In this document: in pieces, positions 1-64,000 of the stretch
Layout: each line of letters opens with the position of its first letter
Position numbering within the stretch: the first letter of the stretch is position 1
Assembly: GCA_963675665.1 (NCBI GenBank)
Contig: OY776510.1
Coordinates: 3,456,001-3,520,000 of the forward strand
Direction of reading: 5' to 3'
Origin: Spirochaetia bacterium
GTDB lineage: Bacteria; Spirochaetota; Spirochaetia; UBA9216
DNA: 64,000 bases
Notes under the pieces: generated by a model
The model's database searches: none
Told to the model about the DNA's origin: nothing
The model's input: the letters and a program-made list of their open reading frames with translations, nothing else
Position numbers and translations under genes: made by a program

Positions 1-1
1 C

Positions 2-1027
2 CTCGGCACAGGAATGGTTATAGATCCGGAAGCTCTTTTTAACGAGCTTGCAACAATTGAGAAACAGGGAATTAACTGGGAAAACAGAATATACATTTCC
101 GACAGGGCGCATCTTGTTCTTCCGCGATACCGCGAAGAAGACATAGAACTTGATAAAAATCGATCCAATCCAATCGGTACCACAGGACGCGGCATTGGAG
201 TTACATATGCGCATAAGGCTCATCGCGACGGAATAAGGGTAGGCGACCTTTACAATGAAAAACTGTATGCCGGCCTATCCGGCGACGACCGTGAATATCT
301 GGATCAGTACAAAGACAGAATGAAGGATATGGTTCTGGATCTATGTACTTTCATGGCTGAAAACAAAGGGAAACGAACGCTGTTTGAAGGAGCGCAGGGA
401 GTGCTTCTTGATCTTGATGTCGGAACTTATCCGTATGTCTCATCCGGATATTCCCAGGCTGCCGGGGCAGCGATGGGCGGGGGCATAGGACCAAGAAATA
501 TCGACGGCGTTCTCGGAGTTTTCAAGGCATATTCTACAAGGGTTGGAAATGGTCCGTTTCCTTCCGAGTTTCAGGACAACAGGGACGGCCAGCTTGAGAA
601 TTATATACGGGAAACAGGCCGGGAATACGGTGTTACGACCGGAAGGCCCAGAAGATGCGGCTACCTTGATTTGCCCGCGCTTAAATATGCCTGCAGGGTA
701 AATTCCCTGGATTCTCTTGTTCTTACGCACCTCGATGTCTATGACGAAATAAGCGAACTGAAAGCGTGTATAGCCTATGAATGCGACGGCGAACTTGTTG
801 AAAATTTTCCAGCCGATATTTCAGTTCTTGAAAATTCGGTTCCGGTAACAAAATCTTTTAAAGGCTGGAATAAAAGCCTTAAAGATATAAGAAACTATGA
901 AGACCTTCCGGCAGAAGCCAAAGAATATATAAAATTTATAGAAGATTACACTGAAACCCCGGTTGATATTGTTTCGATCGGATACAGACGCGAAGAAACC
1001 ATCCTTCGAAAAGATTTCTGGAAATAG
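2..1027 (+). CDS. purA: Adenylosuccinate synthetase (5'-truncated by window edge)
   Basis: Motifs IGTTGRGIG, FEGAQG, GTYPYVSS, EYGVTTGRPRRCG; frame open to window start. Confidence 0.97.
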   Translation, partial: LGTGMVIDPEALFNELATIEKQGINWENRIYISDRAHLVLPRYREEDIELDKNRSNPIGTTGRGIGVTYAHKAHRDGIRVGDLYNEKLYAGLSGDDREYLDQYKDRMKDMVLDLCTFMAENKGKRTLFEGAQGVLLDLDVGTYPYVSSGYSQAAGAAMGGGIGPRNIDGVLGVFKAYSTRVGNGPFPSEFQDNRDGQLENYIRETGREYGVTTGRPRRCGYLDLPALKYACRVNSLDSLVLTHLDVYDEISELKACIAYECDGELVENFPADISVLENSVPVTKSFKGWNKSLKDIRNYEDLPAEAKEYIKFIEDYTETPVDIVSIGYRREETILRKDFWK

Positions 1028-1049
1028 ACAGTGCAGACAGGGAGCAGAA

Positions 1050-2597
1050 ATGGATAAAATCCTCGTATTTGATTTCGGAAGCCAGACGACCCAGCTCATA
1101 GCAAGAAGAATTCGTGATTTTGGTGTATATACCGACATCGTTACCGCAGAAACCGAATGTACTGAAGAGCTTCTAAAGGACGTCAAGGGGATTATTCTTT
1201 CAGGTTCGCCGTATTCGGTGTATGAGAAAGGCGCTCCGACGCCTCATCATTCCATATACGAAACAGGACTGCCTGCTTTAGGTATATGTTACGGTTTTCA
1301 GAGAATGACAGCGGATTTCGGCGGTGAGGTCAAGGCCCTTGAAAAAACAGAATACGGGCGTTCAAATATAAATTACACGATGGAGCTGCCGCTTTTTAAA
1401 GGAATTCCTGATGGTTTTACATCTTGGATGAGTCACGGCGACAGTATAAACAGGCTGGGCAACGGATTCTCCCTTGCTGCAGAATCACAGCATCATATTG
1501 CCTGCGCATACAATTCAGAGAAAAATCTGTACGGTATACAGTTTCATCCCGAAGTAACGCATTGTGAGCACGGAAATGACATACTCAAAAATTTTGCAAT
1601 TGAAATTTGCGGGGCTGAAACAGGCTGGGATATGGCTGCCTATCTGAAACAGGAAAGCGAAGCTGTAAGAAAACAGGCCGACGGTCGTGATGTCCTTCTG
1701 CTTATTTCGGGCGGGGTTGATTCCACTGTTGTCGGCGGACTTCTTCTTAAATCGATTGAGCCTTCCAGGGTGCATCTAATGTACATAGACACCGGCCTTA
1801 TGCGCAAAAACGAATCTATAGAAGTTGAGACGGGTTTAAAAAAACTCGGAGCAGAGAATCTCTATTTAATTGATGCCTCGGAACGTTTTCTTGCCGCACT
1901 GAAGGGCATTAGCGAACCGGAAAAAAAGCGGGAAATAATAGGTGACCTTTTTATAAAAGTACAGGAAGACGAGATAAAAAAACGTCTCAAAGGCGATTAC
2001 ATGCTTGCCCAGGGCACGTTGTATACCGATCTTATCGAATCAGGCAAGGGCGTAGGGAAAAAAGCGCAGGTTATAAAATCACACCACAACGTGCGTTCGC
2101 CGCTTGTAGAGGCAAAACGAGATAAAGGATTGATTATTGAACCTTTGGGAAAACTTTACAAAGATGAAGTCCGCGAACTAGGACGCAGAATAGGGATAAG
2201 CGATGAAATTATCAGGCGCCACCCGTTCCCGGGGCCGGGGCTTGCCGTCCGGATTCTCGGAGACATAACCGATGAAAAATGCGAAATACTCCGTGAAGCA
2301 GACTGGATTTTCATCAACGAGCTAAAATCCCGCGGTCTTTACGACAAAATCTGGCAGGCGTTCTGTGTTCTGCTTCCGATACGATCAGTCGGTGTCGCCG
2401 GTGATCTGCGGGAATACGGATATGTTCTTGCCCTAAGGGCAATTACATCAAGTGACGGAATGACAGCCGATGTTTATCCGTTTGAGACCAGGGACATACT
2501 CGAGATATCATCGCTGATAACGAATTCTGTCCGCGGAATCGGAAGGGTTGTATATGACGTTTCTTCAAAACCGCCGGCAACCATCGAATGGGAGTAA
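1050..2597 (+). CDS. guaA: GMP synthase (glutamine-hydrolysing)
   Basis: DFGSQ, GICYG, QFHPEV, SGGVDS, KSHHNV, KPPATIEWE; start at MDKIL after GGAG. Confidence 0.97.
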   Translation: MDKILVFDFGSQTTQLIARRIRDFGVYTDIVTAETECTEELLKDVKGIILSGSPYSVYEKGAPTPHHSIYETGLPALGICYGFQRMTADFGGEVKALEKTEYGRSNINYTMELPLFKGIPDGFTSWMSHGDSINRLGNGFSLAAESQHHIACAYNSEKNLYGIQFHPEVTHCEHGNDILKNFAIEICGAETGWDMAAYLKQESEAVRKQADGRDVLLLISGGVDSTVVGGLLLKSIEPSRVHLMYIDTGLMRKNESIEVETGLKKLGAENLYLIDASERFLAALKGISEPEKKREIIGDLFIKVQEDEIKKRLKGDYMLAQGTLYTDLIESGKGVGKKAQVIKSHHNVRSPLVEAKRDKGLIIEPLGKLYKDEVRELGRRIGISDEIIRRHPFPGPGLAVRILGDITDEKCEILREADWIFINELKSRGLYDKIWQAFCVLLPIRSVGVAGDLREYGYVLALRAITSSDGMTADVYPFETRDILEISSLITNSVRGIGRVVYDVSSKPPATIEWE

Positions 2598-2601
2598 ATA
2601 T

Positions 2602-3261
2602 TCAGCTTAATAAAAGATCTGCAAGTTCGTGAACACCGGTGAAATAGTAATCACAGTGTTCACGCATATGGGCTTCTATCTCGGGAATGCTGTGTCCCCA
2701 GCCTGCGCCAGCAATACTGATCCCTGATTTTTTTGCCATTTCAAGGCCGGGTTTAAGATCATCAACCAGTAGAATCTCTTCTGTTGCCAGATTATATTTG
2801 CTTTTAATTTGTTCAACCGGCCATACAGAAGGTTTTCTTTTTTCAGGATCATAATCCCATCCGAAGATAATATCCGGGTGTACCCCGGATCCGTTAACTT
2901 TATAATGACGGCTTATAACATCGGCCTCGGAGTGGGATACAACAGCAACAATGCCGTTTTTTCTTTGAAATTCCGATATCAGTTCAGTGATGCCTGAAAA
3001 AAAATTGGGATTGGAGGTTTCATTAAATTCACGCCAGATTTTATATTCCTGCTGAATTTCATCCTCAGTGAATTTAAGTTCTCCTGTGAAAAATTCCATA
3101 ACGCCCGGATCGAAGTTTTTTCTGAACCAGGTGTCAAGGCTGACTGGTTCGCTGTCGGGGCGCATTTGTCTGATTGTTTCAACATGTGCCGGATAGTGAA
3201 TTTCTGCAGTGCTGTTTACGCTTGTATCGTCGTGATCCAGAATAAGACATTTAAACTTCAT
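2602..3261 (-). CDS. HAD-family hydrolase/phosphatase
   Basis: Motif I LDHDDT, KP motif III, VDD motif IV. Confidence 0.85.
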   Translation of the reverse strand: MKFKCLILDHDDTSVNSTAEIHYPAHVETIRQMRPDSEPVSLDTWFRKNFDPGVMEFFTGELKFTEDEIQQEYKIWREFNETSNPNFFSGITELISEFQRKNGIVAVVSHSEADVISRHYKVNGSGVHPDIIFGWDYDPEKRKPSVWPVEQIKSKYNLATEEILLVDDLKPGLEMAKKSGISIAGAGWGHSIPEIEAHMREHCDYYFTGVHELADLLLS

Positions 3262-3312
3262 AGCGTCTGTTTTAACATACTATTTGAAGTAAAATCAATA
3301 AGTTGTTATATT

Positions 3313-3888
3313 ATGGCAATGATTATCAGGTCGTTATGTGTTTTCTGCGGGTCAAGCTTTGGTACAGAGACGGTTTACGGGGAGAAAACAAGGGAATTCG
3401 GAAAATATCTGGCTGAAAGAAAGATAACCTTGATATACGGAGGCGGTGCTGCAGGCCTGATGGGCGTTCTTGCTGAGGCTGTACTTGATAACGGGGGCAG
3501 CGTGATTGGGATTATACCCGAAATGATTTATAAAAAGGTAGAACATCTGCCCCTAACTGAAACAATTATTACCGAAGACATGCATTCGAGAAAGAGAATG
3601 ATGTATGACAAATCAGACGCCTTTACAGCGCTTCCCGGCGGCATCGGAACCATTGAGGAAATAAGCGAGATTTATACATGGCAGCAGCTGGGTTATCACC
3701 GAAAAGCCGTGTCCTTGTATAATATAAACAATTTTTATTACAAATTTGCTGAATTCCTCGACAGCGCATGTGATATGGGCTTTATAAAAGAAATTCACCG
3801 AAACCGGCTTATTATTGAGCAGGATGCAGAAAAGCTGATTGAGAAAATCGAGAATTACAGTGAAGAAACAGTTGATAAATGGAGTTGA
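3313..3888 (+). CDS. LOG-family nucleotide phosphoribohydrolase (start may be ATG 3319)
   Basis: CVFCGS, YGGG..GLMG, PGGIGTIEE. Confidence 0.9.
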   Translation: MAMIIRSLCVFCGSSFGTETVYGEKTREFGKYLAERKITLIYGGGAAGLMGVLAEAVLDNGGSVIGIIPEMIYKKVEHLPLTETIITEDMHSRKRMMYDKSDAFTALPGGIGTIEEISEIYTWQQLGYHRKAVSLYNINNFYYKFAEFLDSACDMGFIKEIHRNRLIIEQDAEKLIEKIENYSEETVDKWS

Positions 3889-3898
3889 GTAAAATCAT

Positions 3899-4780
3899 AT
3901 GGATAACATGACTATTTTCCTGCTGGAAAAAGGACGGTACAGAGGGGCAATACTGGATGCAACCGTTATGGTGCAGAAAATGAGAGATTCACACAATACA
4001 GGCATACTGGAAACTTTTGCTCTCGGCGAGACCTATATTGCAGCAGGTCTTCTTACTACCATGCTGAAAGGAAATGACCGACTAGGAATTGTTTTTGAAT
4101 GCGGAGGCCCGATAAAGGGGATAAATGTAGAGGTTACAGCTGCAGGTCATGTTCGGGGGTTTCTTAAAAACAATCCGTTTCCGCTTGAAAAAATTCCGGA
4201 CAGTATGGATTTGTCAATGTTGTTCGGACCCGGATTTTTGTCAGTTATAAAATACCCGGAAGACAGCAAACAGCCTTTTAGCGGGCAGGTAATGATTCAA
4301 TACGGCAGCATAGCAAAAGATCTTGCTTATTATTATACAACTTCTGAAAACCTGCCGACTGCTTTTAATCTTAGTGTCAAATTTAACCGGGACGGCAGCC
4401 TGCTGGGCGCCGGAGGAGTTTTTATACAGAAAATGCCGGATGAAGAGTCTGCTGAGGATAATTCTGAAGCGGAAAGAATCCAGGATGCGCTGGTCGGAAT
4501 GACTTCAATAGGTTTAAGTCTTTCTGATGGTAAAACACTTCAGGAAATCATCAGCAATTCCTTCGGTGATTTTTTTCCGAATGTAATCGGCACGCGGAAT
4601 ATTGAATTTAAATGCAGCTGTAATCGTGAATTGTTCAGTAATTATCTTAACGGTCTTAAGGAAGAAGATAAAAAAGAAATATTTGAAAACGGACCGTACC
4701 CGGTTACTACAGTTTGCCATAACTGTAATACCTCTTATGAATTCAACAAGCATGAACTGAAGAAAATTTTTAATTACTGA
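3899..4780 (+). CDS. hslO: Hsp33 redox-regulated chaperone
   Basis: GPIKG, AGGVFIQKMP, C-terminal CSC...CHNC zinc centre. Confidence 0.9.
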   Translation: MDNMTIFLLEKGRYRGAILDATVMVQKMRDSHNTGILETFALGETYIAAGLLTTMLKGNDRLGIVFECGGPIKGINVEVTAAGHVRGFLKNNPFPLEKIPDSMDLSMLFGPGFLSVIKYPEDSKQPFSGQVMIQYGSIAKDLAYYYTTSENLPTAFNLSVKFNRDGSLLGAGGVFIQKMPDEESAEDNSEAERIQDALVGMTSIGLSLSDGKTLQEIISNSFGDFFPNVIGTRNIEFKCSCNRELFSNYLNGLKEEDKKEIFENGPYPVTTVCHNCNTSYEFNKHELKKIFNY

Positions 4781-4785
4781 AAAAA

Positions 4786-4817
4786 GGGAGTAAACCTTTA
4801 ACTTGTGGGTTACTCCC
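4786..4817. terminator. Probable bidirectional terminator hairpin
   Basis: gggagtaa...ttactccc inverted repeat between convergent genes. Confidence 0.55.
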
Positions 4818-4826
4818 CGTAATTAT

Positions 4827-5162
4827 TTACTTTTCGGTTTCGTTTTCGGAAGCATTGATCTGTTTTTTTAGTGAATTCAGTCTATTTTCAAGGTAATCTG
4901 CCTCTTCCCGAAGCATTTGATTATATTCTTCGTCTGTAACAGCGCCGGCATTTACACCGTAACCGGGATGAAAACCCTGTCTGAAGCCGCCTCTTAAAAA
5001 TCCTCTTCCTGCAAAACCTGCACCTGCCCCGAATCCGCCGCCCCTGCGTCCGAATCCGCTCCTGTTATACGAGCCCGGCATATTATTACCATTACAATAG
5101 CCGGCGCCCCTGCCTGTTCTTGGTCCCATTCCGTTCGGTCCCGTTCCGTTTCCCATTGGCAT
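4827..5162 (-). CDS. DUF5320-like Gly/Arg-rich protein with C-terminal coiled coil
   Basis: MPxGNGTGPxGMGPRTGRGAGYC N-terminus, RG-rich middle, LREEADYLENRL coil. Confidence 0.85.
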   Translation of the reverse strand: MPMGNGTGPNGMGPRTGRGAGYCNGNNMPGSYNRSGFGRRGGGFGAGAGFAGRGFLRGGFRQGFHPGYGVNAGAVTDEEYNQMLREEADYLENRLNSLKKQINASENETEK

Positions 5163-5227
5163 ATGATACCTCCATGTGTATCTGTGAGGCTGATAATCGA
5201 TTTTTGGATACAGCCTCTGTTCCGTTA

Positions 5228-5566
5228 TTAAAAAGCTGTCAGCTTTCCTTCCCTATACGAGTCATAAGCTTCTTTCAAGCTCATATTCTGTGCACCTGTA
5301 AAAATTTTTAAATTTGCTTTCTGCAAAACAGCAGCGGCATTTCCGCCTGGCCCGTTTCCGGTAATTAGAACATCAGGTTCAAGATCAAAAAGTTTTTTGG
5401 CTGTCTGAGGTCCGGCGCCGTGGGCCGCATTCTGGATGTCAAGATTGTTAACCGTTTTTATTTCTTCGCTGTCTTCATCATACATGAAAAGAAAATCGGC
5501 TCTTCCGAACCTCGGGTCTATTTCGGCATCCCAGTTTTCGCCTTTTGCAGTTAATACAATTTTCAT
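5228..5566 (-). CDS. NifB/NifX-family Fe-Mo cluster-binding domain protein
   Basis: DPRFGRA, HGAG, ITGNGPG motifs. Confidence 0.88.
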   Translation of the reverse strand: MKIVLTAKGENWDAEIDPRFGRADFLFMYDEDSEEIKTVNNLDIQNAAHGAGPQTAKKLFDLEPDVLITGNGPGGNAAAVLQKANLKIFTGAQNMSLKEAYDSYREGKLTAF

Positions 5567-6453
5567 TATTTCTCCTTCGCTGATACATCTTTGACAGTTT
5601 TATCCCATGCATCATATATCAGCTTTTTAATTTCGCTGTTGTTATATTCAGCTGCCGTTTTGCCGGCAGTTATAGCTTTTGTAAAATCTTCATTGTACGG
5701 TATAAGTTCAATGATGCTGACTTTCTCTTTTGCGGCGTATTTTTTCAGTTCATCAGTAAGCTGCAAATTAAGATCAAATTTATTGATTATAAGACCCGCG
5801 CGTATTTTAAACTTTTTTATGAGTTCATGAACCCTTTTAAGATCATGTACCCCTGATTTGGTCGGTTCTGTAACCAGAAGAACGTAATCAGCTCCGGTAA
5901 GTGAGGATACTACTGGACAGCCGATACCGGGAGAACCGTCGATTATAATCATTTCAATTCCAAGTTTATCAGCCGCAGCTCTGGCATTCTTTTTTACTTT
6001 TGCAACAAGTTTGCCGGAATTGTCCGCACCGGGTCTTAATCTGGCGTGAATCATTACGGCCCCGGTTTTTATAGTCGACTCGAAAATATCGCCTACCAGG
6101 GCATCTTTCATAGATATTGCCTGCTCAGGGCATATCCGGGCGCAATATCCGCAGCCTTCGCAGTTCATTCGGTCTATCGAGAACACCTCGTTATCATTGT
6201 TAACCGCACTGAATCTGCAAATATCACCGCATTTCCCGCAGGAAATACATTTTCCGTTATCTATTTCTGCAACTAAACCGCTGTAAAAATTTTCCGATTT
6301 ATTATAGTCTGGTTCAAGCATAAGATGCATGTCGTCGGCGTCGACATCACAATCGCCTACAACAAGATTTTTACTACCTATAACCGCAAACGACGAGGTA
6401 ATTGAAGTTTTACCGGTTCCGCCTTTTCCTGAAATTACAACAACTTCCTTCAT
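5566..6453 (-). CDS. MinD/CobQ-like P-loop ATPase with inserted 2x[4Fe-4S] domain
   Basis: SGKGGTGKT, CxxCxxCxxxC twice, DGSPGIGCP, VTEPT. Confidence 0.9.
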   Translation of the reverse strand: MKEVVVISGKGGTGKTSITSSFAVIGSKNLVVGDCDVDADDMHLMLEPDYNKSENFYSGLVAEIDNGKCISCGKCGDICRFSAVNNDNEVFSIDRMNCEGCGYCARICPEQAISMKDALVGDIFESTIKTGAVMIHARLRPGADNSGKLVAKVKKNARAAADKLGIEMIIIDGSPGIGCPVVSSLTGADYVLLVTEPTKSGVHDLKRVHELIKKFKIRAGLIINKFDLNLQLTDELKKYAAKEKVSIIELIPYNEDFTKAITAGKTAAEYNNSEIKKLIYDAWDKTVKDVSAKEK

Positions 6454-7334
6454 GAATTACGGTTCTCCTGATAGTTTTTGAGATAGTCCAGTATTTTTTT
6501 CAATTCAAAACTGAACGCCGGAATAAATTCATGTATAATTTTGCCCTGTGAATAGATTTCCGCAACCTCGCGCATATTAGGTAATTTTGAAATAATGTCT
6601 ATTCCGTTTTCAAAACAGTATTTTTCTACTTCGTTGTTGCCAATCCCGTACCTGTTTATAACAACTGCAAAATTCCTTCCAATTTCCCTGACGGTATTAA
6701 CGGCTAATTTAAGATCATGCAATCCGAATGGTGTTGGCTCGGTTACAAGGATTATAAAATCGCTGTTTTTGGCAACTTCAATAACCGGGCATGATGTACC
6801 CGGGGGAGAATCCATAATTAACAGCAGGTTTTCATCATTGACAGCGTATTCTTTTTCGATAAAATCAATGCTTTGTGAAATAAGAGGAACGGCCTGTTCC
6901 TGTCCTATATCAAGTCTGCTTTCAATAAATGTAAATTTTTCAGCATCCTGAACTTTTAATTCACCCATTCGTATTTTTTTCATGGGAAGGGCGCCTTCAG
7001 GGCATAATTCGGAACATGCATAACAGCTGTGACATAATTCAGGCAAAATCATTATACTTTTGCCTATTTTTAATACGCTTCCAAAATTGCAGACTTCATC
7101 ACAAAGACCGCAAGAAGAGCATCTGTCTTTTTCCCATTCAGGAACAGATTTAAATTTTTCTTCAAATTTTACAGTTTTGCCTTTTATAAACAATCCTGAA
7201 TTTGGTTCTTCCACATCAAGGTCAGCAAGAACTATTTTTGAATACTTGTTTGTCGTAGATATATAATCGGCGAGGTTAACTGATAATGTTGTTTTACCGG
7301 TTCCGCCTTTTCCGCTTGCAACAGCAACCTTCAT
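6450..7334 (-). CDS. MinD/CobQ-like P-loop ATPase with inserted 2x[4Fe-4S] domain (paralog)
   Basis: MKVAVASGKGGTGKT, DLDVEEPN, two Cys4 motifs, PPGTSCP, VTEPTPFGLHDL. Confidence 0.9.
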   Translation of the reverse strand: MKVAVASGKGGTGKTTLSVNLADYISTTNKYSKIVLADLDVEEPNSGLFIKGKTVKFEEKFKSVPEWEKDRCSSCGLCDEVCNFGSVLKIGKSIMILPELCHSCYACSELCPEGALPMKKIRMGELKVQDAEKFTFIESRLDIGQEQAVPLISQSIDFIEKEYAVNDENLLLIMDSPPGTSCPVIEVAKNSDFIILVTEPTPFGLHDLKLAVNTVREIGRNFAVVINRYGIGNNEVEKYCFENGIDIISKLPNMREVAEIYSQGKIIHEFIPAFSFELKKILDYLKNYQENRNS

Positions 7335-7786
7335 TACCTTCGGCCTCCGTGATACCGGTTGCAGCATCTGCCGTGACCATAACCGCCGGCAACGTCTATA
7401 AGATTTTTGGATCCGCATGCCGGACATTCTGTGTAAATCTTGTTGAAATCAGTTCTGAACATATGCTCGCAACTATTGCATTTGATAATATTTCCACGAA
7501 AATGGATATTTCCGCCGTCGATTTTCAGTTCGGCTCCGTCAATTATAAACTCAGCTACTTTACGCCTTGCTTTTTCAATCAGGCGTGTGAAAGTTGATCT
7601 GGAAATTTCCATCATCCGGGCCGCTTCGGCATGATCCAGGCCTGAATAGTCGGCAAGCCGAACAGCTTCAAACTCGTCAAGACTTAAAGTAATTGTCTTA
7701 AGATTGGTTCTTGCCAAACCGGTCGGTTTGAATGAATTAAAAAGAGGAGGTGAATTAACAATTCTTTCCTTTTCAGGTCTGGGCAT
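7334..7786 (-). CDS. DUF134 HTH DNA-binding protein with C-terminal zinc ribbon
   Basis: MPRP, LDEFEAVRLAD, MEISRSTF, CxxC...CPACGS. Confidence 0.88.
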   Translation of the reverse strand: MPRPEKERIVNSPPLFNSFKPTGLARTNLKTITLSLDEFEAVRLADYSGLDHAEAARMMEISRSTFTRLIEKARRKVAEFIIDGAELKIDGGNIHFRGNIIKCNSCEHMFRTDFNKIYTECPACGSKNLIDVAGGYGHGRCCNRYHGGRR

Positions 7787-7833
7787 ATGTACTCCTTATA
7801 TTTCAAAGTAATGCACATATGCCCATAAGTCAA
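7780..7833 (-). promoter_or_regulatory. Sigma70-like promoter of the DUF134 operon with CATATG-centred operator repeats
   Basis: Minus strand TTGACT(7833-7828)-17 bp-TACTTT(7810-7805); 11-bp inverted repeat tgggcatatgt (7780-7790) / acatatgccca (7815-7825). Confidence 0.55.
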
Positions 7834-7906
7834 GAGGTTCCGGGAATTTTTTTAATTATTACATTATGGTCGCTCTTTCAAAACTCTCAGAGTTTAGAAA
7901 GAGCCT

Positions 7907-9106
7907 CTATAATCTGCTTTTCAGGATATCAATAATATCTTCTTTGCTGAATATGACCGGGCTGTTCTTGTTTGAAGATGCTGCTGCAATTTTTTCCAGG
8001 CTGGCTTCTGTGACGCCAAATGCGGAAAGTTTTTTGATTTCCATTGATTCAGTCATTACGTCAAGCACCTGAATGAAACGGGCCCTTGCCTCCCGGGGAA
8101 GAAGGTCGTCACTTTTTGCAGCAATATAGCCAAGTTTTGCTGTTTTAAGCATAGCAGGGGCATCAGGATCATTTTTTTCAAGCCTTTCGATGGTATGTTT
8201 AATGCCTGTCGCCAGCAAAGTTCCGCATACAGTTCCGTGAGGGATATCAAAAAAACCGCCTACGGCACCTGCCATCCCGTGAACAATACAGTACCCGCAG
8301 TTTGCGAGGGCCAGGCCGGAAATATATGCACCGTAGGCCATTTTAAACCAGGCTGCTTCACAGTCCGAATCACAGTATTCTTCATTTTTCTTGTCCGAAG
8401 TTACGACGGGAAGAGCCTCAAGCATTCCTTCAATTGCACCCTGGACGAGAATATCGGTATAGAATGTCGCTTTTGTTGAAAGATATGATTCAACAAGCTG
8501 GGCAAGGGCGTCCATACCACTGCTCGAAGCTATGTCTACGGGACATCCGTAATAAAGCTCCGGATCAATGATGGCAGTATCGGGAATATAATTTAAATGT
8601 CTTAAAGATTTTTTAAAACCGTCAGAACCTACGCGGCTTAAAACAGAATTATAAGTTGCTTCTGCTCCGGTTCCGGCAGTAGTTGGTACTGCAATAAACG
8701 GTATTTTGCGTCCTGAGGGTGTTTTGTCGCCTATGCCTTCAAGAAAATCACATACGCTGCCTTCTTCGCAGAGCATGGCGCTTACGGCTTTTGCTGTATC
8801 TATAACAGACCCGCCGCCTACGGCAGCGATTGAATTAATCTCGTTTCCGCGGAGTTCTTCGGTTATTTTGTCAACCAGATCAGGCGAAGGTTCTGATTTT
8901 ACATTGAAAATACTGTAATTTAAGCCTTTGTCGTCAAAAGACTGCCTGATTTTATCAAGGATGCCGCTTTTTTTCAGAGAAGATCCTCCTGTGAAAAGTA
9001 CTGTATTCCTGCCGCAGGCTAAAACTTCATCACTGAGCTGCATTACAGAACCGGGTTGAAATATCCTCTTTCTGTTTGTTATTAAACTAAAAGATGAAAT
9101 AGTCAT
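7907..9106 (-). CDS. Iron-containing alcohol dehydrogenase
   Basis: GGGSVIDTAK, PTTAGTGAE, DALAQLVE, HGMAG, PHG. Confidence 0.92.
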   Translation of the reverse strand: MTISSFSLITNRKRIFQPGSVMQLSDEVLACGRNTVLFTGGSSLKKSGILDKIRQSFDDKGLNYSIFNVKSEPSPDLVDKITEELRGNEINSIAAVGGGSVIDTAKAVSAMLCEEGSVCDFLEGIGDKTPSGRKIPFIAVPTTAGTGAEATYNSVLSRVGSDGFKKSLRHLNYIPDTAIIDPELYYGCPVDIASSSGMDALAQLVESYLSTKATFYTDILVQGAIEGMLEALPVVTSDKKNEEYCDSDCEAAWFKMAYGAYISGLALANCGYCIVHGMAGAVGGFFDIPHGTVCGTLLATGIKHTIERLEKNDPDAPAMLKTAKLGYIAAKSDDLLPREARARFIQVLDVMTESMEIKKLSAFGVTEASLEKIAAASSNKNSPVIFSKEDIIDILKSRL

Positions 9107-9213
9107 AAAGACAGCCTCCTTTACAGCGCATTATAATCCGGCATAAAAAATTGATAAAGCAAAAAAAGTAATTTTCTACTTGAACAGTTATCTCTTTTTA
9201 ATTACTGTAAATT

Positions 9214-9510
9214 ATGCAGGAAACCATAAAAAAAATTATGGAAGCAGAAAAAAGAGCCGCTGAAATCGTAACCGAGGCAAAAGAAAAAGCAGTAAATCTT
9301 ATTGCGGGCGTTGATTCCGAGTTATCCGATAAACTTAATAAATTCAGGGAAGAAGAGCTTAAACGTTTTAACAGTGAGATTGAAAAAGCCTCGGTTGAAA
9401 ATAGTGCTGCTTTGGAAAAGATTAAAAAGACTGAAGTGTCGGTGACGATTGATCTTGATGCTGTTTCAAACGAAGTTCTTGCAAGAATTTTAAATACGGT
9501 TTTTGATTAA
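9214..9510 (+). CDS. V/A-type ATPase subunit G/H (peripheral stalk)
   Basis: IKKIMEAEKRAAEIV coiled coil, first gene of ATPase operon. Confidence 0.75.
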   Translation: MQETIKKIMEAEKRAAEIVTEAKEKAVNLIAGVDSELSDKLNKFREEELKRFNSEIEKASVENSAALEKIKKTEVSVTIDLDAVSNEVLARILNTVFD

Positions 9511-9512
9511 CT

Positions 9513-10583
9513 ATGAAAAAGACGGCTGTTTCAGAATACGGTTATATAAATGCAAAGCTTAGAGCAAGGTTAAGCCGTATTTTAACTGATGAATTTAAAA
9601 GAGCCATGATCGATGCCGACGGCATAGAGGACGCAATTCAGGTCCTCGCTAACCACGACTATACATCTGCTGCGGAAACATGGAATAAAACAGGTGATAT
9701 TCAGAATGTAGAATTTGAACTTTTTAAAAACCATATTGGAAATTATCGTATGGTTATCAAGAATACCGACGGAGAACTGAAGGAATTCACCAATATTCTT
9801 ACGATAAAACCTGAAATAGAAAATATAAAAACAGCTTTGCGTCTATGGTATGGAAGCAGGATAAAAAACAGGCCGATAGGTTACAGGGCTGCATACCTGT
9901 ATAAAGAAAGAATATATGAAAATATTGAATGGGATGCACTGATAAATGCAGTCAGCTATGATGATGTGTCCGCTGTTTTCCAGAATACAATATACAGGGA
10001 TATTTTTAAAAAACATACGGTTCTCGATGCTCACGACAGTATTTTCAACATTGAGATTGCACTTGATAAACTTTATTACCGGTTTTTAAATGAAAACAGT
10101 AAAAAATTGTCATCGGATGATCGTCGTGTTATTCATGAGATAATATCTACAGAAATTGATCTGCAGAATATAAGCTGGCTAATCCGGTATCATCATTTTT
10201 ATAAAATGGAGTTTTCCGAACTAAAAAACATTATCATTCCCGGCGGTCACGGTCTTGAACTTGACGCCCTGGTAAACCCGGGCGAAGATGTATCGTCTTC
10301 GATATCTCCGTTTGATTTACTGAAAAAGGATTATCCGGAATTATCAACTATAAATATTTCCGACAAGCATAATTTTTCCGGACAGGCCGTTATGTTCGAA
10401 CAGCTTCTTGATGAGACACAAAAACGAAAATTTACCTCGATACTTGCCGGTTACCCGTTTACCATAGGAATAATACTTGTTTATTTTTTCATGTCCGGGC
10501 GTGAATTAAATTTTATTGCTTCTGTTCTGAATGGAAAGAATTACAGATTCTCATCACAAAGAATTGAGGAGTTGACAAAATGA
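9513..10583 (+). CDS. ntpC: V/A-type ATPase subunit C
   Basis: YGYINAKLRA, EIENIK, IDLQNI; operon position. Confidence 0.85.
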   Translation: MKKTAVSEYGYINAKLRARLSRILTDEFKRAMIDADGIEDAIQVLANHDYTSAAETWNKTGDIQNVEFELFKNHIGNYRMVIKNTDGELKEFTNILTIKPEIENIKTALRLWYGSRIKNRPIGYRAAYLYKERIYENIEWDALINAVSYDDVSAVFQNTIYRDIFKKHTVLDAHDSIFNIEIALDKLYYRFLNENSKKLSSDDRRVIHEIISTEIDLQNISWLIRYHHFYKMEFSELKNIIIPGGHGLELDALVNPGEDVSSSISPFDLLKKDYPELSTINISDKHNFSGQAVMFEQLLDETQKRKFTSILAGYPFTIGIILVYFFMSGRELNFIASVLNGKNYRFSSQRIEELTK

Positions 10584-12565
10584 GTCTGTTTACATCAAAA
10601 ATGAGGCTTCTTTCCGCTGTTGTATTAGAGGAAAAATCTGAAGCAGTAGCCCGTGAGCTTTTAAAACTCGGTCTGCTTGATTTTATCGAGATATCAAAAC
10701 TGTTTGATAAAGACAGCATCAGGCTTAAAAGTAATAATACATCCAATTCTGAAATTTCTGATTTAAGACGAAAACTCGAAACAATCTATCAGCAGGTTGA
10801 ACTGGACTATCCTTACAGGGATATACTCAGTGTTGAAGAGATGACAGAATTAAAACTGTCGGAAACAAGGGATACTATTGAGAAAATATCCGCAGAACTA
10901 CAAAAATTGAGAGATAACCAGAAAAAACTTCACCAGGAAAAACTTAAAATTGAAGAACTGATTGAATATCTCAGCTCTTCAACCGGAAAAAAATCACCGG
11001 TTTCAGGGTTTGTAAACGTACATAAGGGCAAACCCGGACGCGGCGTTTTTGAGGATATGCTGAATCATCTAAAATCCGTGCCTCATTTCGGATCTGATAT
11101 CCCGGATACTGACAATCACATCCTTATATCCCTGAGAAGAGACGAATCTGTTGTTAATGAAGTTTTCAGAAAATATGAATGGATTGAAAATGACGTTCAG
11201 TCCCGCAGCATGCATGACAATGAAATACTTATTGGAAAAATGCATAAAAATGCTGAAAAAATAAATGTTGAACTTAATGAAAATCATTCGGAAATGAAAA
11301 AGATCGTCCTTAAATATAAAGAGAATATTGATATTTTATGGAAAAACCTGCGAATTCACGAACTTTACGGTACAATTAAAAATAATTTTTCACATACTGA
11401 ACGTACCAGTCTGTTTTCCGGCTGGTTGCCTGCTGAAAAATCTGAACAGGTTGAAACTTCCATAAGAAACGCATCGGACAATAATTGCATAATTGAATGG
11501 TCTGAACCTGAACAGTTCAAAAGAGAAAGTGTACCGGTTGAAATCAGGCATTCAAAAGCACTTGCGCCTTTTCAGATGCTTGTTGAGAATTATGCTACTC
11601 CCGAATATGGTACAATTGATCCGACAATATTTGTAGCAGTCGCCTATATGATTATGTTCGGATTAATGTTCGGAGACGCCGGTCAGGGTTTTATTGTAGT
11701 ACTTATTGGTATTTTTGGTAAAATCCTTATGAAAAAAGCATCTGCAGGGATAAAAAAACTGATGCAGCTGTTTATTTACTGCGGTTCGGCATCAATAGTG
11801 TCAGGTGTATTGTTCGGATCATATTTCGGATACAAGCTTTTTCAACCGCTATGGTTTGATTATCACGGGGTGGTTTCAGGCCACAGCACTTTAAGCTCCG
11901 GAAATATTAATGATGTATATGACATTCTGAGAATAACCATATATTTCGGAATTGCTGTAATAGGCACAGGACTTATAATAAACTGGATTAACCTGTATAG
12001 AAAAAGAGACTTTTTCTCTTTTTTTCTGGATAAATCAGGCATTATAGGCGGGTGGTTTTACGGCTGCGGAGTATACACTGCTTTCTTCTTTGTAGCCAAC
12101 AGTTATAAAAAATTACCGCCGGGCAATCTGTTGACTTTGTTTTTCGGTATTCCGGTAATTATAATGTTATTCAAGGCGCCGCTGCATTTTCTGCTGCATG
12201 AAAGAAAACATAAAAGTTTTACTGCATTTACACTGATTGATTTTTTTATGGAATGGGTTGTAGAACTTCTTGAAATATTTTCAGGATATCTTGCAAACAC
12301 GCTTTCTTTTATGCGGGTTGCAGGACTTGGAATTGCACATGTAAGCCTGATGGTCGCTTTCGATACGATAGCCGGTATGACTCACGGAGCAGCGTCGATA
12401 ATTATTCTGGTCTTTGGAAATATACTGGTTATTGCACTTGAAGGGCTGTCGGCAGGAATACAGGCCTTAAGGCTTAATTATTATGAATTTTTCTCAAGGT
12501 ATTTTACCGGTAAAGGTATTGCATATAATCCGGTTTCTCTTCGAAACCGTAAACAGGAGGGCTAA
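10580..12565 (+). CDS. ntpI: V/A-type ATPase subunit I (a)
   Basis: IDPT, FGLMFGDAGQG, NTLSFMRV, IQALRLNYYEFFSRY. Confidence 0.95.
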   Translation: MSLFTSKMRLLSAVVLEEKSEAVARELLKLGLLDFIEISKLFDKDSIRLKSNNTSNSEISDLRRKLETIYQQVELDYPYRDILSVEEMTELKLSETRDTIEKISAELQKLRDNQKKLHQEKLKIEELIEYLSSSTGKKSPVSGFVNVHKGKPGRGVFEDMLNHLKSVPHFGSDIPDTDNHILISLRRDESVVNEVFRKYEWIENDVQSRSMHDNEILIGKMHKNAEKINVELNENHSEMKKIVLKYKENIDILWKNLRIHELYGTIKNNFSHTERTSLFSGWLPAEKSEQVETSIRNASDNNCIIEWSEPEQFKRESVPVEIRHSKALAPFQMLVENYATPEYGTIDPTIFVAVAYMIMFGLMFGDAGQGFIVVLIGIFGKILMKKASAGIKKLMQLFIYCGSASIVSGVLFGSYFGYKLFQPLWFDYHGVVSGHSTLSSGNINDVYDILRITIYFGIAVIGTGLIINWINLYRKRDFFSFFLDKSGIIGGWFYGCGVYTAFFFVANSYKKLPPGNLLTLFFGIPVIIMLFKAPLHFLLHERKHKSFTAFTLIDFFMEWVVELLEIFSGYLANTLSFMRVAGLGIAHVSLMVAFDTIAGMTHGAASIIILVFGNILVIALEGLSAGIQALRLNYYEFFSRYFTGKGIAYNPVSLRNRKQEG

Positions 12566-12916
12566 GTGAAAGCCAAAAGGGAATTTAAACGTAAAATAGT
12601 TTTGAGTATTGTTTTTCTTGTAGCGTTTATGGGAATTTTTTCATTCATCGGAACAGATTCGCTTTACGCGGATTCGACGCAAACTACGGACAGTACCGGG
12701 GGGAACACAATGCTGGGTCTTATAGCAGCTGCACTTGCTTTCGGATTCGGAGCAATCGGAGCCGGAATCGCTATAGCAAATGTAGGCGCAGCAGCAATGG
12801 GTGCAATCGGAGAAAAACCTGAAATAGCCTCCCAGGCCCTGATATTTGTAGCGCTTGCGGAAGGCGTTGTCGTTTTCGGATTTATTACAGCGCTTATGAT
12901 TCTCGGAAGGGTCTGA
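12566..12916 (+). CDS. ntpK: V/A-type ATPase proteolipid subunit K (c), single hairpin with N-terminal leader
   Basis: GAIGAGIA..GAIGEKP..FVALAEG. Confidence 0.93.
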   Translation: MKAKREFKRKIVLSIVFLVAFMGIFSFIGTDSLYADSTQTTDSTGGNTMLGLIAAALAFGFGAIGAGIAIANVGAAAMGAIGEKPEIASQALIFVALAEGVVVFGFITALMILGRV

Positions 12917-12925
12917 TATTCTTTA

Positions 12926-13231
12926 ATGAAGTATTTTATTATAGGTGATGAAGATACTGTTCTCGGATTTGAACTTGCAGGCGTTTCCGGAATTGCCGTT
13001 GAAACATCTGATGATACGGACAAGGCTTTTACATCAGCTTTGCAGGACAGGGAAAACGGTATTATAATCATCACCGAAAATGCGGCGTCAATGATAAGAG
13101 AAAGAGTGGACAGTCTCCTGTTTACGGCCGCATTTCCGCTAATCGTTGAGATACCGGGCAGCGAAGGACAGAATAAAGACAGAAAAGACCTTAGAACCCT
13201 TGTGAACGAAGCGATAGGGATAAAACTGTAG
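12926..13231 (+). CDS. ntpF: V/A-type ATPase subunit F
   Basis: IGDEDTVLGFELAGV, PLIVEIP, AIGIKL. Confidence 0.92.
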   Translation: MKYFIIGDEDTVLGFELAGVSGIAVETSDDTDKAFTSALQDRENGIIIITENAASMIRERVDSLLFTAAFPLIVEIPGSEGQNKDRKDLRTLVNEAIGIKL

Positions 13232-13233
13232 CC

Positions 13234-13845
13234 ATGGATGATAACAAATTACTGCAGAGTATTATTGAACAATCAAAGAAGGACGCTGAGAAAATTCTTG
13301 AAAAAGCTGAACAGACTGCTGAGGAAAGACGTTCTTCTTTCAGCTCAAATCTGACGCGCATACAGAACGAAACAGACAGTAAAATAGCGGACAGACTTGA
13401 AGAACTGAAAAAGCGCTCCGACTCTGCTGTAATTTCTGAAATACGCAGGCAGCGCTTAAAAAAGCGTGAATTTGTAAACGCTGAAATCAGGCAGTTTTTC
13501 CTGAAAAAAATTCAGGAAATGATTGGGACGCCTGAGTATGATTTGTTTCTTGCAAAGCTTATTGCGGAAGGCGCCCTGGCGGTTGATGATGATATTGCTG
13601 TAGTAAATTGCTCTTTCAGAGAAAAAATAACGGATTCGATTCTATCCAATGCTTCAGAAATAATCAAAAAAAACACCGGAAAAGAAATTAAGTTGATACT
13701 TGCAAAATCTCCACCGTTAACCGGACAGGGAATAGTAGTCGAATCAGAAAACGGCCGGATAGCTTATAACAATCAGATTGAAACAAGGCTTAGACGGTTT
13801 GATGAAGATATCAAAGGAGTAATATCAAAATGGATAACAGAATAA
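13234..13845 (+). CDS. ntpE: V/A-type ATPase subunit E
   Basis: N-terminal coiled coil, GIVVESENGRIAYNN; operon position. Confidence 0.85.
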   Translation: MDDNKLLQSIIEQSKKDAEKILEKAEQTAEERRSSFSSNLTRIQNETDSKIADRLEELKKRSDSAVISEIRRQRLKKREFVNAEIRQFFLKKIQEMIGTPEYDLFLAKLIAEGALAVDDDIAVVNCSFREKITDSILSNASEIIKKNTGKEIKLILAKSPPLTGQGIVVESENGRIAYNNQIETRLRRFDEDIKGVISKWITE

Positions 13846-15605
13846 TCGGACGAGTTAAAAGAGTTAACGGACCTGTTATTGAAGCTTCAGATATTACAGA
13901 TGCTATGATGATGGAACTTGTCCGGATAGGAGAGGGTAAACTGGTTGGCGAAATTGTCAAACTGTCCGGTAATACTGCAGTTGTTCAGGTCTATGAAGAT
14001 ACAACAGGAGTCCGTCCGGGAGATAATGTATACGGAAGCGGAATGCCTCTTTCAGTTGAACTTGGACCTGGTCTTATCGGAACAATTTATGACGGAATAC
14101 AGCGGCCGCTGGAAGCTCTTCTTGAAGCATCCGGTGAATATATCGAGAAAGGTATTACAAAACCTGCCCTGAACCGTGAAAAAAAATGGCATTTTATTCC
14201 GCAAAAAGGTCTTAAGGCAGGCGAAAAAATTGAAGAAGGTTTCCAGATCGGAATGGTAAAGGAAACCGAAAGGGTTTCTCATAAAATTCTTGTGCCTCCG
14301 GGAAAAGGCGGAACCATCAAAACAATAGCAGCAGAGGGCGATTATTCAATCGAAGAAATTGCTGCAGAGATAGACACGTCAAAAGGTCCGTTTCAAATGA
14401 GTTTTTACCAGCGCTGGTCAATCAGAAATCCGCGCCCGGTAAAAAAGAGGGAACCGCTTAATATCCCGCTGATAACGGGCCAAAGGGTAATTGATACGCT
14501 TTTCCCGCTTGCGAAAGGCGGTACTGTTGCCATTCCCGGCGGTTTCGGAACAGGTAAAACAATGACACAGCATGCTGTAGCAAAATGGTGCGATGCCGAC
14601 ATTATCGTCTATATAGGCTGCGGAGAGCGCGGTAATGAAATGACAGATGTACTAATGGAATTCCCTGAGCTGATAGACCCTAGAACCGGAACCTCCCTGA
14701 TGGACAGAACTATCCTTATAGCTAATACTTCAAACATGCCGGTATCTGCCCGCGAGGCAAGTATTTATACTGGAGTAACACTAGCTGAATACTACCGTGA
14801 TCAGGGTTACCATGTTGCAGTTATGGCGGATTCAACATCTCGCTGGGCGGAAGCGCTCAGGGAATTATCGGGACGTATGGAGGAAATGCCTGCCGAAGAA
14901 GGGTTTCCGGCATATCTTCCAACCCGTATCGCCGAGTTTTATGAAAGGGCCGGCTATATGAAGGTTCTGGACGGTTCGGAAGGTTCAGTTACGATTATCG
15001 GTGCTGTTTCCCCCCCGGGAGGCGATTTCTCCGAGCCGGTAACGCAGCATACTAAAAGATTTGTTCGGTGCTTCTGGGGACTTGATCGCCAGTTGGCGAA
15101 CGCAAGGCATTATCCAGCTATAAGCTGGCTTGATTCATACAGCGAATATCTCGGCGATGTTTCTGACTGGTGGGAAACGCATTCAGGTACTTCATGGCTT
15201 AAAAACAGGGCTGAAATGATGGAGCTGCTTCAAAAAGAAGTAAGGCTTCAGCAGGTTGTAAAGCTGGTAGGCCCGGATGCTTTGCCCGACAGTCAGCGTT
15301 TTGTTATCGAAGTCTGTTCAATGTTCAAGAACGCATTTCTGCAGCAGAACGCCTTTGATGATATAGACAGGTATTCAACTATTGAAAAGCAGGTGAGAAT
15401 GATGGAAATAATCCTTACCTACAGCAGACGCGGAGCTGATGCTATCAGGCGGGGAGTTACTCTGGTAAAATTAAGGCATATGAAAATTATACAGGACATC
15501 GCCAGGATGAAACTGAATATCCCGAATGACGATATGAACGGTATGGATAAACTTGAAGCCCGTCTTGAACGGGCGATGGATCAGCTGGAGAGCATTTATG
15601 AATAA
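13830..15605 (+). CDS. ntpA: V/A-type ATPase subunit A
   Basis: [39 protein letters not shown]. Confidence 0.97.
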
Positions 15606-17001
15606 AAACCTTATCGAAAAGGAACTGCTGTCCGGCAGAGAATATGCCGGCGTTGATCAAATTGAAGGGCCGCTGGTATATATTAGAAAAACACATCCGG
15701 TAGGATACAAGGAGCTTGTAGAATGCATAGACAGAGACGGAAATGTACGAACCGGCCTCGTACTGGATACTTCCGAGGATGTTGTAGTAGTTCAGATTTT
15801 TGAAGGCACATCCGGTCTGACTCTGCCTCAGACAAGAATGCGTTTTATGGGAGAACCGCTTTCAATCGGTGTGTCCGAATCAATGCTGGGACGTGTTTTT
15901 AACGGGCTCGGCAAACCCGTAGACGGCGGTACTGCTCCGCCGACCGAAGAACTTCTTAATGTAAACGGCCGGCCGATAAACCCTACGGCAAGAGAATACC
16001 CGCGGGATTTTATCCAGACCGGTGTTTCTATTATCGACGGGATGACGACGCTTATCCGCGGACAGAAGCTTCCGATCTTTTCGGGAAACGGGCTTCCTCA
16101 TAACGAACTTGCCGCGCAGATAGCCAGGCAGGCAAATATTAAGGGTGATCAAACAAATTTTGCCGTAGTTTTTGCTGCTATGGGTGTAAAACATGATGTT
16201 GCAAGGTATTTTATCAACAGTTTTGAAGAAACCGGCGTTATAGGGAATGTAGCGCTTTTTCTGTCGCTGGCGGATGATCCGTCGATTGAACGTACTATAA
16301 CGCCGCGTACGGCGTTAACCCTTGCCGAACATCTTGCTTTTACAAAAAATATGCATGTTCTCGTAATTATGACTGATATGACAAACTACTGTGAATCGCT
16401 CAGGGAAATTTCCACCCTTCGGGGCGAAATTCCGTCGAGAAAGGGATACCCGGGTTATCTTTATTCGGACCTTGCCGAACTTTACGAACGGTCCGGGATG
16501 CTGAAAGGTATTGAAGGCTCAATAACGCAGCTGCCCATTCTTACAATGCCGAACGACGACATCAGTCATCCTGTGCCTGATCTTTCGGGATATATAACCG
16601 AAGGGCAGATTGTTTTTGAACGCGAAATGTACGGCCGAGGGATATATCCTCCAGTGGCAGGCCTGCCGTCATTGTCAAGGCTTATGAAGGACGGAATCGG
16701 AGAAGGTATGACGCGTGAAGATCATCCTCATCTTTCAAACCAGCTTTTTGCTGCTTACAGTTATGTAAAAGATGTGCGTAATCTTGCTTCGGTTATAGGA
16801 GAAGAAGAACTGACCCCCCTTGATCATCAGTATATGGAATTTGGAGATTTTTTTGAACGTTCTTTTGTTAACCAGGACAATCATGAAAACCGTTCAATTG
16901 AGGAAACGCTTGATATAGGTTGGGAAGCGCTGTCAAAACTTCCTGTTGAAGAACTGCACAGGGTAACTGAAGAAGAAATAGATGAATACTATGGACGTTA
17001 A
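15598..17001 (+). CDS. ntpB: V/A-type ATPase subunit B
   Basis: [30 protein letters not shown]. Confidence 0.97.
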
Positions 17002-17020
17002 CGACGGAGAATGATGAATA

Positions 17021-17650
17021 ATGAAGCGTAATGTAGCGCCGACAAGATCCAACCTTCTCAAACTCAAAGAAGAATTGAAGTTCGCCGAACTGGGGTATGA
17101 GCTTCTCGATCAGAAAAGAAACATACTTGTTATAGAATTGCTGAATCTTGTAGATCAGGCGGTTGAGTATGAAGCAAAAGTTAATGCATCGCTTGACACC
17201 GCATATTCATCTTTACGTGATTCCATTTTGAAAATGGGTAAACTTAAAGTAGGAAACCTCAGCGGCGCAATCGGTGTGGAAAATGAAATAAGTTTGAAGG
17301 AACGCAGAGTCATGGGAGTAAAACTTCCTGTTGTTGATACTGAGTTTACTGATAACGGCCCGTATTTCAGCCCGCTTGATACAAGTTTTCTTGTTGAAGA
17401 AGCTCTCGACGGTTTTAAGGATTCATTGAAACTGATGGGCAGACTGGCTGAACTTAAGGTGTCTATAATGCGTCTTGCACTTGAAGTCAAAAAAACGATA
17501 AGAAAGGTCAATGCTCTTGAAAAAATAGCAATACCTGACCTTAAGGAAACGCTGGATTTCACTTTAAGCCGGCTTGAAGAGGCTGAACGTGAAAATTTTA
17601 TATTGATGAAACTGGTTAAAACCAGGCTTGAAAAAAAGAAGTTGGAATGA
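17021..17650 (+). CDS. ntpD: V/A-type ATPase subunit D
   Basis: PTRSNL, GYELLDQKR, RKVNALE. Confidence 0.95.
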   Translation: MKRNVAPTRSNLLKLKEELKFAELGYELLDQKRNILVIELLNLVDQAVEYEAKVNASLDTAYSSLRDSILKMGKLKVGNLSGAIGVENEISLKERRVMGVKLPVVDTEFTDNGPYFSPLDTSFLVEEALDGFKDSLKLMGRLAELKVSIMRLALEVKKTIRKVNALEKIAIPDLKETLDFTLSRLEEAERENFILMKLVKTRLEKKKLE

Positions 17651-17666
17651 AAATACAGGAGGAACG

Positions 17667-18152
17667 ATGAGTGGTCCGATAAAGAATATACTTGTTTATA
17701 TCGACGGAACGGAAACATCAATCTCGGCGGCAATGTATGCAATTGCTCTGGCCAAGACAACCGGTGCGTCGTTAACAGCTCTGTATGTTGTAAACACAAG
17801 GGCATTGAATGATCTGGTCAAAGCGAGGATCTTTCTGAAAGAAGAGGAAGCAGAATATCATCAGGATCTGGAAAAGGACGCCGAGAGGTATCTTAATCAT
17901 GTACGAAGACTGGCTGAAAAAAAGAATATGGCTATAAATATAAAAAGTCTTTCAGGTACAATTCATCGTGAAATAAAAAATGAAATAAAAGAAAATAATT
18001 ATGATATGCTGGTGCTTGGCGGAATATCAAATATAAGAAGCAGACGCGACGAGTTTTTCAACGAAACAGATCGTGCCATGAGGGCAGTAAGCTGTCCGGT
18101 TCTTGTTATTAAGGACGAAGAGCAGGTGTGGGAGATTTTTGAAGCCGTTTAG
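17667..18152 (+). CDS. Universal stress protein
   Basis: KNILVYIDG, DMLVLG, SCPVLVIK. Confidence 0.88.
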   Translation: MSGPIKNILVYIDGTETSISAAMYAIALAKTTGASLTALYVVNTRALNDLVKARIFLKEEEAEYHQDLEKDAERYLNHVRRLAEKKNMAINIKSLSGTIHREIKNEIKENNYDMLVLGGISNIRSRRDEFFNETDRAMRAVSCPVLVIKDEEQVWEIFEAV

Positions 18153-18161
18153 GAGATAATT

Positions 18162-18611
18162 ATGGGATTTATAGAATTACTTGACAAGAACCTTATAAAA
18201 GTTCCGATTGAAGCAAAAATTAAAAATGACGTACTTGAAGAACTGGTTAACCTTCTTGACTCTGAAGGCAAACTTAAAGACCGTGAACAGGCTCTTCAGG
18301 ACATTTTAAAACGCGAAATGCTCTGCAGTACCGGGCTTGAACGTGGTATTGCCGTACCTCATGCCAAAACAGACTCTGTTGATCAGATGGTAATGGCAAT
18401 TGGAATATCTCCAAAAGGAATAGATTTCAATGCTCTGGACGGAAACCCGTCATCGCTGTTTTTCATGATTCTGGCGCCGCCGGATATGTCGGGTCCGCAT
18501 ATTGAAGTTTTATCGGATATAGCAAAAGTAACAAAATCAAATGCGGTATGCAGGCTGCTTACAGCTGCAATAAATGCGGACGAGGTTATTGAACTTTTTG
18601 AAGATGAGTAA
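18162..18611 (+). CDS. PTS IIA-like protein (Ntr/fructose type)
   Basis: REMLCSTGLERGIAVPHAK with phospho-His. Confidence 0.9.
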   Translation: MGFIELLDKNLIKVPIEAKIKNDVLEELVNLLDSEGKLKDREQALQDILKREMLCSTGLERGIAVPHAKTDSVDQMVMAIGISPKGIDFNALDGNPSSLFFMILAPPDMSGPHIEVLSDIAKVTKSNAVCRLLTAAINADEVIELFEDE

Positions 18612-18647
18612 AGATAACCCCGGTCGGGGTTATCAGAGATACCCGGT

Positions 18648-19826
18648 TTAAAAATCCTGATTGTTTTTGTCTGAATCTTCCTTATCCGGAGATTTTTTGT
18701 CTCCATGAATGAGATAAACATGCGGAAAGGGAATGGAAATATTATTGTCCCTGAATTTTCTCCAAATCATCCTGTTAATATGATCATGGGCATCGAATTT
18801 ATACTGAAGATCCGTTATCCATGTAAAAAGGCTTAAATCAAGACCCGAGTCGCCGAAACCTTTAAAACGCGCAACCGGCGGAGGATTTTTCAAAGAATAT
18901 GGACAGTCTTTTCCAATTTCTTCAAGAATCTTTAATGCAATCTCGGGATCATCGCCATAAGAAATCTGGACTTTGTTTTTGATTACTATTTCCCTGTTTT
19001 CATAGGAATAGTTATGAACCACGTTTTCAACAAAATTGGAATTGGGAACAATTATATTCTCATTGGTCATGGTAGTAATATTTGTAGAGTTAAGCCTTAT
19101 CTGGGTAACAGTTCCCTCAAATCCGTTTATAGTAATACGGTCGCCTTCCTTAACGGGTCTGCTGAAAATTATTATAAGACCGGCAATAATATTGGAAACA
19201 ATCTTCTGCAAACCAAAACCGAGCCCGATTCCAAGCACTCCGAAAATAAGCGTAAGCGCGGAAAGATCAATACCGATAACAGACAGACCTATTAAAACGA
19301 TGATAATCATCACCCCGTATTGAATGATTGATGTAAAACTGAATTGCTTTGATTTATCAAAACCCATTCTGTCAAGAAGATCTTTGCTGACCATTCTTTT
19401 TATTGTTTTGCCGACCCATGAGCCTATATAGAAAACCGGAATGGTCAGAATGATTGTTATTATTGTTATTCTTGTTTGACCCGATTCAATAATCGGTTGA
19501 TTCAGAACCTCATAAATCATTCCAAGATATTTCATTGTCTCAGCGCCCAGGAGGTTCGCAACAAGAACAATAACAAGAATGTAATAAATAATATTTATTC
19601 CCCGTCTTATCCAGGTGTTTGCAGCTTTTTTATTTTCGTCTTTTGCCTTTGATCTGTTTACAAGTGCCGAAAGGCCTCGTTTGAAGATCTTGAAAACAAA
19701 GAAAATGATGACCACTGGAATAATCAACCTGAGAAGAAGATTCAGCAGATTAAACGGAAGTTCAAGATTTCCGATTGAAATTGTAGATAAAAGTACTGTT
19801 TCTATAAATTCTTTAATGTTTTCCAT
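18648..19826 (-). CDS. Small-conductance mechanosensitive channel (MscS family)
   Basis: GIGLGFGLQ, GDRI, IVPNS, IPFP. Confidence 0.92.
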   Translation of the reverse strand: MENIKEFIETVLLSTISIGNLELPFNLLNLLLRLIIPVVIIFFVFKIFKRGLSALVNRSKAKDENKKAANTWIRRGINIIYYILVIVLVANLLGAETMKYLGMIYEVLNQPIIESGQTRITIITIILTIPVFYIGSWVGKTIKRMVSKDLLDRMGFDKSKQFSFTSIIQYGVMIIIVLIGLSVIGIDLSALTLIFGVLGIGLGFGLQKIVSNIIAGLIIIFSRPVKEGDRITINGFEGTVTQIRLNSTNITTMTNENIIVPNSNFVENVVHNYSYENREIVIKNKVQISYGDDPEIALKILEEIGKDCPYSLKNPPPVARFKGFGDSGLDLSLFTWITDLQYKFDAHDHINRMIWRKFRDNNISIPFPHVYLIHGDKKSPDKEDSDKNNQDF

Positions 19827-20016
19827 ATACCTGTTAGTCCATATAGTAATATTTATATCGATAATTATATAATTTCTTTTTGACAATTTCTATTATCCAT
19901 TTTATCATATATTATTGTTTTCATCAGTACTACTAGAAATAATTTAGCATCAGTCTTTCTTGAAGATTTTTTGGCTTAGAAAAAGGAACAGCTTAAGCAA
20001 ATAAACTAAGAAGGAG

Positions 20017-20541
20017 ATGTACATGGCAGAAACTGTTCAGAGTCCACACAAAGAATTAACCGAAGAACAAATTATCCGGCAGACAGACATTGTAGTAGGT
20101 GAATTCGAGGGAAAACAGGGAGCACTCATTCCTGTTCTTCAAACCATGCAGGATATTTTCGGATACCTGCCCGAAATTGCTTTAAAAAGAGCGGGCGAAA
20201 AGATGAAAATTCCTTACAGCGAGGTGGCTGGCGTCGTTAGCTTTTACAAATACTTTTCAACAGTTCCCCGCGGGAAATTTCTTATCAGGGTATGTCTCGG
20301 CACATCCTGCTATGTGCGTGGGGGAAAAGAAGTACTTAAAAGTCTGAAAGAAAATCTTGGCATCGATATAGATGAAACAACTGACGACCGGCTCTTTTCG
20401 CTTAAAGTCGGACGATGTTTCGGTGCATGCGGCCTTGCTCCTGTAATTATGATAAATGATGATATCTATCGACGGGTTAAGCCCTCAAAAGTAGGTGAGA
20501 TTCTTCAGAGTTACAGAATTATGGAGGCTGAAAATGGTTAA
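20017..20541 (+). CDS. hydC: [FeFe]-hydrogenase gamma subunit (NuoE-like, 2Fe-2S)
   Basis: CLGTSC, CFGACGLAP. Confidence 0.92.
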   Translation: MYMAETVQSPHKELTEEQIIRQTDIVVGEFEGKQGALIPVLQTMQDIFGYLPEIALKRAGEKMKIPYSEVAGVVSFYKYFSTVPRGKFLIRVCLGTSCYVRGGKEVLKSLKENLGIDIDETTDDRLFSLKVGRCFGACGLAPVIMINDDIYRRVKPSKVGEILQSYRIMEAENG

Positions 20542-23500
20542 AAGCGTTAAGGATCTCGAAAAGATTAAAGCAGCTAACAAGGAAAAACTTGATTTCAGGC
20601 TTCTTTCAACTACTTCTTCAGAGAATATCAGGGAAGAAATGATCTCAAAAAGCGGCCGCTACGATATAGCCCTGTGTATGGGTACAAGCTGTCAGTCGTC
20701 AAAATCCGTTGAAGTAGCAGCAGCACTTGAGGAAGAGATAAAAAAGAACGGGATGGAAGACAAGGTTACACTTGTAAGAACCGGTTGTAACGGATTCTGT
20801 GCTGTAGGCCCGATAATGGTTATGTATCCAGGTGGCATTCTTTATAACGGAATGTCTGCTGAAGACGTTCCGGAAATTTTTGAACAGCATATACTCAATC
20901 ATCAACTGGTTGAAAGATGCATGTATCACCACCCGGTATCCGGTGCGGTAATTCCGCATTATATGGATTTGCCTTTTTTTGCAAAACAGGAATTGAGAGT
21001 ACTGCGGAACAAGGGCGTTATTGATGCGGATAGTATCGACGAATATATAGGCAGAGACGGCTATTTCGGATTTGCAAAGGCACTTACTGAAATGGACCCT
21101 CAGGAAGTTGTTGATGAAGTAAAAAGTTCAGGCTTGCGCGGACGCGGCGGCGGAGGGTTTCTTACAGGACTGAAATGGTCTTTCTGTAAAAACTCAAAAA
21201 GCGATAAGAAATATATCCTTTGTAATGCAGATGAAGGGGATCCCGGCGCATTCATGGACAGAAGTATTATTGAATCTGATCCGCATTCCGTCATAGAGGG
21301 TATGCTTATCGGTGCATACGCCATTGGAGCAGACGAAGGTTATATATACTGCCGTGCTGAATACCCGCTGGCGCTTAAACGCCTGGAAACTGCAATTACC
21401 AAATGCGAAGAATACGGAATCCTGGGAGATAATATTCTCGGAACGGATTTTTCGTTCAGATTGCATATTTCAAGAGGATCCGGAGCATTTGTTTGCGGTG
21501 AAGAAACAGCTCTTATGAATTCAATCGAGGGCAAACGCGGAGAACCCAGACCAAGACCGCCGTTTCCTGCAGTCAAAGGACTATGGGGAAAACCTTCGGT
21601 ATTAAATAACGTTGAAACTTTTGCAAACGTACCTCTTATACTTCATAACGGGTATGAATGGTACAGAACAACAGGTACGGAAAATTCGCCAGGAACAAAA
21701 ATATTTGCTCTTACCGGAAATGTTGTAAACGTCGGACTGGTGGAAGTGCCTATAGGAACAAGCCTCGGAGACCTGATATATGAAATAGGCGGGGGAATGC
21801 AGGACGGAAAGGCTTATAAATCTGCCCAGATAGGCGGCCCTTCCGGCGGGTGTATACCGAAAAGCCATCTGAGTATATCGCTTGATTTCGAATCGCTTCA
21901 GGAGCTCGGTGCAATAATGGGTTCCGGCGGACTGGTTGTTATGAGCGAAGACACCTGTATGGTCGATGTTGCAAAATTCTTTCTTGAATTCGTTCTTGAA
22001 GAATCATGCGGAAAATGCGTTCCGTGCCGCGTCGGAATAAAGAGGATGCATGAAATTCTTGAACGCATATCCGAAGGTATGGGAGAAGAAGGCGACATAG
22101 AAAGACTTATAAAGCTCGGTACCATAATCAAGCAGACATCGCTTTGCGGTCTCGGTCAGACTGCGCCGAACCCTGTTCTTTCTACAATTCAGCATTTCCG
22201 AAAAGAATATGAAGATCATATCATACACAAACACTGTGAAGCGGGAGTTTGCCCGGGACTGGTTCGTGCGCCCTGTCAGAGCGCTTGTCCGGCCGGCGTT
22301 GATATTCCTGGTTTTATTTCGCTGATAAAAGAAAAACGATATGCAGAGGCTCTTCAGCTGCATCGTGAAAAAAATCCTTTTGCAGCAATATGTGCAAGGG
22401 TATGTTTTCATACATGCGAAGACAAGTGCAGACGAGCCATGCTTGACGACCCTGTTTCTATAAGGGCTTTAAAACGATTTCTTGTTGAACAGGAAATTGT
22501 CGTTCAGTTACCTGAAGTTCTGGAAAATAACAAAAACGCGGTCAAAAAGGTAGCTATTATCGGCGCCGGTCCTGCAGGTCTTTCCTGCGCTTATTTCCTG
22601 GCAAGGCTGGGTTACCAGCCGAAGGTTTTCGAAGCAGAAAGCCGGCCCGGCGGAATGCTTACCCAGGCCATTCCCGCTTACAGGCTTCCCCGTGAGGAAA
22701 TTGCCCGCGAGATAAGAATGGTTGAGCGGATAGGCGTTGATATTAACTGCGACATGAAGCTCGGCAAGGATTTTACCCTGAAGGGTCTCAAAGACGAGGG
22801 ATATGAAGCGGTTTTCCTGGCAACCGGAGCCCCGGTAGGTACGGCTCTCGGTATACCCGGAGAAGATGCCGACGGAGTTGATGATGCGCTGACATTTTTG
22901 AAACAGTATAATATTCGTGGTAATGCAAGGATAAAGAAAAATGTTCTTGTTATAGGAGGCGGAAACGCAGCTATAGACGCTGCCCGAACGGCAATAAGGC
23001 TTGGTGCCGATTCAGTAACAATTGTTTACAGGAGAAAACGGAGCCAGATGCCAGCATACCAGGAAGAAGTTGAAGAAGCGATTGTAGAGGGTGTAAAACT
23101 TCTTGATCTTACCCAGCCTGTAGAGGTTGTAAAAACGGCAGACGGCAAGGTTTCAGGATTGAAATGTCTTCATATGACGCTCGGTGATTTCGACAAACAG
23201 GGACGGAGACGTCCTGTTAAAGAAAGCGAGGACTACTTTGTTGTTAAAGGCGACCAGATAATTGCAGCTATAGGGCAGGGCCTGGACTCAAGTCTGTTCG
23301 AAGGTATTGAAGGACTTGAATATACAAACAAGGGTTTTGTTAAAATCGATGAAAGTACAGGACAAACTTCCGTTAAATGGCTTTATGCAGGAGGTGATAC
23401 ATCATCAGGTCCGTCTTCGGTTGTTAAGGCCATACATGCAGGAGAAGTTGCAGCCGTTGGAATAGATTATGAATTAAGCGGCGAAGATCATGCTTTCTGG

Positions 23501-23719
23501 CGTGAAGAGAAGATGAATGATACAAACTTTGACCCCGACCGTGATCCGGTTCCATACCCGCGGGAGAAAGTGCCGTTGGTTCCAGTTGAAAAACGACGTT
23601 CGAATTTTGACGAAGTAGAGCTTCCATGGACTGAGGCAGTCGCTCTGCGGCAGAGCGAAAGATGTTTAAGATGCGATTACGGTAAACCTGTAATACCCAG
23701 GGAGGTTATAAATGACTGA
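20534..23719 (+). CDS. hydB: [FeFe]-hydrogenase beta subunit (NuoF-like) fused to a GltD/NfnB-like FAD/NAD(P)H domain
   Basis: GLRGRGGGGF, NADEGDPGAFMDR, ESCGKCVPCR, then APCQSACP, GAGPAG, GGGNAAIDAAR, YRR, RCLRC. Confidence 0.9.
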   Translation: MVKSVKDLEKIKAANKEKLDFRLLSTTSSENIREEMISKSGRYDIALCMGTSCQSSKSVEVAAALEEEIKKNGMEDKVTLVRTGCNGFCAVGPIMVMYPGGILYNGMSAEDVPEIFEQHILNHQLVERCMYHHPVSGAVIPHYMDLPFFAKQELRVLRNKGVIDADSIDEYIGRDGYFGFAKALTEMDPQEVVDEVKSSGLRGRGGGGFLTGLKWSFCKNSKSDKKYILCNADEGDPGAFMDRSIIESDPHSVIEGMLIGAYAIGADEGYIYCRAEYPLALKRLETAITKCEEYGILGDNILGTDFSFRLHISRGSGAFVCGEETALMNSIEGKRGEPRPRPPFPAVKGLWGKPSVLNNVETFANVPLILHNGYEWYRTTGTENSPGTKIFALTGNVVNVGLVEVPIGTSLGDLIYEIGGGMQDGKAYKSAQIGGPSGGCIPKSHLSISLDFESLQELGAIMGSGGLVVMSEDTCMVDVAKFFLEFVLEESCGKCVPCRVGIKRMHEILERISEGMGEEGDIERLIKLGTIIKQTSLCGLGQTAPNPVLSTIQHFRKEYEDHIIHKHCEAGVCPGLVRAPCQSACPAGVDIPGFISLIKEKRYAEALQLHREKNPFAAICARVCFHTCEDKCRRAMLDDPVSIRALKRFLVEQEIVVQLPEVLENNKNAVKKVAIIGAGPAGLSCAYFLARLGYQPKVFEAESRPGGMLTQAIPAYRLPREEIAREIRMVERIGVDINCDMKLGKDFTLKGLKDEGYEAVFLATGAPVGTALGIPGEDADGVDDALTFLKQYNIRGNARIKKNVLVIGGGNAAIDAARTAIRLGADSVTIVYRRKRSQMPAYQEEVEEAIVEGVKLLDLTQPVEVVKTADGKVSGLKCLHMTLGDFDKQGRRRPVKESEDYFVVKGDQIIAAIGQGLDSSLFEGIEGLEYTNKGFVKIDESTGQTSVKWLYAGGDTSSGPSSVVKAIHAGEVAAVGIDYELSGEDHAFWREEKMNDTNFDPDRDPVPYPREKVPLVPVEKRRSNFDEVELPWTEAVALRQSERCLRCDYGKPVIPREVIND

Positions 23720-25475
23720 TCTTAAAATTAATGGAATTGAAATCTCCGTCGAAGACGGAACTACTATACTTGAAGCAGCAAAAAAGCTTGGAATCGAAAT
23801 ACCTTCTCTCTGTTACCTTGAAGGACATCAGCCTCTGGGCGCATGCCGTGTATGTGTTGTTGAAGTGGAAGGCGCGCGGACGCTTATGCCGTCCTGCGCA
23901 ACCCCTGTAACGCAGGGTATGGTGGTACAAACCAATACAAGAAAAGTCCGTGAGGCAAGACGCCTTGTTGTTGAACTGCTTCTTAGTGAACATGAAGGCA
24001 ACTGCCAGTATTGCGACAGAAGCAGTGATTGTGAACTTGAAGCTATTTCATCAATTCTGGATATATCAAAACCCAGGTATGTCGGAGAAAAACCGGATAC
24101 GCATTTTGACTATTCGACAAAGGCACTTATACGGGATACCGGAAAATGCATAAAATGCCGGCGTTGCGTTACCGCATGTAACGAAATCCAGGGTGTCGGA
24201 GCTATTTTCCCGCAGAATCGGGGTTATGAAACTGTAATCGGTCCTGCATTTACATCTGATTTGGCCGATGTTCAGTGTGTTCAATGCGGACAATGCGCAG
24301 CGGTTTGCCCTGTAGGAGCAATTACAGAACGTTCGAATATAGATGAAGTATGGGATGCAATCGATAACCCGAATAAACATGTTGTAGTACAGACTGCTCC
24401 TGCAATCAGGGCCGCCCTTGGAGAATGTTTTGACTATGAGCCTGGAACACTTGTTACCGGCAAGATGGTTACCGCGCTTCGTTCACTTGGTTTTGATGCA
24501 GTTTTCGACACAAACTTCACTGCAGATCTGACAATTATTGAAGAAGGAACCGAACTGCTTACCAGGTTGAAGAAAGCTCTTGTCGATAAGGAGCCGGTTG
24601 CGCTTCCGATGTTCACCAGCTGTTCACCGGGATGGGTAAACTATGCTGAATACTTTCAGCCCGCTTACCTTGATAATATTTCAACATGCAAGTCTCCACA
24701 GCAGATGTTCGGCGCTGTTGCAAAAACATATTATGCACAGAAGAAGGGCATTGATCCGAAAGACATGGTTGTAGTATCAGTCATGCCGTGTACTGCCAAG
24801 AAATACGAAGCAGCACGAGCAGAAATGACCGACAGCGGTTTTACAGATGTGGATTATGTACTAACTACAAGAGAACTCGGCAAAATGATTAAATCAACGG
24901 GAATAGACTTTACAAGTCTGCCTGACGGTGAGATGGATAATCCGCTTGGAGTTTCATCAGGAGCTGCCGATATATTTGCAAATACGGGCGGTGTAATGGA
25001 AGCCGCTGTACGTACGGTTTACGAACTTGTAACGGGTACCGAACTTCCTTTTGAAAATCTGCATCTCAAACAGGTTGCCGGGCTGGAAGGTTTAAAAGAA
25101 GCAAGTCTGAAGATAGAGAACACTGTTCCCGACTGGAATTTCCTTGAAGGCGCTGAACTTAAAGTTGCGGTTGCACACGGCCTTGGAAATGCAGCTGAAG
25201 TTTTCAGGCGTCTTGAAAAAGAACCTGATCGTTATCATTTTGTAGAAATTATGACCTGTCCCGGCGGCTGCATCGGCGGCGGCGGACAGCCGAGGTTTAC
25301 AGACGATAGCGTCAGACTTAAACGAATTAACGCAATATATGCTGAAGATGAAGGAAAACCGATAAGAAAGTCTCATATGAATCCGATGATTACCCAGATT
25401 TATGAAGAATTTCTTGTGAAACCGCTGGGCGAGAAATCGCATCATCTTCTACATACGCATTATGCAAAAAAATAG
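23712..25475 (+). CDS. hydA: [FeFe]-hydrogenase catalytic alpha subunit (group A)
   Basis: H-cluster motifs TSCSPGW, MPCTAKKYE, EIMTCPGGCIGGGGQP; N-terminal 2Fe-2S, His-ligated and 2x4Fe-4S motifs; LLHTHY. Confidence 0.96.
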   Translation: MTDLKINGIEISVEDGTTILEAAKKLGIEIPSLCYLEGHQPLGACRVCVVEVEGARTLMPSCATPVTQGMVVQTNTRKVREARRLVVELLLSEHEGNCQYCDRSSDCELEAISSILDISKPRYVGEKPDTHFDYSTKALIRDTGKCIKCRRCVTACNEIQGVGAIFPQNRGYETVIGPAFTSDLADVQCVQCGQCAAVCPVGAITERSNIDEVWDAIDNPNKHVVVQTAPAIRAALGECFDYEPGTLVTGKMVTALRSLGFDAVFDTNFTADLTIIEEGTELLTRLKKALVDKEPVALPMFTSCSPGWVNYAEYFQPAYLDNISTCKSPQQMFGAVAKTYYAQKKGIDPKDMVVVSVMPCTAKKYEAARAEMTDSGFTDVDYVLTTRELGKMIKSTGIDFTSLPDGEMDNPLGVSSGAADIFANTGGVMEAAVRTVYELVTGTELPFENLHLKQVAGLEGLKEASLKIENTVPDWNFLEGAELKVAVAHGLGNAAEVFRRLEKEPDRYHFVEIMTCPGGCIGGGGQPRFTDDSVRLKRINAIYAEDEGKPIRKSHMNPMITQIYEEFLVKPLGEKSHHLLHTHYAKK

Positions 25476-25543
25476 TGTATTAGAGAGGATAAATATAGTA
25501 TAATGTGTATGATTGATAAATTAATAATAATCAGGAGGGCATT

Positions 25544-25978
25544 ATGAACCTGGGTGAATTGATTAAGAAAAAAGGCACGGAAGTTATTACGGTAAAATCA
25601 AAGAACACTATTGAAACAGCTCTTCATACAATGAATGAAAAGCACATAGGCGCACTGATGGTTGTTGATGATTCCGGTGAAATAGAAGGAATTATCAGTG
25701 AACGTGATTTTCTGATGGTCTGTCATAAATGCGGTGATGTAAAGTATGTAAAAGAGATTATGACACCGAAAGACAAGCTGATTACATTAACGCCAAAAGA
25801 TTCTCTTCAGAAAGCAATGAAGATCTTTACTGAAAAAAAGATCAGACACCTTCCTGTCACAGACAACGGCAAACTTAGCGGGATAATATCAATTGGTGAT
25901 ACTGTTAAAGCAATGCTTGATGCGCTGGAACAGGAAAACAAGTACCTTAACGAGTACATTATGGGACAGGATATTTAA
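25544..25978 (+). CDS. CBS-domain pair protein
   Basis: IGALMV, GIISERD, IRHLPV, GIISIGD. Confidence 0.92.
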   Translation: MNLGELIKKKGTEVITVKSKNTIETALHTMNEKHIGALMVVDDSGEIEGIISERDFLMVCHKCGDVKYVKEIMTPKDKLITLTPKDSLQKAMKIFTEKKIRHLPVTDNGKLSGIISIGDTVKAMLDALEQENKYLNEYIMGQDI

Positions 25979-26002
25979 GTTAAGTTATTTAATAAGAAAG
26001 AC

Positions 26003-26034
26003 GGCTGCCCGTAAAAAATACGGGTAGCCTTTTT
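26003..26034. terminator. Rho-independent terminator
   Basis: ggctgcccgt-loop-acgggtagcc followed by T run, between convergent genes. Confidence 0.75.
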
Positions 26035-26057
26035 AGTTAAAAGTATTTAAAACCAAA

Positions 26058-28013
26058 TCAATCAACCTGCATAAGAAAATCAAAATCATCATCTTCTGAA
26101 TCCCTTGCGAACAGGAGAAGCTCATCGTCATTTAAGGATGCAAATCTTCCGAAAGTTGTTGATTTGTCACTGTTTATGTCACGACTATGATTTGAATAAG
26201 TTGTCTGATAGAAGGCAAGTAATTTTTCCCTGTGAATGCCCATTTCAATCATTTTTGCAGCTGCTTTTCTGATAAGTTTTAATTTATTCTTCAAATCTTC
26301 TTCCGAATCAATACTCCATACGCCGAGCGCAACAGGTTTATCATCATTATTAAGATCTCCGGAAAATTCCCCTCGTAAAAGCTGGTCGCGCGGTTTGCCC
26401 AGGTATTGAACGAAATCAAGATGTTCTGCAAGTTTTCTGTCCGAGGCAATAAACTCGCCTGTTTCAGGGTCGATCGTAAAAATCATAACATTTTCAATCG
26501 CCTGCCCGTAGCTTTTCAGTCTGGCTCCGGTGAAAGTATTTTTTTTGCCGATGATTTTAACAAGATAATTTTTCCTATCTTTTATTTCCCTCGCTATTTC
26601 GAAAAGCCACTCTTTGAGTATTTTTCGCTCGCTTTTCAGATTATATATAAAATCTTTAAGCTTTCGGTTTCCGTTTACACCCTCGAAATATCCGAGTATT
26701 GTTCGGTAAATTGTTCTCATATTATTTGAGTTACTGAACATTAAAATAAGATCGAACATGAAAATTTCCATCTTTCTCAGCTGCCAGATATAAGTAATAA
26801 TTTGTGTGCGATCAAGCTCTTTACTGAAATCGAATTTCTCCCAAAGATCTTTAAATTCGTTGAAACGCCTGTTCATCTTTGTAAAACGCTGATCAATTTC
26901 AATATACGACTGGTGAAAACGTATTTTCCAGCTTGTACCGTATCGGCTGCTTGAAACAATTATGTTCTCGGCGCCGAAGGTGGAATAAATCTGAAGGGTA
27001 CCAAAACCTTCTCCCGCATTCCGGTGCTTTGTGGTTCTGCCGACAAACATCGGAAAACCTTCATTATCTTTTATAAGAAGCTCTTCAGGAATTCCGATTC
27101 CGTTATCGCGTATTGAAAGAATAATTTCATCGGAACGTTCTGCAAGAGAAATTTTTATAAATCCTTTTATTCCTTTTTCTTCAATTGCATCAAGAGCATT
27201 CGAAACAATATTGATAATTGCCCTTCCGATGTTTTCATGGTAACCAAGAACAGCCGAATTCTTTGTGTTTAGTTTTATCTGTAAACAACATTTTATTGGC
27301 GAAGCCTGAATAAAAGGTACAATTCGTTCAAGTATTAAATCTCGAAGATTTACTTCATGCATTATTTTACGTGAATCACGAAAATAATTAAGCATATTTA
27401 TAAGGGTGGTAGTCTCCCTGTTTATATCTTCAACAATCTTGTCGCAGTTTTCAGCAGAAAGTGAATCTACCATATGTGAGAGCAAACGAATCAGTTTTCG
27501 CGCATCATGCCTCGTTTTTCCAATTTCTACAGATTCCGGAAGTTTTTTAAATTCTGCTGTTCGGGCTTTTATAAGAAGTTCTTTTTCTGCTTTAACAAGG
27601 TAATAAACAAGATTTCGGTATACAAGCGACTCGCCCAGAGTAAAACCCTGCATTTTAAAAAACTCAAGAGTGTCCGCCTGTTTTTCCCAGATATAAAGAT
27701 ATATCTCGGCTTCTGACGGTATGGCATCTGCAAGATGGTTTATAAATGACTGTCCGATACCGCGTCCTCTACCGAAAGGGCTTACAACAATTTTGTAGAT
27801 ATGAAAGTTTTCCTGCTTTTCATCTGCATATACAAGCATATACCCGAGGATTTCACGTTCTTCAATCCATACGCAACTATAATCGTAGTTTTTCTCTATG
27901 GCCGAATCCCTGACATAGGGTGATGGAATAATGAAAGTATCGAGATTCAGTAAAGGATTTTTTCTGATTCTTGATTCGATTAATGGTGTCAGCTTAAAAA
28001 TGTTATTATTCAT
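26058..28013 (-). CDS. GNAT acetyltransferase-like domain fused to histidine kinase/HATPase_c domain and unknown C-terminal region
   Basis: VVSPFGRGRGIGQ (GNAT motif A); NIVSNALDAI, IRDNGIGIP, GEGFG (N/G1/G2 boxes). Confidence 0.78.
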   Translation of the reverse strand: MNNNIFKLTPLIESRIRKNPLLNLDTFIIPSPYVRDSAIEKNYDYSCVWIEEREILGYMLVYADEKQENFHIYKIVVSPFGRGRGIGQSFINHLADAIPSEAEIYLYIWEKQADTLEFFKMQGFTLGESLVYRNLVYYLVKAEKELLIKARTAEFKKLPESVEIGKTRHDARKLIRLLSHMVDSLSAENCDKIVEDINRETTTLINMLNYFRDSRKIMHEVNLRDLILERIVPFIQASPIKCCLQIKLNTKNSAVLGYHENIGRAIINIVSNALDAIEEKGIKGFIKISLAERSDEIILSIRDNGIGIPEELLIKDNEGFPMFVGRTTKHRNAGEGFGTLQIYSTFGAENIIVSSSRYGTSWKIRFHQSYIEIDQRFTKMNRRFNEFKDLWEKFDFSKELDRTQIITYIWQLRKMEIFMFDLILMFSNSNNMRTIYRTILGYFEGVNGNRKLKDFIYNLKSERKILKEWLFEIAREIKDRKNYLVKIIGKKNTFTGARLKSYGQAIENVMIFTIDPETGEFIASDRKLAEHLDFVQYLGKPRDQLLRGEFSGDLNNDDKPVALGVWSIDSEEDLKNKLKLIRKAAAKMIEMGIHREKLLAFYQTTYSNHSRDINSDKSTTFGRFASLNDDELLLFARDSEDDDFDFLMQVD

Positions 28014-28022
28014 TTTAATCGA

Positions 28023-28316
28023 TTATGTGTAAAATAGCGGTTCAAACATTCTTCCGAAGCGCTTTTTGGCCATCCATGGTTCTACAGTTTCTCTCCATTT
28101 CAGGTAATGATCTGTTTCCTTGTGTGCTACAACCGATACTTCATCACGGTAAACTTCATAAAGGAAAAACAAACCTTCGGTTTCTGATGAGCGACAAAGA
28201 TCAAACCTGATATTGCCGGTTTCCCTGATTGTATTAAGATGATTATCTTCCGTTGCTTTAATAAAATCATCTTCATGTCCCTGTTTTACATAGACTTCTA
28301 CACAATAAGCTATCAT
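28023..28316 (-). CDS. Antibiotic-biosynthesis-monooxygenase family protein (LsrG-like)
   Basis: ETGNIRFDL, FFLYEVY, HKETDHYLKWRETV. Confidence 0.85.
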   Translation of the reverse strand: MIAYCVEVYVKQGHEDDFIKATEDNHLNTIRETGNIRFDLCRSSETEGLFFLYEVYRDEVSVVAHKETDHYLKWRETVEPWMAKKRFGRMFEPLFYT

Positions 28317-28405
28317 TGCTATCCTCCGCTTATTATTATCCTATCATATTTTTTCGTGATATTTCAAAGGAATGATAAAAAAACATAAAACATGAAATAT
28401 TGAGC

Positions 28406-28763
28406 TGGAGGTGGGGGGAATCGAACCCCCGTCCTGACGGGCCCAACACAGGCGTCTACAAGCTTAGTTTTTTCTTGGTTTTTCGGAATCAGAACGGCGA
28501 AAAAACCTGCCAACTGACTCTATATTCTGAAAAAATGTCCCTGGTACTGCTCAGACTCAGCATCAGGTAAAGCACTGGTTTCTTTCAGGAGCAGCCGGTC
28601 TTCAGTGCAGCATACCGACGTCCCGCGCTGCATAATTAAGCAGCTAAAGCGTAATCAGCTTCGAAATTATCTTCGGCAATTACATTTAGGTCCAGTTTAA
28701 AGAGTTAGGGCTCTGCCTGCAGCCTGTACCGAAACATCCGCCAGTCGAAACCAGTGCACCCCC
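28406..28763 (-). ncRNA. ssrA: tmRNA; tag peptide (A)AEDNFEADYALAA
   Basis: 5' GGGGGTGCACTGGTTTCGAC pairs with 3' GGTTCGATTCCCCCCACCTCCA (G3.U wobble); tag ORF 28677-28636 ends YALAA-stop; smpB about 1 kb away. Confidence 0.96.
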
Positions 28764-28831
28764 GGTAAGGTGTGTTCAAAAAGAATATACAAACATTTCC
28801 ATTGAATTGCAATATGTTATATAATATTGTT

Positions 28832-29779
28832 ATGAATGAACTTATTAAAAGAATAATACCGGTTTTCCTGATTATCTTTATCGGGTACTTTATTAAACGA
28901 AAAAACGTTGTAACTGATGATGGAATAAAAACGTTAAAAAAACTTATCGTTACAATTTTTCTTCCTGCAAGTCTTTTCTTTGCCTTTCTTGACGCTGATC
29001 TTGATGAAAAATATCTGGTTCTTATTGCAGGTGTTTTTTTATTATGCCTTCTGCTTTATTTTATCGGGTTTGTTTTTAAAAAATTTAATGTTCTTGATTC
29101 TATCTACGGTGCAGAGTTCTTTACAGGATTCGAATTCGGTATGGTAGGGATTGCTCTTTTTTCAGGAATATTCGGAGTAAAAGCGCTTCCGGTAATATCG
29201 CTGATAGGACTGGGGCATGAATTTTTTATCTGGTTTGTTTATCTTCCGTTTCTGCAATCGCATTCGGATGAGTATAAAACCAGTTTTAAAGATGTTTTAA
29301 TCTCATTTCTAAAATCTCCGATTATAATCGCAATAATCGCTGCAATAATTTTTAATAAAGCAGGCCTTGCAAATACATTAAGAAATAATTTTATCAGCGG
29401 TGGTTTTTTAACTGCAGCGCAATGGTTTTCTTCAGTAACAATATCGGTAGTTTTAATTGTACTCGGCAGCAGTCTGAGATTTGAAAACATATCATTCCTG
29501 AAAAGTTTAAAATTCATAGCGCTCCGAATTGTTATAGTCGCTGCAGCCGCAGTCGGCGGATTCTTTGCGGTTAACAGGTTAATTCCTGATTTACCTGTTC
29601 TTTTTCCATATGCATGGCTTACCTTTTTTATACTTCCGCCTCCGTATATAATTCCGATTTATGTTCCGGATTCGCATAAAGAAGAAAACATTTTCCTTTC
29701 AAATACTATAATGCTGTATACGCTGATAAGCCTTGCAGTTTTTGTAGTTTTTCTTTTTATAAGTCCGCCGGCTCTTTAA
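28832..29779 (+). CDS. AEC-family (auxin efflux carrier-like) membrane transporter
   Basis: About 10 hydrophobic segments, IIPVFLIIFIGY, FLPASLF, SPIIIA. Confidence 0.8.
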   Translation: MNELIKRIIPVFLIIFIGYFIKRKNVVTDDGIKTLKKLIVTIFLPASLFFAFLDADLDEKYLVLIAGVFLLCLLLYFIGFVFKKFNVLDSIYGAEFFTGFEFGMVGIALFSGIFGVKALPVISLIGLGHEFFIWFVYLPFLQSHSDEYKTSFKDVLISFLKSPIIIAIIAAIIFNKAGLANTLRNNFISGGFLTAAQWFSSVTISVVLIVLGSSLRFENISFLKSLKFIALRIVIVAAAAVGGFFAVNRLIPDLPVLFPYAWLTFFILPPPYIIPIYVPDSHKEENIFLSNTIMLYTLISLAVFVVFLFISPPAL

Positions 29780-29809
29780 AAACCGGCGGTATTTCATTAT
29801 AAAGAACGG

Positions 29810-30298
29810 TTAAATTTTTTGTCTGAATTCACGCTCTACAGCACGTTTTTCATCACGGTTGCGGATTGTATCCCGTTTATCCTGAACGTTCTTTCCCCGG
29901 CAAATTCCTATTTCAACCTTGATTTTTGAGTTTTTCAGGTAAACTTTAAGCGGAACAAGAGTGAATCCTTTTTCATCAATCTTTCGCGACAGTCGTTTAA
30001 TTTCCTGTTTATGCGCCAGTAAACGCCTGTTGCGATCCGGCTCATGGTTATTTATATTTCCAAAATCATACTGAGAAATATGCAGCTGTATAAGCCATAG
30101 TTCAAGGTTTTTTACTATAGCATACGAATCGGAAAAAGAGAACTTTCCATTTCTCAGGGACTTTACTTCCGTCCCCTGAAGTTCAATACCGCACTCAAGG
30201 CTTTCTTCTACAGAATAATTAAATCGTGCTTTACGGTTTAATGCCAATATCTTGATACCGTCTTCAGTATATTCGTTTTTTTTGCCTTTTTTTGCCAT
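29810..30298 (-). CDS. smpB: SsrA-binding protein
   Basis: NRKARFNY, GIELQGTEVKSLR, RRLLAHK, DKR tail. Confidence 0.97.
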   Translation of the reverse strand: MAKKGKKNEYTEDGIKILALNRKARFNYSVEESLECGIELQGTEVKSLRNGKFSFSDSYAIVKNLELWLIQLHISQYDFGNINNHEPDRNRRLLAHKQEIKRLSRKIDEKGFTLVPLKVYLKNSKIKVEIGICRGKNVQDKRDTIRNRDEKRAVEREFRQKI

Positions 30299-31852
30299 TT
30301 ATTCCTTTACCAGCACAGGTCTGAAACCGAGAAACTCAGTACACCATTCCGGCGGTTGAGAACCCCTGGTTGATATACTGATATTATCGTCATTGGCCCA
30401 GCTTCCGCCGCGTACTGATTTTTCCACTCCGGGATATTTCCCGTAGTAAACTTCATTGTAAGCCGGATTTCTTGAAGTAATAAGCGCAGATGCAGGAGCA
30501 TACCAGTTATCGCACCATTCCCACAGGTTTCCCTTCAAGTCATAGAAACCGCTGTTACCAGGGTATCTGCCGTCTACTGTCAATGGTCCATTTGCAGAAC
30601 TATCGTTAAAAATTCCGGCTGAGTCAGATTCTGTTAATGCAGCCCATTCCCATTCATGATCATCCGGAAGTCTGACGGTATATTCAGACAGGTATGGCGG
30701 AAATTTGGATTCGAGCCAGTTACAGAATGAATCAGCAGCATACCATGAAATAAAATTAACGGGAACATTATCTTCTGAAACATCAAAATCCTTTAAATAG
30801 TCCTGGTTTACAAGACCGTCGCTGATAAGCTTGTCTTTATTTTCAAGCCGCCAATCCGGGTTTTCCGACAAAAACAAACGGTACAGATCGTTTGTAACTT
30901 CCCGATCCATAATCATAAAGTCATCAACTGCGGCAGGGTACGGAAAATTATTTCCGTCGGCGCCTATCAGAAACTGCCCGCCCGAAAGCATCAGGAACCG
31001 CATTCCGTTAACCGTTACAGCAGCTTGCGGAGCAGGGAAGTCGTTGCTGAAATCCCGTAGGAAAGACCCGTATTCTTCCTGCAGGGCCGGATACCATTTT
31101 ACGTTATTTTCTCTGTTCTCATCAGAAAGCAGGCTGTAAAACCAGAAAGGTAAATTCTCAAAAAACTTCACTGAATCCTGAAAGAAACTTAATTCGGTAA
31201 AACTTGAAACGATACCCGGTTTTACGTTTATGGAATCGCCGCTTTTTATTTCTTCAAAAATAACAACGGCATCGAGGAAATCCTTATAAAGGATTTCATT
31301 ATGTATAAAAGGGATTACACTGTATAAAAAACCAGACAATTCTGCCGTATTATTGTAACCTGAAGCCTGCAAATCCCTGAAAAGCGGACCCATTACCGGT
31401 TTAGGCTGATAGTTGTCAAAAAACGAATCAATCATACACCATTCTGCAAATTCCCTGAAAGAATTAATCAAAAATCCATCAGGATCTGAAATATCAACAG
31501 TAACAGAGAAGTTTTCTTTATTTGGTGAAAAAAGAGAACCGAATATTCTGTTATCACTAATAATTTCATCACTTATATAGTTAAAATATTTTTTTTCTAT
31601 GCTTACAGAATGTTTACCTTCGGGAACAAATACTTTACACGGTGTAGCACCCTGATATTTTCCGTCGATATAAACAACAGCATTTTCCGGTATTGAATTA
31701 AATGAATAAACGGTACCCGGGCGTATTATTCCAGGGAAAAATAAAAGAAAAAACAGGACAGCTGCAATAATTACGGAATAAAGAACAAGAAGATATTTTC
31801 CCGGCTCAACACCCATAATCGGTTTAAGTTTTACTTGATCGTTATCACTCAT
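30299..31852 (-). CDS. Membrane-anchored PEGA + SUMF1/FGE-sulfatase domain protein
   Basis: N-terminal TM, SIPENAVVYIDGKYQGATP (PEGA), RLPDDHEWEWAA, GNLWEWC, RGGSW, GFRP. Confidence 0.85.
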   Translation of the reverse strand: MSDNDQVKLKPIMGVEPGKYLLVLYSVIIAAVLFFLLFFPGIIRPGTVYSFNSIPENAVVYIDGKYQGATPCKVFVPEGKHSVSIEKKYFNYISDEIISDNRIFGSLFSPNKENFSVTVDISDPDGFLINSFREFAEWCMIDSFFDNYQPKPVMGPLFRDLQASGYNNTAELSGFLYSVIPFIHNEILYKDFLDAVVIFEEIKSGDSINVKPGIVSSFTELSFFQDSVKFFENLPFWFYSLLSDENRENNVKWYPALQEEYGSFLRDFSNDFPAPQAAVTVNGMRFLMLSGGQFLIGADGNNFPYPAAVDDFMIMDREVTNDLYRLFLSENPDWRLENKDKLISDGLVNQDYLKDFDVSEDNVPVNFISWYAADSFCNWLESKFPPYLSEYTVRLPDDHEWEWAALTESDSAGIFNDSSANGPLTVDGRYPGNSGFYDLKGNLWEWCDNWYAPASALITSRNPAYNEVYYGKYPGVEKSVRGGSWANDDNISISTRGSQPPEWCTEFLGFRPVLVKE

Positions 31853-31916
31853 ATAGTGAGATTATATTTATATCCCGGCCTTGTCAACTTTTGTTATTAC
31901 ATGATATTGTTTATAC

Positions 31917-32891
31917 ATGAATAGCTTTCTGCCTGATGTTCAGCGTAATACTGAAAGATTTTTAAGCTGGCGAAAACGCCGGCACAGAATAAAAAAGGAA
32001 AAAGAAAAACAGAAAAATCCTGTTCTTGACTGGATTGAAGCTTTTCTTTGGGCTGCAGTTGTTGTACTTATCCTGAATCAGTATTTCTTTCAGGCTTATA
32101 CCATACCGACGCCGTCGATGGTCAATACTCTTGAAATTAAAGACCGTCTTTTCGTAAACAAGATGATATACGGACCTGAACTTATTCCCGGCCGTTTTAA
32201 AACAAATACGGGAAGAATTCCTCATCGTAATGAAATTATAATATTTGAGAGTCCGACATATCTTTCAAAGGGTCCTGTTTTTGATATCGCGCAAAGGCTT
32301 ATTTACATGATTACGTTTTCCCTTGTCGATATTGATAAAGACAAGGACGGTATGCCCAAACCGCATTTTCTGATAAAAAGAGCAATGGCCCACGAAGGAG
32401 ATCAGATAAGGCTTATAGACGGCGAGGTTGAAATAATGCCTGCCGGGTCTGCGGAATGGCTTAAAGAGTCTGATTTCAAAAAACTGGTCGATAAGGATTA
32501 TATACTACGCCGTCTTCTTGATTCTGATGATTACCCTGCCATAAGAGCTTCAGCTTTTATGGATGCTGCGGATTATGCCGGAATAGAATCAAACAGTCTG
32601 TGGCAGGATGCATACTCCACAATGAAAACGTCATATACCGACATGTACTCCTGGAGCGGTTACCGTTACCAGGCAATGTATGAAATAAATCCGCATCTCC
32701 ATCAGTACGGAGCAGCCTGGAGAAAAACCGACAAGGGCTGGTATATTCCTGAAGGCTGGATTTTCCCTATGGGAGACAACCGCGACAACTCGCGCGACGG
32801 CAGGTATTTCGGTCCCGTCAGTCTGGAAAAAGTTCTTGGAAAGGCTTCTTTTATTTACTGGCCGATAAACAGAATACGATTAATTAAATAA
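31917..32891 (+). CDS. lepB: Signal peptidase I
   Basis: IPTPSMVNTL (Ser), LIKR (Lys), GDNRDNSRDGRYFG. Confidence 0.92.
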   Translation: MNSFLPDVQRNTERFLSWRKRRHRIKKEKEKQKNPVLDWIEAFLWAAVVVLILNQYFFQAYTIPTPSMVNTLEIKDRLFVNKMIYGPELIPGRFKTNTGRIPHRNEIIIFESPTYLSKGPVFDIAQRLIYMITFSLVDIDKDKDGMPKPHFLIKRAMAHEGDQIRLIDGEVEIMPAGSAEWLKESDFKKLVDKDYILRRLLDSDDYPAIRASAFMDAADYAGIESNSLWQDAYSTMKTSYTDMYSWSGYRYQAMYEINPHLHQYGAAWRKTDKGWYIPEGWIFPMGDNRDNSRDGRYFGPVSLEKVLGKASFIYWPINRIRLIK

Positions 32892-32904
32892 GCGGGGCAC
32901 ATCA

Positions 32905-33661
32905 TTGTCATACGTCAGCAGAAGAAACTGGAAGCGGAAATCTTCAGGATTCGGGTATTCCGATAAAGGCGGAATTCGCCTGAGAACAGTTATAATTTTT
33001 TTCTTTTTGCTTTTTCTTGTTTTTGAAATTATTTCTTCCATGTTTTTTACTTCCTACAAAGTGGATTCAATTTCAATGGAGCCTACAATTCCTTCTGGTT
33101 CCGTTGTTTTAACTTCACCTCTTATGTATGGTGCTGAAATACCTTTCACATCAATAAGGATTCCGGGGTTCCGTAAACCAGGCAGGGGAGATATCGTTGT
33201 TGCTTCTCCGGCTTTTCATCAACTTATGCCATGGTATCTTCGTGCTGCTGATTCCATAATAAGGTTTTTTTACCCTGCAGAAAAGAGGTATAGATCAGGA
33301 AAGAAACTGGGTAACCAGTAAAAGTATAAAGAGAATTGTCGGCTTGCCCGGCGATACTGTGCGAATGACGGATTTTGAAATACAGATTAAACCGGAAGGA
33401 AAGAATTATTTTTTCTCTGAAAAAGAAATAATGCAGGTAGAGTATTCTATTGAACGGTACAGCACGCCAGGTAATCTTCCTGATGATTTTCCGCTTTCAG
33501 GAAATATGAATGAAATCAGACTGGGCCCGGACGATTATTTTATGATGGGGGATAACCGTTCAAGATCAAATGATTCATATTACTGGGGGCCGGTAGGCAG
33601 TAATAATATTACTGCAAAAGTTCTTCTTGAATACGCTCCGGAAATAAAAATGCTGCAATGA
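32905..33661 (+). pseudogene. lepB: Second signal peptidase I, split by one extra T in a T7 run (33265-33271); real frameshift or sequencing error
   Basis: SMEPT in the first ORF; removing one T gives RFFTLQKRGIDQERNWVTSKSIKRIVGLPGDTV running into the second ORF with GDNRSRSNDS. Confidence 0.85.
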
Positions 33662-34803
33662 CAGTATCCCTTTATATCCATATACCTTTCTGTTATGCAA
33701 AATGCGAATATTGTGATTTTTATTCCGTACCTTTAAACACAATTCATGATACTAAAATTATTGAAAATATTTTAAAGACTATAACTGAAGAACTGAAATA
33801 TAAACTTGATATGATTCCCGACCCGCTGATAGAAACAATTTTCATAGGCGGCGGTACTCCGTCAGTTATTAATGCAACTTTACTGCAAAAATTTCTTAAT
33901 GAAATTAATGAAATAACAGACGGTATTTGCTCGTCCGATATTGAATACACAACAGAAGCAAATATTGAAAGCTGCAGCAAAGATTTTATAAAGATAATAT
34001 CTGATGCCGGAATTAACAGATTAAGCACAGGAGTTCAGAGTTTTGACACTAAAACACTGAATGAGCTGGGGCGGGCGTGTTATCCGGAAAATATATATGA
34101 AGCCGCAGAAGCTGTAAAAAAATCCTGGGGTAACAATCTGTCATTCGATTTAATATCAGGAATAAACATGAATTACAAAGACGATATCGGTAAAGCCGTT
34201 CAGCTTGCTCCTGATCATTTATCGGTTTACCAGCTCACTACGGAAGAGAATACTGAATTCCATCAGAAGATTTTAAACGGTGAGAAAAAGGAACCTGATG
34301 AAAAAACACAGATTGATTCATTAAACTATGCAAATGAATATTTAAAACTTGCAGGATATAAAAGATATGAGATATCAAATTTTGCAAGGCCGGGATATGA
34401 GTGCAAACATAACCTGAGGTACTGGAATATGCAGTCTTATATAGGCGCAGGGCCATCCGCCGTTTCATCTTTATATTTTCAGGACAGGAAGGTGCGTTAT
34501 ACAAATATAAATAATATTGATAAATACCTTGCTTCCCGTGATTATAAAACCGAAATATTGACTGAAACCGATTTTTTGATTGAGCACTTTATAATGGGAT
34601 GCAGGCTGACAGACGGAATAGACCCGAATATTTTCAGTGAAAGATTCGGGATACTGCCTGAAACGATAATACCGCAAACAACAAACCGCTGGATAGAACG
34701 TGGATTAATGGAAGGTGATGGTTTAAGGCTGAATGAAAACGGTTTATTGTTTCTGGATGCATTTCTTTCCGATGTTTATCACGAACTTGCTGTAAAAAAC
34801 TGA
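33658..34803 (+). CDS. hemW: Radical SAM heme chaperone HemW (HemN-like)
   Basis: LYIHIPFCYAKCEYCDF, GGGTPS, YEISNFA, HNLRYW. Confidence 0.9.
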   Translation: MTVSLYIHIPFCYAKCEYCDFYSVPLNTIHDTKIIENILKTITEELKYKLDMIPDPLIETIFIGGGTPSVINATLLQKFLNEINEITDGICSSDIEYTTEANIESCSKDFIKIISDAGINRLSTGVQSFDTKTLNELGRACYPENIYEAAEAVKKSWGNNLSFDLISGINMNYKDDIGKAVQLAPDHLSVYQLTTEENTEFHQKILNGEKKEPDEKTQIDSLNYANEYLKLAGYKRYEISNFARPGYECKHNLRYWNMQSYIGAGPSAVSSLYFQDRKVRYTNINNIDKYLASRDYKTEILTETDFLIEHFIMGCRLTDGIDPNIFSERFGILPETIIPQTTNRWIERGLMEGDGLRLNENGLLFLDAFLSDVYHELAVKN

Positions 34804-35031
34804 AAAAAATAAATAAAATATATTTTTATCTACTAAACATACTTACTTGCATCTTAATATTAAGCACGATTTTTTCTGATGTTTTACTAAAATACAGCAT
34901 CATCAATTTACATATTCATCAGTATTGATTGAATTTCAGCCTTTCGAATCGGATATTTGTCGGGGTTGGCACCATTCCTTCAAAAAGTTATAACCTATAT
35001 ATCTTATTTCAAAGAACCAACAGGAGAAACA

Positions 35032-36321
35032 ATGTACTCTGCATTAGAAAAATATGATCCGCAAATGTTTGAGCTTATCAAACAGGAAGAAGCCAGGCAA
35101 AGCGGTGTGTTGAGACTTATTCCTTCGGAGAATTACGTCTCTCAGGCTGTCCGTATGGCAACAGGTAGTTGTCTTACAAATAAATATTCAGAAGGATATC
35201 CTGGAAAAAGATATTATGAAGGCCAGCAGGTAACCGATCTTATAGAGAATCTTGCCAGGCATCGGGCTAAAAAAATCTTTAAGGCGGACCATGCCAATGT
35301 TCAGCCTTATTCGGGTTCGGTGGCCAATCTTGGGGCATATAACGCTTTGATAAAACCCGGACAAAAAATAATGGGTTTGACCCTTGGTTCCGGAGGGCAT
35401 TTGACTCACGGTTCAAAGGTCAGTATTACCAGCAAGTTTTTTGAAGCAGTAAACTATTCGGTTAATGAGAACGGCTATCTTGATTATGATGAAATCCGGG
35501 ATATGGCAAAGAGAGAAAAACCGGATATCATTGTATCAGGTACAACCGCATATCCGCGTGCAATAGATTTTGAAATTTTCGGCGACATTGCCAGAGAAGT
35601 AGGAGCATATCATGTCAGCGATATAGCTCACCTTTCAGGTCTTGTAGTTGCCGGGCTGCATAAGTCGCCGGTACCTTACGCTGATATTGTTTCAACTACA
35701 ACGCACAAGACACTCAGGGGACCGCGAGGCGGTATGCTTTTATGCAAAAATGAACATGCGGCTAAGCTCGACAAAGCAATTATGCCCGGACAGCAGGGCG
35801 GACCGCACATGCACACCATCGCTGCAATAGCCGTAGCGCTTGCAGAAGCTGATACCCAGGAATTTCTTGCTTACGCAGAACAGATCCTGAAGAATTCAAA
35901 AAGGCTTGCAGCAAAACTTATGGAAAAAGGGTTTACTCTTGTTACAGGCGGTACAGATAATCATATAATCCTTATTGATCTCAGAAACAAGAATATTCCC
36001 GGGCGTGATTTTGCCAAAGCGCTTGACCGGGCAAGAATTGTCGGTAATTTCAACACTGTACCACATGATCCTGCGCCACCGACAAAACCGAACGGTCTGA
36101 GAATAGGAACTCCGGCAGTAACCACCCGGGGTATGAGAGAATCGGAAATGGATATAATCGCCGATCTTATAAATTCGGTTGCTGAAAACATGGGTAATGA
36201 AGACAAGATATCTGAAATTTCCAAAGAAGTAATGGCTCTTACGTCAAGGTTTCCGGTACCGGAACATTTTATAATCCCGAAAAAAAAGGAAACTCCGCCG
36301 TTCGGCTGCGACGAAGACTAG
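35032..36321 (+). CDS. glyA: Serine hydroxymethyltransferase
   Basis: LIPSEN, NKYSEGYPGKRYY, GGHLTHG, TTTHKTLRGPRGG; start after AGGAG. Confidence 0.97.
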   Translation: MYSALEKYDPQMFELIKQEEARQSGVLRLIPSENYVSQAVRMATGSCLTNKYSEGYPGKRYYEGQQVTDLIENLARHRAKKIFKADHANVQPYSGSVANLGAYNALIKPGQKIMGLTLGSGGHLTHGSKVSITSKFFEAVNYSVNENGYLDYDEIRDMAKREKPDIIVSGTTAYPRAIDFEIFGDIAREVGAYHVSDIAHLSGLVVAGLHKSPVPYADIVSTTTHKTLRGPRGGMLLCKNEHAAKLDKAIMPGQQGGPHMHTIAAIAVALAEADTQEFLAYAEQILKNSKRLAAKLMEKGFTLVTGGTDNHIILIDLRNKNIPGRDFAKALDRARIVGNFNTVPHDPAPPTKPNGLRIGTPAVTTRGMRESEMDIIADLINSVAENMGNEDKISEISKEVMALTSRFPVPEHFIIPKKKETPPFGCDED

Positions 36322-36330
36322 TTATTCAGA

Positions 36331-36364
36331 ATTTCTGTTAACCTTTTACAGGGTTAACAGAAAT
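36331..36364. terminator. Bidirectional terminator
   Basis: atttctgttaacc / ggttaacagaaat perfect 13-bp inverted repeat between convergent glyA and sirtuin. Confidence 0.75.
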
Positions 36365-37089
36365 TAATTTTTTCCATTTAAAAGATTGCAAAAAATTTCA
36401 AGATCGGAAAATAATTTCCAGGCGTACGAATCAAGAGGTGTAGGCATATTATTTACTATAACAATCTTGCCGCCGGACCGGACAGTTTCAAGAGGAATTG
36501 AAGCTGCAGGCTGAACTACAAGGGACGAACCCAGAACAAGCATTAAATCTGAGGAAGATGCAATCATAAAAGCTTTCTCTATGGCGTCGGCCGGCAGGGC
36601 TTCGCCGAAAAAAGTAATATCAGGTTTAATTATACCCCCGCATAATTCACAAAAAGGAGTTTTATCCTGCTGTACGATTTTTGATACTTGTTCAAAAGTC
36701 ATACTATGGCCACAGGAAAGGCAATGATGAACACGGGGTGAGCCGTGAACTTCAATAATGTTTTTTAAACCGGATTTATGATGCAGAAGATCAATATTCT
36801 GAGTAATTACCGCTTTTAAAATTCCTTCGGCTTCCAGTGAGGACAGCATAAAATGGACAATTCCGGGTTCTTTACTCTCAATATCATAAATAAAATTTTT
36901 TGATTTCCTGTAATAGAAAGACGGATCACGTAAAAAAAAATTCAGGTCGAATATTTTATCTGCATCGGGATCATTATAAAGACCGTTTTGTCCGCGAAAA
37001 TCCCTGATTCCGGAAAAGGTTGAGATACCGGCACCTGTGAATGCGGTAACATAATCTGATTTTTTAATTAGCTCTTTTAATTCAATCAT
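36364..37089 (-). CDS. cobB: Sir2-family NAD-dependent deacylase
   Basis: GAGISTFSGIRDFRG, TQNID, HG, two CxxC, GSSLVVQPAA. Confidence 0.92.
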   Translation of the reverse strand: MIELKELIKKSDYVTAFTGAGISTFSGIRDFRGQNGLYNDPDADKIFDLNFFLRDPSFYYRKSKNFIYDIESKEPGIVHFMLSSLEAEGILKAVITQNIDLLHHKSGLKNIIEVHGSPRVHHCLSCGHSMTFEQVSKIVQQDKTPFCELCGGIIKPDITFFGEALPADAIEKAFMIASSSDLMLVLGSSLVVQPAASIPLETVRSGGKIVIVNNMPTPLDSYAWKLFSDLEIFCNLLNGKN

Positions 37090-37630
37090 TTATTATCATA
37101 TCGTCTTTTAATTCAACAGTTTCATATGGAGTTGCAAGAAAAGCAGGATCAACAACCTCCTCTGATTTTGTCATCATAAATGCGATTTTCTGGAGCATGG
37201 CCAGCGTCATATGCTGTTCCCACTCATCGAGTCTTTCAAAATTCGTAATAAACCCCTGATCAAGAAGAGAAGGTTTCTGAGCAAGAATATTATGAGCTTT
37301 TTGCGTTGCACGTACCATAACTTTTCGTTTATCGCTGTCGGTTCTGCTTCTTTCAAGTATACCGCGCTGTTCCAGACGTTCTACTATATTTGTAACAGTC
37401 GCCTGGCTGAGACTGACTTCCTTTGCAAGTGTACCCAGCGCAATTTTCTCATTATTTGCTATTACTTTGATAAGAATAAGCTGAGGACCTGTTAATCCGT
37501 ATTTCTTGACAAGTTTTTTTGAATGAAGATCAGTACACCTTATAATTTGTCGTAAAGAAATCAGCATGTCATAATAGACAGTATCAGTATTTAACAAAGC
37601 AGTTTTCCTTAAATGAAAAAGAATATTCAA
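37082..37630 (-). CDS. MarR-family regulator, EctR/CosR-like (true start probably further downstream)
   Basis: LRQIIRCTDLHSKKLVKKYGLTGPQL, SLSQATVTNIVERLE, DKR; divergent from osmoprotectant ABC operon. Confidence 0.85.
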   Translation of the reverse strand: MNILFHLRKTALLNTDTVYYDMLISLRQIIRCTDLHSKKLVKKYGLTGPQLILIKVIANNEKIALGTLAKEVSLSQATVTNIVERLEQRGILERSRTDSDKRKVMVRATQKAHNILAQKPSLLDQGFITNFERLDEWEQHMTLAMLQKIAFMMTKSEEVVDPAFLATPYETVELKDDMIIND

Positions 37631-37671
37631 ATAATATAGCAGTTTAAAGTTTTTAACAAGAAAAACCTTTT

Positions 37672-37838
37672 ATATTAGAATACAAATTATAAATATTTAG
37701 TATTCTAATAATAAATAATAAATATTTTTTAAATTAAATTATATATATGCCTATACAGTAAGTAATTAAGCACTTATATGAAGAGTATGGGGATAAATAA
37801 CCGAATATACTGTTGTTTATTATTTAGAATTATAATAA
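37672..37838. promoter_or_regulatory. Three putative EctR-type pseudopalindromic operators in the divergent promoter region
   Basis: TATTTAGT-AT-TCTAATAA (37694-37711), inverted copy at 37672-37689, TATTTAGA-AT-TATAATAA (37821-37838) overlapping a TATAAT. Confidence 0.5.
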
Positions 37839-37871
37839 TATATTTATATAACACATAACAGGGGGCAAGTT

Positions 37872-38558
37872 ATTTCTCTTTTTGAATATCTTGGATACTA
37901 CGGAAATACAATTTTAGAACAATTTATAAGACATCTTCTTATAATTCTTTTAAGTATCCCTTTTTCTTTAATTGTAAGCGTACCTATAGGTTTTGTAATT
38001 TCAAACAAACCTAAGATGGCAAAAATTGTTTTATATATCGCAAGCATTTTGATGACTATACCGTCGCTTGCATTATTCGGAATAATGGTGGTTGTTCTTG
38101 CGCCTGTACATTTGGGTATAGGTATTACGCCGGCAATACTGGCTATAATGATTTATTCGCTTCTTCCAATAATACGTAATACATATACAGCTCTTAACCA
38201 GGTAAATCCCAGGATGATTGAAGCGGCAAAGGGTATCGGAATGACACAGTTACAGATACTTTTTAAAATCAAAATTCCTTTGTCAATTCCTGTAATTATG
38301 GCCGGCGTAAGAAACGCAATTGTTCTTGGCATAAGTGTAGCAACATTCGCGTCTCTGGTCGGTGCCGGCGGTCTGGGCTATTTTATTTTCTCGGGTATCA
38401 GCCGTACCAATTTTTATATGATTATTACCGGCACAATTTTGGTTTCAGCATTGGGAATCGGAATGAATTATCTGCTTATGAAATTGGAAGAATGGGTGAC
38501 GCCACGGGGACTAAAAATCTATACACAGAAAGCGGGAGCAAAAATTGATAGAACTTAA
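37872..38558 (+). CDS. Osmoprotectant (glycine betaine/choline) ABC permease, probable ATT start
   Basis: TIPSLAL, LLPIIRNT, EAAKGIGM, GAGGLG; frame extends 48 codons upstream of ATG 38016 to ATT 37872 after AGGGGG. Confidence 0.85.
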   Translation: MSLFEYLGYYGNTILEQFIRHLLIILLSIPFSLIVSVPIGFVISNKPKMAKIVLYIASILMTIPSLALFGIMVVVLAPVHLGIGITPAILAIMIYSLLPIIRNTYTALNQVNPRMIEAAKGIGMTQLQILFKIKIPLSIPVIMAGVRNAIVLGISVATFASLVGAGGLGYFIFSGISRTNFYMIITGTILVSALGIGMNYLLMKLEEWVTPRGLKIYTQKAGAKIDRT

Positions 38559-39639
38559 GAATATAACAAAAAAATTCGGTAAAAAGATTGCTGTTGATAA
38601 TGTAAGCATGACTATGGAAAAAAATAAAATTACCATGCTTATCGGACCTTCAGGATGCGGAAAAACTACTACGCTTAAAATGGTTAATCGTCTTATAGAT
38701 GCAACTGAAGGAGATATAAAGATTAATGGAGAGTCTATATACAATCTTGACGCAGTTCAATTACGAAGAAGTATGGGGTATGTAATTCAGGAAACCGGGC
38801 TTTTTCCTCATATGAATGTTTTTGACAATATAGCAGTTGTTCCGAGGTTGCTTGAATGGAATGTGAAAAAAATTAAAACCAGAATTGAAGAATTGCTTGA
38901 TCTTGTTACACTCAATTCAACATACATGTATAAATACCCTCTGCAATTATCCGGCGGAGAGCGTCAGCGGGTCGGCCTTGCAAGGGCGCTTGCTGCGGAC
39001 CCTGAAATACTTCTTATGGATGAACCGTTTGGAGCTATTGATCCCATAAACAGATCGAAACTTCATGACTCCTTTATTTCGATACAGGAGAAAATTAAAA
39101 AAACAATAGTATTTGTAACACATGATATTAACGAAGCTATAAAACTCGGCGACAGGATTGCAATTCTGAATAACGGCCATATTGTTCAGCATGATAATGT
39201 AAATAATATTCTATACGAACCGGAAAATGAATTTGTTGAGAAGCTTTTAGGTCACGACAGAAATATAAAGGCGCTTGTTCTGAAAAAGAACAGAGATTAC
39301 ATTCAGCGTGATGGATTACTTACAGTTAAACGCGGAGAAAATCCTGAAGATATTCTGGCTTTAATTTTAAAAGCCGGCAAAAAAACTGCTCTCGCAATTG
39401 ACAGCAACGGAAAATTTGAAGGTGAGTTTATCATCAAAAAGAATAAACAGACAAAAGAACCTCATCTTGATTTCAACGATGAGGTCGTGGCCCTTGAAAA
39501 GAACGGAAACCTTCAGGAAACATTCTCCTTGATGATTGAAACGGGCGAGAGCGTAATGCCGGTTGTCAGTGAAAAAAATAAATTTGAAGGTATTATTGAT
39601 CTGAACGATATCTTTTCCGAGCTCGGAAGCGGGGCTTAA
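38545..39639 (+). CDS. Osmoprotectant ABC transporter ATP-binding subunit with CBS-like tail
   Basis: GPSGCGKTT, LSGGERQRVG, LLMDEPFGAIDP. Confidence 0.93.
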   Translation: MIELKNITKKFGKKIAVDNVSMTMEKNKITMLIGPSGCGKTTTLKMVNRLIDATEGDIKINGESIYNLDAVQLRRSMGYVIQETGLFPHMNVFDNIAVVPRLLEWNVKKIKTRIEELLDLVTLNSTYMYKYPLQLSGGERQRVGLARALAADPEILLMDEPFGAIDPINRSKLHDSFISIQEKIKKTIVFVTHDINEAIKLGDRIAILNNGHIVQHDNVNNILYEPENEFVEKLLGHDRNIKALVLKKNRDYIQRDGLLTVKRGENPEDILALILKAGKKTALAIDSNGKFEGEFIIKKNKQTKEPHLDFNDEVVALEKNGNLQETFSLMIETGESVMPVVSEKNKFEGIIDLNDIFSELGSGA

Positions 39640-39644
39640 CAGAT

Positions 39645-40292
39645 ATGTTTTTTGAATATTTTATTGAAAATCAGGAATCAATTTATCGAATGATACTGCA
39701 GCATCTGTTCCTTTTTATTGTTTCAACGCTGTTTGCTGTAGTTATAGGAATCTTTGTTTCAATAATTGCGACAAGGGAAGGTCATGAAAAAATCGGAAAT
39801 ATTCTGCTGACGATATCAGGAATGGCGCAGGCTGTTCCGTCGATTGCCGTTGTCGCACTTGTCTTTCTGTTTGTCGGAATAGGTATGAAGCCGGCAATTA
39901 TTGCCCTTGTTATTTACAGTATTGTCCCGATTATTTTCAACACATCATCAGGACTGCTCAGTGTAAACGCAAAGACAATTGAAGCCGCCAGGGGCATAGG
40001 ATATACCGACAACCAGATACTCTGGAAAATAAAAATGCCTATTGCCTCTCCGGTAATCATTGCGGGCATACGATCTGCCGCTACGATAAATATCGGAACA
40101 GCTACTATTGCATCGGTTATCGGCGGTGGCGGTCTTGGAGATCTTATTTTTATAGGTATCAAGCTGCAAAAATCACACATCACAATTACGGGCGCACTGC
40201 TTACGGCCATTATAGCCGTAATAGCAGACATAATTATTCAGCATGCAGGCAACCGGGTTATCCCCCGGGGGCTTACTATAAAATCAAAATAA
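39645..40292 (+). CDS. Osmoprotectant ABC permease
   Basis: AVPSIA, EAARGIG, GGGGLG. Confidence 0.92.
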   Translation: MFFEYFIENQESIYRMILQHLFLFIVSTLFAVVIGIFVSIIATREGHEKIGNILLTISGMAQAVPSIAVVALVFLFVGIGMKPAIIALVIYSIVPIIFNTSSGLLSVNAKTIEAARGIGYTDNQILWKIKMPIASPVIIAGIRSAATINIGTATIASVIGGGGLGDLIFIGIKLQKSHITITGALLTAIIAVIADIIIQHAGNRVIPRGLTIKSK

Positions 40293-40305
40293 ACAGGAGT
40301 ATAGA

Positions 40306-41202
40306 ATGAAAAAATTACTAATTGTTGTCACTGTTTTTTGTCTTTTATCCGGCTATGCATTTGCCGCAGGAAGCCAGGAAACAAAATCTGTCACTGTTGG
40401 AGCCAAAAACTTCACAGAGCAATATATATCGGGAAACCTGATAGCTCTACTTCTTGAAGATAACGGATTCAATGTTGAAAAACAGTTCGGTACAGGAAGC
40501 GCTATTACCAGAGAAGGCCTTGAAACAGGACAGACCGACCTGTATCCGGAATATACCGGAACAGCATGGCAGGTATATCTGAAACATGAAAATGTAATCA
40601 ATGATCCTGTTGAACTCTACAACAGCGTTAAATCAGAAGATGAAGGAAACGGTATAATCTGGCTTGACAGATGGCCGTTAAACGACACGTATGCACTCGG
40701 CATTAAAAAGGACTCTGTATCAAAATTTGGAACATCGATCAGTTCTCTCGGTAAATATATAAATGCAAATCCAAACGAAGTAATTGTAGGTGTTGATTCT
40801 GAATTTTATGAAAGACCGGACGGTTTTTTCGGTATGGCAAAAACATATGGTTTTGAACTTGATAAAAAAAATATAAAGACCATGGATGTAGGGCTCAGCT
40901 ACGAAGCTCTTAACAGGGACCAGGTTAATGTCGCTATGGTTTTTTCCACAGACGGACTTTTGAAAAAATATGATCTGCAGGTTCTTGAAGACGATAAACA
41001 GTTTTTTCCTGTTTATAATATTGCGGTTACCATCAGAGAAGAAATCCTTAAAATGTACCCTGAAATAGAAGGAATTTTAAAACCTCTTGCTGACTTGGAT
41101 GACCTTACAATGCAGAACCTTAACTACAAAGTTGATGCTGAAGGACTTCCTGCAGAAGTTGTTGCCAGACAGTACCTTGAGGAAAAAGGCTTAATCAAAT
41201 AA
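40306..41202 (+). CDS. Osmoprotectant ABC substrate-binding protein
   Basis: Signal peptide, GAKNFTEQ, YPEYTGTA, RPDG, DDKQFFPVY. Confidence 0.93.
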   Translation: MKKLLIVVTVFCLLSGYAFAAGSQETKSVTVGAKNFTEQYISGNLIALLLEDNGFNVEKQFGTGSAITREGLETGQTDLYPEYTGTAWQVYLKHENVINDPVELYNSVKSEDEGNGIIWLDRWPLNDTYALGIKKDSVSKFGTSISSLGKYINANPNEVIVGVDSEFYERPDGFFGMAKTYGFELDKKNIKTMDVGLSYEALNRDQVNVAMVFSTDGLLKKYDLQVLEDDKQFFPVYNIAVTIREEILKMYPEIEGILKPLADLDDLTMQNLNYKVDAEGLPAEVVARQYLEEKGLIK

Positions 41203-41224
41203 AACAAGTTTTTAATTTAAAGAT

Positions 41225-41260
41225 AAAGCAGAAACAGTCATCGTTACTGTTTCTGCTTTT
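41225..41260 (+). terminator. Rho-independent terminator
   Basis: aaagcagaaacagt / actgtttctgcttt inverted repeat followed by T run. Confidence 0.75.
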
Positions 41261-41301
41261 TATATCTTAAAATACAAGCATAGGAGAAATAATCATTTTT
41301 T

Positions 41302-41448
41302 ATGAAAGAGAATAACGACAGGATAATTTTCAAATGCCCCGAATGCGGCCGAAAGCTGGGCGTAGGAAAAGACAAGAAAGGTATTACTGCAAGATGTCCT
41401 GGCTGCGGAAAACGTATTACAATACCCAAACAGACTAAAACAAAATGA
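41302..41448 (+). CDS. Small zinc-ribbon protein (48 aa), not in ORF track
   Basis: MKENNDRIIFKCPECGRKLGVGKDKKGITARCPGCGKRITIPKQTKTK; two CPxCG motifs. Confidence 0.7.
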   Translation: MKENNDRIIFKCPECGRKLGVGKDKKGITARCPGCGKRITIPKQTKTK

Positions 41449-41608
41449 AATAATTGTCATTTTTTGAATTGATTAATAAAAATGACCGATTAGGATCATC
41501 CAACTCCTTAATTGATATGATTTTACTATTCCCCTTGACAGCTGATTTTTCGTTGTGATAACTTGTTGAAGCTGTTATAATTAACTAATTTTAAATCAAG
41601 GAGATTAT

Positions 41609-42355
41609 ATGTCAGGCCACAGTAAATGGCATACGATAAAGCACAAAAAAGGCGCAGCCGATGCTAAAAGAGGAAAAATATTTACAAAAATAATTAAAGA
41701 AATCACGGTAGCCGCAAGAATGGGCGGAGGAGATATTGAAGCCAATCCCCGTCTCAGAACCGTAGTTCTCAAAGCCCGTGATGCAAATATGCCGAAAGAC
41801 AACATTGAAAGAGCTATAAAAAAAGGTACCGGCGATCTCGAAGGCGTGAATTACACCGAAGGCATGTATGAAGGCTATGGTGCAGGTGGAGTGGCAATTC
41901 TTGTAGAAACTCTTACCGACAACAAAAACCGTACAGCTGCCGACGTAAGAAGTATTTTTTCAAAAGCCGGCGGAAACCTTGGCGAACTCGGCTGTGTTTC
42001 GTATATGTTCAACAGAAAAGGTGTTATAGCTTTCAGTACCGAAACCTGTTCCGAAGATGAAATCTTCAACGCTGCTCTTGAAGCGGGCGCTGAAGATGTT
42101 GTAACGGAAGACGGTATAATTGAAGTTTATACCGCTCCGGATGATTTCGAAGCGGTTCGTGATGCGCTTGAAGAAGCCGGATACAAACGTGAAATGGCAG
42201 AAGTTTCAATGATTGCAGATCAGAAAATTATGCTTGATGACGAAAAAACAAGGAAAGTTTTAAGGTTGATTGACAATCTTGAAGATAACGACGATGTTCA
42301 GAATGTTTATTCCAACATGGATCTTCCAGACGGTTTTGATCCTGACGCAGAATAA
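41609..42355 (+). CDS. yebC: YebC/PmpR family protein
   Basis: [28 protein letters not shown]. Confidence 0.96.
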
Positions 42356-42365
42356 CTAATTTTTA

Positions 42366-42872
42366 ATGGCCAATCGTGTTCTGGGATTCGATCCCGGACT
42401 TGCCAATACCGGCTGGGGTGTTATTGATGCAGATACAAGCAGGTTAGTTCCGGTTGCATACGGTTCAATAACAACCCCGCCTGATATTTCAGCCGGGGCT
42501 CGTCTTGATATAATTTTCAGCGAATCCGAAAAAATAATAAAAAAATATAAACCCGACGCTGCGGGTATGGAAAGCCTGTATTTTTCCAAAAATGTCACCA
42601 GCGCTATACCCGTGGCTCAGGCAAGAGGGATCCTGTTTTTGTCTCTGTTTCGTAACGGAATAGATGTTGAGGAATATACGCCCCAGCAGATAAAACAGGG
42701 AATTACGGGAAACGGGAGATCTGGAAAACTGAAAGTCCAGGAAATGATTCGTATATTACTTGGCCTTAAAAATATTCCGGAACCTGACCACGCAGCAGAT
42801 GCTCTGGGCGCGGCAATATGTTGTTTCAACACCAAATTACTCAGTTCAAGGGGAGTATTACGTAATGTTTAA
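42366..42872 (+). CDS. ruvC: Holliday junction resolvase
   Basis: LGFDPG, ESLYF, PDHAADAL. Confidence 0.95.
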   Translation: MANRVLGFDPGLANTGWGVIDADTSRLVPVAYGSITTPPDISAGARLDIIFSESEKIIKKYKPDAAGMESLYFSKNVTSAIPVAQARGILFLSLFRNGIDVEEYTPQQIKQGITGNGRSGKLKVQEMIRILLGLKNIPEPDHAADALGAAICCFNTKLLSSRGVLRNV

Positions 42873-43458
42873 CAGTCTGTACGGTACAGTTACACATAAA
42901 GATGAATCAAAAATATTTCTTGAGCTGAACGGGATAGAATGGCAGATTTACATGCCTTTCAATTCCATTACAAAATTGCCGCCCGCCGGAGAGAAAGCCA
43001 GAATCTATACCTATCTGCAGCATAGCCAGGATGCAATGCAACTTTTCGGTTTTTCAAATACAAGGGAAAGATTTCTTTTTCGTGATTTGCTTAAGGTAGG
43101 CGGAATAGGCCCGAAACAGGCAATAAAGATTATGTCCGGAATAGAGCCTGAAAGTTTTATGCGACAGCTGGATGATAACGATGTTGAAGCATTAACAAGA
43201 CTGCCTGGCCTGGGTAAAAAAACAGCCCAGAAAATAATACTGACGCTCAGGGGAAAATTAAGCATCGATGAGGATGTTCACAGTGAACAGTCTGCAGACG
43301 GTGATATAATTAATGCTCTTGTTGATATGGGCTTCGACCGCAAGGCTGCCGAGGCCGCTGTCCGCAAAGCTGCTGATGAAGAAGAAACAAAAAAAGCGCC
43401 CATATCCGAAAAAGAGCAGATTATTTTCAGAAGAGCTATTATAATGCTCAGCAGCTGA
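42865..43458 (+). CDS. ruvA: Holliday junction branch migration protein RuvA
   Basis: LFGF, VGGIGPK, PGLGKKTAQKI, ALVDMGF. Confidence 0.95.
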   Translation: MFNSLYGTVTHKDESKIFLELNGIEWQIYMPFNSITKLPPAGEKARIYTYLQHSQDAMQLFGFSNTRERFLFRDLLKVGGIGPKQAIKIMSGIEPESFMRQLDDNDVEALTRLPGLGKKTAQKIILTLRGKLSIDEDVHSEQSADGDIINALVDMGFDRKAAEAAVRKAADEEETKKAPISEKEQIIFRRAIIMLSS

Positions 43459-43469
43459 ACAGGTAAATT

Positions 43470-44552
43470 ATGACTGAAGATTTTTTGGACGAAACAGAAA
43501 ACACAGCCGGCGGCATGCTGAGCGGGGACTACAGCGTTGAAATCGACGGAAGGGAAAACCCGCTGCGCCCAAAAACTCTAACAGAATTTCAGGGACAGGA
43601 TGCAATAAAAAGCAATCTGGATATTTTTATCAGGGCCGCGAAAGATCGTGAAGAAAGCCTTGATCATGTTTTTCTTTGCGGCCCCCCGGGACTTGGAAAA
43701 ACTACACTTGCAGGAATAATATCAAATGAACTCGGAGCTGATCTGAAAGTGACAAGCGCTCCGGCGATTGAAAAACCTAAGGATCTTGCCGGCATTCTTA
43801 CAAGCATTACAGAGCGCAGCGTCTTTTTTATTGATGAAATACACAGGCTTAAACCCGCAATTGAAGAAATGCTTTATATTGCAATGGAAGACTTTGAGAT
43901 GGATTGGGTTATAGGGCAGGGGCCGTCGGCACGAAACATCCGAATTCCGATTCCTCCGTTCACTTTAATAGGCGCAACAACAAAAGCAGGACAGGTTGCC
44001 AGCCCGCTTTACAGCAGGTTCGGCATTTCATGCAGAATGAATTTTTATGAGCATGAAGATATTATGAGCATAATCAGACGTTCATCGGTTATACTTGATG
44101 TTAAGATTGATAATGATGCGGTAAACCTGCTTGCACAATGCTCAAGGGGAACACCCCGTGTAGCAAACAGGCTTCTGCGCCGCATGCGTGATTTTGCCCA
44201 TGTTGATAACAGTGATATTATTACCAAAAAAATAGTAGCCGGCGGGTTAAAAAGACTTGAAATAGACGACAAGGGACTTGAACGTCTTGATCGTCAGATA
44301 CTCAGACTGATAATTGAAAGATACAACGGGGGGCCTGTCGGTGCGGAAACACTTGCAATATCGGCAGGAGAAGCGGTTGAATCTCTTGAAGATTTTTATG
44401 AGCCGTACCTGATTCAGCAGGGATTCATCAAACGGACCTCCAGGGGAAGAATGGTAACTGAACTTGCATATTCGCATCTCGGCATCAATGCCGGCGGTCT
44501 TAAAAACAATTACGGGAAAGAAACTGATGAAAACCAGTCATTTCTCTTTTGA
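43470..44552 (+). CDS. ruvB: Holliday junction branch migration ATPase RuvB
   Basis: [36 protein letters not shown]. Confidence 0.97.
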
Positions 44553-45552
44553 CCTGCCCGAAGAACTTATAGCCCAGTATCCGTCGGACCGCAGGGGTGA
44601 ATCCAGGCTTATGCGTCTTGACAGAAAAACAGGAGCTGTAAGCCATCATTACATTTCTGATCTTCCGGAACTTCTACCTGAAGGGGCCCTGGTAGTATTT
44701 AACAATTCAAAAGTAAGAAAAGCACGCATTTTCGGAGAATCTTTAACAGGCGGGAAAGTTGAGTTTCTGCTGATAAAGAAAATTGATCCTTACAGCTGGC
44801 TTGCCATGGTATCAAAATCAAAAAAACAGAAACCCGGGAAAAGGTTCAGTTTCGCCGACGGAGTCGAGGGCGAAATTACAGGTATCGAAGGAAGTTACAG
44901 AATAATCAGATTCGACAAGCCTGTAGATGACAACTGGCTGGATTTATACGGAAGGATGCCTCTGCCGCCGTACATAAAACGCGAAGACGAATTTTCGGAT
45001 GCAGACAGGTACCAGACTGTTTTTTCCGAAAATACCGGTTCCATAGCAGCTCCAACAGCAGGTCTTCATTTTACCGGCGAAATACTTCAAAATCTTGAAA
45101 AACGCGGTATGCAAACCGTCTTTCTAAGCCTTCACGTGGGTATGGGCACATTTTTGCCGGTGCGTACAGAGAATGTCAGCGATCATAAAATGCACTCTGA
45201 AGATTATGAAATATCAGACAAAACAGCACAATCAGTAAACAAAGCTCTATCCGAAAAGCGGCCTGTTGTAGCAGTAGGAACAACTTCGGTCAGAACGCTG
45301 GAATCCGAGGCAGCGCGCCTGGGCCGGCCGGCAATAGAAGCAGGAAGAAGAAGTACTGATATATTTATCTATCCCGGCAAGAAATTTAAAATAGTGGATC
45401 ATATGGTTACAAATTTTCATACACCTGAATCCTCACTGCTTATGCTTGTATCCGCGTTTGCAGGAAAAGATAATATTGATGCGGCATACATGAAAGCCAT
45501 CGAAAATAAGTATCGGTTTTTTTCATACGGAGACGCCATGCTTATTGTCTGA
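44527..45552 (+). CDS. queA: S-adenosylmethionine:tRNA ribosyltransferase-isomerase
   Basis: [42 protein letters not shown]. Confidence 0.97.
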
Positions 45553-45607
45553 TTTTTTGCAGTAAGGGTTGAAATAATAATTCACTATAGTTAAGATCGG
45601 AGCTTAT

Positions 45608-46966
45608 ATGAAAACAATCATTTTAGGGGCGGGTACCCGCGGATTTCAGATTGCAAAACATCTTATTGAAGAAAAAAAAGATGTTGTTTTAATAGAATCA
45701 GATCCAAAGAAAGCAACCTATGCATCATCAAAACTTGATTGTATGGTTGTGAAAGGTTCGGGAACTTCCATTGAAAAACTGAAGGAAGCGGGAATTGGCG
45801 ATGCCGACATGTTTATCAGTATGACTGATTCGGATGAGGTGAACATGGTAGCCTGCGGACTGGTTTCAAGTGAATTCGATGTACAGCATAAAATTGCCTG
45901 TATCAGGAACCTGACCTATATCGGTTCGCATGGACTTTCCGGTAAAATTCTCGGAATTGACTATATTATTAACCCGGAATCGGAGGCTGCCAACGCTATC
46001 TATGATGTTGTAGATAAAGGTGTTTTCAGCGATATGATTTCATTTCAGAAAACAAGCCTGCTGCTGAATAATATTTACGTTACCCCTGAATCAGCCTTCG
46101 TTAATAAAAATATTAAAATGATAAGACAGGCAATTAATGACGATTTTCTGATAGCGGCAATACACCGTCATCATAAAATGATTGTTCCTTCGGGCGATAC
46201 TGTAATCAAGGACGGTGATACACTTTCAATAGTTACCGGTGAAAGCGGAATTGAGTCTGTTTTCAACGCTATAGGCAAACAGAAAAAACCGCTGAAAAAA
46301 GTTTTACTGGTAGGCGGAAGCAAAACCGCCCGGTTTCTGCTGAAGAATTTCACTCAATCAGACAGGCGTTCTTTTGCGCTTGTCGATCAGGACAGCGAAA
46401 TTTGCAAGGAATTTGCCGAGCAGTTTCCTGAAATCCTGATAATAAATTCGGACGTAACTGATGAAACCCTTTATGAAGATGAAGATATAGGAAGTTATGA
46501 TCTGATGATAACGCTTACCGGAAATGATGAACTTAACATACTTACAGCCATTTATGCAAAGAAAATCGGTATTGACAGATCAATGGCGCTTATAAAACAT
46601 AATAATAATTATCTTCGGCTTGCGCCTCATCTTGATCTTGATTCGGTTGTCGCAGTAAGCAGTTCAACCGTCAATTCCGCTCTGCGGTATATCAGAGGAG
46701 AAAATTTCAAGTCTGTGCACTCGTTGTTTGAAGGTAAACTTGAAGTTTTTGAATTCGAGATAAATGAAAAAACATCCATGGTAAACCGGCAAATAAAGGA
46801 TATTAATCTGCGCAATAAAGGACTAATTGCAGGTATTACCAGGGACGGAAAGAATATTATCCCTTCAGGAGAAAATATTCTAAAAAAAGGTGATGTTATT
46901 CTTGTAACTGTAGATCGCAGCCATATAGATTTCGTACAAAAATTATTCAAGCAGTCGGAGCAGTAA
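45608..46966 (+). CDS. trkA: Trk potassium uptake NAD-binding subunit
   Basis: Two RCK_N/RCK_C pairs, GAGTRG, DEVN, DELN. Confidence 0.9.
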   Translation: MKTIILGAGTRGFQIAKHLIEEKKDVVLIESDPKKATYASSKLDCMVVKGSGTSIEKLKEAGIGDADMFISMTDSDEVNMVACGLVSSEFDVQHKIACIRNLTYIGSHGLSGKILGIDYIINPESEAANAIYDVVDKGVFSDMISFQKTSLLLNNIYVTPESAFVNKNIKMIRQAINDDFLIAAIHRHHKMIVPSGDTVIKDGDTLSIVTGESGIESVFNAIGKQKKPLKKVLLVGGSKTARFLLKNFTQSDRRSFALVDQDSEICKEFAEQFPEILIINSDVTDETLYEDEDIGSYDLMITLTGNDELNILTAIYAKKIGIDRSMALIKHNNNYLRLAPHLDLDSVVAVSSSTVNSALRYIRGENFKSVHSLFEGKLEVFEFEINEKTSMVNRQIKDINLRNKGLIAGITRDGKNIIPSGENILKKGDVILVTVDRSHIDFVQKLFKQSEQ

Positions 46967-46967
46967 T

Positions 46968-48425
46968 TTGAATCCTTTTTATATACTAAGACTTACTGCT
47001 GTAATACAGCTTGTTGTATCCGCTTTCATGATAATACCGGCCGGAATTGCCGCGCATTATGGTGAAACTGTTGAGTTTTATTCTTTTCTGGGAACAATAC
47101 TTCTTGTATGGCTTTTCGGAGCAGTATATATGCTGTTTACCAGAAAAGCCCCGAACCGTGTTCTTACATCACGCGACGGTTTTTTCTTTGTAACGTCAAG
47201 CTGGATTCTGGCCGCCGGGTTCGGCGCTTTGCCGGTTTATATCTCCGGGGCAATACCATCCTATACCGACGCATATTTTGAAATAATGTCGGGTTTCACT
47301 ACTACCGGGGCGTCGATTCTGACAGATATAGAATCTCTTCCGCGAAGTGTTCTATATTGGCGTTCGCTTACTCACTGGCTGGGCGGTATGGGTATAGTTG
47401 TTCTTGTCGTCGCATTAATACCGCTTCTGGGGGCCGGCGGCACAAAACTGGTCGGGGCCGAATCTCCGGGTCCGTCGGTCGACAAATTTACTCCGAAAAT
47501 CAGAAACAACGCACTTATTCTCTGGCTGATATACCTGGGCCTTTCAGTTATAGAGATAATTCTTCTGATGTTCGGCGGAATGGACCTTTTTGACGCATCT
47601 ACCCATACCTTCGGAACAATGGCCACCGGAGGATTTTCACCAAAAGCTGCCAGCGTTGGCCACTATAACAGTGCATACATCGATGCAGTAATTACGGTTT
47701 TCATGGTAATGGCCGGATGCAACTTTGCTCTGTACTATAAAGTTCTGCGAGGAAAAATCGGAGATGTTTTAAGAGACGGCGAATTTAAAGTGTATATTGC
47801 AATATTTTTTATTGTGGCAATTCTGATCAGCATAAACCTGATGGTGCAGGGTGACGGATACGAAACACCCGGACGCGCATTCAGATACGCATCTTTTCAG
47901 ACAGCTACAATCATAACAACAACAGGTTATGCAACAGCCGATTTTGAACTGTGGCCCAATTTTTCAAAGGTACTTCTGTTTTTTCTGATGTTTATCGGAG
48001 GATGTTCAGGCTCGACCGGCGGAGGTATAAAGGTTATCAGAATTATAACGGTAGCAAAACTTGCATTAAACAATATTAAATATATGCTTCACCCGCGCGG
48101 TGTATTCAGTATGAAAATCGGCAATTCTACCATCAGAAAGGAAGTTGTTTATACCATAGCCGGTTTTTTTGCTTTATACATTTTTACGATTCTGTTGACT
48201 ACCGTAATCGTCTCAACAGCCGGAACAGATATTGAAACATCTCTGACAACTGCTTTGGTAACGGTAGGAAACATCGGGCCGGGTTTTGGACAGATAGGAC
48301 CAACCGACAACTACTTTTTCTACCCGGGACATATTAAATGGGTGCTTTCCCTGGCCATGATGGCAGGACGGCTGGAATTGTTTACCGTATTTGCGCTTCT
48401 TACGCCGCAATTCTGGCGAAGGTAA
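46968..48425 (+). CDS. trkH: Trk potassium uptake membrane subunit
   Basis: SGFTTTGAS, WLGGMG, ATGGFS, GSTGGGIK, GNIGPG, GRLE. Confidence 0.95.
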   Translation: MNPFYILRLTAVIQLVVSAFMIIPAGIAAHYGETVEFYSFLGTILLVWLFGAVYMLFTRKAPNRVLTSRDGFFFVTSSWILAAGFGALPVYISGAIPSYTDAYFEIMSGFTTTGASILTDIESLPRSVLYWRSLTHWLGGMGIVVLVVALIPLLGAGGTKLVGAESPGPSVDKFTPKIRNNALILWLIYLGLSVIEIILLMFGGMDLFDASTHTFGTMATGGFSPKAASVGHYNSAYIDAVITVFMVMAGCNFALYYKVLRGKIGDVLRDGEFKVYIAIFFIVAILISINLMVQGDGYETPGRAFRYASFQTATIITTTGYATADFELWPNFSKVLLFFLMFIGGCSGSTGGGIKVIRIITVAKLALNNIKYMLHPRGVFSMKIGNSTIRKEVVYTIAGFFALYIFTILLTTVIVSTAGTDIETSLTTALVTVGNIGPGFGQIGPTDNYFFYPGHIKWVLSLAMMAGRLELFTVFALLTPQFWRR

Positions 48426-48427
48426 TA

Positions 48428-49402
48428 TCAACTCATTAACTCAAGACCGTTATCGGAAATTATTTTGATTATGTTGTCGTATGCAGCTAGTGCGCGGCCG
48501 CCGACAATTGAAAAGTCTTTTCTTACTATTTCAGGCGTTGCATCTATGAAAAATATATTTGCGCCGGCCCTGATTGCTGCAGCATTGCCTGCAGGATCCG
48601 CAAAACCGAGTTTTGAGTTTTTTCCGGGCTGTCCTGCCGTTATCAGTGTTTTCGGAAGAAGCAGTCTGAAAAGCGATATCAGTCTGAGAGTCAAATCGAT
48701 ATCGCCGGGCGGATTGTTTACGGCCATTGGTGTCCCCGGTGCAGGCAGATAAGGAACTATGGGGATCCATGCGGGATTAAATGTCAGCGTATATTTGAAA
48801 TCAACAATAATATCTTCCGTTCTTTGGCCTTCAAGTCCGACTATTCCGCCGGTAGCTATTTTGAAGCCTGTTTCTGCCGCTTCATTTATACAGCGTATTC
48901 TTTGATCATAATCAGCAGACGGTTTCACTTTTCTGAAAAGCTCACGGCTTGCCGTTTCAAATTTAAGGCAGTATTCACTTGCTCCGGCATTATAAAACAA
49001 TTTCAATTTTTCTTTTGGAAAAACACCTGCGCCGATAGTAATATAAAAACCTTTGCCGGCGGCATAACCGATAATATCTGTAATTTCTTCAATCTTACGT
49101 AACGGGTCTTCGCCTGAAATCAGAAAAAGTCTTTTTATACCCAGGTTTTCAAGGTAATCAACACCGTTTTCAAGCTGTTCATAGGTGAGTCTGAAGCGTT
49201 TTACCGGATTCTCAGATCTCAATCCGCAATACAGGCAGTCGTTAACACAGTAGTTTCCAAGCGCCAGTATTCCGGTCAGAAAAACCTTGTTTCCGAATAT
49301 ATTTCCTGTTTCTTCAAATGCAGGTTTGCGATATTCATTTTCAAAATCAAAATCAGAAAGATTAAGTATAGACTCGAGGTTTTCAATAATATCGTTTTTC
49401 AT
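48428..49402 (-). CDS. BioB/HydE/PylB-like radical SAM protein
   Basis: CVNDCLYCGLR, ISGED, ET motif, PAPGTPM, AGAN. Confidence 0.75.
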   Translation of the reverse strand: MKNDIIENLESILNLSDFDFENEYRKPAFEETGNIFGNKVFLTGILALGNYCVNDCLYCGLRSENPVKRFRLTYEQLENGVDYLENLGIKRLFLISGEDPLRKIEEITDIIGYAAGKGFYITIGAGVFPKEKLKLFYNAGASEYCLKFETASRELFRKVKPSADYDQRIRCINEAAETGFKIATGGIVGLEGQRTEDIIVDFKYTLTFNPAWIPIVPYLPAPGTPMAVNNPPGDIDLTLRLISLFRLLLPKTLITAGQPGKNSKLGFADPAGNAAAIRAGANIFFIDATPEIVRKDFSIVGGRALAAYDNIIKIISDNGLELMS

Positions 49403-49405
49403 TAT

Positions 49406-51415
49406 TTAATAATCCTCAAGCTCATCAAGCCACATTTTAACAGAAGCATCGCTTGGCATTCGCCAATCGGCGCGCGGAGAAAGCGCAATTGTTCCTACTT
49501 TAGGCCCGTCTGGTACACAGGAACGCTTAAACTGCTGACTGAAAAAACGTTTGTAGAACAGTACAAGCCATTTTTTAATCTCATCACGAGTATACTCTGA
49601 TATGCCGTTTTTTCCGTTGAATGCTGCCCGGGCCAGGAAAAGTACTTTTAACGGCTCGTAACCGCACCTGACGACCTGATAAAGGAAAAAATCGTGAAGT
49701 TCATACGGGCCGATTTTTTCCTCAGTCTTTTGAGCAATCTCTCCATTGCTGTCGGGCGGCAAAAGCTCGGGCGAAATCGGCGTATTATTAATATCAGTAA
49801 GGATTCCGGATGTTTTTTTATCAGCCAGGTGTTCAATGTAATATTCAACCAGAAACCTTACAAGGGTTTTCGGCACGCCGGTATTAACCGCATACATGGA
49901 CATATGGTCGCCGTTATAAGTACTCCAGCCCATAGCCTGCTCGGAAAGATCGCCGGTACCAATTACTATTCCGCCAAGCTGATTAGCCTTGTCCATCAGA
50001 ATCTGGGTCCGTTCTCTGGCCTGTGCGTTCTCGTATGTTACATTTTTAATGCCTTCATCATGATTTATGTCGTTAAAATGCTGTCTCACGGCAGCTGTTA
50101 TATCAATCGATTCAATTTTAAGCCCAACTGAGGCACACAGTTTTTCAGCATTACTTCGGGTACGTTTAGTTGTGCCGAAGCCGGGCATTGTCAGGCAGTT
50201 TATTCCGCTGATATCAAAATCAAGGCTTTTAAAGGCTTCTATGCATACAAGCAGCGCAAGTGTTGAATCAAGACCGCCGGAAAGGCCGAGCACAACCTTT
50301 TTGCATCCGATATGAATAAGCCTGGAAGCAAGCGCAGCGCTCTGAATAGAAAAAATTTCACGGCATCTTTCACTTCTTTTTTCAGGCGCAGTCGGAACAA
50401 AAGGGGCTGGATCAATATATCTCATCAGCATATCGTGTGTGAAATCTTTTGACGGCGCTGTTGTATCATCCGTATATTCGTAATCTTCAAGCTCAACAAA
50501 AATAAAAGAACCTGCATCTTTTTTCCTGGTCAGTTCAGTTGCAGCGCATTCCGAGAAAGTTTTATTATTGATACGTTCATGCCTTATGAAATCAAGGTCA
50601 ATATCTGCATAAGTAAAACCGTCTGTTCGTTCAAAGCGTTCGCTTTCAACAAGAAGTCTTCCGTTCTCGGCAACAATTCTGTGACCACCGAATACTGTGT
50701 CGGTAGACGATTCGAAAACCCCTGAAGAACAGTATATATATGCGGACAGCTGCTGACCGGAAAGTTTTTCAATCAGTTCTCTCCTGTAATCGGCTTTTCC
50801 TGCAAGTTCATTGCTTGATGAAAGGTTAATTATTAATTCTGCGCCGGCAAGGCTTTTCCTGACCGACGGCGGAACCGGCGCCCACATATCTTCACAGAGT
50901 TCAATTCCGGCTGTGCATGTATTGTTTTGATATCCGATTTTAAAAAGCAGGTCAGTACCGAACGGAATCTCTTTATTATCGATTAAAATGCTGTCGGAAA
51001 AAACATCAGCTCCAGAGGAAAACCACCTGTGTTCATAAAATTCGTTATGATTCGGAATATATGTTTTTGGAACAATACCGAGAATGCAGCCTCCGGAGAT
51101 CATTACGGCACAGTTATACAGCCTGTTTTCATGAAGAACAGGCAAACCAACGGCAATAAAAGCATTTAAATCCGAGGTTTCGTCGGTAATTCTTAATAAT
51201 TGCTTTAAAGCATTACTGTATAGCAGCTTCTGCATGAAAAGATCGGCATTGGTATAGCCTGTTATGCATAATTCGGGAAACACTATAAGATCACAGCCCT
51301 GTTCAGCAGCTGTTTTTGCTGTTTCGATTATCCTGTCGGCATTAGACCCGACATCGGCAAGCTTAAGCATCGGAGTTATGCAACCTGCACGTAAAAAACC
51401 AAATTCATTTCTCAT
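49406..51415 (-). CDS. nadE: Glutamine-dependent NAD+ synthetase
   Basis: Nitrilase domain FPEL, PK, ELCED; SGGLDST, ENAQARER, GTGDLSE, QQFKRS. Confidence 0.96.
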   Translation of the reverse strand: MRNEFGFLRAGCITPMLKLADVGSNADRIIETAKTAAEQGCDLIVFPELCITGYTNADLFMQKLLYSNALKQLLRITDETSDLNAFIAVGLPVLHENRLYNCAVMISGGCILGIVPKTYIPNHNEFYEHRWFSSGADVFSDSILIDNKEIPFGTDLLFKIGYQNNTCTAGIELCEDMWAPVPPSVRKSLAGAELIINLSSSNELAGKADYRRELIEKLSGQQLSAYIYCSSGVFESSTDTVFGGHRIVAENGRLLVESERFERTDGFTYADIDLDFIRHERINNKTFSECAATELTRKKDAGSFIFVELEDYEYTDDTTAPSKDFTHDMLMRYIDPAPFVPTAPEKRSERCREIFSIQSAALASRLIHIGCKKVVLGLSGGLDSTLALLVCIEAFKSLDFDISGINCLTMPGFGTTKRTRSNAEKLCASVGLKIESIDITAAVRQHFNDINHDEGIKNVTYENAQARERTQILMDKANQLGGIVIGTGDLSEQAMGWSTYNGDHMSMYAVNTGVPKTLVRFLVEYYIEHLADKKTSGILTDINNTPISPELLPPDSNGEIAQKTEEKIGPYELHDFFLYQVVRCGYEPLKVLFLARAAFNGKNGISEYTRDEIKKWLVLFYKRFFSQQFKRSCVPDGPKVGTIALSPRADWRMPSDASVKMWLDELEDY

Positions 51416-51488
51416 GGATATATCTTAGCATATCAGCAGGACTGCTTGAAGTCTCAATAATTTTTATTTTTGTTTTTTTAAAAACACA

Positions 51489-51692
51489 TTAGTAATGCGG
51501 CGGTTTGGTATGTTCCATCGGTTCGCCGCCGCCGGACTCAAGGAAATCATCCAGCTTTTTCTGTATTTTCATACAGAATTTTCGCAGACTGTCAATTTCC
51601 CGGTTCTGGCCGGCAATTATTTTATTCAACTCATCGATCGTATTTTCAGCGTAAACAATCCTGGTTTCCAGTTCAATTATTCTATCTTCCAT
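51489..51692 (-). CDS. slyX: SlyX family protein
   Basis: RIIELETRI...TIDELN...KPPHY. Confidence 0.9.
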   Translation of the reverse strand: MEDRIIELETRIVYAENTIDELNKIIAGQNREIDSLRKFCMKIQKKLDDFLESGGGEPMEHTKPPHY

Positions 51693-51783
51693 AACAGATT
51701 CATACCTTAATCATTACATAATGTACAGGTCTGTTTTTAACCACTCTTTTATTTAAACAGTTTTTATAATAAAATAAGGCCAT

Positions 51784-53889
51784 ATGACAAATAATAAGCC
51801 TCTTGAATTGGGGCCTGAAGGTGAATTTGAAAAGAAGAGGTTAAGCCGTCTTGTTAAGATTCAGCGAAGCGATAAAGCATTCTTTCTGCTTGCAAGCCAC
51901 AGCTATATAGAAAGCTGGCTTAGGCAGGCTCTTCACATGTGGGAAGACAGCTACTGCTTCAGGGACCTGATTTTTAAATTCAAGATAGAACTTATAGAAA
52001 ACTCGAAATCGTTTCCCAGTACACTTAATGTTCTTCAATCGCTTGCGGCAAAAGAAAAAACTGCAACTGTTATTAAGCAGAATTTTTCAGACATAACTCC
52101 TGAAGAGGCTTCTGCAGCTGCATACAGGCTTCTCCAGTTCTGTCATCTGGCCGACATAGACAATAATGAAGAACTTGAACAGATCGGTTCTGTTCTTAAA
52201 TCCTGGACAGACCGCAGCCTGATTCCTGAAGACGAAATTACAAAACTGCATCAGAAACTTGCCGTCAGCCAGCAGCGAAACAAAGAACTTCTTAATGAAA
52301 TTGAAAAGCTTAGAGAATATAAATCAAGAATTGCAGAACTTGAAACAGAAATAAGAACAATAAAACGGCAAAATTTCGGCGGGCAGGCACAGGACCTGGT
52401 TAACCGTATGGCTGAAATTGAAAAAAACAAAAAGGCAGATGAAAAAATAATTGAAACTCTTAAACCGGCTGATGATTATGTAATTAACCTGGAAAGGCTG
52501 ACAAGCTACACAAGAACAAGATTTGATTTTGAACGCGATATAACCAGGTTAACAGATGAGCAGCAGGAAGTTCTCGACTGCATCAACCTTAAAAACGACT
52601 TCCTGGTTAAAGGCGGGGCAGGAACAGGGAAAACTCTTGTACTTATTAAATCTCTGGAAAAAGCTCTGCAAATCAGTAATAATGAACTGGGTTTTTCAGA
52701 TTCTCCTCTGAAAATGAGTATGCTTACATACAACCGTACGCTTGCCAAGTACGACAGGTACCTGGCAGAACTCTTAAAACAGGAAGAAGATTCAGCTAAA
52801 ATCGAAACAATTGACAAATTTTTATACGACAGGCTGAGAAAGATTAATCCCGATTATAAAATTATTTTTGATGATGATTTTTTTATTAATCTTGTTAAGG
52901 AACATGTGATTTTAAACAATGAAACCGCATTTAGATATTTAAAAGAAATAGACGGATTAATTTACGCGTCTGATCTTTCAGAAGACGAGTATCTTAAAAC
53001 AACCGGAGTATTCAATAAGAAAGAAAGAAAAAAAATATGGGAAACAAGCGTTATTCTTGCTGAAAAGATGAAATCGATATCAACATATACCAAGAATTTC
53101 AGCAGAAGAATTATTCTTGACCATCTTGAAAAAAAACCTGAAGATGAAGAAATTCACGATACTGATTTCACATTCATAGATGAGGTACAGGACCTTACTG
53201 CTGCTGATATTAAAACGGTTAAAGCCTGTACCAGGCGTGCAATAATTATGGCAGGAGATTCGGACCAGGCGATTTATCAGAACGGTTTTTCATTTGCCCG
53301 TTCAGGCATTGATATACGGGGAACAACAAAAATACTCAGAACAAATTTCCGTAACAGTATCGAAATCCAGAAGACGGCATCTGCTTATACCGGAAAACCA
53401 TTTGAACACAGGGCATTCAGAACAGGACCTCCACCCGAAATGTATCTTGCAGATAATATCCAGGAAATAAATGATTTGATAGTTAAACGTGTGAGCTTGT
53501 TTTTAAACGAGCTTTGCTATGATCCTGAAAATGTTTGTATACTTGTTCCAAGCAGCCGAGATATTGAGCTGCTTCAGGACAGCCTTCAAAAAGCAGGTTA
53601 TGAAAGCCACGACCTAAGAGCCGACGGGTTCTCTTTCAAATCGCGCGGCGTTATACGCATATCAACAATGCATTCAAGCAAGGGCCTTGATTTTCCGGTT
53701 GTTCTGCTTAGCCTGCATACAGTACCGCAGGTAGCAGGAAAAACCGAAGAAGAAAAGGATCTTATGAGGGAAAATTTAATTTATGTTTCAATGACCCGTG
53801 CTATGGATCAACTGAATATTTTCTGCCTGAAAGATGAAAAAAATACAGAGATAAAAAAACTTATCTCTGTATTCAAAAAAACAAAATAA
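51784..53889 (+). CDS. UvrD/SF1-like helicase with unknown N-terminal domain and coiled coil
   Basis: GGAGTGKT, IDEVQD, GDSDQAIY, NFRNS, HSSKGLDF, YVSMTRA. Confidence 0.85.
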   Translation: MTNNKPLELGPEGEFEKKRLSRLVKIQRSDKAFFLLASHSYIESWLRQALHMWEDSYCFRDLIFKFKIELIENSKSFPSTLNVLQSLAAKEKTATVIKQNFSDITPEEASAAAYRLLQFCHLADIDNNEELEQIGSVLKSWTDRSLIPEDEITKLHQKLAVSQQRNKELLNEIEKLREYKSRIAELETEIRTIKRQNFGGQAQDLVNRMAEIEKNKKADEKIIETLKPADDYVINLERLTSYTRTRFDFERDITRLTDEQQEVLDCINLKNDFLVKGGAGTGKTLVLIKSLEKALQISNNELGFSDSPLKMSMLTYNRTLAKYDRYLAELLKQEEDSAKIETIDKFLYDRLRKINPDYKIIFDDDFFINLVKEHVILNNETAFRYLKEIDGLIYASDLSEDEYLKTTGVFNKKERKKIWETSVILAEKMKSISTYTKNFSRRIILDHLEKKPEDEEIHDTDFTFIDEVQDLTAADIKTVKACTRRAIIMAGDSDQAIYQNGFSFARSGIDIRGTTKILRTNFRNSIEIQKTASAYTGKPFEHRAFRTGPPPEMYLADNIQEINDLIVKRVSLFLNELCYDPENVCILVPSSRDIELLQDSLQKAGYESHDLRADGFSFKSRGVIRISTMHSSKGLDFPVVLLSLHTVPQVAGKTEEEKDLMRENLIYVSMTRAMDQLNIFCLKDEKNTEIKKLISVFKKTK

Positions 53890-53898
53890 AACAGGCTT

Positions 53899-55032
53899 TT
53901 ATGCCATTACATTTTCAAGCTGTTTCAGCTTTTGTATTACAGGAATATGTTGTGGACATGCTTCCTCGCACTGCCCGCATTCTATACAGTTTGAGGCCTT
54001 TTTGGAATCTTCAAAATAGTTCTTATAACTTACTTTGAACTGATCAACAGAATTATAGACAGAAGTATTATTAAGAAAAGTAAGGTTTGCAGGAATATCA
54101 ACTCCGGAAGGACAGGGCATACAGTATTTGCAATTTGTGCACGGTGCAATAATACGTTCTTCGTACATTTTGCGTACATTTGAGATAATTTTATGCTCGT
54201 TGTCGCTTAACCCGCCGGCATCGGCTTTTTCAGCTGATGCAATATTCTCTATTACCTGATGCATATCGCTCATACCGCTTAATACGGTGTTTACTTTTTC
54301 ATTGTCCCAGACAAAACGCAAAGCAATATCTGCAGGGGAACTTGAGTTACCGGCCTTTTGCCATTCATCATTAATATCATCGGGAATATTTTTAAGGAAA
54401 CTGCCTCCTCGAAGCGGTTCCATTATGACTATACCAAGATTACGATCGGCTGCATATTCAAGCCCTTCCAGCCCGGCCTGATACTCAAGATCCATAAAAT
54501 TATACTGTATCTGACAGAAATCCCAGTTGTAACTATCAACAATCTCTTTGAAAACTGGCAAATCATCGTGAAATGAAAAACCTATATACTTTATCTTCCC
54601 CGATTCAAGAGCTTTTTCTATAAAATCAAACAATTCTGCTTTAACAACTTGCGCCCATGTAGCAGCACCAAGCGAATGAATCAGATAAAAATCGATATAC
54701 TCAGTTTTAAGTTTTTTAAGCTGATTATCGAGATAATAATCCATATCTTCTCTTTTCTTTATTAGCCATGCAGGAAGTTTTGTAGCAAGTTTTACCTTAT
54801 TGCGATAACCGTCAGACAAAGCCTTTCCGGTAATAAGTTCACTCTGACCGCCATGATAAGGCCATGCTGTGTCTATATAGTTTACACCGGAATCTATTGC
54901 ATAACGGATCATCTTAATACTTTCAGCCTCGTCAACTGTTTTATCGGAACCGGAAACGAGAGGAAGACGCATGCACCCAAAACCCAAAACAGAAACCATT
55001 TCACCAGTTTTACCAAATTTCCTATATTTCAT
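53899..55032 (-). CDS. Aldo/keto reductase with C-terminal Fe-S domain
   Basis: LGFGCMRLP, YIDTAWPY, IMEPLRGG, CTNCKYCMPCP, CIECGQCEEACP. Confidence 0.92.
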   Translation of the reverse strand: MKYRKFGKTGEMVSVLGFGCMRLPLVSGSDKTVDEAESIKMIRYAIDSGVNYIDTAWPYHGGQSELITGKALSDGYRNKVKLATKLPAWLIKKREDMDYYLDNQLKKLKTEYIDFYLIHSLGAATWAQVVKAELFDFIEKALESGKIKYIGFSFHDDLPVFKEIVDSYNWDFCQIQYNFMDLEYQAGLEGLEYAADRNLGIVIMEPLRGGSFLKNIPDDINDEWQKAGNSSSPADIALRFVWDNEKVNTVLSGMSDMHQVIENIASAEKADAGGLSDNEHKIISNVRKMYEERIIAPCTNCKYCMPCPSGVDIPANLTFLNNTSVYNSVDQFKVSYKNYFEDSKKASNCIECGQCEEACPQHIPVIQKLKQLENVMA

Positions 55033-55157
55033 AAAAATATTATAGCAGGATGAATATTCAGATACCAGTCTGTTATCATCAAACACCTGAATAAAACAGA
55101 TATAGTTATACTACGTATATACAACGCCTATAAATAGTCAGTATTACTCTTTTCTAT

Positions 55158-55193
55158 TTGACAAAAAATAAACATGAGTACATAATTTTGTCA
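55158..55193 (+). promoter_or_regulatory. Putative recombinase promoter with overlapping inverted repeat
   Basis: TTGACA(55158-63)-17 bp-CATAAT(55181-86); tgacaaaa(55159-66)/ttttgtca(55186-93). Confidence 0.55.
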
Positions 55194-55200
55194 TTAAAAG

Positions 55201-56265
55201 ATGAATATAAAAATAACTTTAAAAAATGATGATTTAATTGAACTCACCTGTCCATATAATACAGAATTAATATCTGTAGTTAAAAAAATACCGGGAAGAA
55301 GGTGGCATCCGGACAGGAAGCTTTGGACATATCCTAATAAAGATAAAAATACCCAATACCTGCTTGAATATTTATATAAAACAGGCTCTTCTTATTACGA
55401 CAAACAGAAAAATCTGCAAAAGAACACTAATATAATTACACCTCTTGAAAAAACTGTAAGATATTTGAGACTGAAAGAATACAGCCCCAAAACAATCTAC
55501 ACCTATAAAAAACATATAAACTGGTTTTTCCGGAGAACCGGTTTGGAGCCGAAGGATGTCCGTACCGAAGATATAATTTTATATCTTGAAAAAATCAAAA
55601 ATGTTGCCGGATGCTCCAGAACTTATGCTGTTCAATGCATAAGCGCTCTGAAATGTTTTTACAGCCGGGGATTTGATTCGTGGTTCAATCCGGCTGACAA
55701 TATTCCGCTGCCTAAGAAAGATCATAAGTTTCCGGATATTCTTTCAAGAAAAGAAATCTCGGATATACTGGAAATAACCGCTAATATTAAACACAAGTTT
55801 TTAATATTATTGATCTATTCCGCCGGCCTGAGGGTAAGCGAAGCTGTCAATTTAAAAATAAACGATCTGGATTTTGACAGAAAAATGATTCATATCAGAT
55901 CAGGAAAAGGTAAAAAAGACAGGTATGTAATGTTATCGGAAAAAGCTGTAAAACTATATTTAGATTACAATAAGCAGGTAATGTTACAAAACTGGCTCTT
56001 CCCAGGTCAGGATTATAACTCTCATTTAAGCATACGATCAGCACAATCAGTATTTATCAGAGCAACTGAAAAAACTGAAATACAAAAAAAAGTCAGCATA
56101 CATTCATTACGTCATGCATTTGCTACACATCTACTTGAAGACGGTGTAGATTTAAGATACATACAGGAGCTTCTGGGGCATAAAAGCAGTAAAACAACAG
56201 AAATATATACCCATGTAACAAAAGTAAGTATAAACCGCCTGAAAAGCCCTATAGACAGATGGTAA
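55201..56265 (+). CDS. Tyrosine recombinase heading the cassette array; HARP-like N-terminus, SAM-like domain, no IntI-specific insertion
   Basis: GLRVSE, GKGKKDR, HSLRH, LLGH, TEIYTH catalytic set intact; PYNTELISVVKKIPGRRWHPDRKLW N-terminus. Confidence 0.9.
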   Translation: MNIKITLKNDDLIELTCPYNTELISVVKKIPGRRWHPDRKLWTYPNKDKNTQYLLEYLYKTGSSYYDKQKNLQKNTNIITPLEKTVRYLRLKEYSPKTIYTYKKHINWFFRRTGLEPKDVRTEDIILYLEKIKNVAGCSRTYAVQCISALKCFYSRGFDSWFNPADNIPLPKKDHKFPDILSRKEISDILEITANIKHKFLILLIYSAGLRVSEAVNLKINDLDFDRKMIHIRSGKGKKDRYVMLSEKAVKLYLDYNKQVMLQNWLFPGQDYNSHLSIRSAQSVFIRATEKTEIQKKVSIHSLRHAFATHLLEDGVDLRYIQELLGHKSSKTTEIYTHVTKVSINRLKSPIDRW

Positions 56266-56280
56266 CCAAAATTTTGAAGG

Positions 56281-56321
56281 GTTATATGCATGTTATACAT
56301 GAAGATAAATTGAAGTTGAGG
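56281..56321 (+). other. Putative attI site
   Basis: AGATAAA-TTGAA-GTTGAGG (56303-56321) has attI L-5bp-R spacing; GTTATAT/GTTATAC direct repeats at 56281/56292; gttgaggcga..tagc mirrors the end of cassette 1 (gctacatcgcctaac). Confidence 0.55.
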
Positions 56322-56357
56322 CGAAATAGCGAAATAAATAAAAATTGAGTTGGTTTA

Positions 56358-56675
56358 ATGAAAAAATATACAGGACATATTCCACCTTGTGGGATCTTTT
56401 GTGGAAGCTGTCCAAAATATAAAATTGATTGTGAAGGAGCAGAACATCATTGTAGTAGAGAAAATTGGGAAATGATTTATACATGTTGTGTTGAAAAAAA
56501 GAAATATAAATTTTGTTATGAATGTTATGACTATCCATGTTCATATTTCCACAATTTTTCAAAATCATGGCTTACTATTACAGACTCTAAAGATAATATT
56601 ATGGACAATCAAGTATTTATTAAAAATGATGGTCCTGAATATTTTTTGAAGAAAATGAATGAGAGGCTCAAATAA
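56358..56675 (+). CDS. Cassette 1: DUF3795-like Cys-rich protein
   Basis: PCGIFCGSCP, IYTCC..K...FCYEC..YPC. Confidence 0.78.
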   Translation: MKKYTGHIPPCGIFCGSCPKYKIDCEGAEHHCSRENWEMIYTCCVEKKKYKFCYECYDYPCSYFHNFSKSWLTITDSKDNIMDNQVFIKNDGPEYFLKKMNERLK

Positions 56676-56688
56676 TATATGCTACATC

Positions 56689-56786
56689 GCCTAACAAGCG
56701 AATATGAGGCTACGGTGACAAGCACCTTCGCCCAAATAAACCTCCCATTCGGTCGGTTTACTTCTCATATTCGCAGGACGTTAGAT
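56689..56786 (+). repeat. attC-like site 1 (98 bp)
   Basis: GCCTAAC-aa-gcgaatatgag...ctcatattcgc-aggac-GTTAGAT. Confidence 0.85.
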
Positions 56787-56856
56787 TGCAATTTCTGTCC
56801 TGGTTGGGATTATTTAAGGAAGAGCCCGCCTTCCGTGGCGGGCATGGAGATAAGAA

Positions 56857-57921
56857 ATGAATAATAAAGTATTATATTATCCAAGTATAGAATTTTATGA
56901 TGTTAGTTGGGTTAAAGCATCTCTATGTATTTGGGACAAAGTTTATAGAATTGTGCCTTCAACTTATATTCCCAATGATTGTTTAGAAATAGAAACATTT
57001 ATTAATCATGGACTAGTTGATAATATTAGTATTGAACAAAATGATTTATCAGAAACAGCTGATAATTTTATCGATTTTATTGAAAAAATACCAGGATTAC
57101 CTGCTGGCATTGAAGGATATGAAAAGATCAATTTGCACAAAGAAAAAGTAGATGATCGTATTCTGCCCATATTAGAAGCGATATCAGACAAATTTGAATT
57201 AGAATCATGGATACCTCTATCAAGACCGATAGTAAACGCTTACATGCTTTTTTTTGCAGAAACTATTTCAAGAAGAAGAAAAATGCCAAAGATTACTGAT
57301 AATGTCGACATGTATACAATAATGCATTATTTTATGGCAGATGGTAATATTGATGAATCAATAGGTTCACATGAACATAAAGAATATAGCATTAATCTTG
57401 TATTAGAAAATATTATACCAGCAGATATTAATACCGTATCACCTGAGATTATACTTAATTTCAGAGAAGCAACAGAAGATATTAGAGACACTTTTAGAAA
57501 CTATGTATATAATTTGATTGATGAAATAAAGTCTATTGAAAGTGAATCTTATGCAAAAGAAATAATAACTGATAGTATTTCTGATATTTCTAAAAATAAT
57601 TCATCGCAAAAAAGAGTTATTAAAGAATTAGGTATGAATTTCACTACATCATTTCTTTCAATAGGTATACCTACTACAATTTCGGCAATTGCACTTTTTT
57701 CAAATACAAATAATATATTTTCCATAAACGAAATAATGGGTTCAGTTTTCATTGGAGCAGTTGCGTCTATTGCAGATACAGTCCGCTCAAGAAGAAAAGA
57801 TTGGAGTTCAGAGGAATCACTTTTTATGCATGAATTAGATAGAAGATTTGATACTTATAGGAATTTCAGGCCAACAACTAATCGACATTTTAATATTTTA
57901 GAAGAATATATTAATGATTAA
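56857..57921 (+). CDS. Cassette 2 gene 1: DUF6236-like protein of unknown function
   Basis: LYYPSI...WVKASLCIWDKVYRIVP N-terminus; hydrophobic segments near C-terminus. Confidence 0.6.
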   Translation: MNNKVLYYPSIEFYDVSWVKASLCIWDKVYRIVPSTYIPNDCLEIETFINHGLVDNISIEQNDLSETADNFIDFIEKIPGLPAGIEGYEKINLHKEKVDDRILPILEAISDKFELESWIPLSRPIVNAYMLFFAETISRRRKMPKITDNVDMYTIMHYFMADGNIDESIGSHEHKEYSINLVLENIIPADINTVSPEIILNFREATEDIRDTFRNYVYNLIDEIKSIESESYAKEIITDSISDISKNNSSQKRVIKELGMNFTTSFLSIGIPTTISAIALFSNTNNIFSINEIMGSVFIGAVASIADTVRSRRKDWSSEESLFMHELDRRFDTYRNFRPTTNRHFNILEEYIND

Positions 57922-57952
57922 TAAAGTAAATAAAACTTAAAAGGAGCATAGC

Positions 57953-59515
57953 ATGTCAGAAAAACTAATTCTAGATGCATTAATTACAAGAGAAGATTTT
58001 GAAATCTCTGACGAATTAGATATACCCACAACAGATATGAAAGATACTTTGTCAATTCAAGATTTAGAATATAATTCTTTTTTCTATCGTGCATTAAGAA
58101 AGCCTGATTTTCAAAGAGAGACTAGTGATTGGACTATTGAAAAAACATTTCAATTTATTGAAAGTTTTATTAATGGAGATTTAATACCTGCAGTTATTTT
58201 GTGGAAAAATAGTTCAGGTTTAATATTTGTAATAGATGGTTCTCATCGAATCAGCGCTTTATCTTCATGGATAAATAACGACTATGGGGATGGTCGTTAT
58301 TCAATAGAATTTTATAATAATCAAATTTCAAACCAACAGAAAAAACAAGCCCAAACAGCAAGAACAATAATTGATGCTACAATAGGTTCATATGATTCAT
58401 ATAAAAATATTGATACAAATCTAAAAGAAGAAAATTTAACGAAATATAAAAAGGCGATGCAGTTAGGTTCTACAGCTATTCAAATTCAATGGGTAAAAGG
58501 TGATTCTAAAAAAGCAGAGGAGTCATTTTTTAAGATAAATGAAAAAGCTTCTCCAATTGATAATACTGAAAAGAAGATTATTAAAAATAGAAACAAACCA
58601 ATTGGGATAGCTGCAAGAGCAATCATGAGAAGTGGTAGTGGATATAGATATTGGTCCAAATTTGATAATAAAAGAAAAAATGAAGTTGAGCAGCTTGCAA
58701 AAGACATAAATGATATGCTTTTCTTACCAGAATATACAACCCCTATTAAAAGTTTAGATTTACCGATTGGCGGAAAGATCTTATCGAATAAAGGTTTAGC
58801 ACTAGTTCATGATACAATAATGATATGTAATAATTTAAATGAAAAAGAATTAGAGAGAATAGTGGATGACAATGATGGGATAAATACTGTTAAATACTTA
58901 AAACGAACAAAAAGACTTTTATTGAGGATTAATAGTCAACATCCAGGCTCTTTAGGATTACATCCAGTTATATATTTTTATTCAATACGTGGTGTTCATA
59001 AAGTAGCCTCATATTATGGAATACTTGATTTTATTAATTATATAGAAGAAACGAATAGGTACAACGATTTTATAGAAATACGCGAGAAGTTTGAAAGAAT
59101 CTTATTAGATTATGAATTCCTGATACAACAAATAGTACGTCATGATAGGCAATCTATAAATGGATATAAAAATATTAAGGAATATTATTCTTTAATTATG
59201 GACTATTTATTACAAGGTAAAGAGATTGAGGAAGTAATTAAAATGATTCTTGATACTAAGAAGTTTTCATATCTTTCTATTGCAATTACTAAAATGGAAG
59301 AAACTAAAGCTAAAAAATTCTCAAGAGATAAAAAATCGATAATTTTTATCAAGGAAGGTTTAAAAACAATTCCTAAATGTGGTATTTGTGGCGGGGCGTT
59401 ACATTCAAAATCGATATCAATTGATCATATAGAAAGAAAACAGGATGGTGGAATTTCAATGATAGATAATGGCCAATTATCACATCCATATTGTAATACA
59501 ACATATAAAAATTGA
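57953..59515 (+). CDS. Cassette 2 gene 2: DUF262 (GmrSD/ParB-like) plus C-terminal HNH nuclease
   Basis: PDFQRE..W, IPAVILW, VIDGSHR, FFKIN; CGICG...IDHIERKQDGG...NGQLSHPYCN. Confidence 0.82.
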   Translation: MSEKLILDALITREDFEISDELDIPTTDMKDTLSIQDLEYNSFFYRALRKPDFQRETSDWTIEKTFQFIESFINGDLIPAVILWKNSSGLIFVIDGSHRISALSSWINNDYGDGRYSIEFYNNQISNQQKKQAQTARTIIDATIGSYDSYKNIDTNLKEENLTKYKKAMQLGSTAIQIQWVKGDSKKAEESFFKINEKASPIDNTEKKIIKNRNKPIGIAARAIMRSGSGYRYWSKFDNKRKNEVEQLAKDINDMLFLPEYTTPIKSLDLPIGGKILSNKGLALVHDTIMICNNLNEKELERIVDDNDGINTVKYLKRTKRLLLRINSQHPGSLGLHPVIYFYSIRGVHKVASYYGILDFINYIEETNRYNDFIEIREKFERILLDYEFLIQQIVRHDRQSINGYKNIKEYYSLIMDYLLQGKEIEEVIKMILDTKKFSYLSIAITKMEETKAKKFSRDKKSIIFIKEGLKTIPKCGICGGALHSKSISIDHIERKQDGGISMIDNGQLSHPYCNTTYKN

Positions 59516-59658
59516 TAATTAATAAAAAATGTATTGGAATCATGAATTATCTACATGATTAATTTGAAAAGGAGTTAAGCATATAGAAAATGATTATAGG
59601 GTCAAATACATCCATGTATTTGACAATTAAGTATTAAAGCAACCATGAAAGAAACGGC

Positions 59659-59806
59659 ATCTAACAAGCAAATATGTAGCTCCGGCCATTCGGCCTGCGC
59701 CCAAATTGAAGCTAACGGAGAAGCGGAGCAGGACAGTCGGGTTTGCTCATTGACAAAACACTCCTTTGGCGGCGCTTCAACTTTACATATTCGCGGAACG
59801 TTATGT
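59659..59806 (+). repeat. attC-like site 2 (148 bp)
   Basis: ATCTAAC-aa-gcaaatatgta...tacatattcgc-ggaac-GTTATGT; internal ttgaagc/gcttcaa pairing. Confidence 0.85.
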
Positions 59807-59955
59807 GCAATTACCCCGCCCCTTTTTTGGGAGAAGAGATTGTATATAGGCAAACTGGCATCCGTGCCAGTTTGGAAATGTATAAACACACATCGCATCG
59901 CATAAAAAGGTGAGATTATAGAATTAAAATTTATTAGTATGCATAACAAGGAAGC

Positions 59956-60837
59956 ATGATAATGGAATGGTCTGAAAGAATGAATATGGCAATCGATTAT
60001 ATTGAAGATAATATTAAAAATGAGATACTGATTTCAGAAGTAGCAAATATAGCCAATTGTTCATCATTTCATTTTCAGCGAATGTTTTATGCAATCATTG
60101 GGATTACGCCTGCTGAATATATCAGACGACGAAGATTGACTTTAGCAGCCTCTGATCTCGCTGCTGGGAATGAAAAAGTCATTGATATTGCTCTGAAATA
60201 TGGTTATGAATCACCAAATGCGTTTACTAGAGCATTCCGGAATATGCATGGTATTAATCCACGAGAAGTGCGCAGCTCAGAGGTTAAATTATCGGCATAT
60301 AATCGTGTTTCTTTTCATATCGAAATCAAAGGAGGAAATGATATGGATTATAAAATAGTCGAAAAACCGTCTTTTGAATTGGTAGGGAAGAGTAAAAACT
60401 TTACACATGAAAACTTTTTTAAAGAAGGCCCTAAATTCTGGAAAGAATACGTATGTACAGATGAATACCAAGAGCTTTGGAATTTGACAAATGGTAGATG
60501 GGGAGAGGTGACTGATTCCCCTCTGATGTCTGTCTATTTGCCTAGTGAAAAAAATGATGAATCATTTATTGATATTCTTGGTGTTGAAAAGTCAGATAGT
60601 TTTAATAATCATAAATTTGAACTATTTCAGATACCAGCTGCTACCTATGCAGAATTTAATTGTACTTATCAGACTTCTGCAAAAATGAATAAATTTATTT
60701 ACGGTGAATGGCTTCCTTCAACCGGTTATGAAAGGGATACTCAAAAAGCTGATATTGCAGCTTATTTCCCAGTAGCTTTTATGTCAACAAAAGGGATGGG
60801 GGTACGATGGTGGATACCAGTGGTTAAGAGAAAGTGA
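59956..60837 (+). CDS. Cassette 3: AraC-family regulator with GyrI-like effector domain
   Basis: AIDYIEDN, FHFQRMF, YIRRRRLTLAA, YGYESPNAFTRAF; C-terminal YAEF..EWLP. Confidence 0.92.
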   Translation: MIMEWSERMNMAIDYIEDNIKNEILISEVANIANCSSFHFQRMFYAIIGITPAEYIRRRRLTLAASDLAAGNEKVIDIALKYGYESPNAFTRAFRNMHGINPREVRSSEVKLSAYNRVSFHIEIKGGNDMDYKIVEKPSFELVGKSKNFTHENFFKEGPKFWKEYVCTDEYQELWNLTNGRWGEVTDSPLMSVYLPSEKNDESFIDILGVEKSDSFNNHKFELFQIPAATYAEFNCTYQTSAKMNKFIYGEWLPSTGYERDTQKADIAAYFPVAFMSTKGMGVRWWIPVVKRK

Positions 60838-60909
60838 AAGAGATTTCAAGCAAAACATCGTGTTTTGCTTGAAGAATTCTCTTAAGAAAGACCGGGGCGG
60901 GGAAACTGC

Positions 60910-61001
60910 ATCTAACAAGGGTTACACGCTCCGGCCATTCGGCCTGCGGGCTGCGCCACATTCGGCTGCGCCGAACGTCGTGTAACCCTGGAACGTTATA
61001 C
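60910..61001 (+). repeat. attC-like site 3 (92 bp)
   Basis: ATCTAAC-aa-gggttacacg...cgtgtaaccc-tggaac-GTTATAC. Confidence 0.88.
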
Positions 61002-61079
61002 AAAATGTTCCCGCTAAGAGGAAGACGCCCGGACCTCCGGCCGACGGGCTAAAAGAGAGTTTAAGATTAAGGAATCAAG

Positions 61080-61859
61080 ATGGAAAAAGAGTTTACCGGA
61101 AATGAAATTGGATTAAATGGAGAAGCTCAAATAAAGATAGCTATCAAAACTATCTCTGATCTTGGTGGGAAAGCAGAAATGAAGGATTTATATTCTGCTT
61201 TAGAGAATGAAATGCGAGGAAAGAAACTCTCCAATCAAGGAAAGGCAAGTTTCAGATTTTTTGTGAATAAGGTCGCTGTAAAAGCAGGATTGATTTATCC
61301 GTATGACAAAAATAATCCGGGGTGGATGTTGACTCCGGCTGGTAAAGAATATCTGAAGAATGAAGAGATTAATGAAATAACAGTAAATACGGATACAAAT
61401 GAAGAAGAGGTAACTTTATCTAATTCGGCAAGAGGTTTAGCTTTTGAATTATACGCTCATGATTTTCTAAAGACATTATATCCAAGTTTTGTGTGGCATC
61501 ATCAGGGGCTTTATAAAACAACTGAAAGAGGTTTGGATTTTATAGGAGATAAACTTGGGGATCAAAATTCAGATGTTCGAACCATTGGTGTTCAGGTTAA
61601 GTTTCATAAAGAGAAAAATTCGCCAACTCAGATTGAATGGTTAAAATTTCTATCTGGTTGTTTTGCGCGCAGAGTAGATTTAGCAATATTTATCACAACA
61701 GGTAGATTGTCGAGTGCTCAATATCGAGAGGCGAGGGAATCAAATGTTATAGTTATTCAAGGAAAGGATGAGATAACAAGGATTGCAAAACAGAATAATT
61801 TAAAGAAGTTTGATTTATTTGGAAGTGAAGAGGAAGGAGAGGCTTCAGAAGAAGGATGA
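61080..61859 (+). CDS. Cassette 4: Mrr-like restriction endonuclease with N-terminal winged helix
   Basis: LGGKA...GWMLTPAGKEYL; FE..., ERGLD, VQVK, IFITTG. Confidence 0.8.
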   Translation: MEKEFTGNEIGLNGEAQIKIAIKTISDLGGKAEMKDLYSALENEMRGKKLSNQGKASFRFFVNKVAVKAGLIYPYDKNNPGWMLTPAGKEYLKNEEINEITVNTDTNEEEVTLSNSARGLAFELYAHDFLKTLYPSFVWHHQGLYKTTERGLDFIGDKLGDQNSDVRTIGVQVKFHKEKNSPTQIEWLKFLSGCFARRVDLAIFITTGRLSSAQYREARESNVIVIQGKDEITRIAKQNNLKKFDLFGSEEEGEASEEG

Positions 61860-61921
61860 AGAGTTAAGATGTTCAAGCCTTGACTCCGCCGTGCGGCTTG
61901 AACGAAGAGCGGGAACACTTC

Positions 61922-62013
61922 GTATAACAAGGGTTACACGCTCCGGCAATTCGGCCTGCGGGCTGCGCCACATTCGGTTGCGCCGAACGTCGTGTAACCC
62001 TGGAACGTTAGCT
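61922..62013 (+). repeat. attC-like site 4 (92 bp, near-identical to site 3)
   Basis: GTATAAC-aa-gggttacacg...cgtgtaaccc-tggaac-GTTAGCT. Confidence 0.88.
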
Positions 62014-62105
62014 GAAATGCCCCGCTAAGAGGAGAACGCCCGGACCTCCGGCCGACGGGCTAAACTGAATAGGAAATTAATAATAAATTAAAATATGGAG
62101 TTAGT

Positions 62106-62954
62106 ATGAAGAAGTTATCACTAGTATTTGTATTTCTAATAGCTGTGAGTAGTTTATATGCAGAGGATATAGCTTTAATTGAAGATAATGTGCTTGATTT
62201 ATTTAATAGTTACAATCCTCAATATAAAACAATTGGTCCAAAAATCTTGAATATCCCTGAAGGGCAAATTGATTTTTACAAAATGAAAATAGATACTGAT
62301 GAAAGTGATCTAAAATTCTTAGTAATTAAAGATAAGTACATTATAGGGGTCTTGCAAAATGTTAATGGTGAAGATCAACTTTTAATTGATGCAAATGGTG
62401 ATAATTTATTAGATTATTATTCTCAAGAATTAACAATACCTTATTGGGTTGTAGCATCAGAGTGTAATAATCACAGTAATAATGAATATAATTTGGATAT
62501 TTATTTTGATGAAGCTATTGAGATTTTTAATGGAGAGGTGAACCCATATTCATCCGGTTTGCATTATCAGTTTACGCAAAAATTATTAGTTTCAGTTTCA
62601 GCACCGGAAACTCCTAATCGAGATATAATTTACGCTTTATATGATTATTACAATCATGGCGACCAATATCCATGGGTTGCTTTACAAATAATTAATTATA
62701 TAAGCAAGACTACTTACGATAGATATAAAAAGGATAATCTATTATTTTACTTACATACTATGGAATCCTTAATTAATTTTGGATATTCAGATAGAGCGAT
62801 ACCATTGATGGAAGAGTTAGTAAAGAAATACCCAGAATTTATTCCAGGGTTAGTGTATAGATGGCAATTAGAAAATGATGCTTCGAAAAAGGAGAAATAT
62901 TATAAAGATCTAAAAACCAATTATCCAAATCATTGGATAGTGAAATTAATTTAA
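62106..62954 (+). CDS. Cassette 5: secreted protein of unknown function, possible Ca-binding loop and TPR-like C-terminus
   Basis: Signal peptide MKKLSLVFVFLIAVSSLYA; DANGDNLLD; helical C-terminus. Confidence 0.7.
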   Translation: MKKLSLVFVFLIAVSSLYAEDIALIEDNVLDLFNSYNPQYKTIGPKILNIPEGQIDFYKMKIDTDESDLKFLVIKDKYIIGVLQNVNGEDQLLIDANGDNLLDYYSQELTIPYWVVASECNNHSNNEYNLDIYFDEAIEIFNGEVNPYSSGLHYQFTQKLLVSVSAPETPNRDIIYALYDYYNHGDQYPWVALQIINYISKTTYDRYKKDNLLFYLHTMESLINFGYSDRAIPLMEELVKKYPEFIPGLVYRWQLENDASKKEKYYKDLKTNYPNHWIVKLI

Positions 62955-63034
62955 TGAAATATTATAGATTTGAAAACTTTGGTAGCCAGTCCTTGACTCC
63001 GTCGCACGGACTGGTTTAAGAGCGGGGACACTTC

Positions 63035-63342
63035 AGCTAACAAGGGAATATAAGCAGCGCCCATTCGGGCTTGGCCTTCGGCACATTTTTATTTTTCTGA
63101 ACATAGGCTTTATCATCGGCATTTAACACATGAAATGCAGTAGTCAACACCTTTGACACGGTTCTGGCGGAGACATTCGCTGATCGCTCATTCCAGAACC
63201 GCGCCAACCCTCGAAGACTCGGGACGGTTTCGCTACTGATTTCGTCGTTAAATGCACGGGATTTTTCAGTTTCGGGAAAATGATGGGTGTGATAGAATCA
63301 ATGAGAAAAATAAAAACGTCTTATATTCCCGGGGCGTTATGC
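63035..63342 (+). repeat. attC-like site 5, unusually long (308 bp)
   Basis: AGCTAAC-aa-gggaatataag...cttatattccc-ggggc-GTTATGC; inner pairing acatttttatttttct / agaaaaataaaaacgt. Confidence 0.75.
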
Positions 63343-63457
63343 GACATTCTTGGAGGAAGAAGATAGAAACATTGTTTGGGATGATTTTGATAGTTTTTAG
63401 CATTTTACTCATTAAAAATTATTTTATTTCATATGGAAGGGCTATAAATAAATTCCG

Positions 63458-63466
63458 TGATATAAT
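63458..63466 (+). promoter_or_regulatory. Extended -10 promoter candidate inside cassette 6
   Basis: TG-A-TATAAT about 110 bp upstream of the Rhs-core ORF. Confidence 0.4.
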
Positions 63467-63576
63467 GTTATTTACAGTTTTAAATGCTGTAATTGAATTC
63501 TCAAGCAAGATCAACCAACTTGTTTTTAGGAACTTTACGCAGAAATTTAAGATTGAATTAAAAATAAAGGACGAAC

Positions 63577-64000
63577 ATGAATTCTACAGGCCAATATTAC
63601 TACAATGCCAGATGGTATGACCTAAATCTGGGTAGGTTTACCACAGAAGACCCGATAAGCGACGGCCTAAACTGGTACGCTTACGCTAATAATAATCCGC
63701 TGAGGTTTGTTGATCCGACCGGGTTAATAGATGTTGAATCTGATATAGTTGAAACGGAAACATACGTCGATGTTGATACTGATTCTCTCATGACTGGTGA
63801 TCCTATGGATATCTTTGATGATCCAGAAGTTGCAAAAGCTGATACTTTAGCTCAATTAGAAGATGTAGTAGATGAAACTGTAGAAATGATTTCCTTTACT
63901 ACCACTTTGGGTGGACTTTTGCCAGATGAAGAAGTTTCAACCACATTATTTTTTATTGGTGTAGGGACCGACCTTTATTCTACCCTTGTCTCTGAGGATA
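63577..64000 (+). CDS. Cassette 6: orphan Rhs repeat-associated core plus variable C-terminal domain (3'-truncated by window edge), not in ORF track
   Basis: MNSTGQYYYNARWYDLNLGRFTTEDPISDGLNWYAYANNNPLRFVDPTGL-IDVESD...; AAAGGA upstream; no stop before 64000. Confidence 0.88.
   Translation, partial: MNSTGQYYYNARWYDLNLGRFTTEDPISDGLNWYAYANNNPLRFVDPTGLIDVESDIVETETYVDVDTDSLMTGDPMDIFDDPEVAKADTLAQLEDVVDETVEMISFTTTLGGLLPDEEVSTTLFFIGVGTDLYSTLVSED

Follow-up and report, generated by a model that had tools for sequence, protein, structure and literature searches.

Introduction

Orphan rhs-CT/rhsI modules were reportedly described by Jackson in 2009, by Poole in 2011 and by Koskiniemi in 2014. Toxin-antitoxin cassettes with their own promoters are known among the cargo of integrons.

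The 'solo toxin cassettes' of polymorphic toxin systems are covered in the available part of Zhang et al. (2012; PMC3482391), in which the word 'integron' has zero occurrences. In solved Rhs structures, the C-terminal plug/protease domain is about 95 residues long and is embedded in the shell (Jurenas, 2021; PMC8636562). Sedentary chromosomal integron cassettes and the Spirochaetes attC type are treated in Ghaly et al. (2021; PMC8352920). In the T6SS (type VI secretion) clusters of Vibrio cholerae, toxin/immunity modules are exchanged, with a build-up of older immunity genes (Kirchberger et al., 2017; PMC5361080). The authors liken the exchange to integron arrays, and report no evidence of an integrase inserting effector-immunity modules (Kirchberger et al., 2017). 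A full-text literature search found no paper describing Rhs or polymorphic-toxin tips in attC-bounded cassettes.

The 'cassettes' of polymorphic toxins and of integrons are treated as unrelated kinds of shuffling, the first by homologous recombination at the conserved core, the second through a site-specific reaction at attC. The DNA unit described here belongs to both kinds of cassette. It lies at the end of the window, a stretch of 64,000 nucleotides from a Spirochaetia bacterium (contig OY776510.1). Positions beyond the window end are given as window-equivalent positions. A sequence-only reading of the window had proposed that an orphan Rhs core end and toxin tip are carried here as a gene cassette, and that the array may act as a reservoir of such tips.

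Results

The unit is an integron-type gene cassette

The features of the locus are collected in Table 1. The toxin ORF directly follows attC site s5, as had been read from the sequence. This site is unusually long (about 310 nt) and contains a nested inverted repeat at 63121-63253. In its fold, L'' GGGAATATAAG pairs with L' CTTATATTCCC. The sequence-only reading had called for a stop codon, an immunity-like ORF and a closing site with R'' near GCATAAC past position 64000, and all three are present. The closing site, s6, has L'' CGGTTAAGCG and L' CGCTTAACC.

Table 1. Features of the cassette and its array. Positions above 64000 are window-equivalent.
Feature	Position	Strand	Description
Tyrosine recombinase, XerA-like	55201..56265	+	354 aa; head of array, co-directional with cassettes
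attC s5, upstream boundary	63033..63342	+	R'' AGCTAAC 63035-63041, R' GTTATGC 63336-63342
Cassette unit	63337..64000, whole 63337-64895	+	1559 nt
orfU	63339..63620	+	93 aa; fills the cassette leader, one hydrophobic helix
Extended -10-like motif TGATATAAT	63458..63466	+	Exact match, 111 nt before toxin ATG
Rhs core stub	63577..63726	+	Met + 49 residues: last core repeat, both DP..GL motifs, DPTGL end
C-terminal toxin candidate	63727..64000, whole 63727-64212	+	Residues 51-211 + stop codon
Immunity candidate ORF	64212-64514	+	100 aa, 23% G+C; beyond window end
G+C-rich hairpin	64640-64701, conserved core 64659-64687		After immunity ORF
Closing attC s6	64758-64902	+	R'' GCATAAC 64761-64767, R' GTTATCT 64895-64901

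Both sites were recovered by a covariance model that had not been given them. The model is sequence-only and contains no base pairs, because MAFFT set two attC sub-types out of register. Built from 10 other sites, it matched s5 along its whole length (26.2 bits, E 2.3e-7), and s6, likewise left out of it, scored 37.4 bits (E 7.2e-11). Each site was also found with nhmmer. The upstream R' GTTATGC agrees at 7/7 positions with R'' GCATAAC of the cassette's own attC, read as its reverse complement. A complement of this quality is found in 5/11 cognate pairs of the array, versus 8/157 non-cognate pairings. Since the leave-out model recovers both flanking sites, and the first seven bases of the unit complement its own R'', the unit is a true integron-type gene cassette. 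The length given in Table 1 runs from the G|TT crossover in s5 as far as the G in the R' of s6.

Assembled contigs from four runs of one study contained no clean excision junction of the cassette; the joints were short-sided and lay at repeated attC sequence. One low-depth joint connects 63044 to 64771, with 27 nt on its shorter side. It is off the R' crossover and may stem from a repeat or a relative.

The array and its recombinase

For the recombinase that heads the array, the best-matching family is NF040815 (XerA/integron integrase); the score of 220 bits equals the cut-off of that family. Against TIGR02249 the protein scores 190.8 bits (cut-off 265), with profile positions 170-234 unmatched; the IntI-specific insertion is absent. 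Behind the recombinase's orthologues in two related genomes, G008 and G010, there are also co-oriented arrays, with attC sites of the same type. The host also encodes a canonical IntI (392 bits), 1 Mb away and with a different attC type. Genome-wide, the attC type of s5 and s6 is found only in this array (13 sites, all on the forward strand) and in one other cluster of four sites. Downstream of s6, to 73950, there are seven intact sites (s7, s9-s14), and s8 is split by an insertion sequence.

The neighbouring cassettes carry typical integron cargo, including Cass2/AraC, GNAT, PIN/Phd and MazEF. The cassette described here is the sole toxin cassette found in the genome. With one toxin tip in at least 13 cassettes, the array itself is not a tip reservoir, and this part of the earlier proposal falls. 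The part that concerns cassette shuffling and toxin diversity seems to find a counterpart in a wider pool across genomes, described below, which would be the reservoir, if there is one.

The toxin ORF begins with the end of an Rhs core

The stub toxin ORF runs from ATG 63577 to 64212 and encodes 211 aa, of which 141 lie inside the window; its 3' end is open at the window end. A TAA closes the frame four codons before the ATG. The ribosome-binding site previously noted is AAGGA at 63567-63571, 5 nt before the ATG. Residues 3-50 score 60.7 bits against the NCBIfam profile TIGR03696 (Rhs_assc_core), whose cut-off is 32.5; the match covers profile positions 27-76 of 76. In a whole-genome scan with the same profile, the stub scores 65.7 bits over positions 25-76. 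All 20 of 20 PDB sequence matches place residues 2-58 on the extreme end of Rhs/TcC/teneurin cores, for example on residues 640-690 of YenC2, in a construct of 690 residues. These alignments confirm the Rhs core end that had been read as about 50 residues.

As regards autoproteolytic release of the C-terminal domain, both DP..GL motifs are present (D25-L31 and D46-L50), as is the PxxxxDPxGL boundary. The protein keeps the last 47 residues of the Rhs shell, ending with the cleavage motif DPTGL, which is only about half of the roughly 95-residue plug described in PMC8636562. The RHS/YD-repeat beta-cocoon is absent from the ORF, which starts six residues ahead of the last core repeat. An N-terminal trafficking or secretion domain was not found in the protein; only those six residues precede the core stub. 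Pfam has no family in the 211-aa protein. At residue 16 the stub has L, versus the P of the YDP motif in 6/6 compared sequences. This substitution may reflect relaxed constraint.

The tail and the candidate immunity gene

The tail after DPTGL is 161 aa long. It consists of an acidic linker, helical hydrophobic segments and a conserved end, TTDNMSDLSDFLGGTIDW. The earlier description of an acidic and then hydrophobic C-terminal region holds. The whole protein has 39 D+E versus 5 K+R, the part after DPTGL is acidic, and hydropathy analysis gives a single strongly hydrophobic stretch at residues 147-176. Among 1.84 billion representatives, P0002 is the only relative of the tail, with 39% identity across its entire length. 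The tail has neither a Pfam nor a PDB match, and a PDB profile search matched the stub alone. Pfam at E up to 5 returned nothing meaningful for the toxin, for P0002 or for the immunity ORF. AlphaFold2 modeled the 211-aa protein from a two-sequence alignment with a mean pLDDT of 35.9. The protein Atlas gave sub-threshold leads for the tail (unnamed clusters at 0.89, colicin-like pore formers at 0.80) and for the immunity ORF (0.88); they were not used as evidence.

The stop codon of the stub toxin is at 64210-64212. In the overlap TAATG, the toxin TAA and the ATG of the downstream ORF have one base in common. This ORF has a hydrophobic stretch at residues 32-85. It has no family match in NCBIfam or Pfam, and no relative in a word-based homologue search. 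In another genome, G009, P0002 is followed by a homologue of it (E 1e-12, with 33% identity across 89 aa). Toxin tail and immunity ORF are thus co-conserved at a second locus, where the P0002 tail is joined to an Rhs fragment that is longer (about 300 aa) and frameshifted. The 100-aa ORF is a candidate for the cognate immunity gene of the toxin. From the hydrophobic helices, the membrane-embedded immunity candidate and the absence of an enzyme motif, we infer that the toxin acts on membranes.

The hairpin after the immunity ORF has a folding energy of -38 kcal/mol (z -5.3), and 0/200 shuffles are as good. Its 29-nt core occurs once in the host genome and once in G008, there too after a stub and membrane-ORF pair. 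It has no match in G002, G009 or G010.

A conserved ORF fills the cassette leader

orfU begins with an ATG within the R' box, and its last 44 nt overlap the start of the stub. Four homologues were found, at 70-76% identity and with no indels. All of them are on contigs with a stub protein that starts MN(S/P)TGQ, and they end in the alternate frame of the stub start; three contigs carry the orfU homologues and four same-start stubs. Homology begins exactly at V-M, the GTT ATG of the R' box, which is the attC crossover. Two homologues have an N-terminal extension, MLIGKTLLWQRFNFTYLP, that matches the translated 3' half of attC s2 in the window (MLIDKTLLWRRFNFTYSR). The chance of 79 codons staying open at this base composition is about 5e-4. 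Pfam has no family for orfU, and 0/400 other genomes of the class sample carry it.

An extended -10-like motif had been noted upstream. The exact match stands, but across the 20-kb locus TGATATAAT shows no enrichment (5 occurrences versus 1.94 expected; 12/200 shuffles reach 5) and a sigma-70 scan listed no promoter at its position. The motif is thus weak evidence for a promoter.

The host has no full-length rhs gene

Replacement of the tip of a full-length rhs gene had been proposed, with the lack of a cognate full-length gene named as refuting it. No such gene was found in the host, and for this genome that part of the proposal is not supported. The stub itself is the only match to TIGR03696 in a genome scan, PF05593 (RHS repeats) has no match among 21 scored candidates, and tblastn with the tip found the tip alone. 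The genome is a single contig with a completeness of 96.4%. With neither a second Rhs core nor any RHS repeats in this genome, replacement of a tip is impossible there.

Cognate rhs genes of about 3350 aa are found in G008 and G010, two genomes from another genus of the same family, which together have four. The stub DNA is identical to their core ends at 118-124 of 141 nt (84-88%). The homologous stretch reaches from the ORF's 9th-10th nt as far as DPTGL. At the protein level, the last 47 core residues are 87-91% identical between the stub and the same-family Rhs proteins. One of the four, the 3349-aa ORF of G008, is a true Rhs: it scores 218.8 bits for RHS_repeat, and it also has Ig-like domains and one F5/8 type C domain. 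No orphan arrays are present within about 3 kb downstream of the four genes, and classical displacement is therefore not documented in this family.

Same-start stub proteins with largely unrelated tails

At least seven other short proteins start M-x-x-x-G-Q-(Y/N/C)-Y like the stub in the window, four of them exactly with MNSTGQ. Of 47 short proteins, 8 begin M-x-x-x-G-Q and have their core motif at residue 7. The N-termini of the same-start stubs are 84-94% identical to that in the window. Their tails differ: among 10 stubs, any similarity is seen in 1/45 pairs. An orfU homologue is located beside four same-start stubs. Before YYYN, the eight M-x-x-x-G-Q stubs and a stub in G008 have Q, versus L in full-length genes.

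Stub-only ORFs are also found elsewhere. Only four codons are open upstream at 4/10 metagenome loci, and in G002 a stub is located in a prophage baseplate neighbourhood. A genome-collection scan for G-Q-x-Y-(Y/F)-N-A-R-W-Y-D matched only the G008 stub. We considered whether this stub is in an attC array and rejected it; the model finds no site there, and the IntI of G008 is on another contig.

The same starts, the unrelated tails and the leader ORF homology that begins at the attC crossover make this look like a cassette family in which the 5' end, about 390 nt with orfU and stub, is constant and the toxin/immunity 3' ends are swappable. Cassette status of the other same-start stubs is proposed from protein N-termini only. 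Because other proteins have the same start, four of them with the same leader, and different tips, there seems to be a pool of tip cassettes across genomes.

Discussion

The proposed role of the cassette

The locus is probably a mobile orphan Rhs toxin-tip/immunity module in an integron-type cassette, used in this host mainly for immunity or for the stability of the cassette. Its parts in order are orfU, the 211-aa stub toxin, a translationally coupled candidate membrane immunity gene, the conserved hairpin and its own attC. Delivery of the module by an Rhs shell would be impossible in this host, and selection would see the immunity protein. This protein may guard against neighbours that deliver the same toxin. 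Alternatively, the pair may stabilise the cassette in the manner of a toxin-antitoxin system. The start codon and ribosome-binding site of the stub would drive translation of the overlapping immunity gene. When the cassette reaches a genome with a related rhs gene, the 141-nt stub could act as a 5' homology arm. A new tip and its immunity gene would then be grafted onto a full-length rhs gene, which is classical C-terminal displacement. Several observations speak against this explanation. No full-length rhs gene is found in the host, and support for the homology-arm role comes from relatives with 12-16% divergence in the arm. The L16 of the stub, the finding of one toxin cassette in the genome, the weak promoter-like motif, the absence of orphan arrays behind the four full-length rhs genes and the lack of a fold or family match for the toxin also count against it. 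The conserved orfU and start codon would be superfluous for a mere recombination substrate.

Alternative explanations

Alternatively, the cassette might be a self-contained stub-toxin system, with orfU and the 47-residue stub as working parts, not remnants, and no need for an Rhs shell. We consider this unlikely. The start position and MNSTGQ are kept across proteins with unrelated tails, and orfU stays open beside four stubs, with 70-76% identity and no indels. Before YYYN, at a position that a shell would bury, the stubs have Q and full-length genes have L. Other lineages have stub-only ORFs too, the stub of G002 has a prophage as another vehicle, and the present host keeps an intact 211-aa frame while having no rhs gene. 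It is conceivable, if doubtful, that orfU could export or release the toxin and that the stub, with both DP..GL motifs of the aspartyl-protease plug, could process or mask it. However, half of a shell-embedded plug of about 95 residues is unlikely to fold or cleave alone, given the structure described in PMC8636562, and no signal peptide or secretion partner was found. A complete small bacteriocin-like weapon is correspondingly a reading to which we give little weight: orfU has no family and is missing from the 400 other genomes of the class sample, and the conserved start is also explained by translational coupling to the immunity gene and shared cassette ancestry. We are equally hesitant to see in stub-Rhs cassettes autonomous small mobile weapons, with the membrane protein orfU and the 47-residue stub, including its two DP..GL motifs, as a minimal export-and-release device. 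There is only a small chance that any toxin/immunity end could be swapped into such units and that integrons and prophages would spread them among spirochaetes with no 3000-residue shell.

A 3' fragment of a relative's rhs gene may instead have been captured in a cassette, fallen into disuse and be heading for loss. The host without rhs, the P16L change in the YDP motif and the frameshifted fragment of G009 that holds the only tail relative all fit such decay, as does the A+T-rich composition of the cassette relative to the genome (0.338 versus 0.433). Against decay, the three ORFs are intact in DNA of 28-38% G+C, where stop codons are frequent. Toxin and immunity protein are 39% and 33% identical to the G009 pair, yet the frames are kept. 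The spacing of the ribosome-binding site and the TAATG coupling are preserved, and several genomes keep the same architecture. A decaying passenger is very unlikely.

That the array stops at 63342 and the ORF is ordinary flanking DNA, named as a refuting outcome in the sequence-only reading, has almost no probability, as nothing was found in its favour, and the closing attC, its 7/7 R'/R'' complement and the further sites s7-s14 to 73950 all contradict it.

Significance

The module thus read as a mobile tip and immunity pair indicates that bacterial toxin tips can travel as integron cassettes. This is a route for tips and immunity genes between genomes that share no rhs gene; they could cross, be stockpiled and later be grafted. 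The constant 390-nt head of the family could be used to mine for new antibacterial toxin/immunity pairs. The family also makes it possible to ask if an Rhs remnant of 47 residues does anything by itself.

Comparison with known systems

Full-length surface Rhs proteins, such as the 3349-aa ORF of G008, have the same core end followed by a variable tail after DPTGL. Unlike them, the protein in the window has no part of the shell, with its RHS repeats, Ig-like domains and F5/8 type C domain. As with the T6SS modules of V. cholerae, toxin/immunity pairs move between genomes, but the module in the window is inside attC sites.

The cassette is similar to those of sedentary chromosomal integrons in being an attC-bounded unit, in a co-directional array, with complementary R'/R'' and typical neighbouring cargo. 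It differs from them in that its cargo is a polymorphic-toxin tip. The array differs in its recombinase, which has no IntI-specific insertion and is co-directional with the cassettes. A canonical IntI that serves a different attC type 1 Mb away is also unlike the sedentary-integron layout. With toxin-antitoxin cassettes the unit has in common that it contains several ORFs and possibly an internal promoter.

Like orphan rhs-CT/rhsI modules, the cassette has a 3' toxin domain and then a candidate cognate immunity gene, and its core piece ends at the DPxGL boundary and is DNA-homologous to full-length genes. In contrast to these modules, no full-length gene adjoins it or is found in the genome, and its attC boundaries mean that a site-specific recombinase could move the unit. 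Its core is cut to the same 47 residues in several genomes, with its own ribosome-binding site and start codon, and a conserved small ORF, orfU, is located alongside.

Structure of the Rhs cassette

The ORF at 63577 had been read from sequence as the end of an Rhs core with a C-terminal tip. Database searches bear this out. Residues 3-50 of the 211-aa protein, here called the stub, match positions 27-76 of 76 in the RHS repeat-associated core model TIGR03696 (60.7 bits, cut-off 32.5 bits). In a PDB sequence search, 20 of 20 matches place residues 2-58 at the extreme end of the core in Rhs, TcC or teneurin proteins, such as residues 640-690 of the 690-residue YenC2 construct. A Pfam search of the protein returned no family. 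The core residues end in DPTGL and are followed by an acidic tail (D+E 39 vs K+R 5 over the whole protein). The single strongly hydrophobic stretch spans residues 147-176. AAGGA is located 5 nt before the ATG, and an in-frame TAA lies four codons upstream. The promoter-like motif TGATATAAT is present upstream at 63458-63466 but is not enriched. Reading past 64000 located the stop codon and the anticipated immunity-like ORF of 100 aa. Its ATG shares one base with the toxin TAA, an overlap that suggests translational coupling of the toxin and immunity candidates.

Coordinates of the cassette and associated features. Positions beyond 64000 are window-equivalent (position in L002, the locus continuing past the window, plus 63000).
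Feature	Position	Strand	Remarks
Tyrosine recombinase	55201-56265	+	Heads array, same direction as cassettes
attC s5	63034-63342	+	Leave-out profile 26.2 bits, E 2.3e-7, full model length
Rhs cassette	63337-64895	+	1559 nt, from R' of s5 to R' of s6
orfU	63339-63620	+	93 codons, fills cassette leader, ATG inside R' box
Stub ORF	63577-64212	+	ATG start, 211 aa, open at window end
attC s6	64760-64901	+	Leave-out profile 37.4 bits, E 7.2e-11, full model length
IS3-family element	66715-68140 (L002 3715-5140)	-	Interrupts s8; strand is that of the transposase ORFs
IS66-like ORFs	74109-76341 (L002 11109-13341)		517, 114 and 99 aa, further down array

Thirteen attC-like sites, all on the plus strand, were located from 56688 to 73950. 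Each follows the order xxTAAC, spacer (2-3 nt), L'' arm (10-11 nt), variable central region, L' arm and (C/G)GGAAC-GTTAxxx. Ten of these sites, with s5, s6 and s10 withheld, served to build a profile that was scanned over 145,882 bases. It recovered s5 and s6, and gave no further match in the 64-kb window or seven other loci. Across the whole genome, the only nhmmer matches were the 13 array sites and four at 3.906-3.919 Mb. The cassette opens with the R' box of s5: its first seven bases, GTTATGC, are the exact reverse complement of the s6 R'', GCATAAC, the sequence predicted for a closing site; this pairing defines the cassette extent. Complementarity of 7 of 7 is found in 5/11 cassettes vs 8/157 non-cognate pairings. 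That the array ends at 63342 with the ORF as flanking DNA, or that the unit is otherwise not a cassette, is ruled out by the closing site s6, the leave-out recovery of both sites and their 7/7 complement.

Neighboring cassettes carry cargo typical for integrons, including AraC/Cass2, Mrr-like, GmrSD/HNH, GNAT, PIN/Phd and MazEF proteins. Several cassettes in both integron arrays of the genome start, just after attC, with a G+C-rich hairpin element (core ~25-44 nt, containing GCCCGGACCTCCGGCCGACGGGCTAA; 61010-61053, 62021-62064 and window-equivalent 65794-65830, with 12 further genome copies). An Rfam gathering-threshold search of L002 gave this small element no name.

The recombinase and a second integron

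With NF040815 (XerA/integron integrase) the score of the recombinase equals the cut-off, and with TIGR02249 it falls short of it. Profile positions 170-234 of the latter are unmatched; the recombinase lacks the IntI-specific insertion. Orthologues are found in two genomes from another genus of the same family, G008 (L056, G008:C9:468500-488499) and G010 (L057, G010:C4:1137800-1157799). Within 20 kb after them lie 22 and 18 same-orientation attC-profile matches, respectively, so the pairing of recombinase and array is conserved across two genera. The two may make up a conserved platform resembling an integron, with an integrase of non-canonical type.

The host genome also contains a canonical IntI at 4.525 Mb (4,525,299-4,526,318; 392 bits). 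It heads a ~106 kb array with a second attC type (4,417,932-4,524,311). Inverted second-type sites, as inverted repeats of 133-146 nt, are nested in s5 (63121-63253) and s8 (window-equivalent 66802-66947). A blast search with these two copies gave 79 rows at 70-93% identity over the ~106 kb beside IntI. Long sites of ~320 nt, similar to s5 and s8, are present in the G008 and G010 arrays. The four array-type sites outside the main array form a minus-strand cluster (3,906,580-3,919,106), with one second-type site nearby (3,922,820-3,922,960). The element inside s8 contains an ALIL frameshift pseudoknot (106 bits) and minus-strand transposase ORFs. The ORFs further down the array we take to be of the IS66 family from their pattern.

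Origin of the core piece

In the host genome, a single contig of 5.15 Mb, we found no other Rhs core with TIGR03696, no RHS repeats among 21 scored candidates, and only the self-match in tblastn with the tip. TIGR03696 matches occur in 23 of 61 genomes (60 relatives and the host). G008 and G010 each contain two open frames of 3346-3401 aa with an Rhs core. One of them, 3349 aa long, contains RHS repeats (218.8 bits), Ig-like domains and an F5/8 type C domain. The 141 nt encoding stub residues 4-50 are identical to these four rhs genes at 118-124 positions, and the differing codons are mostly synonymous (8-12, against 4-6 non-synonymous). The expected cognate gene is absent from the host and has counterparts in relatives. 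When the whole cassette was compared with all loci by blastn, homology extended from the 9th-10th nt of the stub to DPTGL; the only other shared piece was a hairpin. Because DNA homology to the four genes is confined to this interval, the stub is, by this comparison, the core 3' end of the family's own rhs genes with a new start. Each of the four genes is followed by one immunity-like ORF, and no orphan array was found within ~3 kb downstream of them. At codon 16 (63622-63624) the stub has L, reading WYDLNLGRF, while the six sequences compared with it, stubs and full-length genes alike, all have P after YD. L16 stands at the position of the Pro that is conserved in the YD-repeat motif.

A proposed cassette family with a shared head

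Among 49 candidates, 47 short proteins of 116-370 aa, counting the query, share residues 1-52. The last-core-repeat motif lies inside the first 15 residues in 18 of them, and eight start with M-x-x-x-G-Q and have the motif at residue 7. P0004-P0007 share an identical MNSTGQ start; they lie on contigs of 46.9 kb to 3.39 Mb, which rules out contig-edge fragments. The N-termini of ten stubs are 80-94% identical to the window stub, and tail similarity is seen in just 1 of 45 pairs.

The leader ORF, orfU, has four homologues with 70-76% identity and zero indels. Three contigs with homologues also carry P0004 and P0011, P0007, and P0005, respectively. Each homologue terminates in the alternate frame of a stub start. 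Homology with the window starts exactly at V-M, the GTT ATG of R', and sequences differ upstream. In two homologues MLIGKTLLWQRFNFTYLP precedes V-M, matching MLIDKTLLWRRFNFTYSR, the translated 3' half of attC s2. We infer that these units are further cassettes of this attC family that share the 390-nt head and differ in their toxin ends. No protein family was found for orfU. The chance of such a long open frame in the 28% G+C leader is ~5e-4, and the frame is open in four relatives, which favours orfU being a real gene. The conserved orfU, the conserved stub start and the Q-for-L before YYYN could indicate that orfU and the stub form a minimal self-contained delivery or processing device. However, according to PMC8636562 the C-terminal plug of Rhs proteins, an aspartyl-protease domain, spans ~95 residues and is embedded in the shell, and only half of it is present here; such a device, the main rival reading, is unlikely.

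Stubs are also found in other settings. G002, of the host's genus, encodes a 215-aa stub (L024, G002:C238, 6922-7569). Genes for the baseplate hub, wedge and tail fibre of a phage (L024 665-5450) end 1.5 kb before it, so stub modules also ride prophage-like DNA. The G008 stub is apart from that genome's IntI, and the profile gave no attC match around it. After it come a small membrane ORF and the 29-nt hairpin core that the window cassette also has (-38 kcal/mol, z -5.3 for the window copy). This core occurs once in the host and once in G008, with none in G002, G009 or G010. Just upstream of the G008 stub, a small lipoprotein-like ORF lies between two direct-repeat copies of 92 nt (L026 6025-6116 and 6596-6687, 93% identical). 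Ten metagenome loci contain the stub pattern. Four (L047-L050) have only four codons open before it and a GTG start. Four others (L045, L046, L052, L053) have a stop directly after G-Q, before YYFNARWYD, and may be pseudogenes or something else.

The candidate toxin tail and its partner

Scored against 1.84 billion representatives, residues 51-211 matched only themselves and P0002, a 192-aa protein from a Spirochaetales MAG per source name, with 39% identity across the whole tail. P0002 is located in G009, of the same family and a different genus. The ORF immediately before it encodes YD repeats, is frameshifted and measures ~300 aa. The membrane ORF after P0002 is 33% identical to the 100-aa ORF (E 1e-12). 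Since both have adjacent relatives in G009, the toxin and immunity candidates were inherited together. The core pieces joined to the tail differ in length between the two genomes. No family or solved structure matched the tail, a protein Atlas search with the tail and immunity ORF gave sub-threshold leads only, and the AlphaFold model of the stub protein was unusable (pLDDT 35.9). The hydrophobic helices of the tail and its membrane-embedded partner suggest that the toxin candidate may act on the membrane.

Discussion

Our analysis favors, with some reservation, the Rhs cassette being a mobile orphan toxin-tip/immunity module, kept for immunity, for cassette hold or both, and providing an arm for displacement. 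The unit would move by site-specific recombination. In the host it could be retained as immunity against toxin-delivering neighbors, through a hold on the cassette of the toxin-antitoxin kind, or by both. On this view the stub start codon would serve translation of the immunity gene that overlaps the stub ORF. Where a genome carries a related rhs gene, C-terminal displacement could use the 141-nt stub as an arm. A decaying passenger cassette is a poorer explanation still than the delivery device; the attC-bounded unit holds three intact co-directional ORFs.

The sequence-only reading of a toxin-tip reservoir is partly supported: it holds for a core stub and tip in an attC cassette with an immunity ORF, but not for a cognate rhs gene in the host. 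Chromosomal integrons of spirochaetes, which have an attC type of their own, are described in PMC8352920, and integrase-mediated insertion of effector-immunity modules is given as not known in PMC5361080. Full-text literature searches, with ~1.7 million PubMed Central articles and subscription papers outside their scope, returned no attC-bounded polymorphic-toxin tip.

The stub protein, without shell and N-terminal domain, is not a full-length Rhs. In PMC3482391, whose examined text lacks the word 'integron', a defining trait of polymorphic toxin loci is the presence of solo toxin cassettes, each with its paired immunity gene. The window unit fits such a cassette, except that the parent gene is absent from the genome. 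It also matches an integron cassette in everything but the recombinase beside the array, which is of the kind without the IntI-specific insertion.
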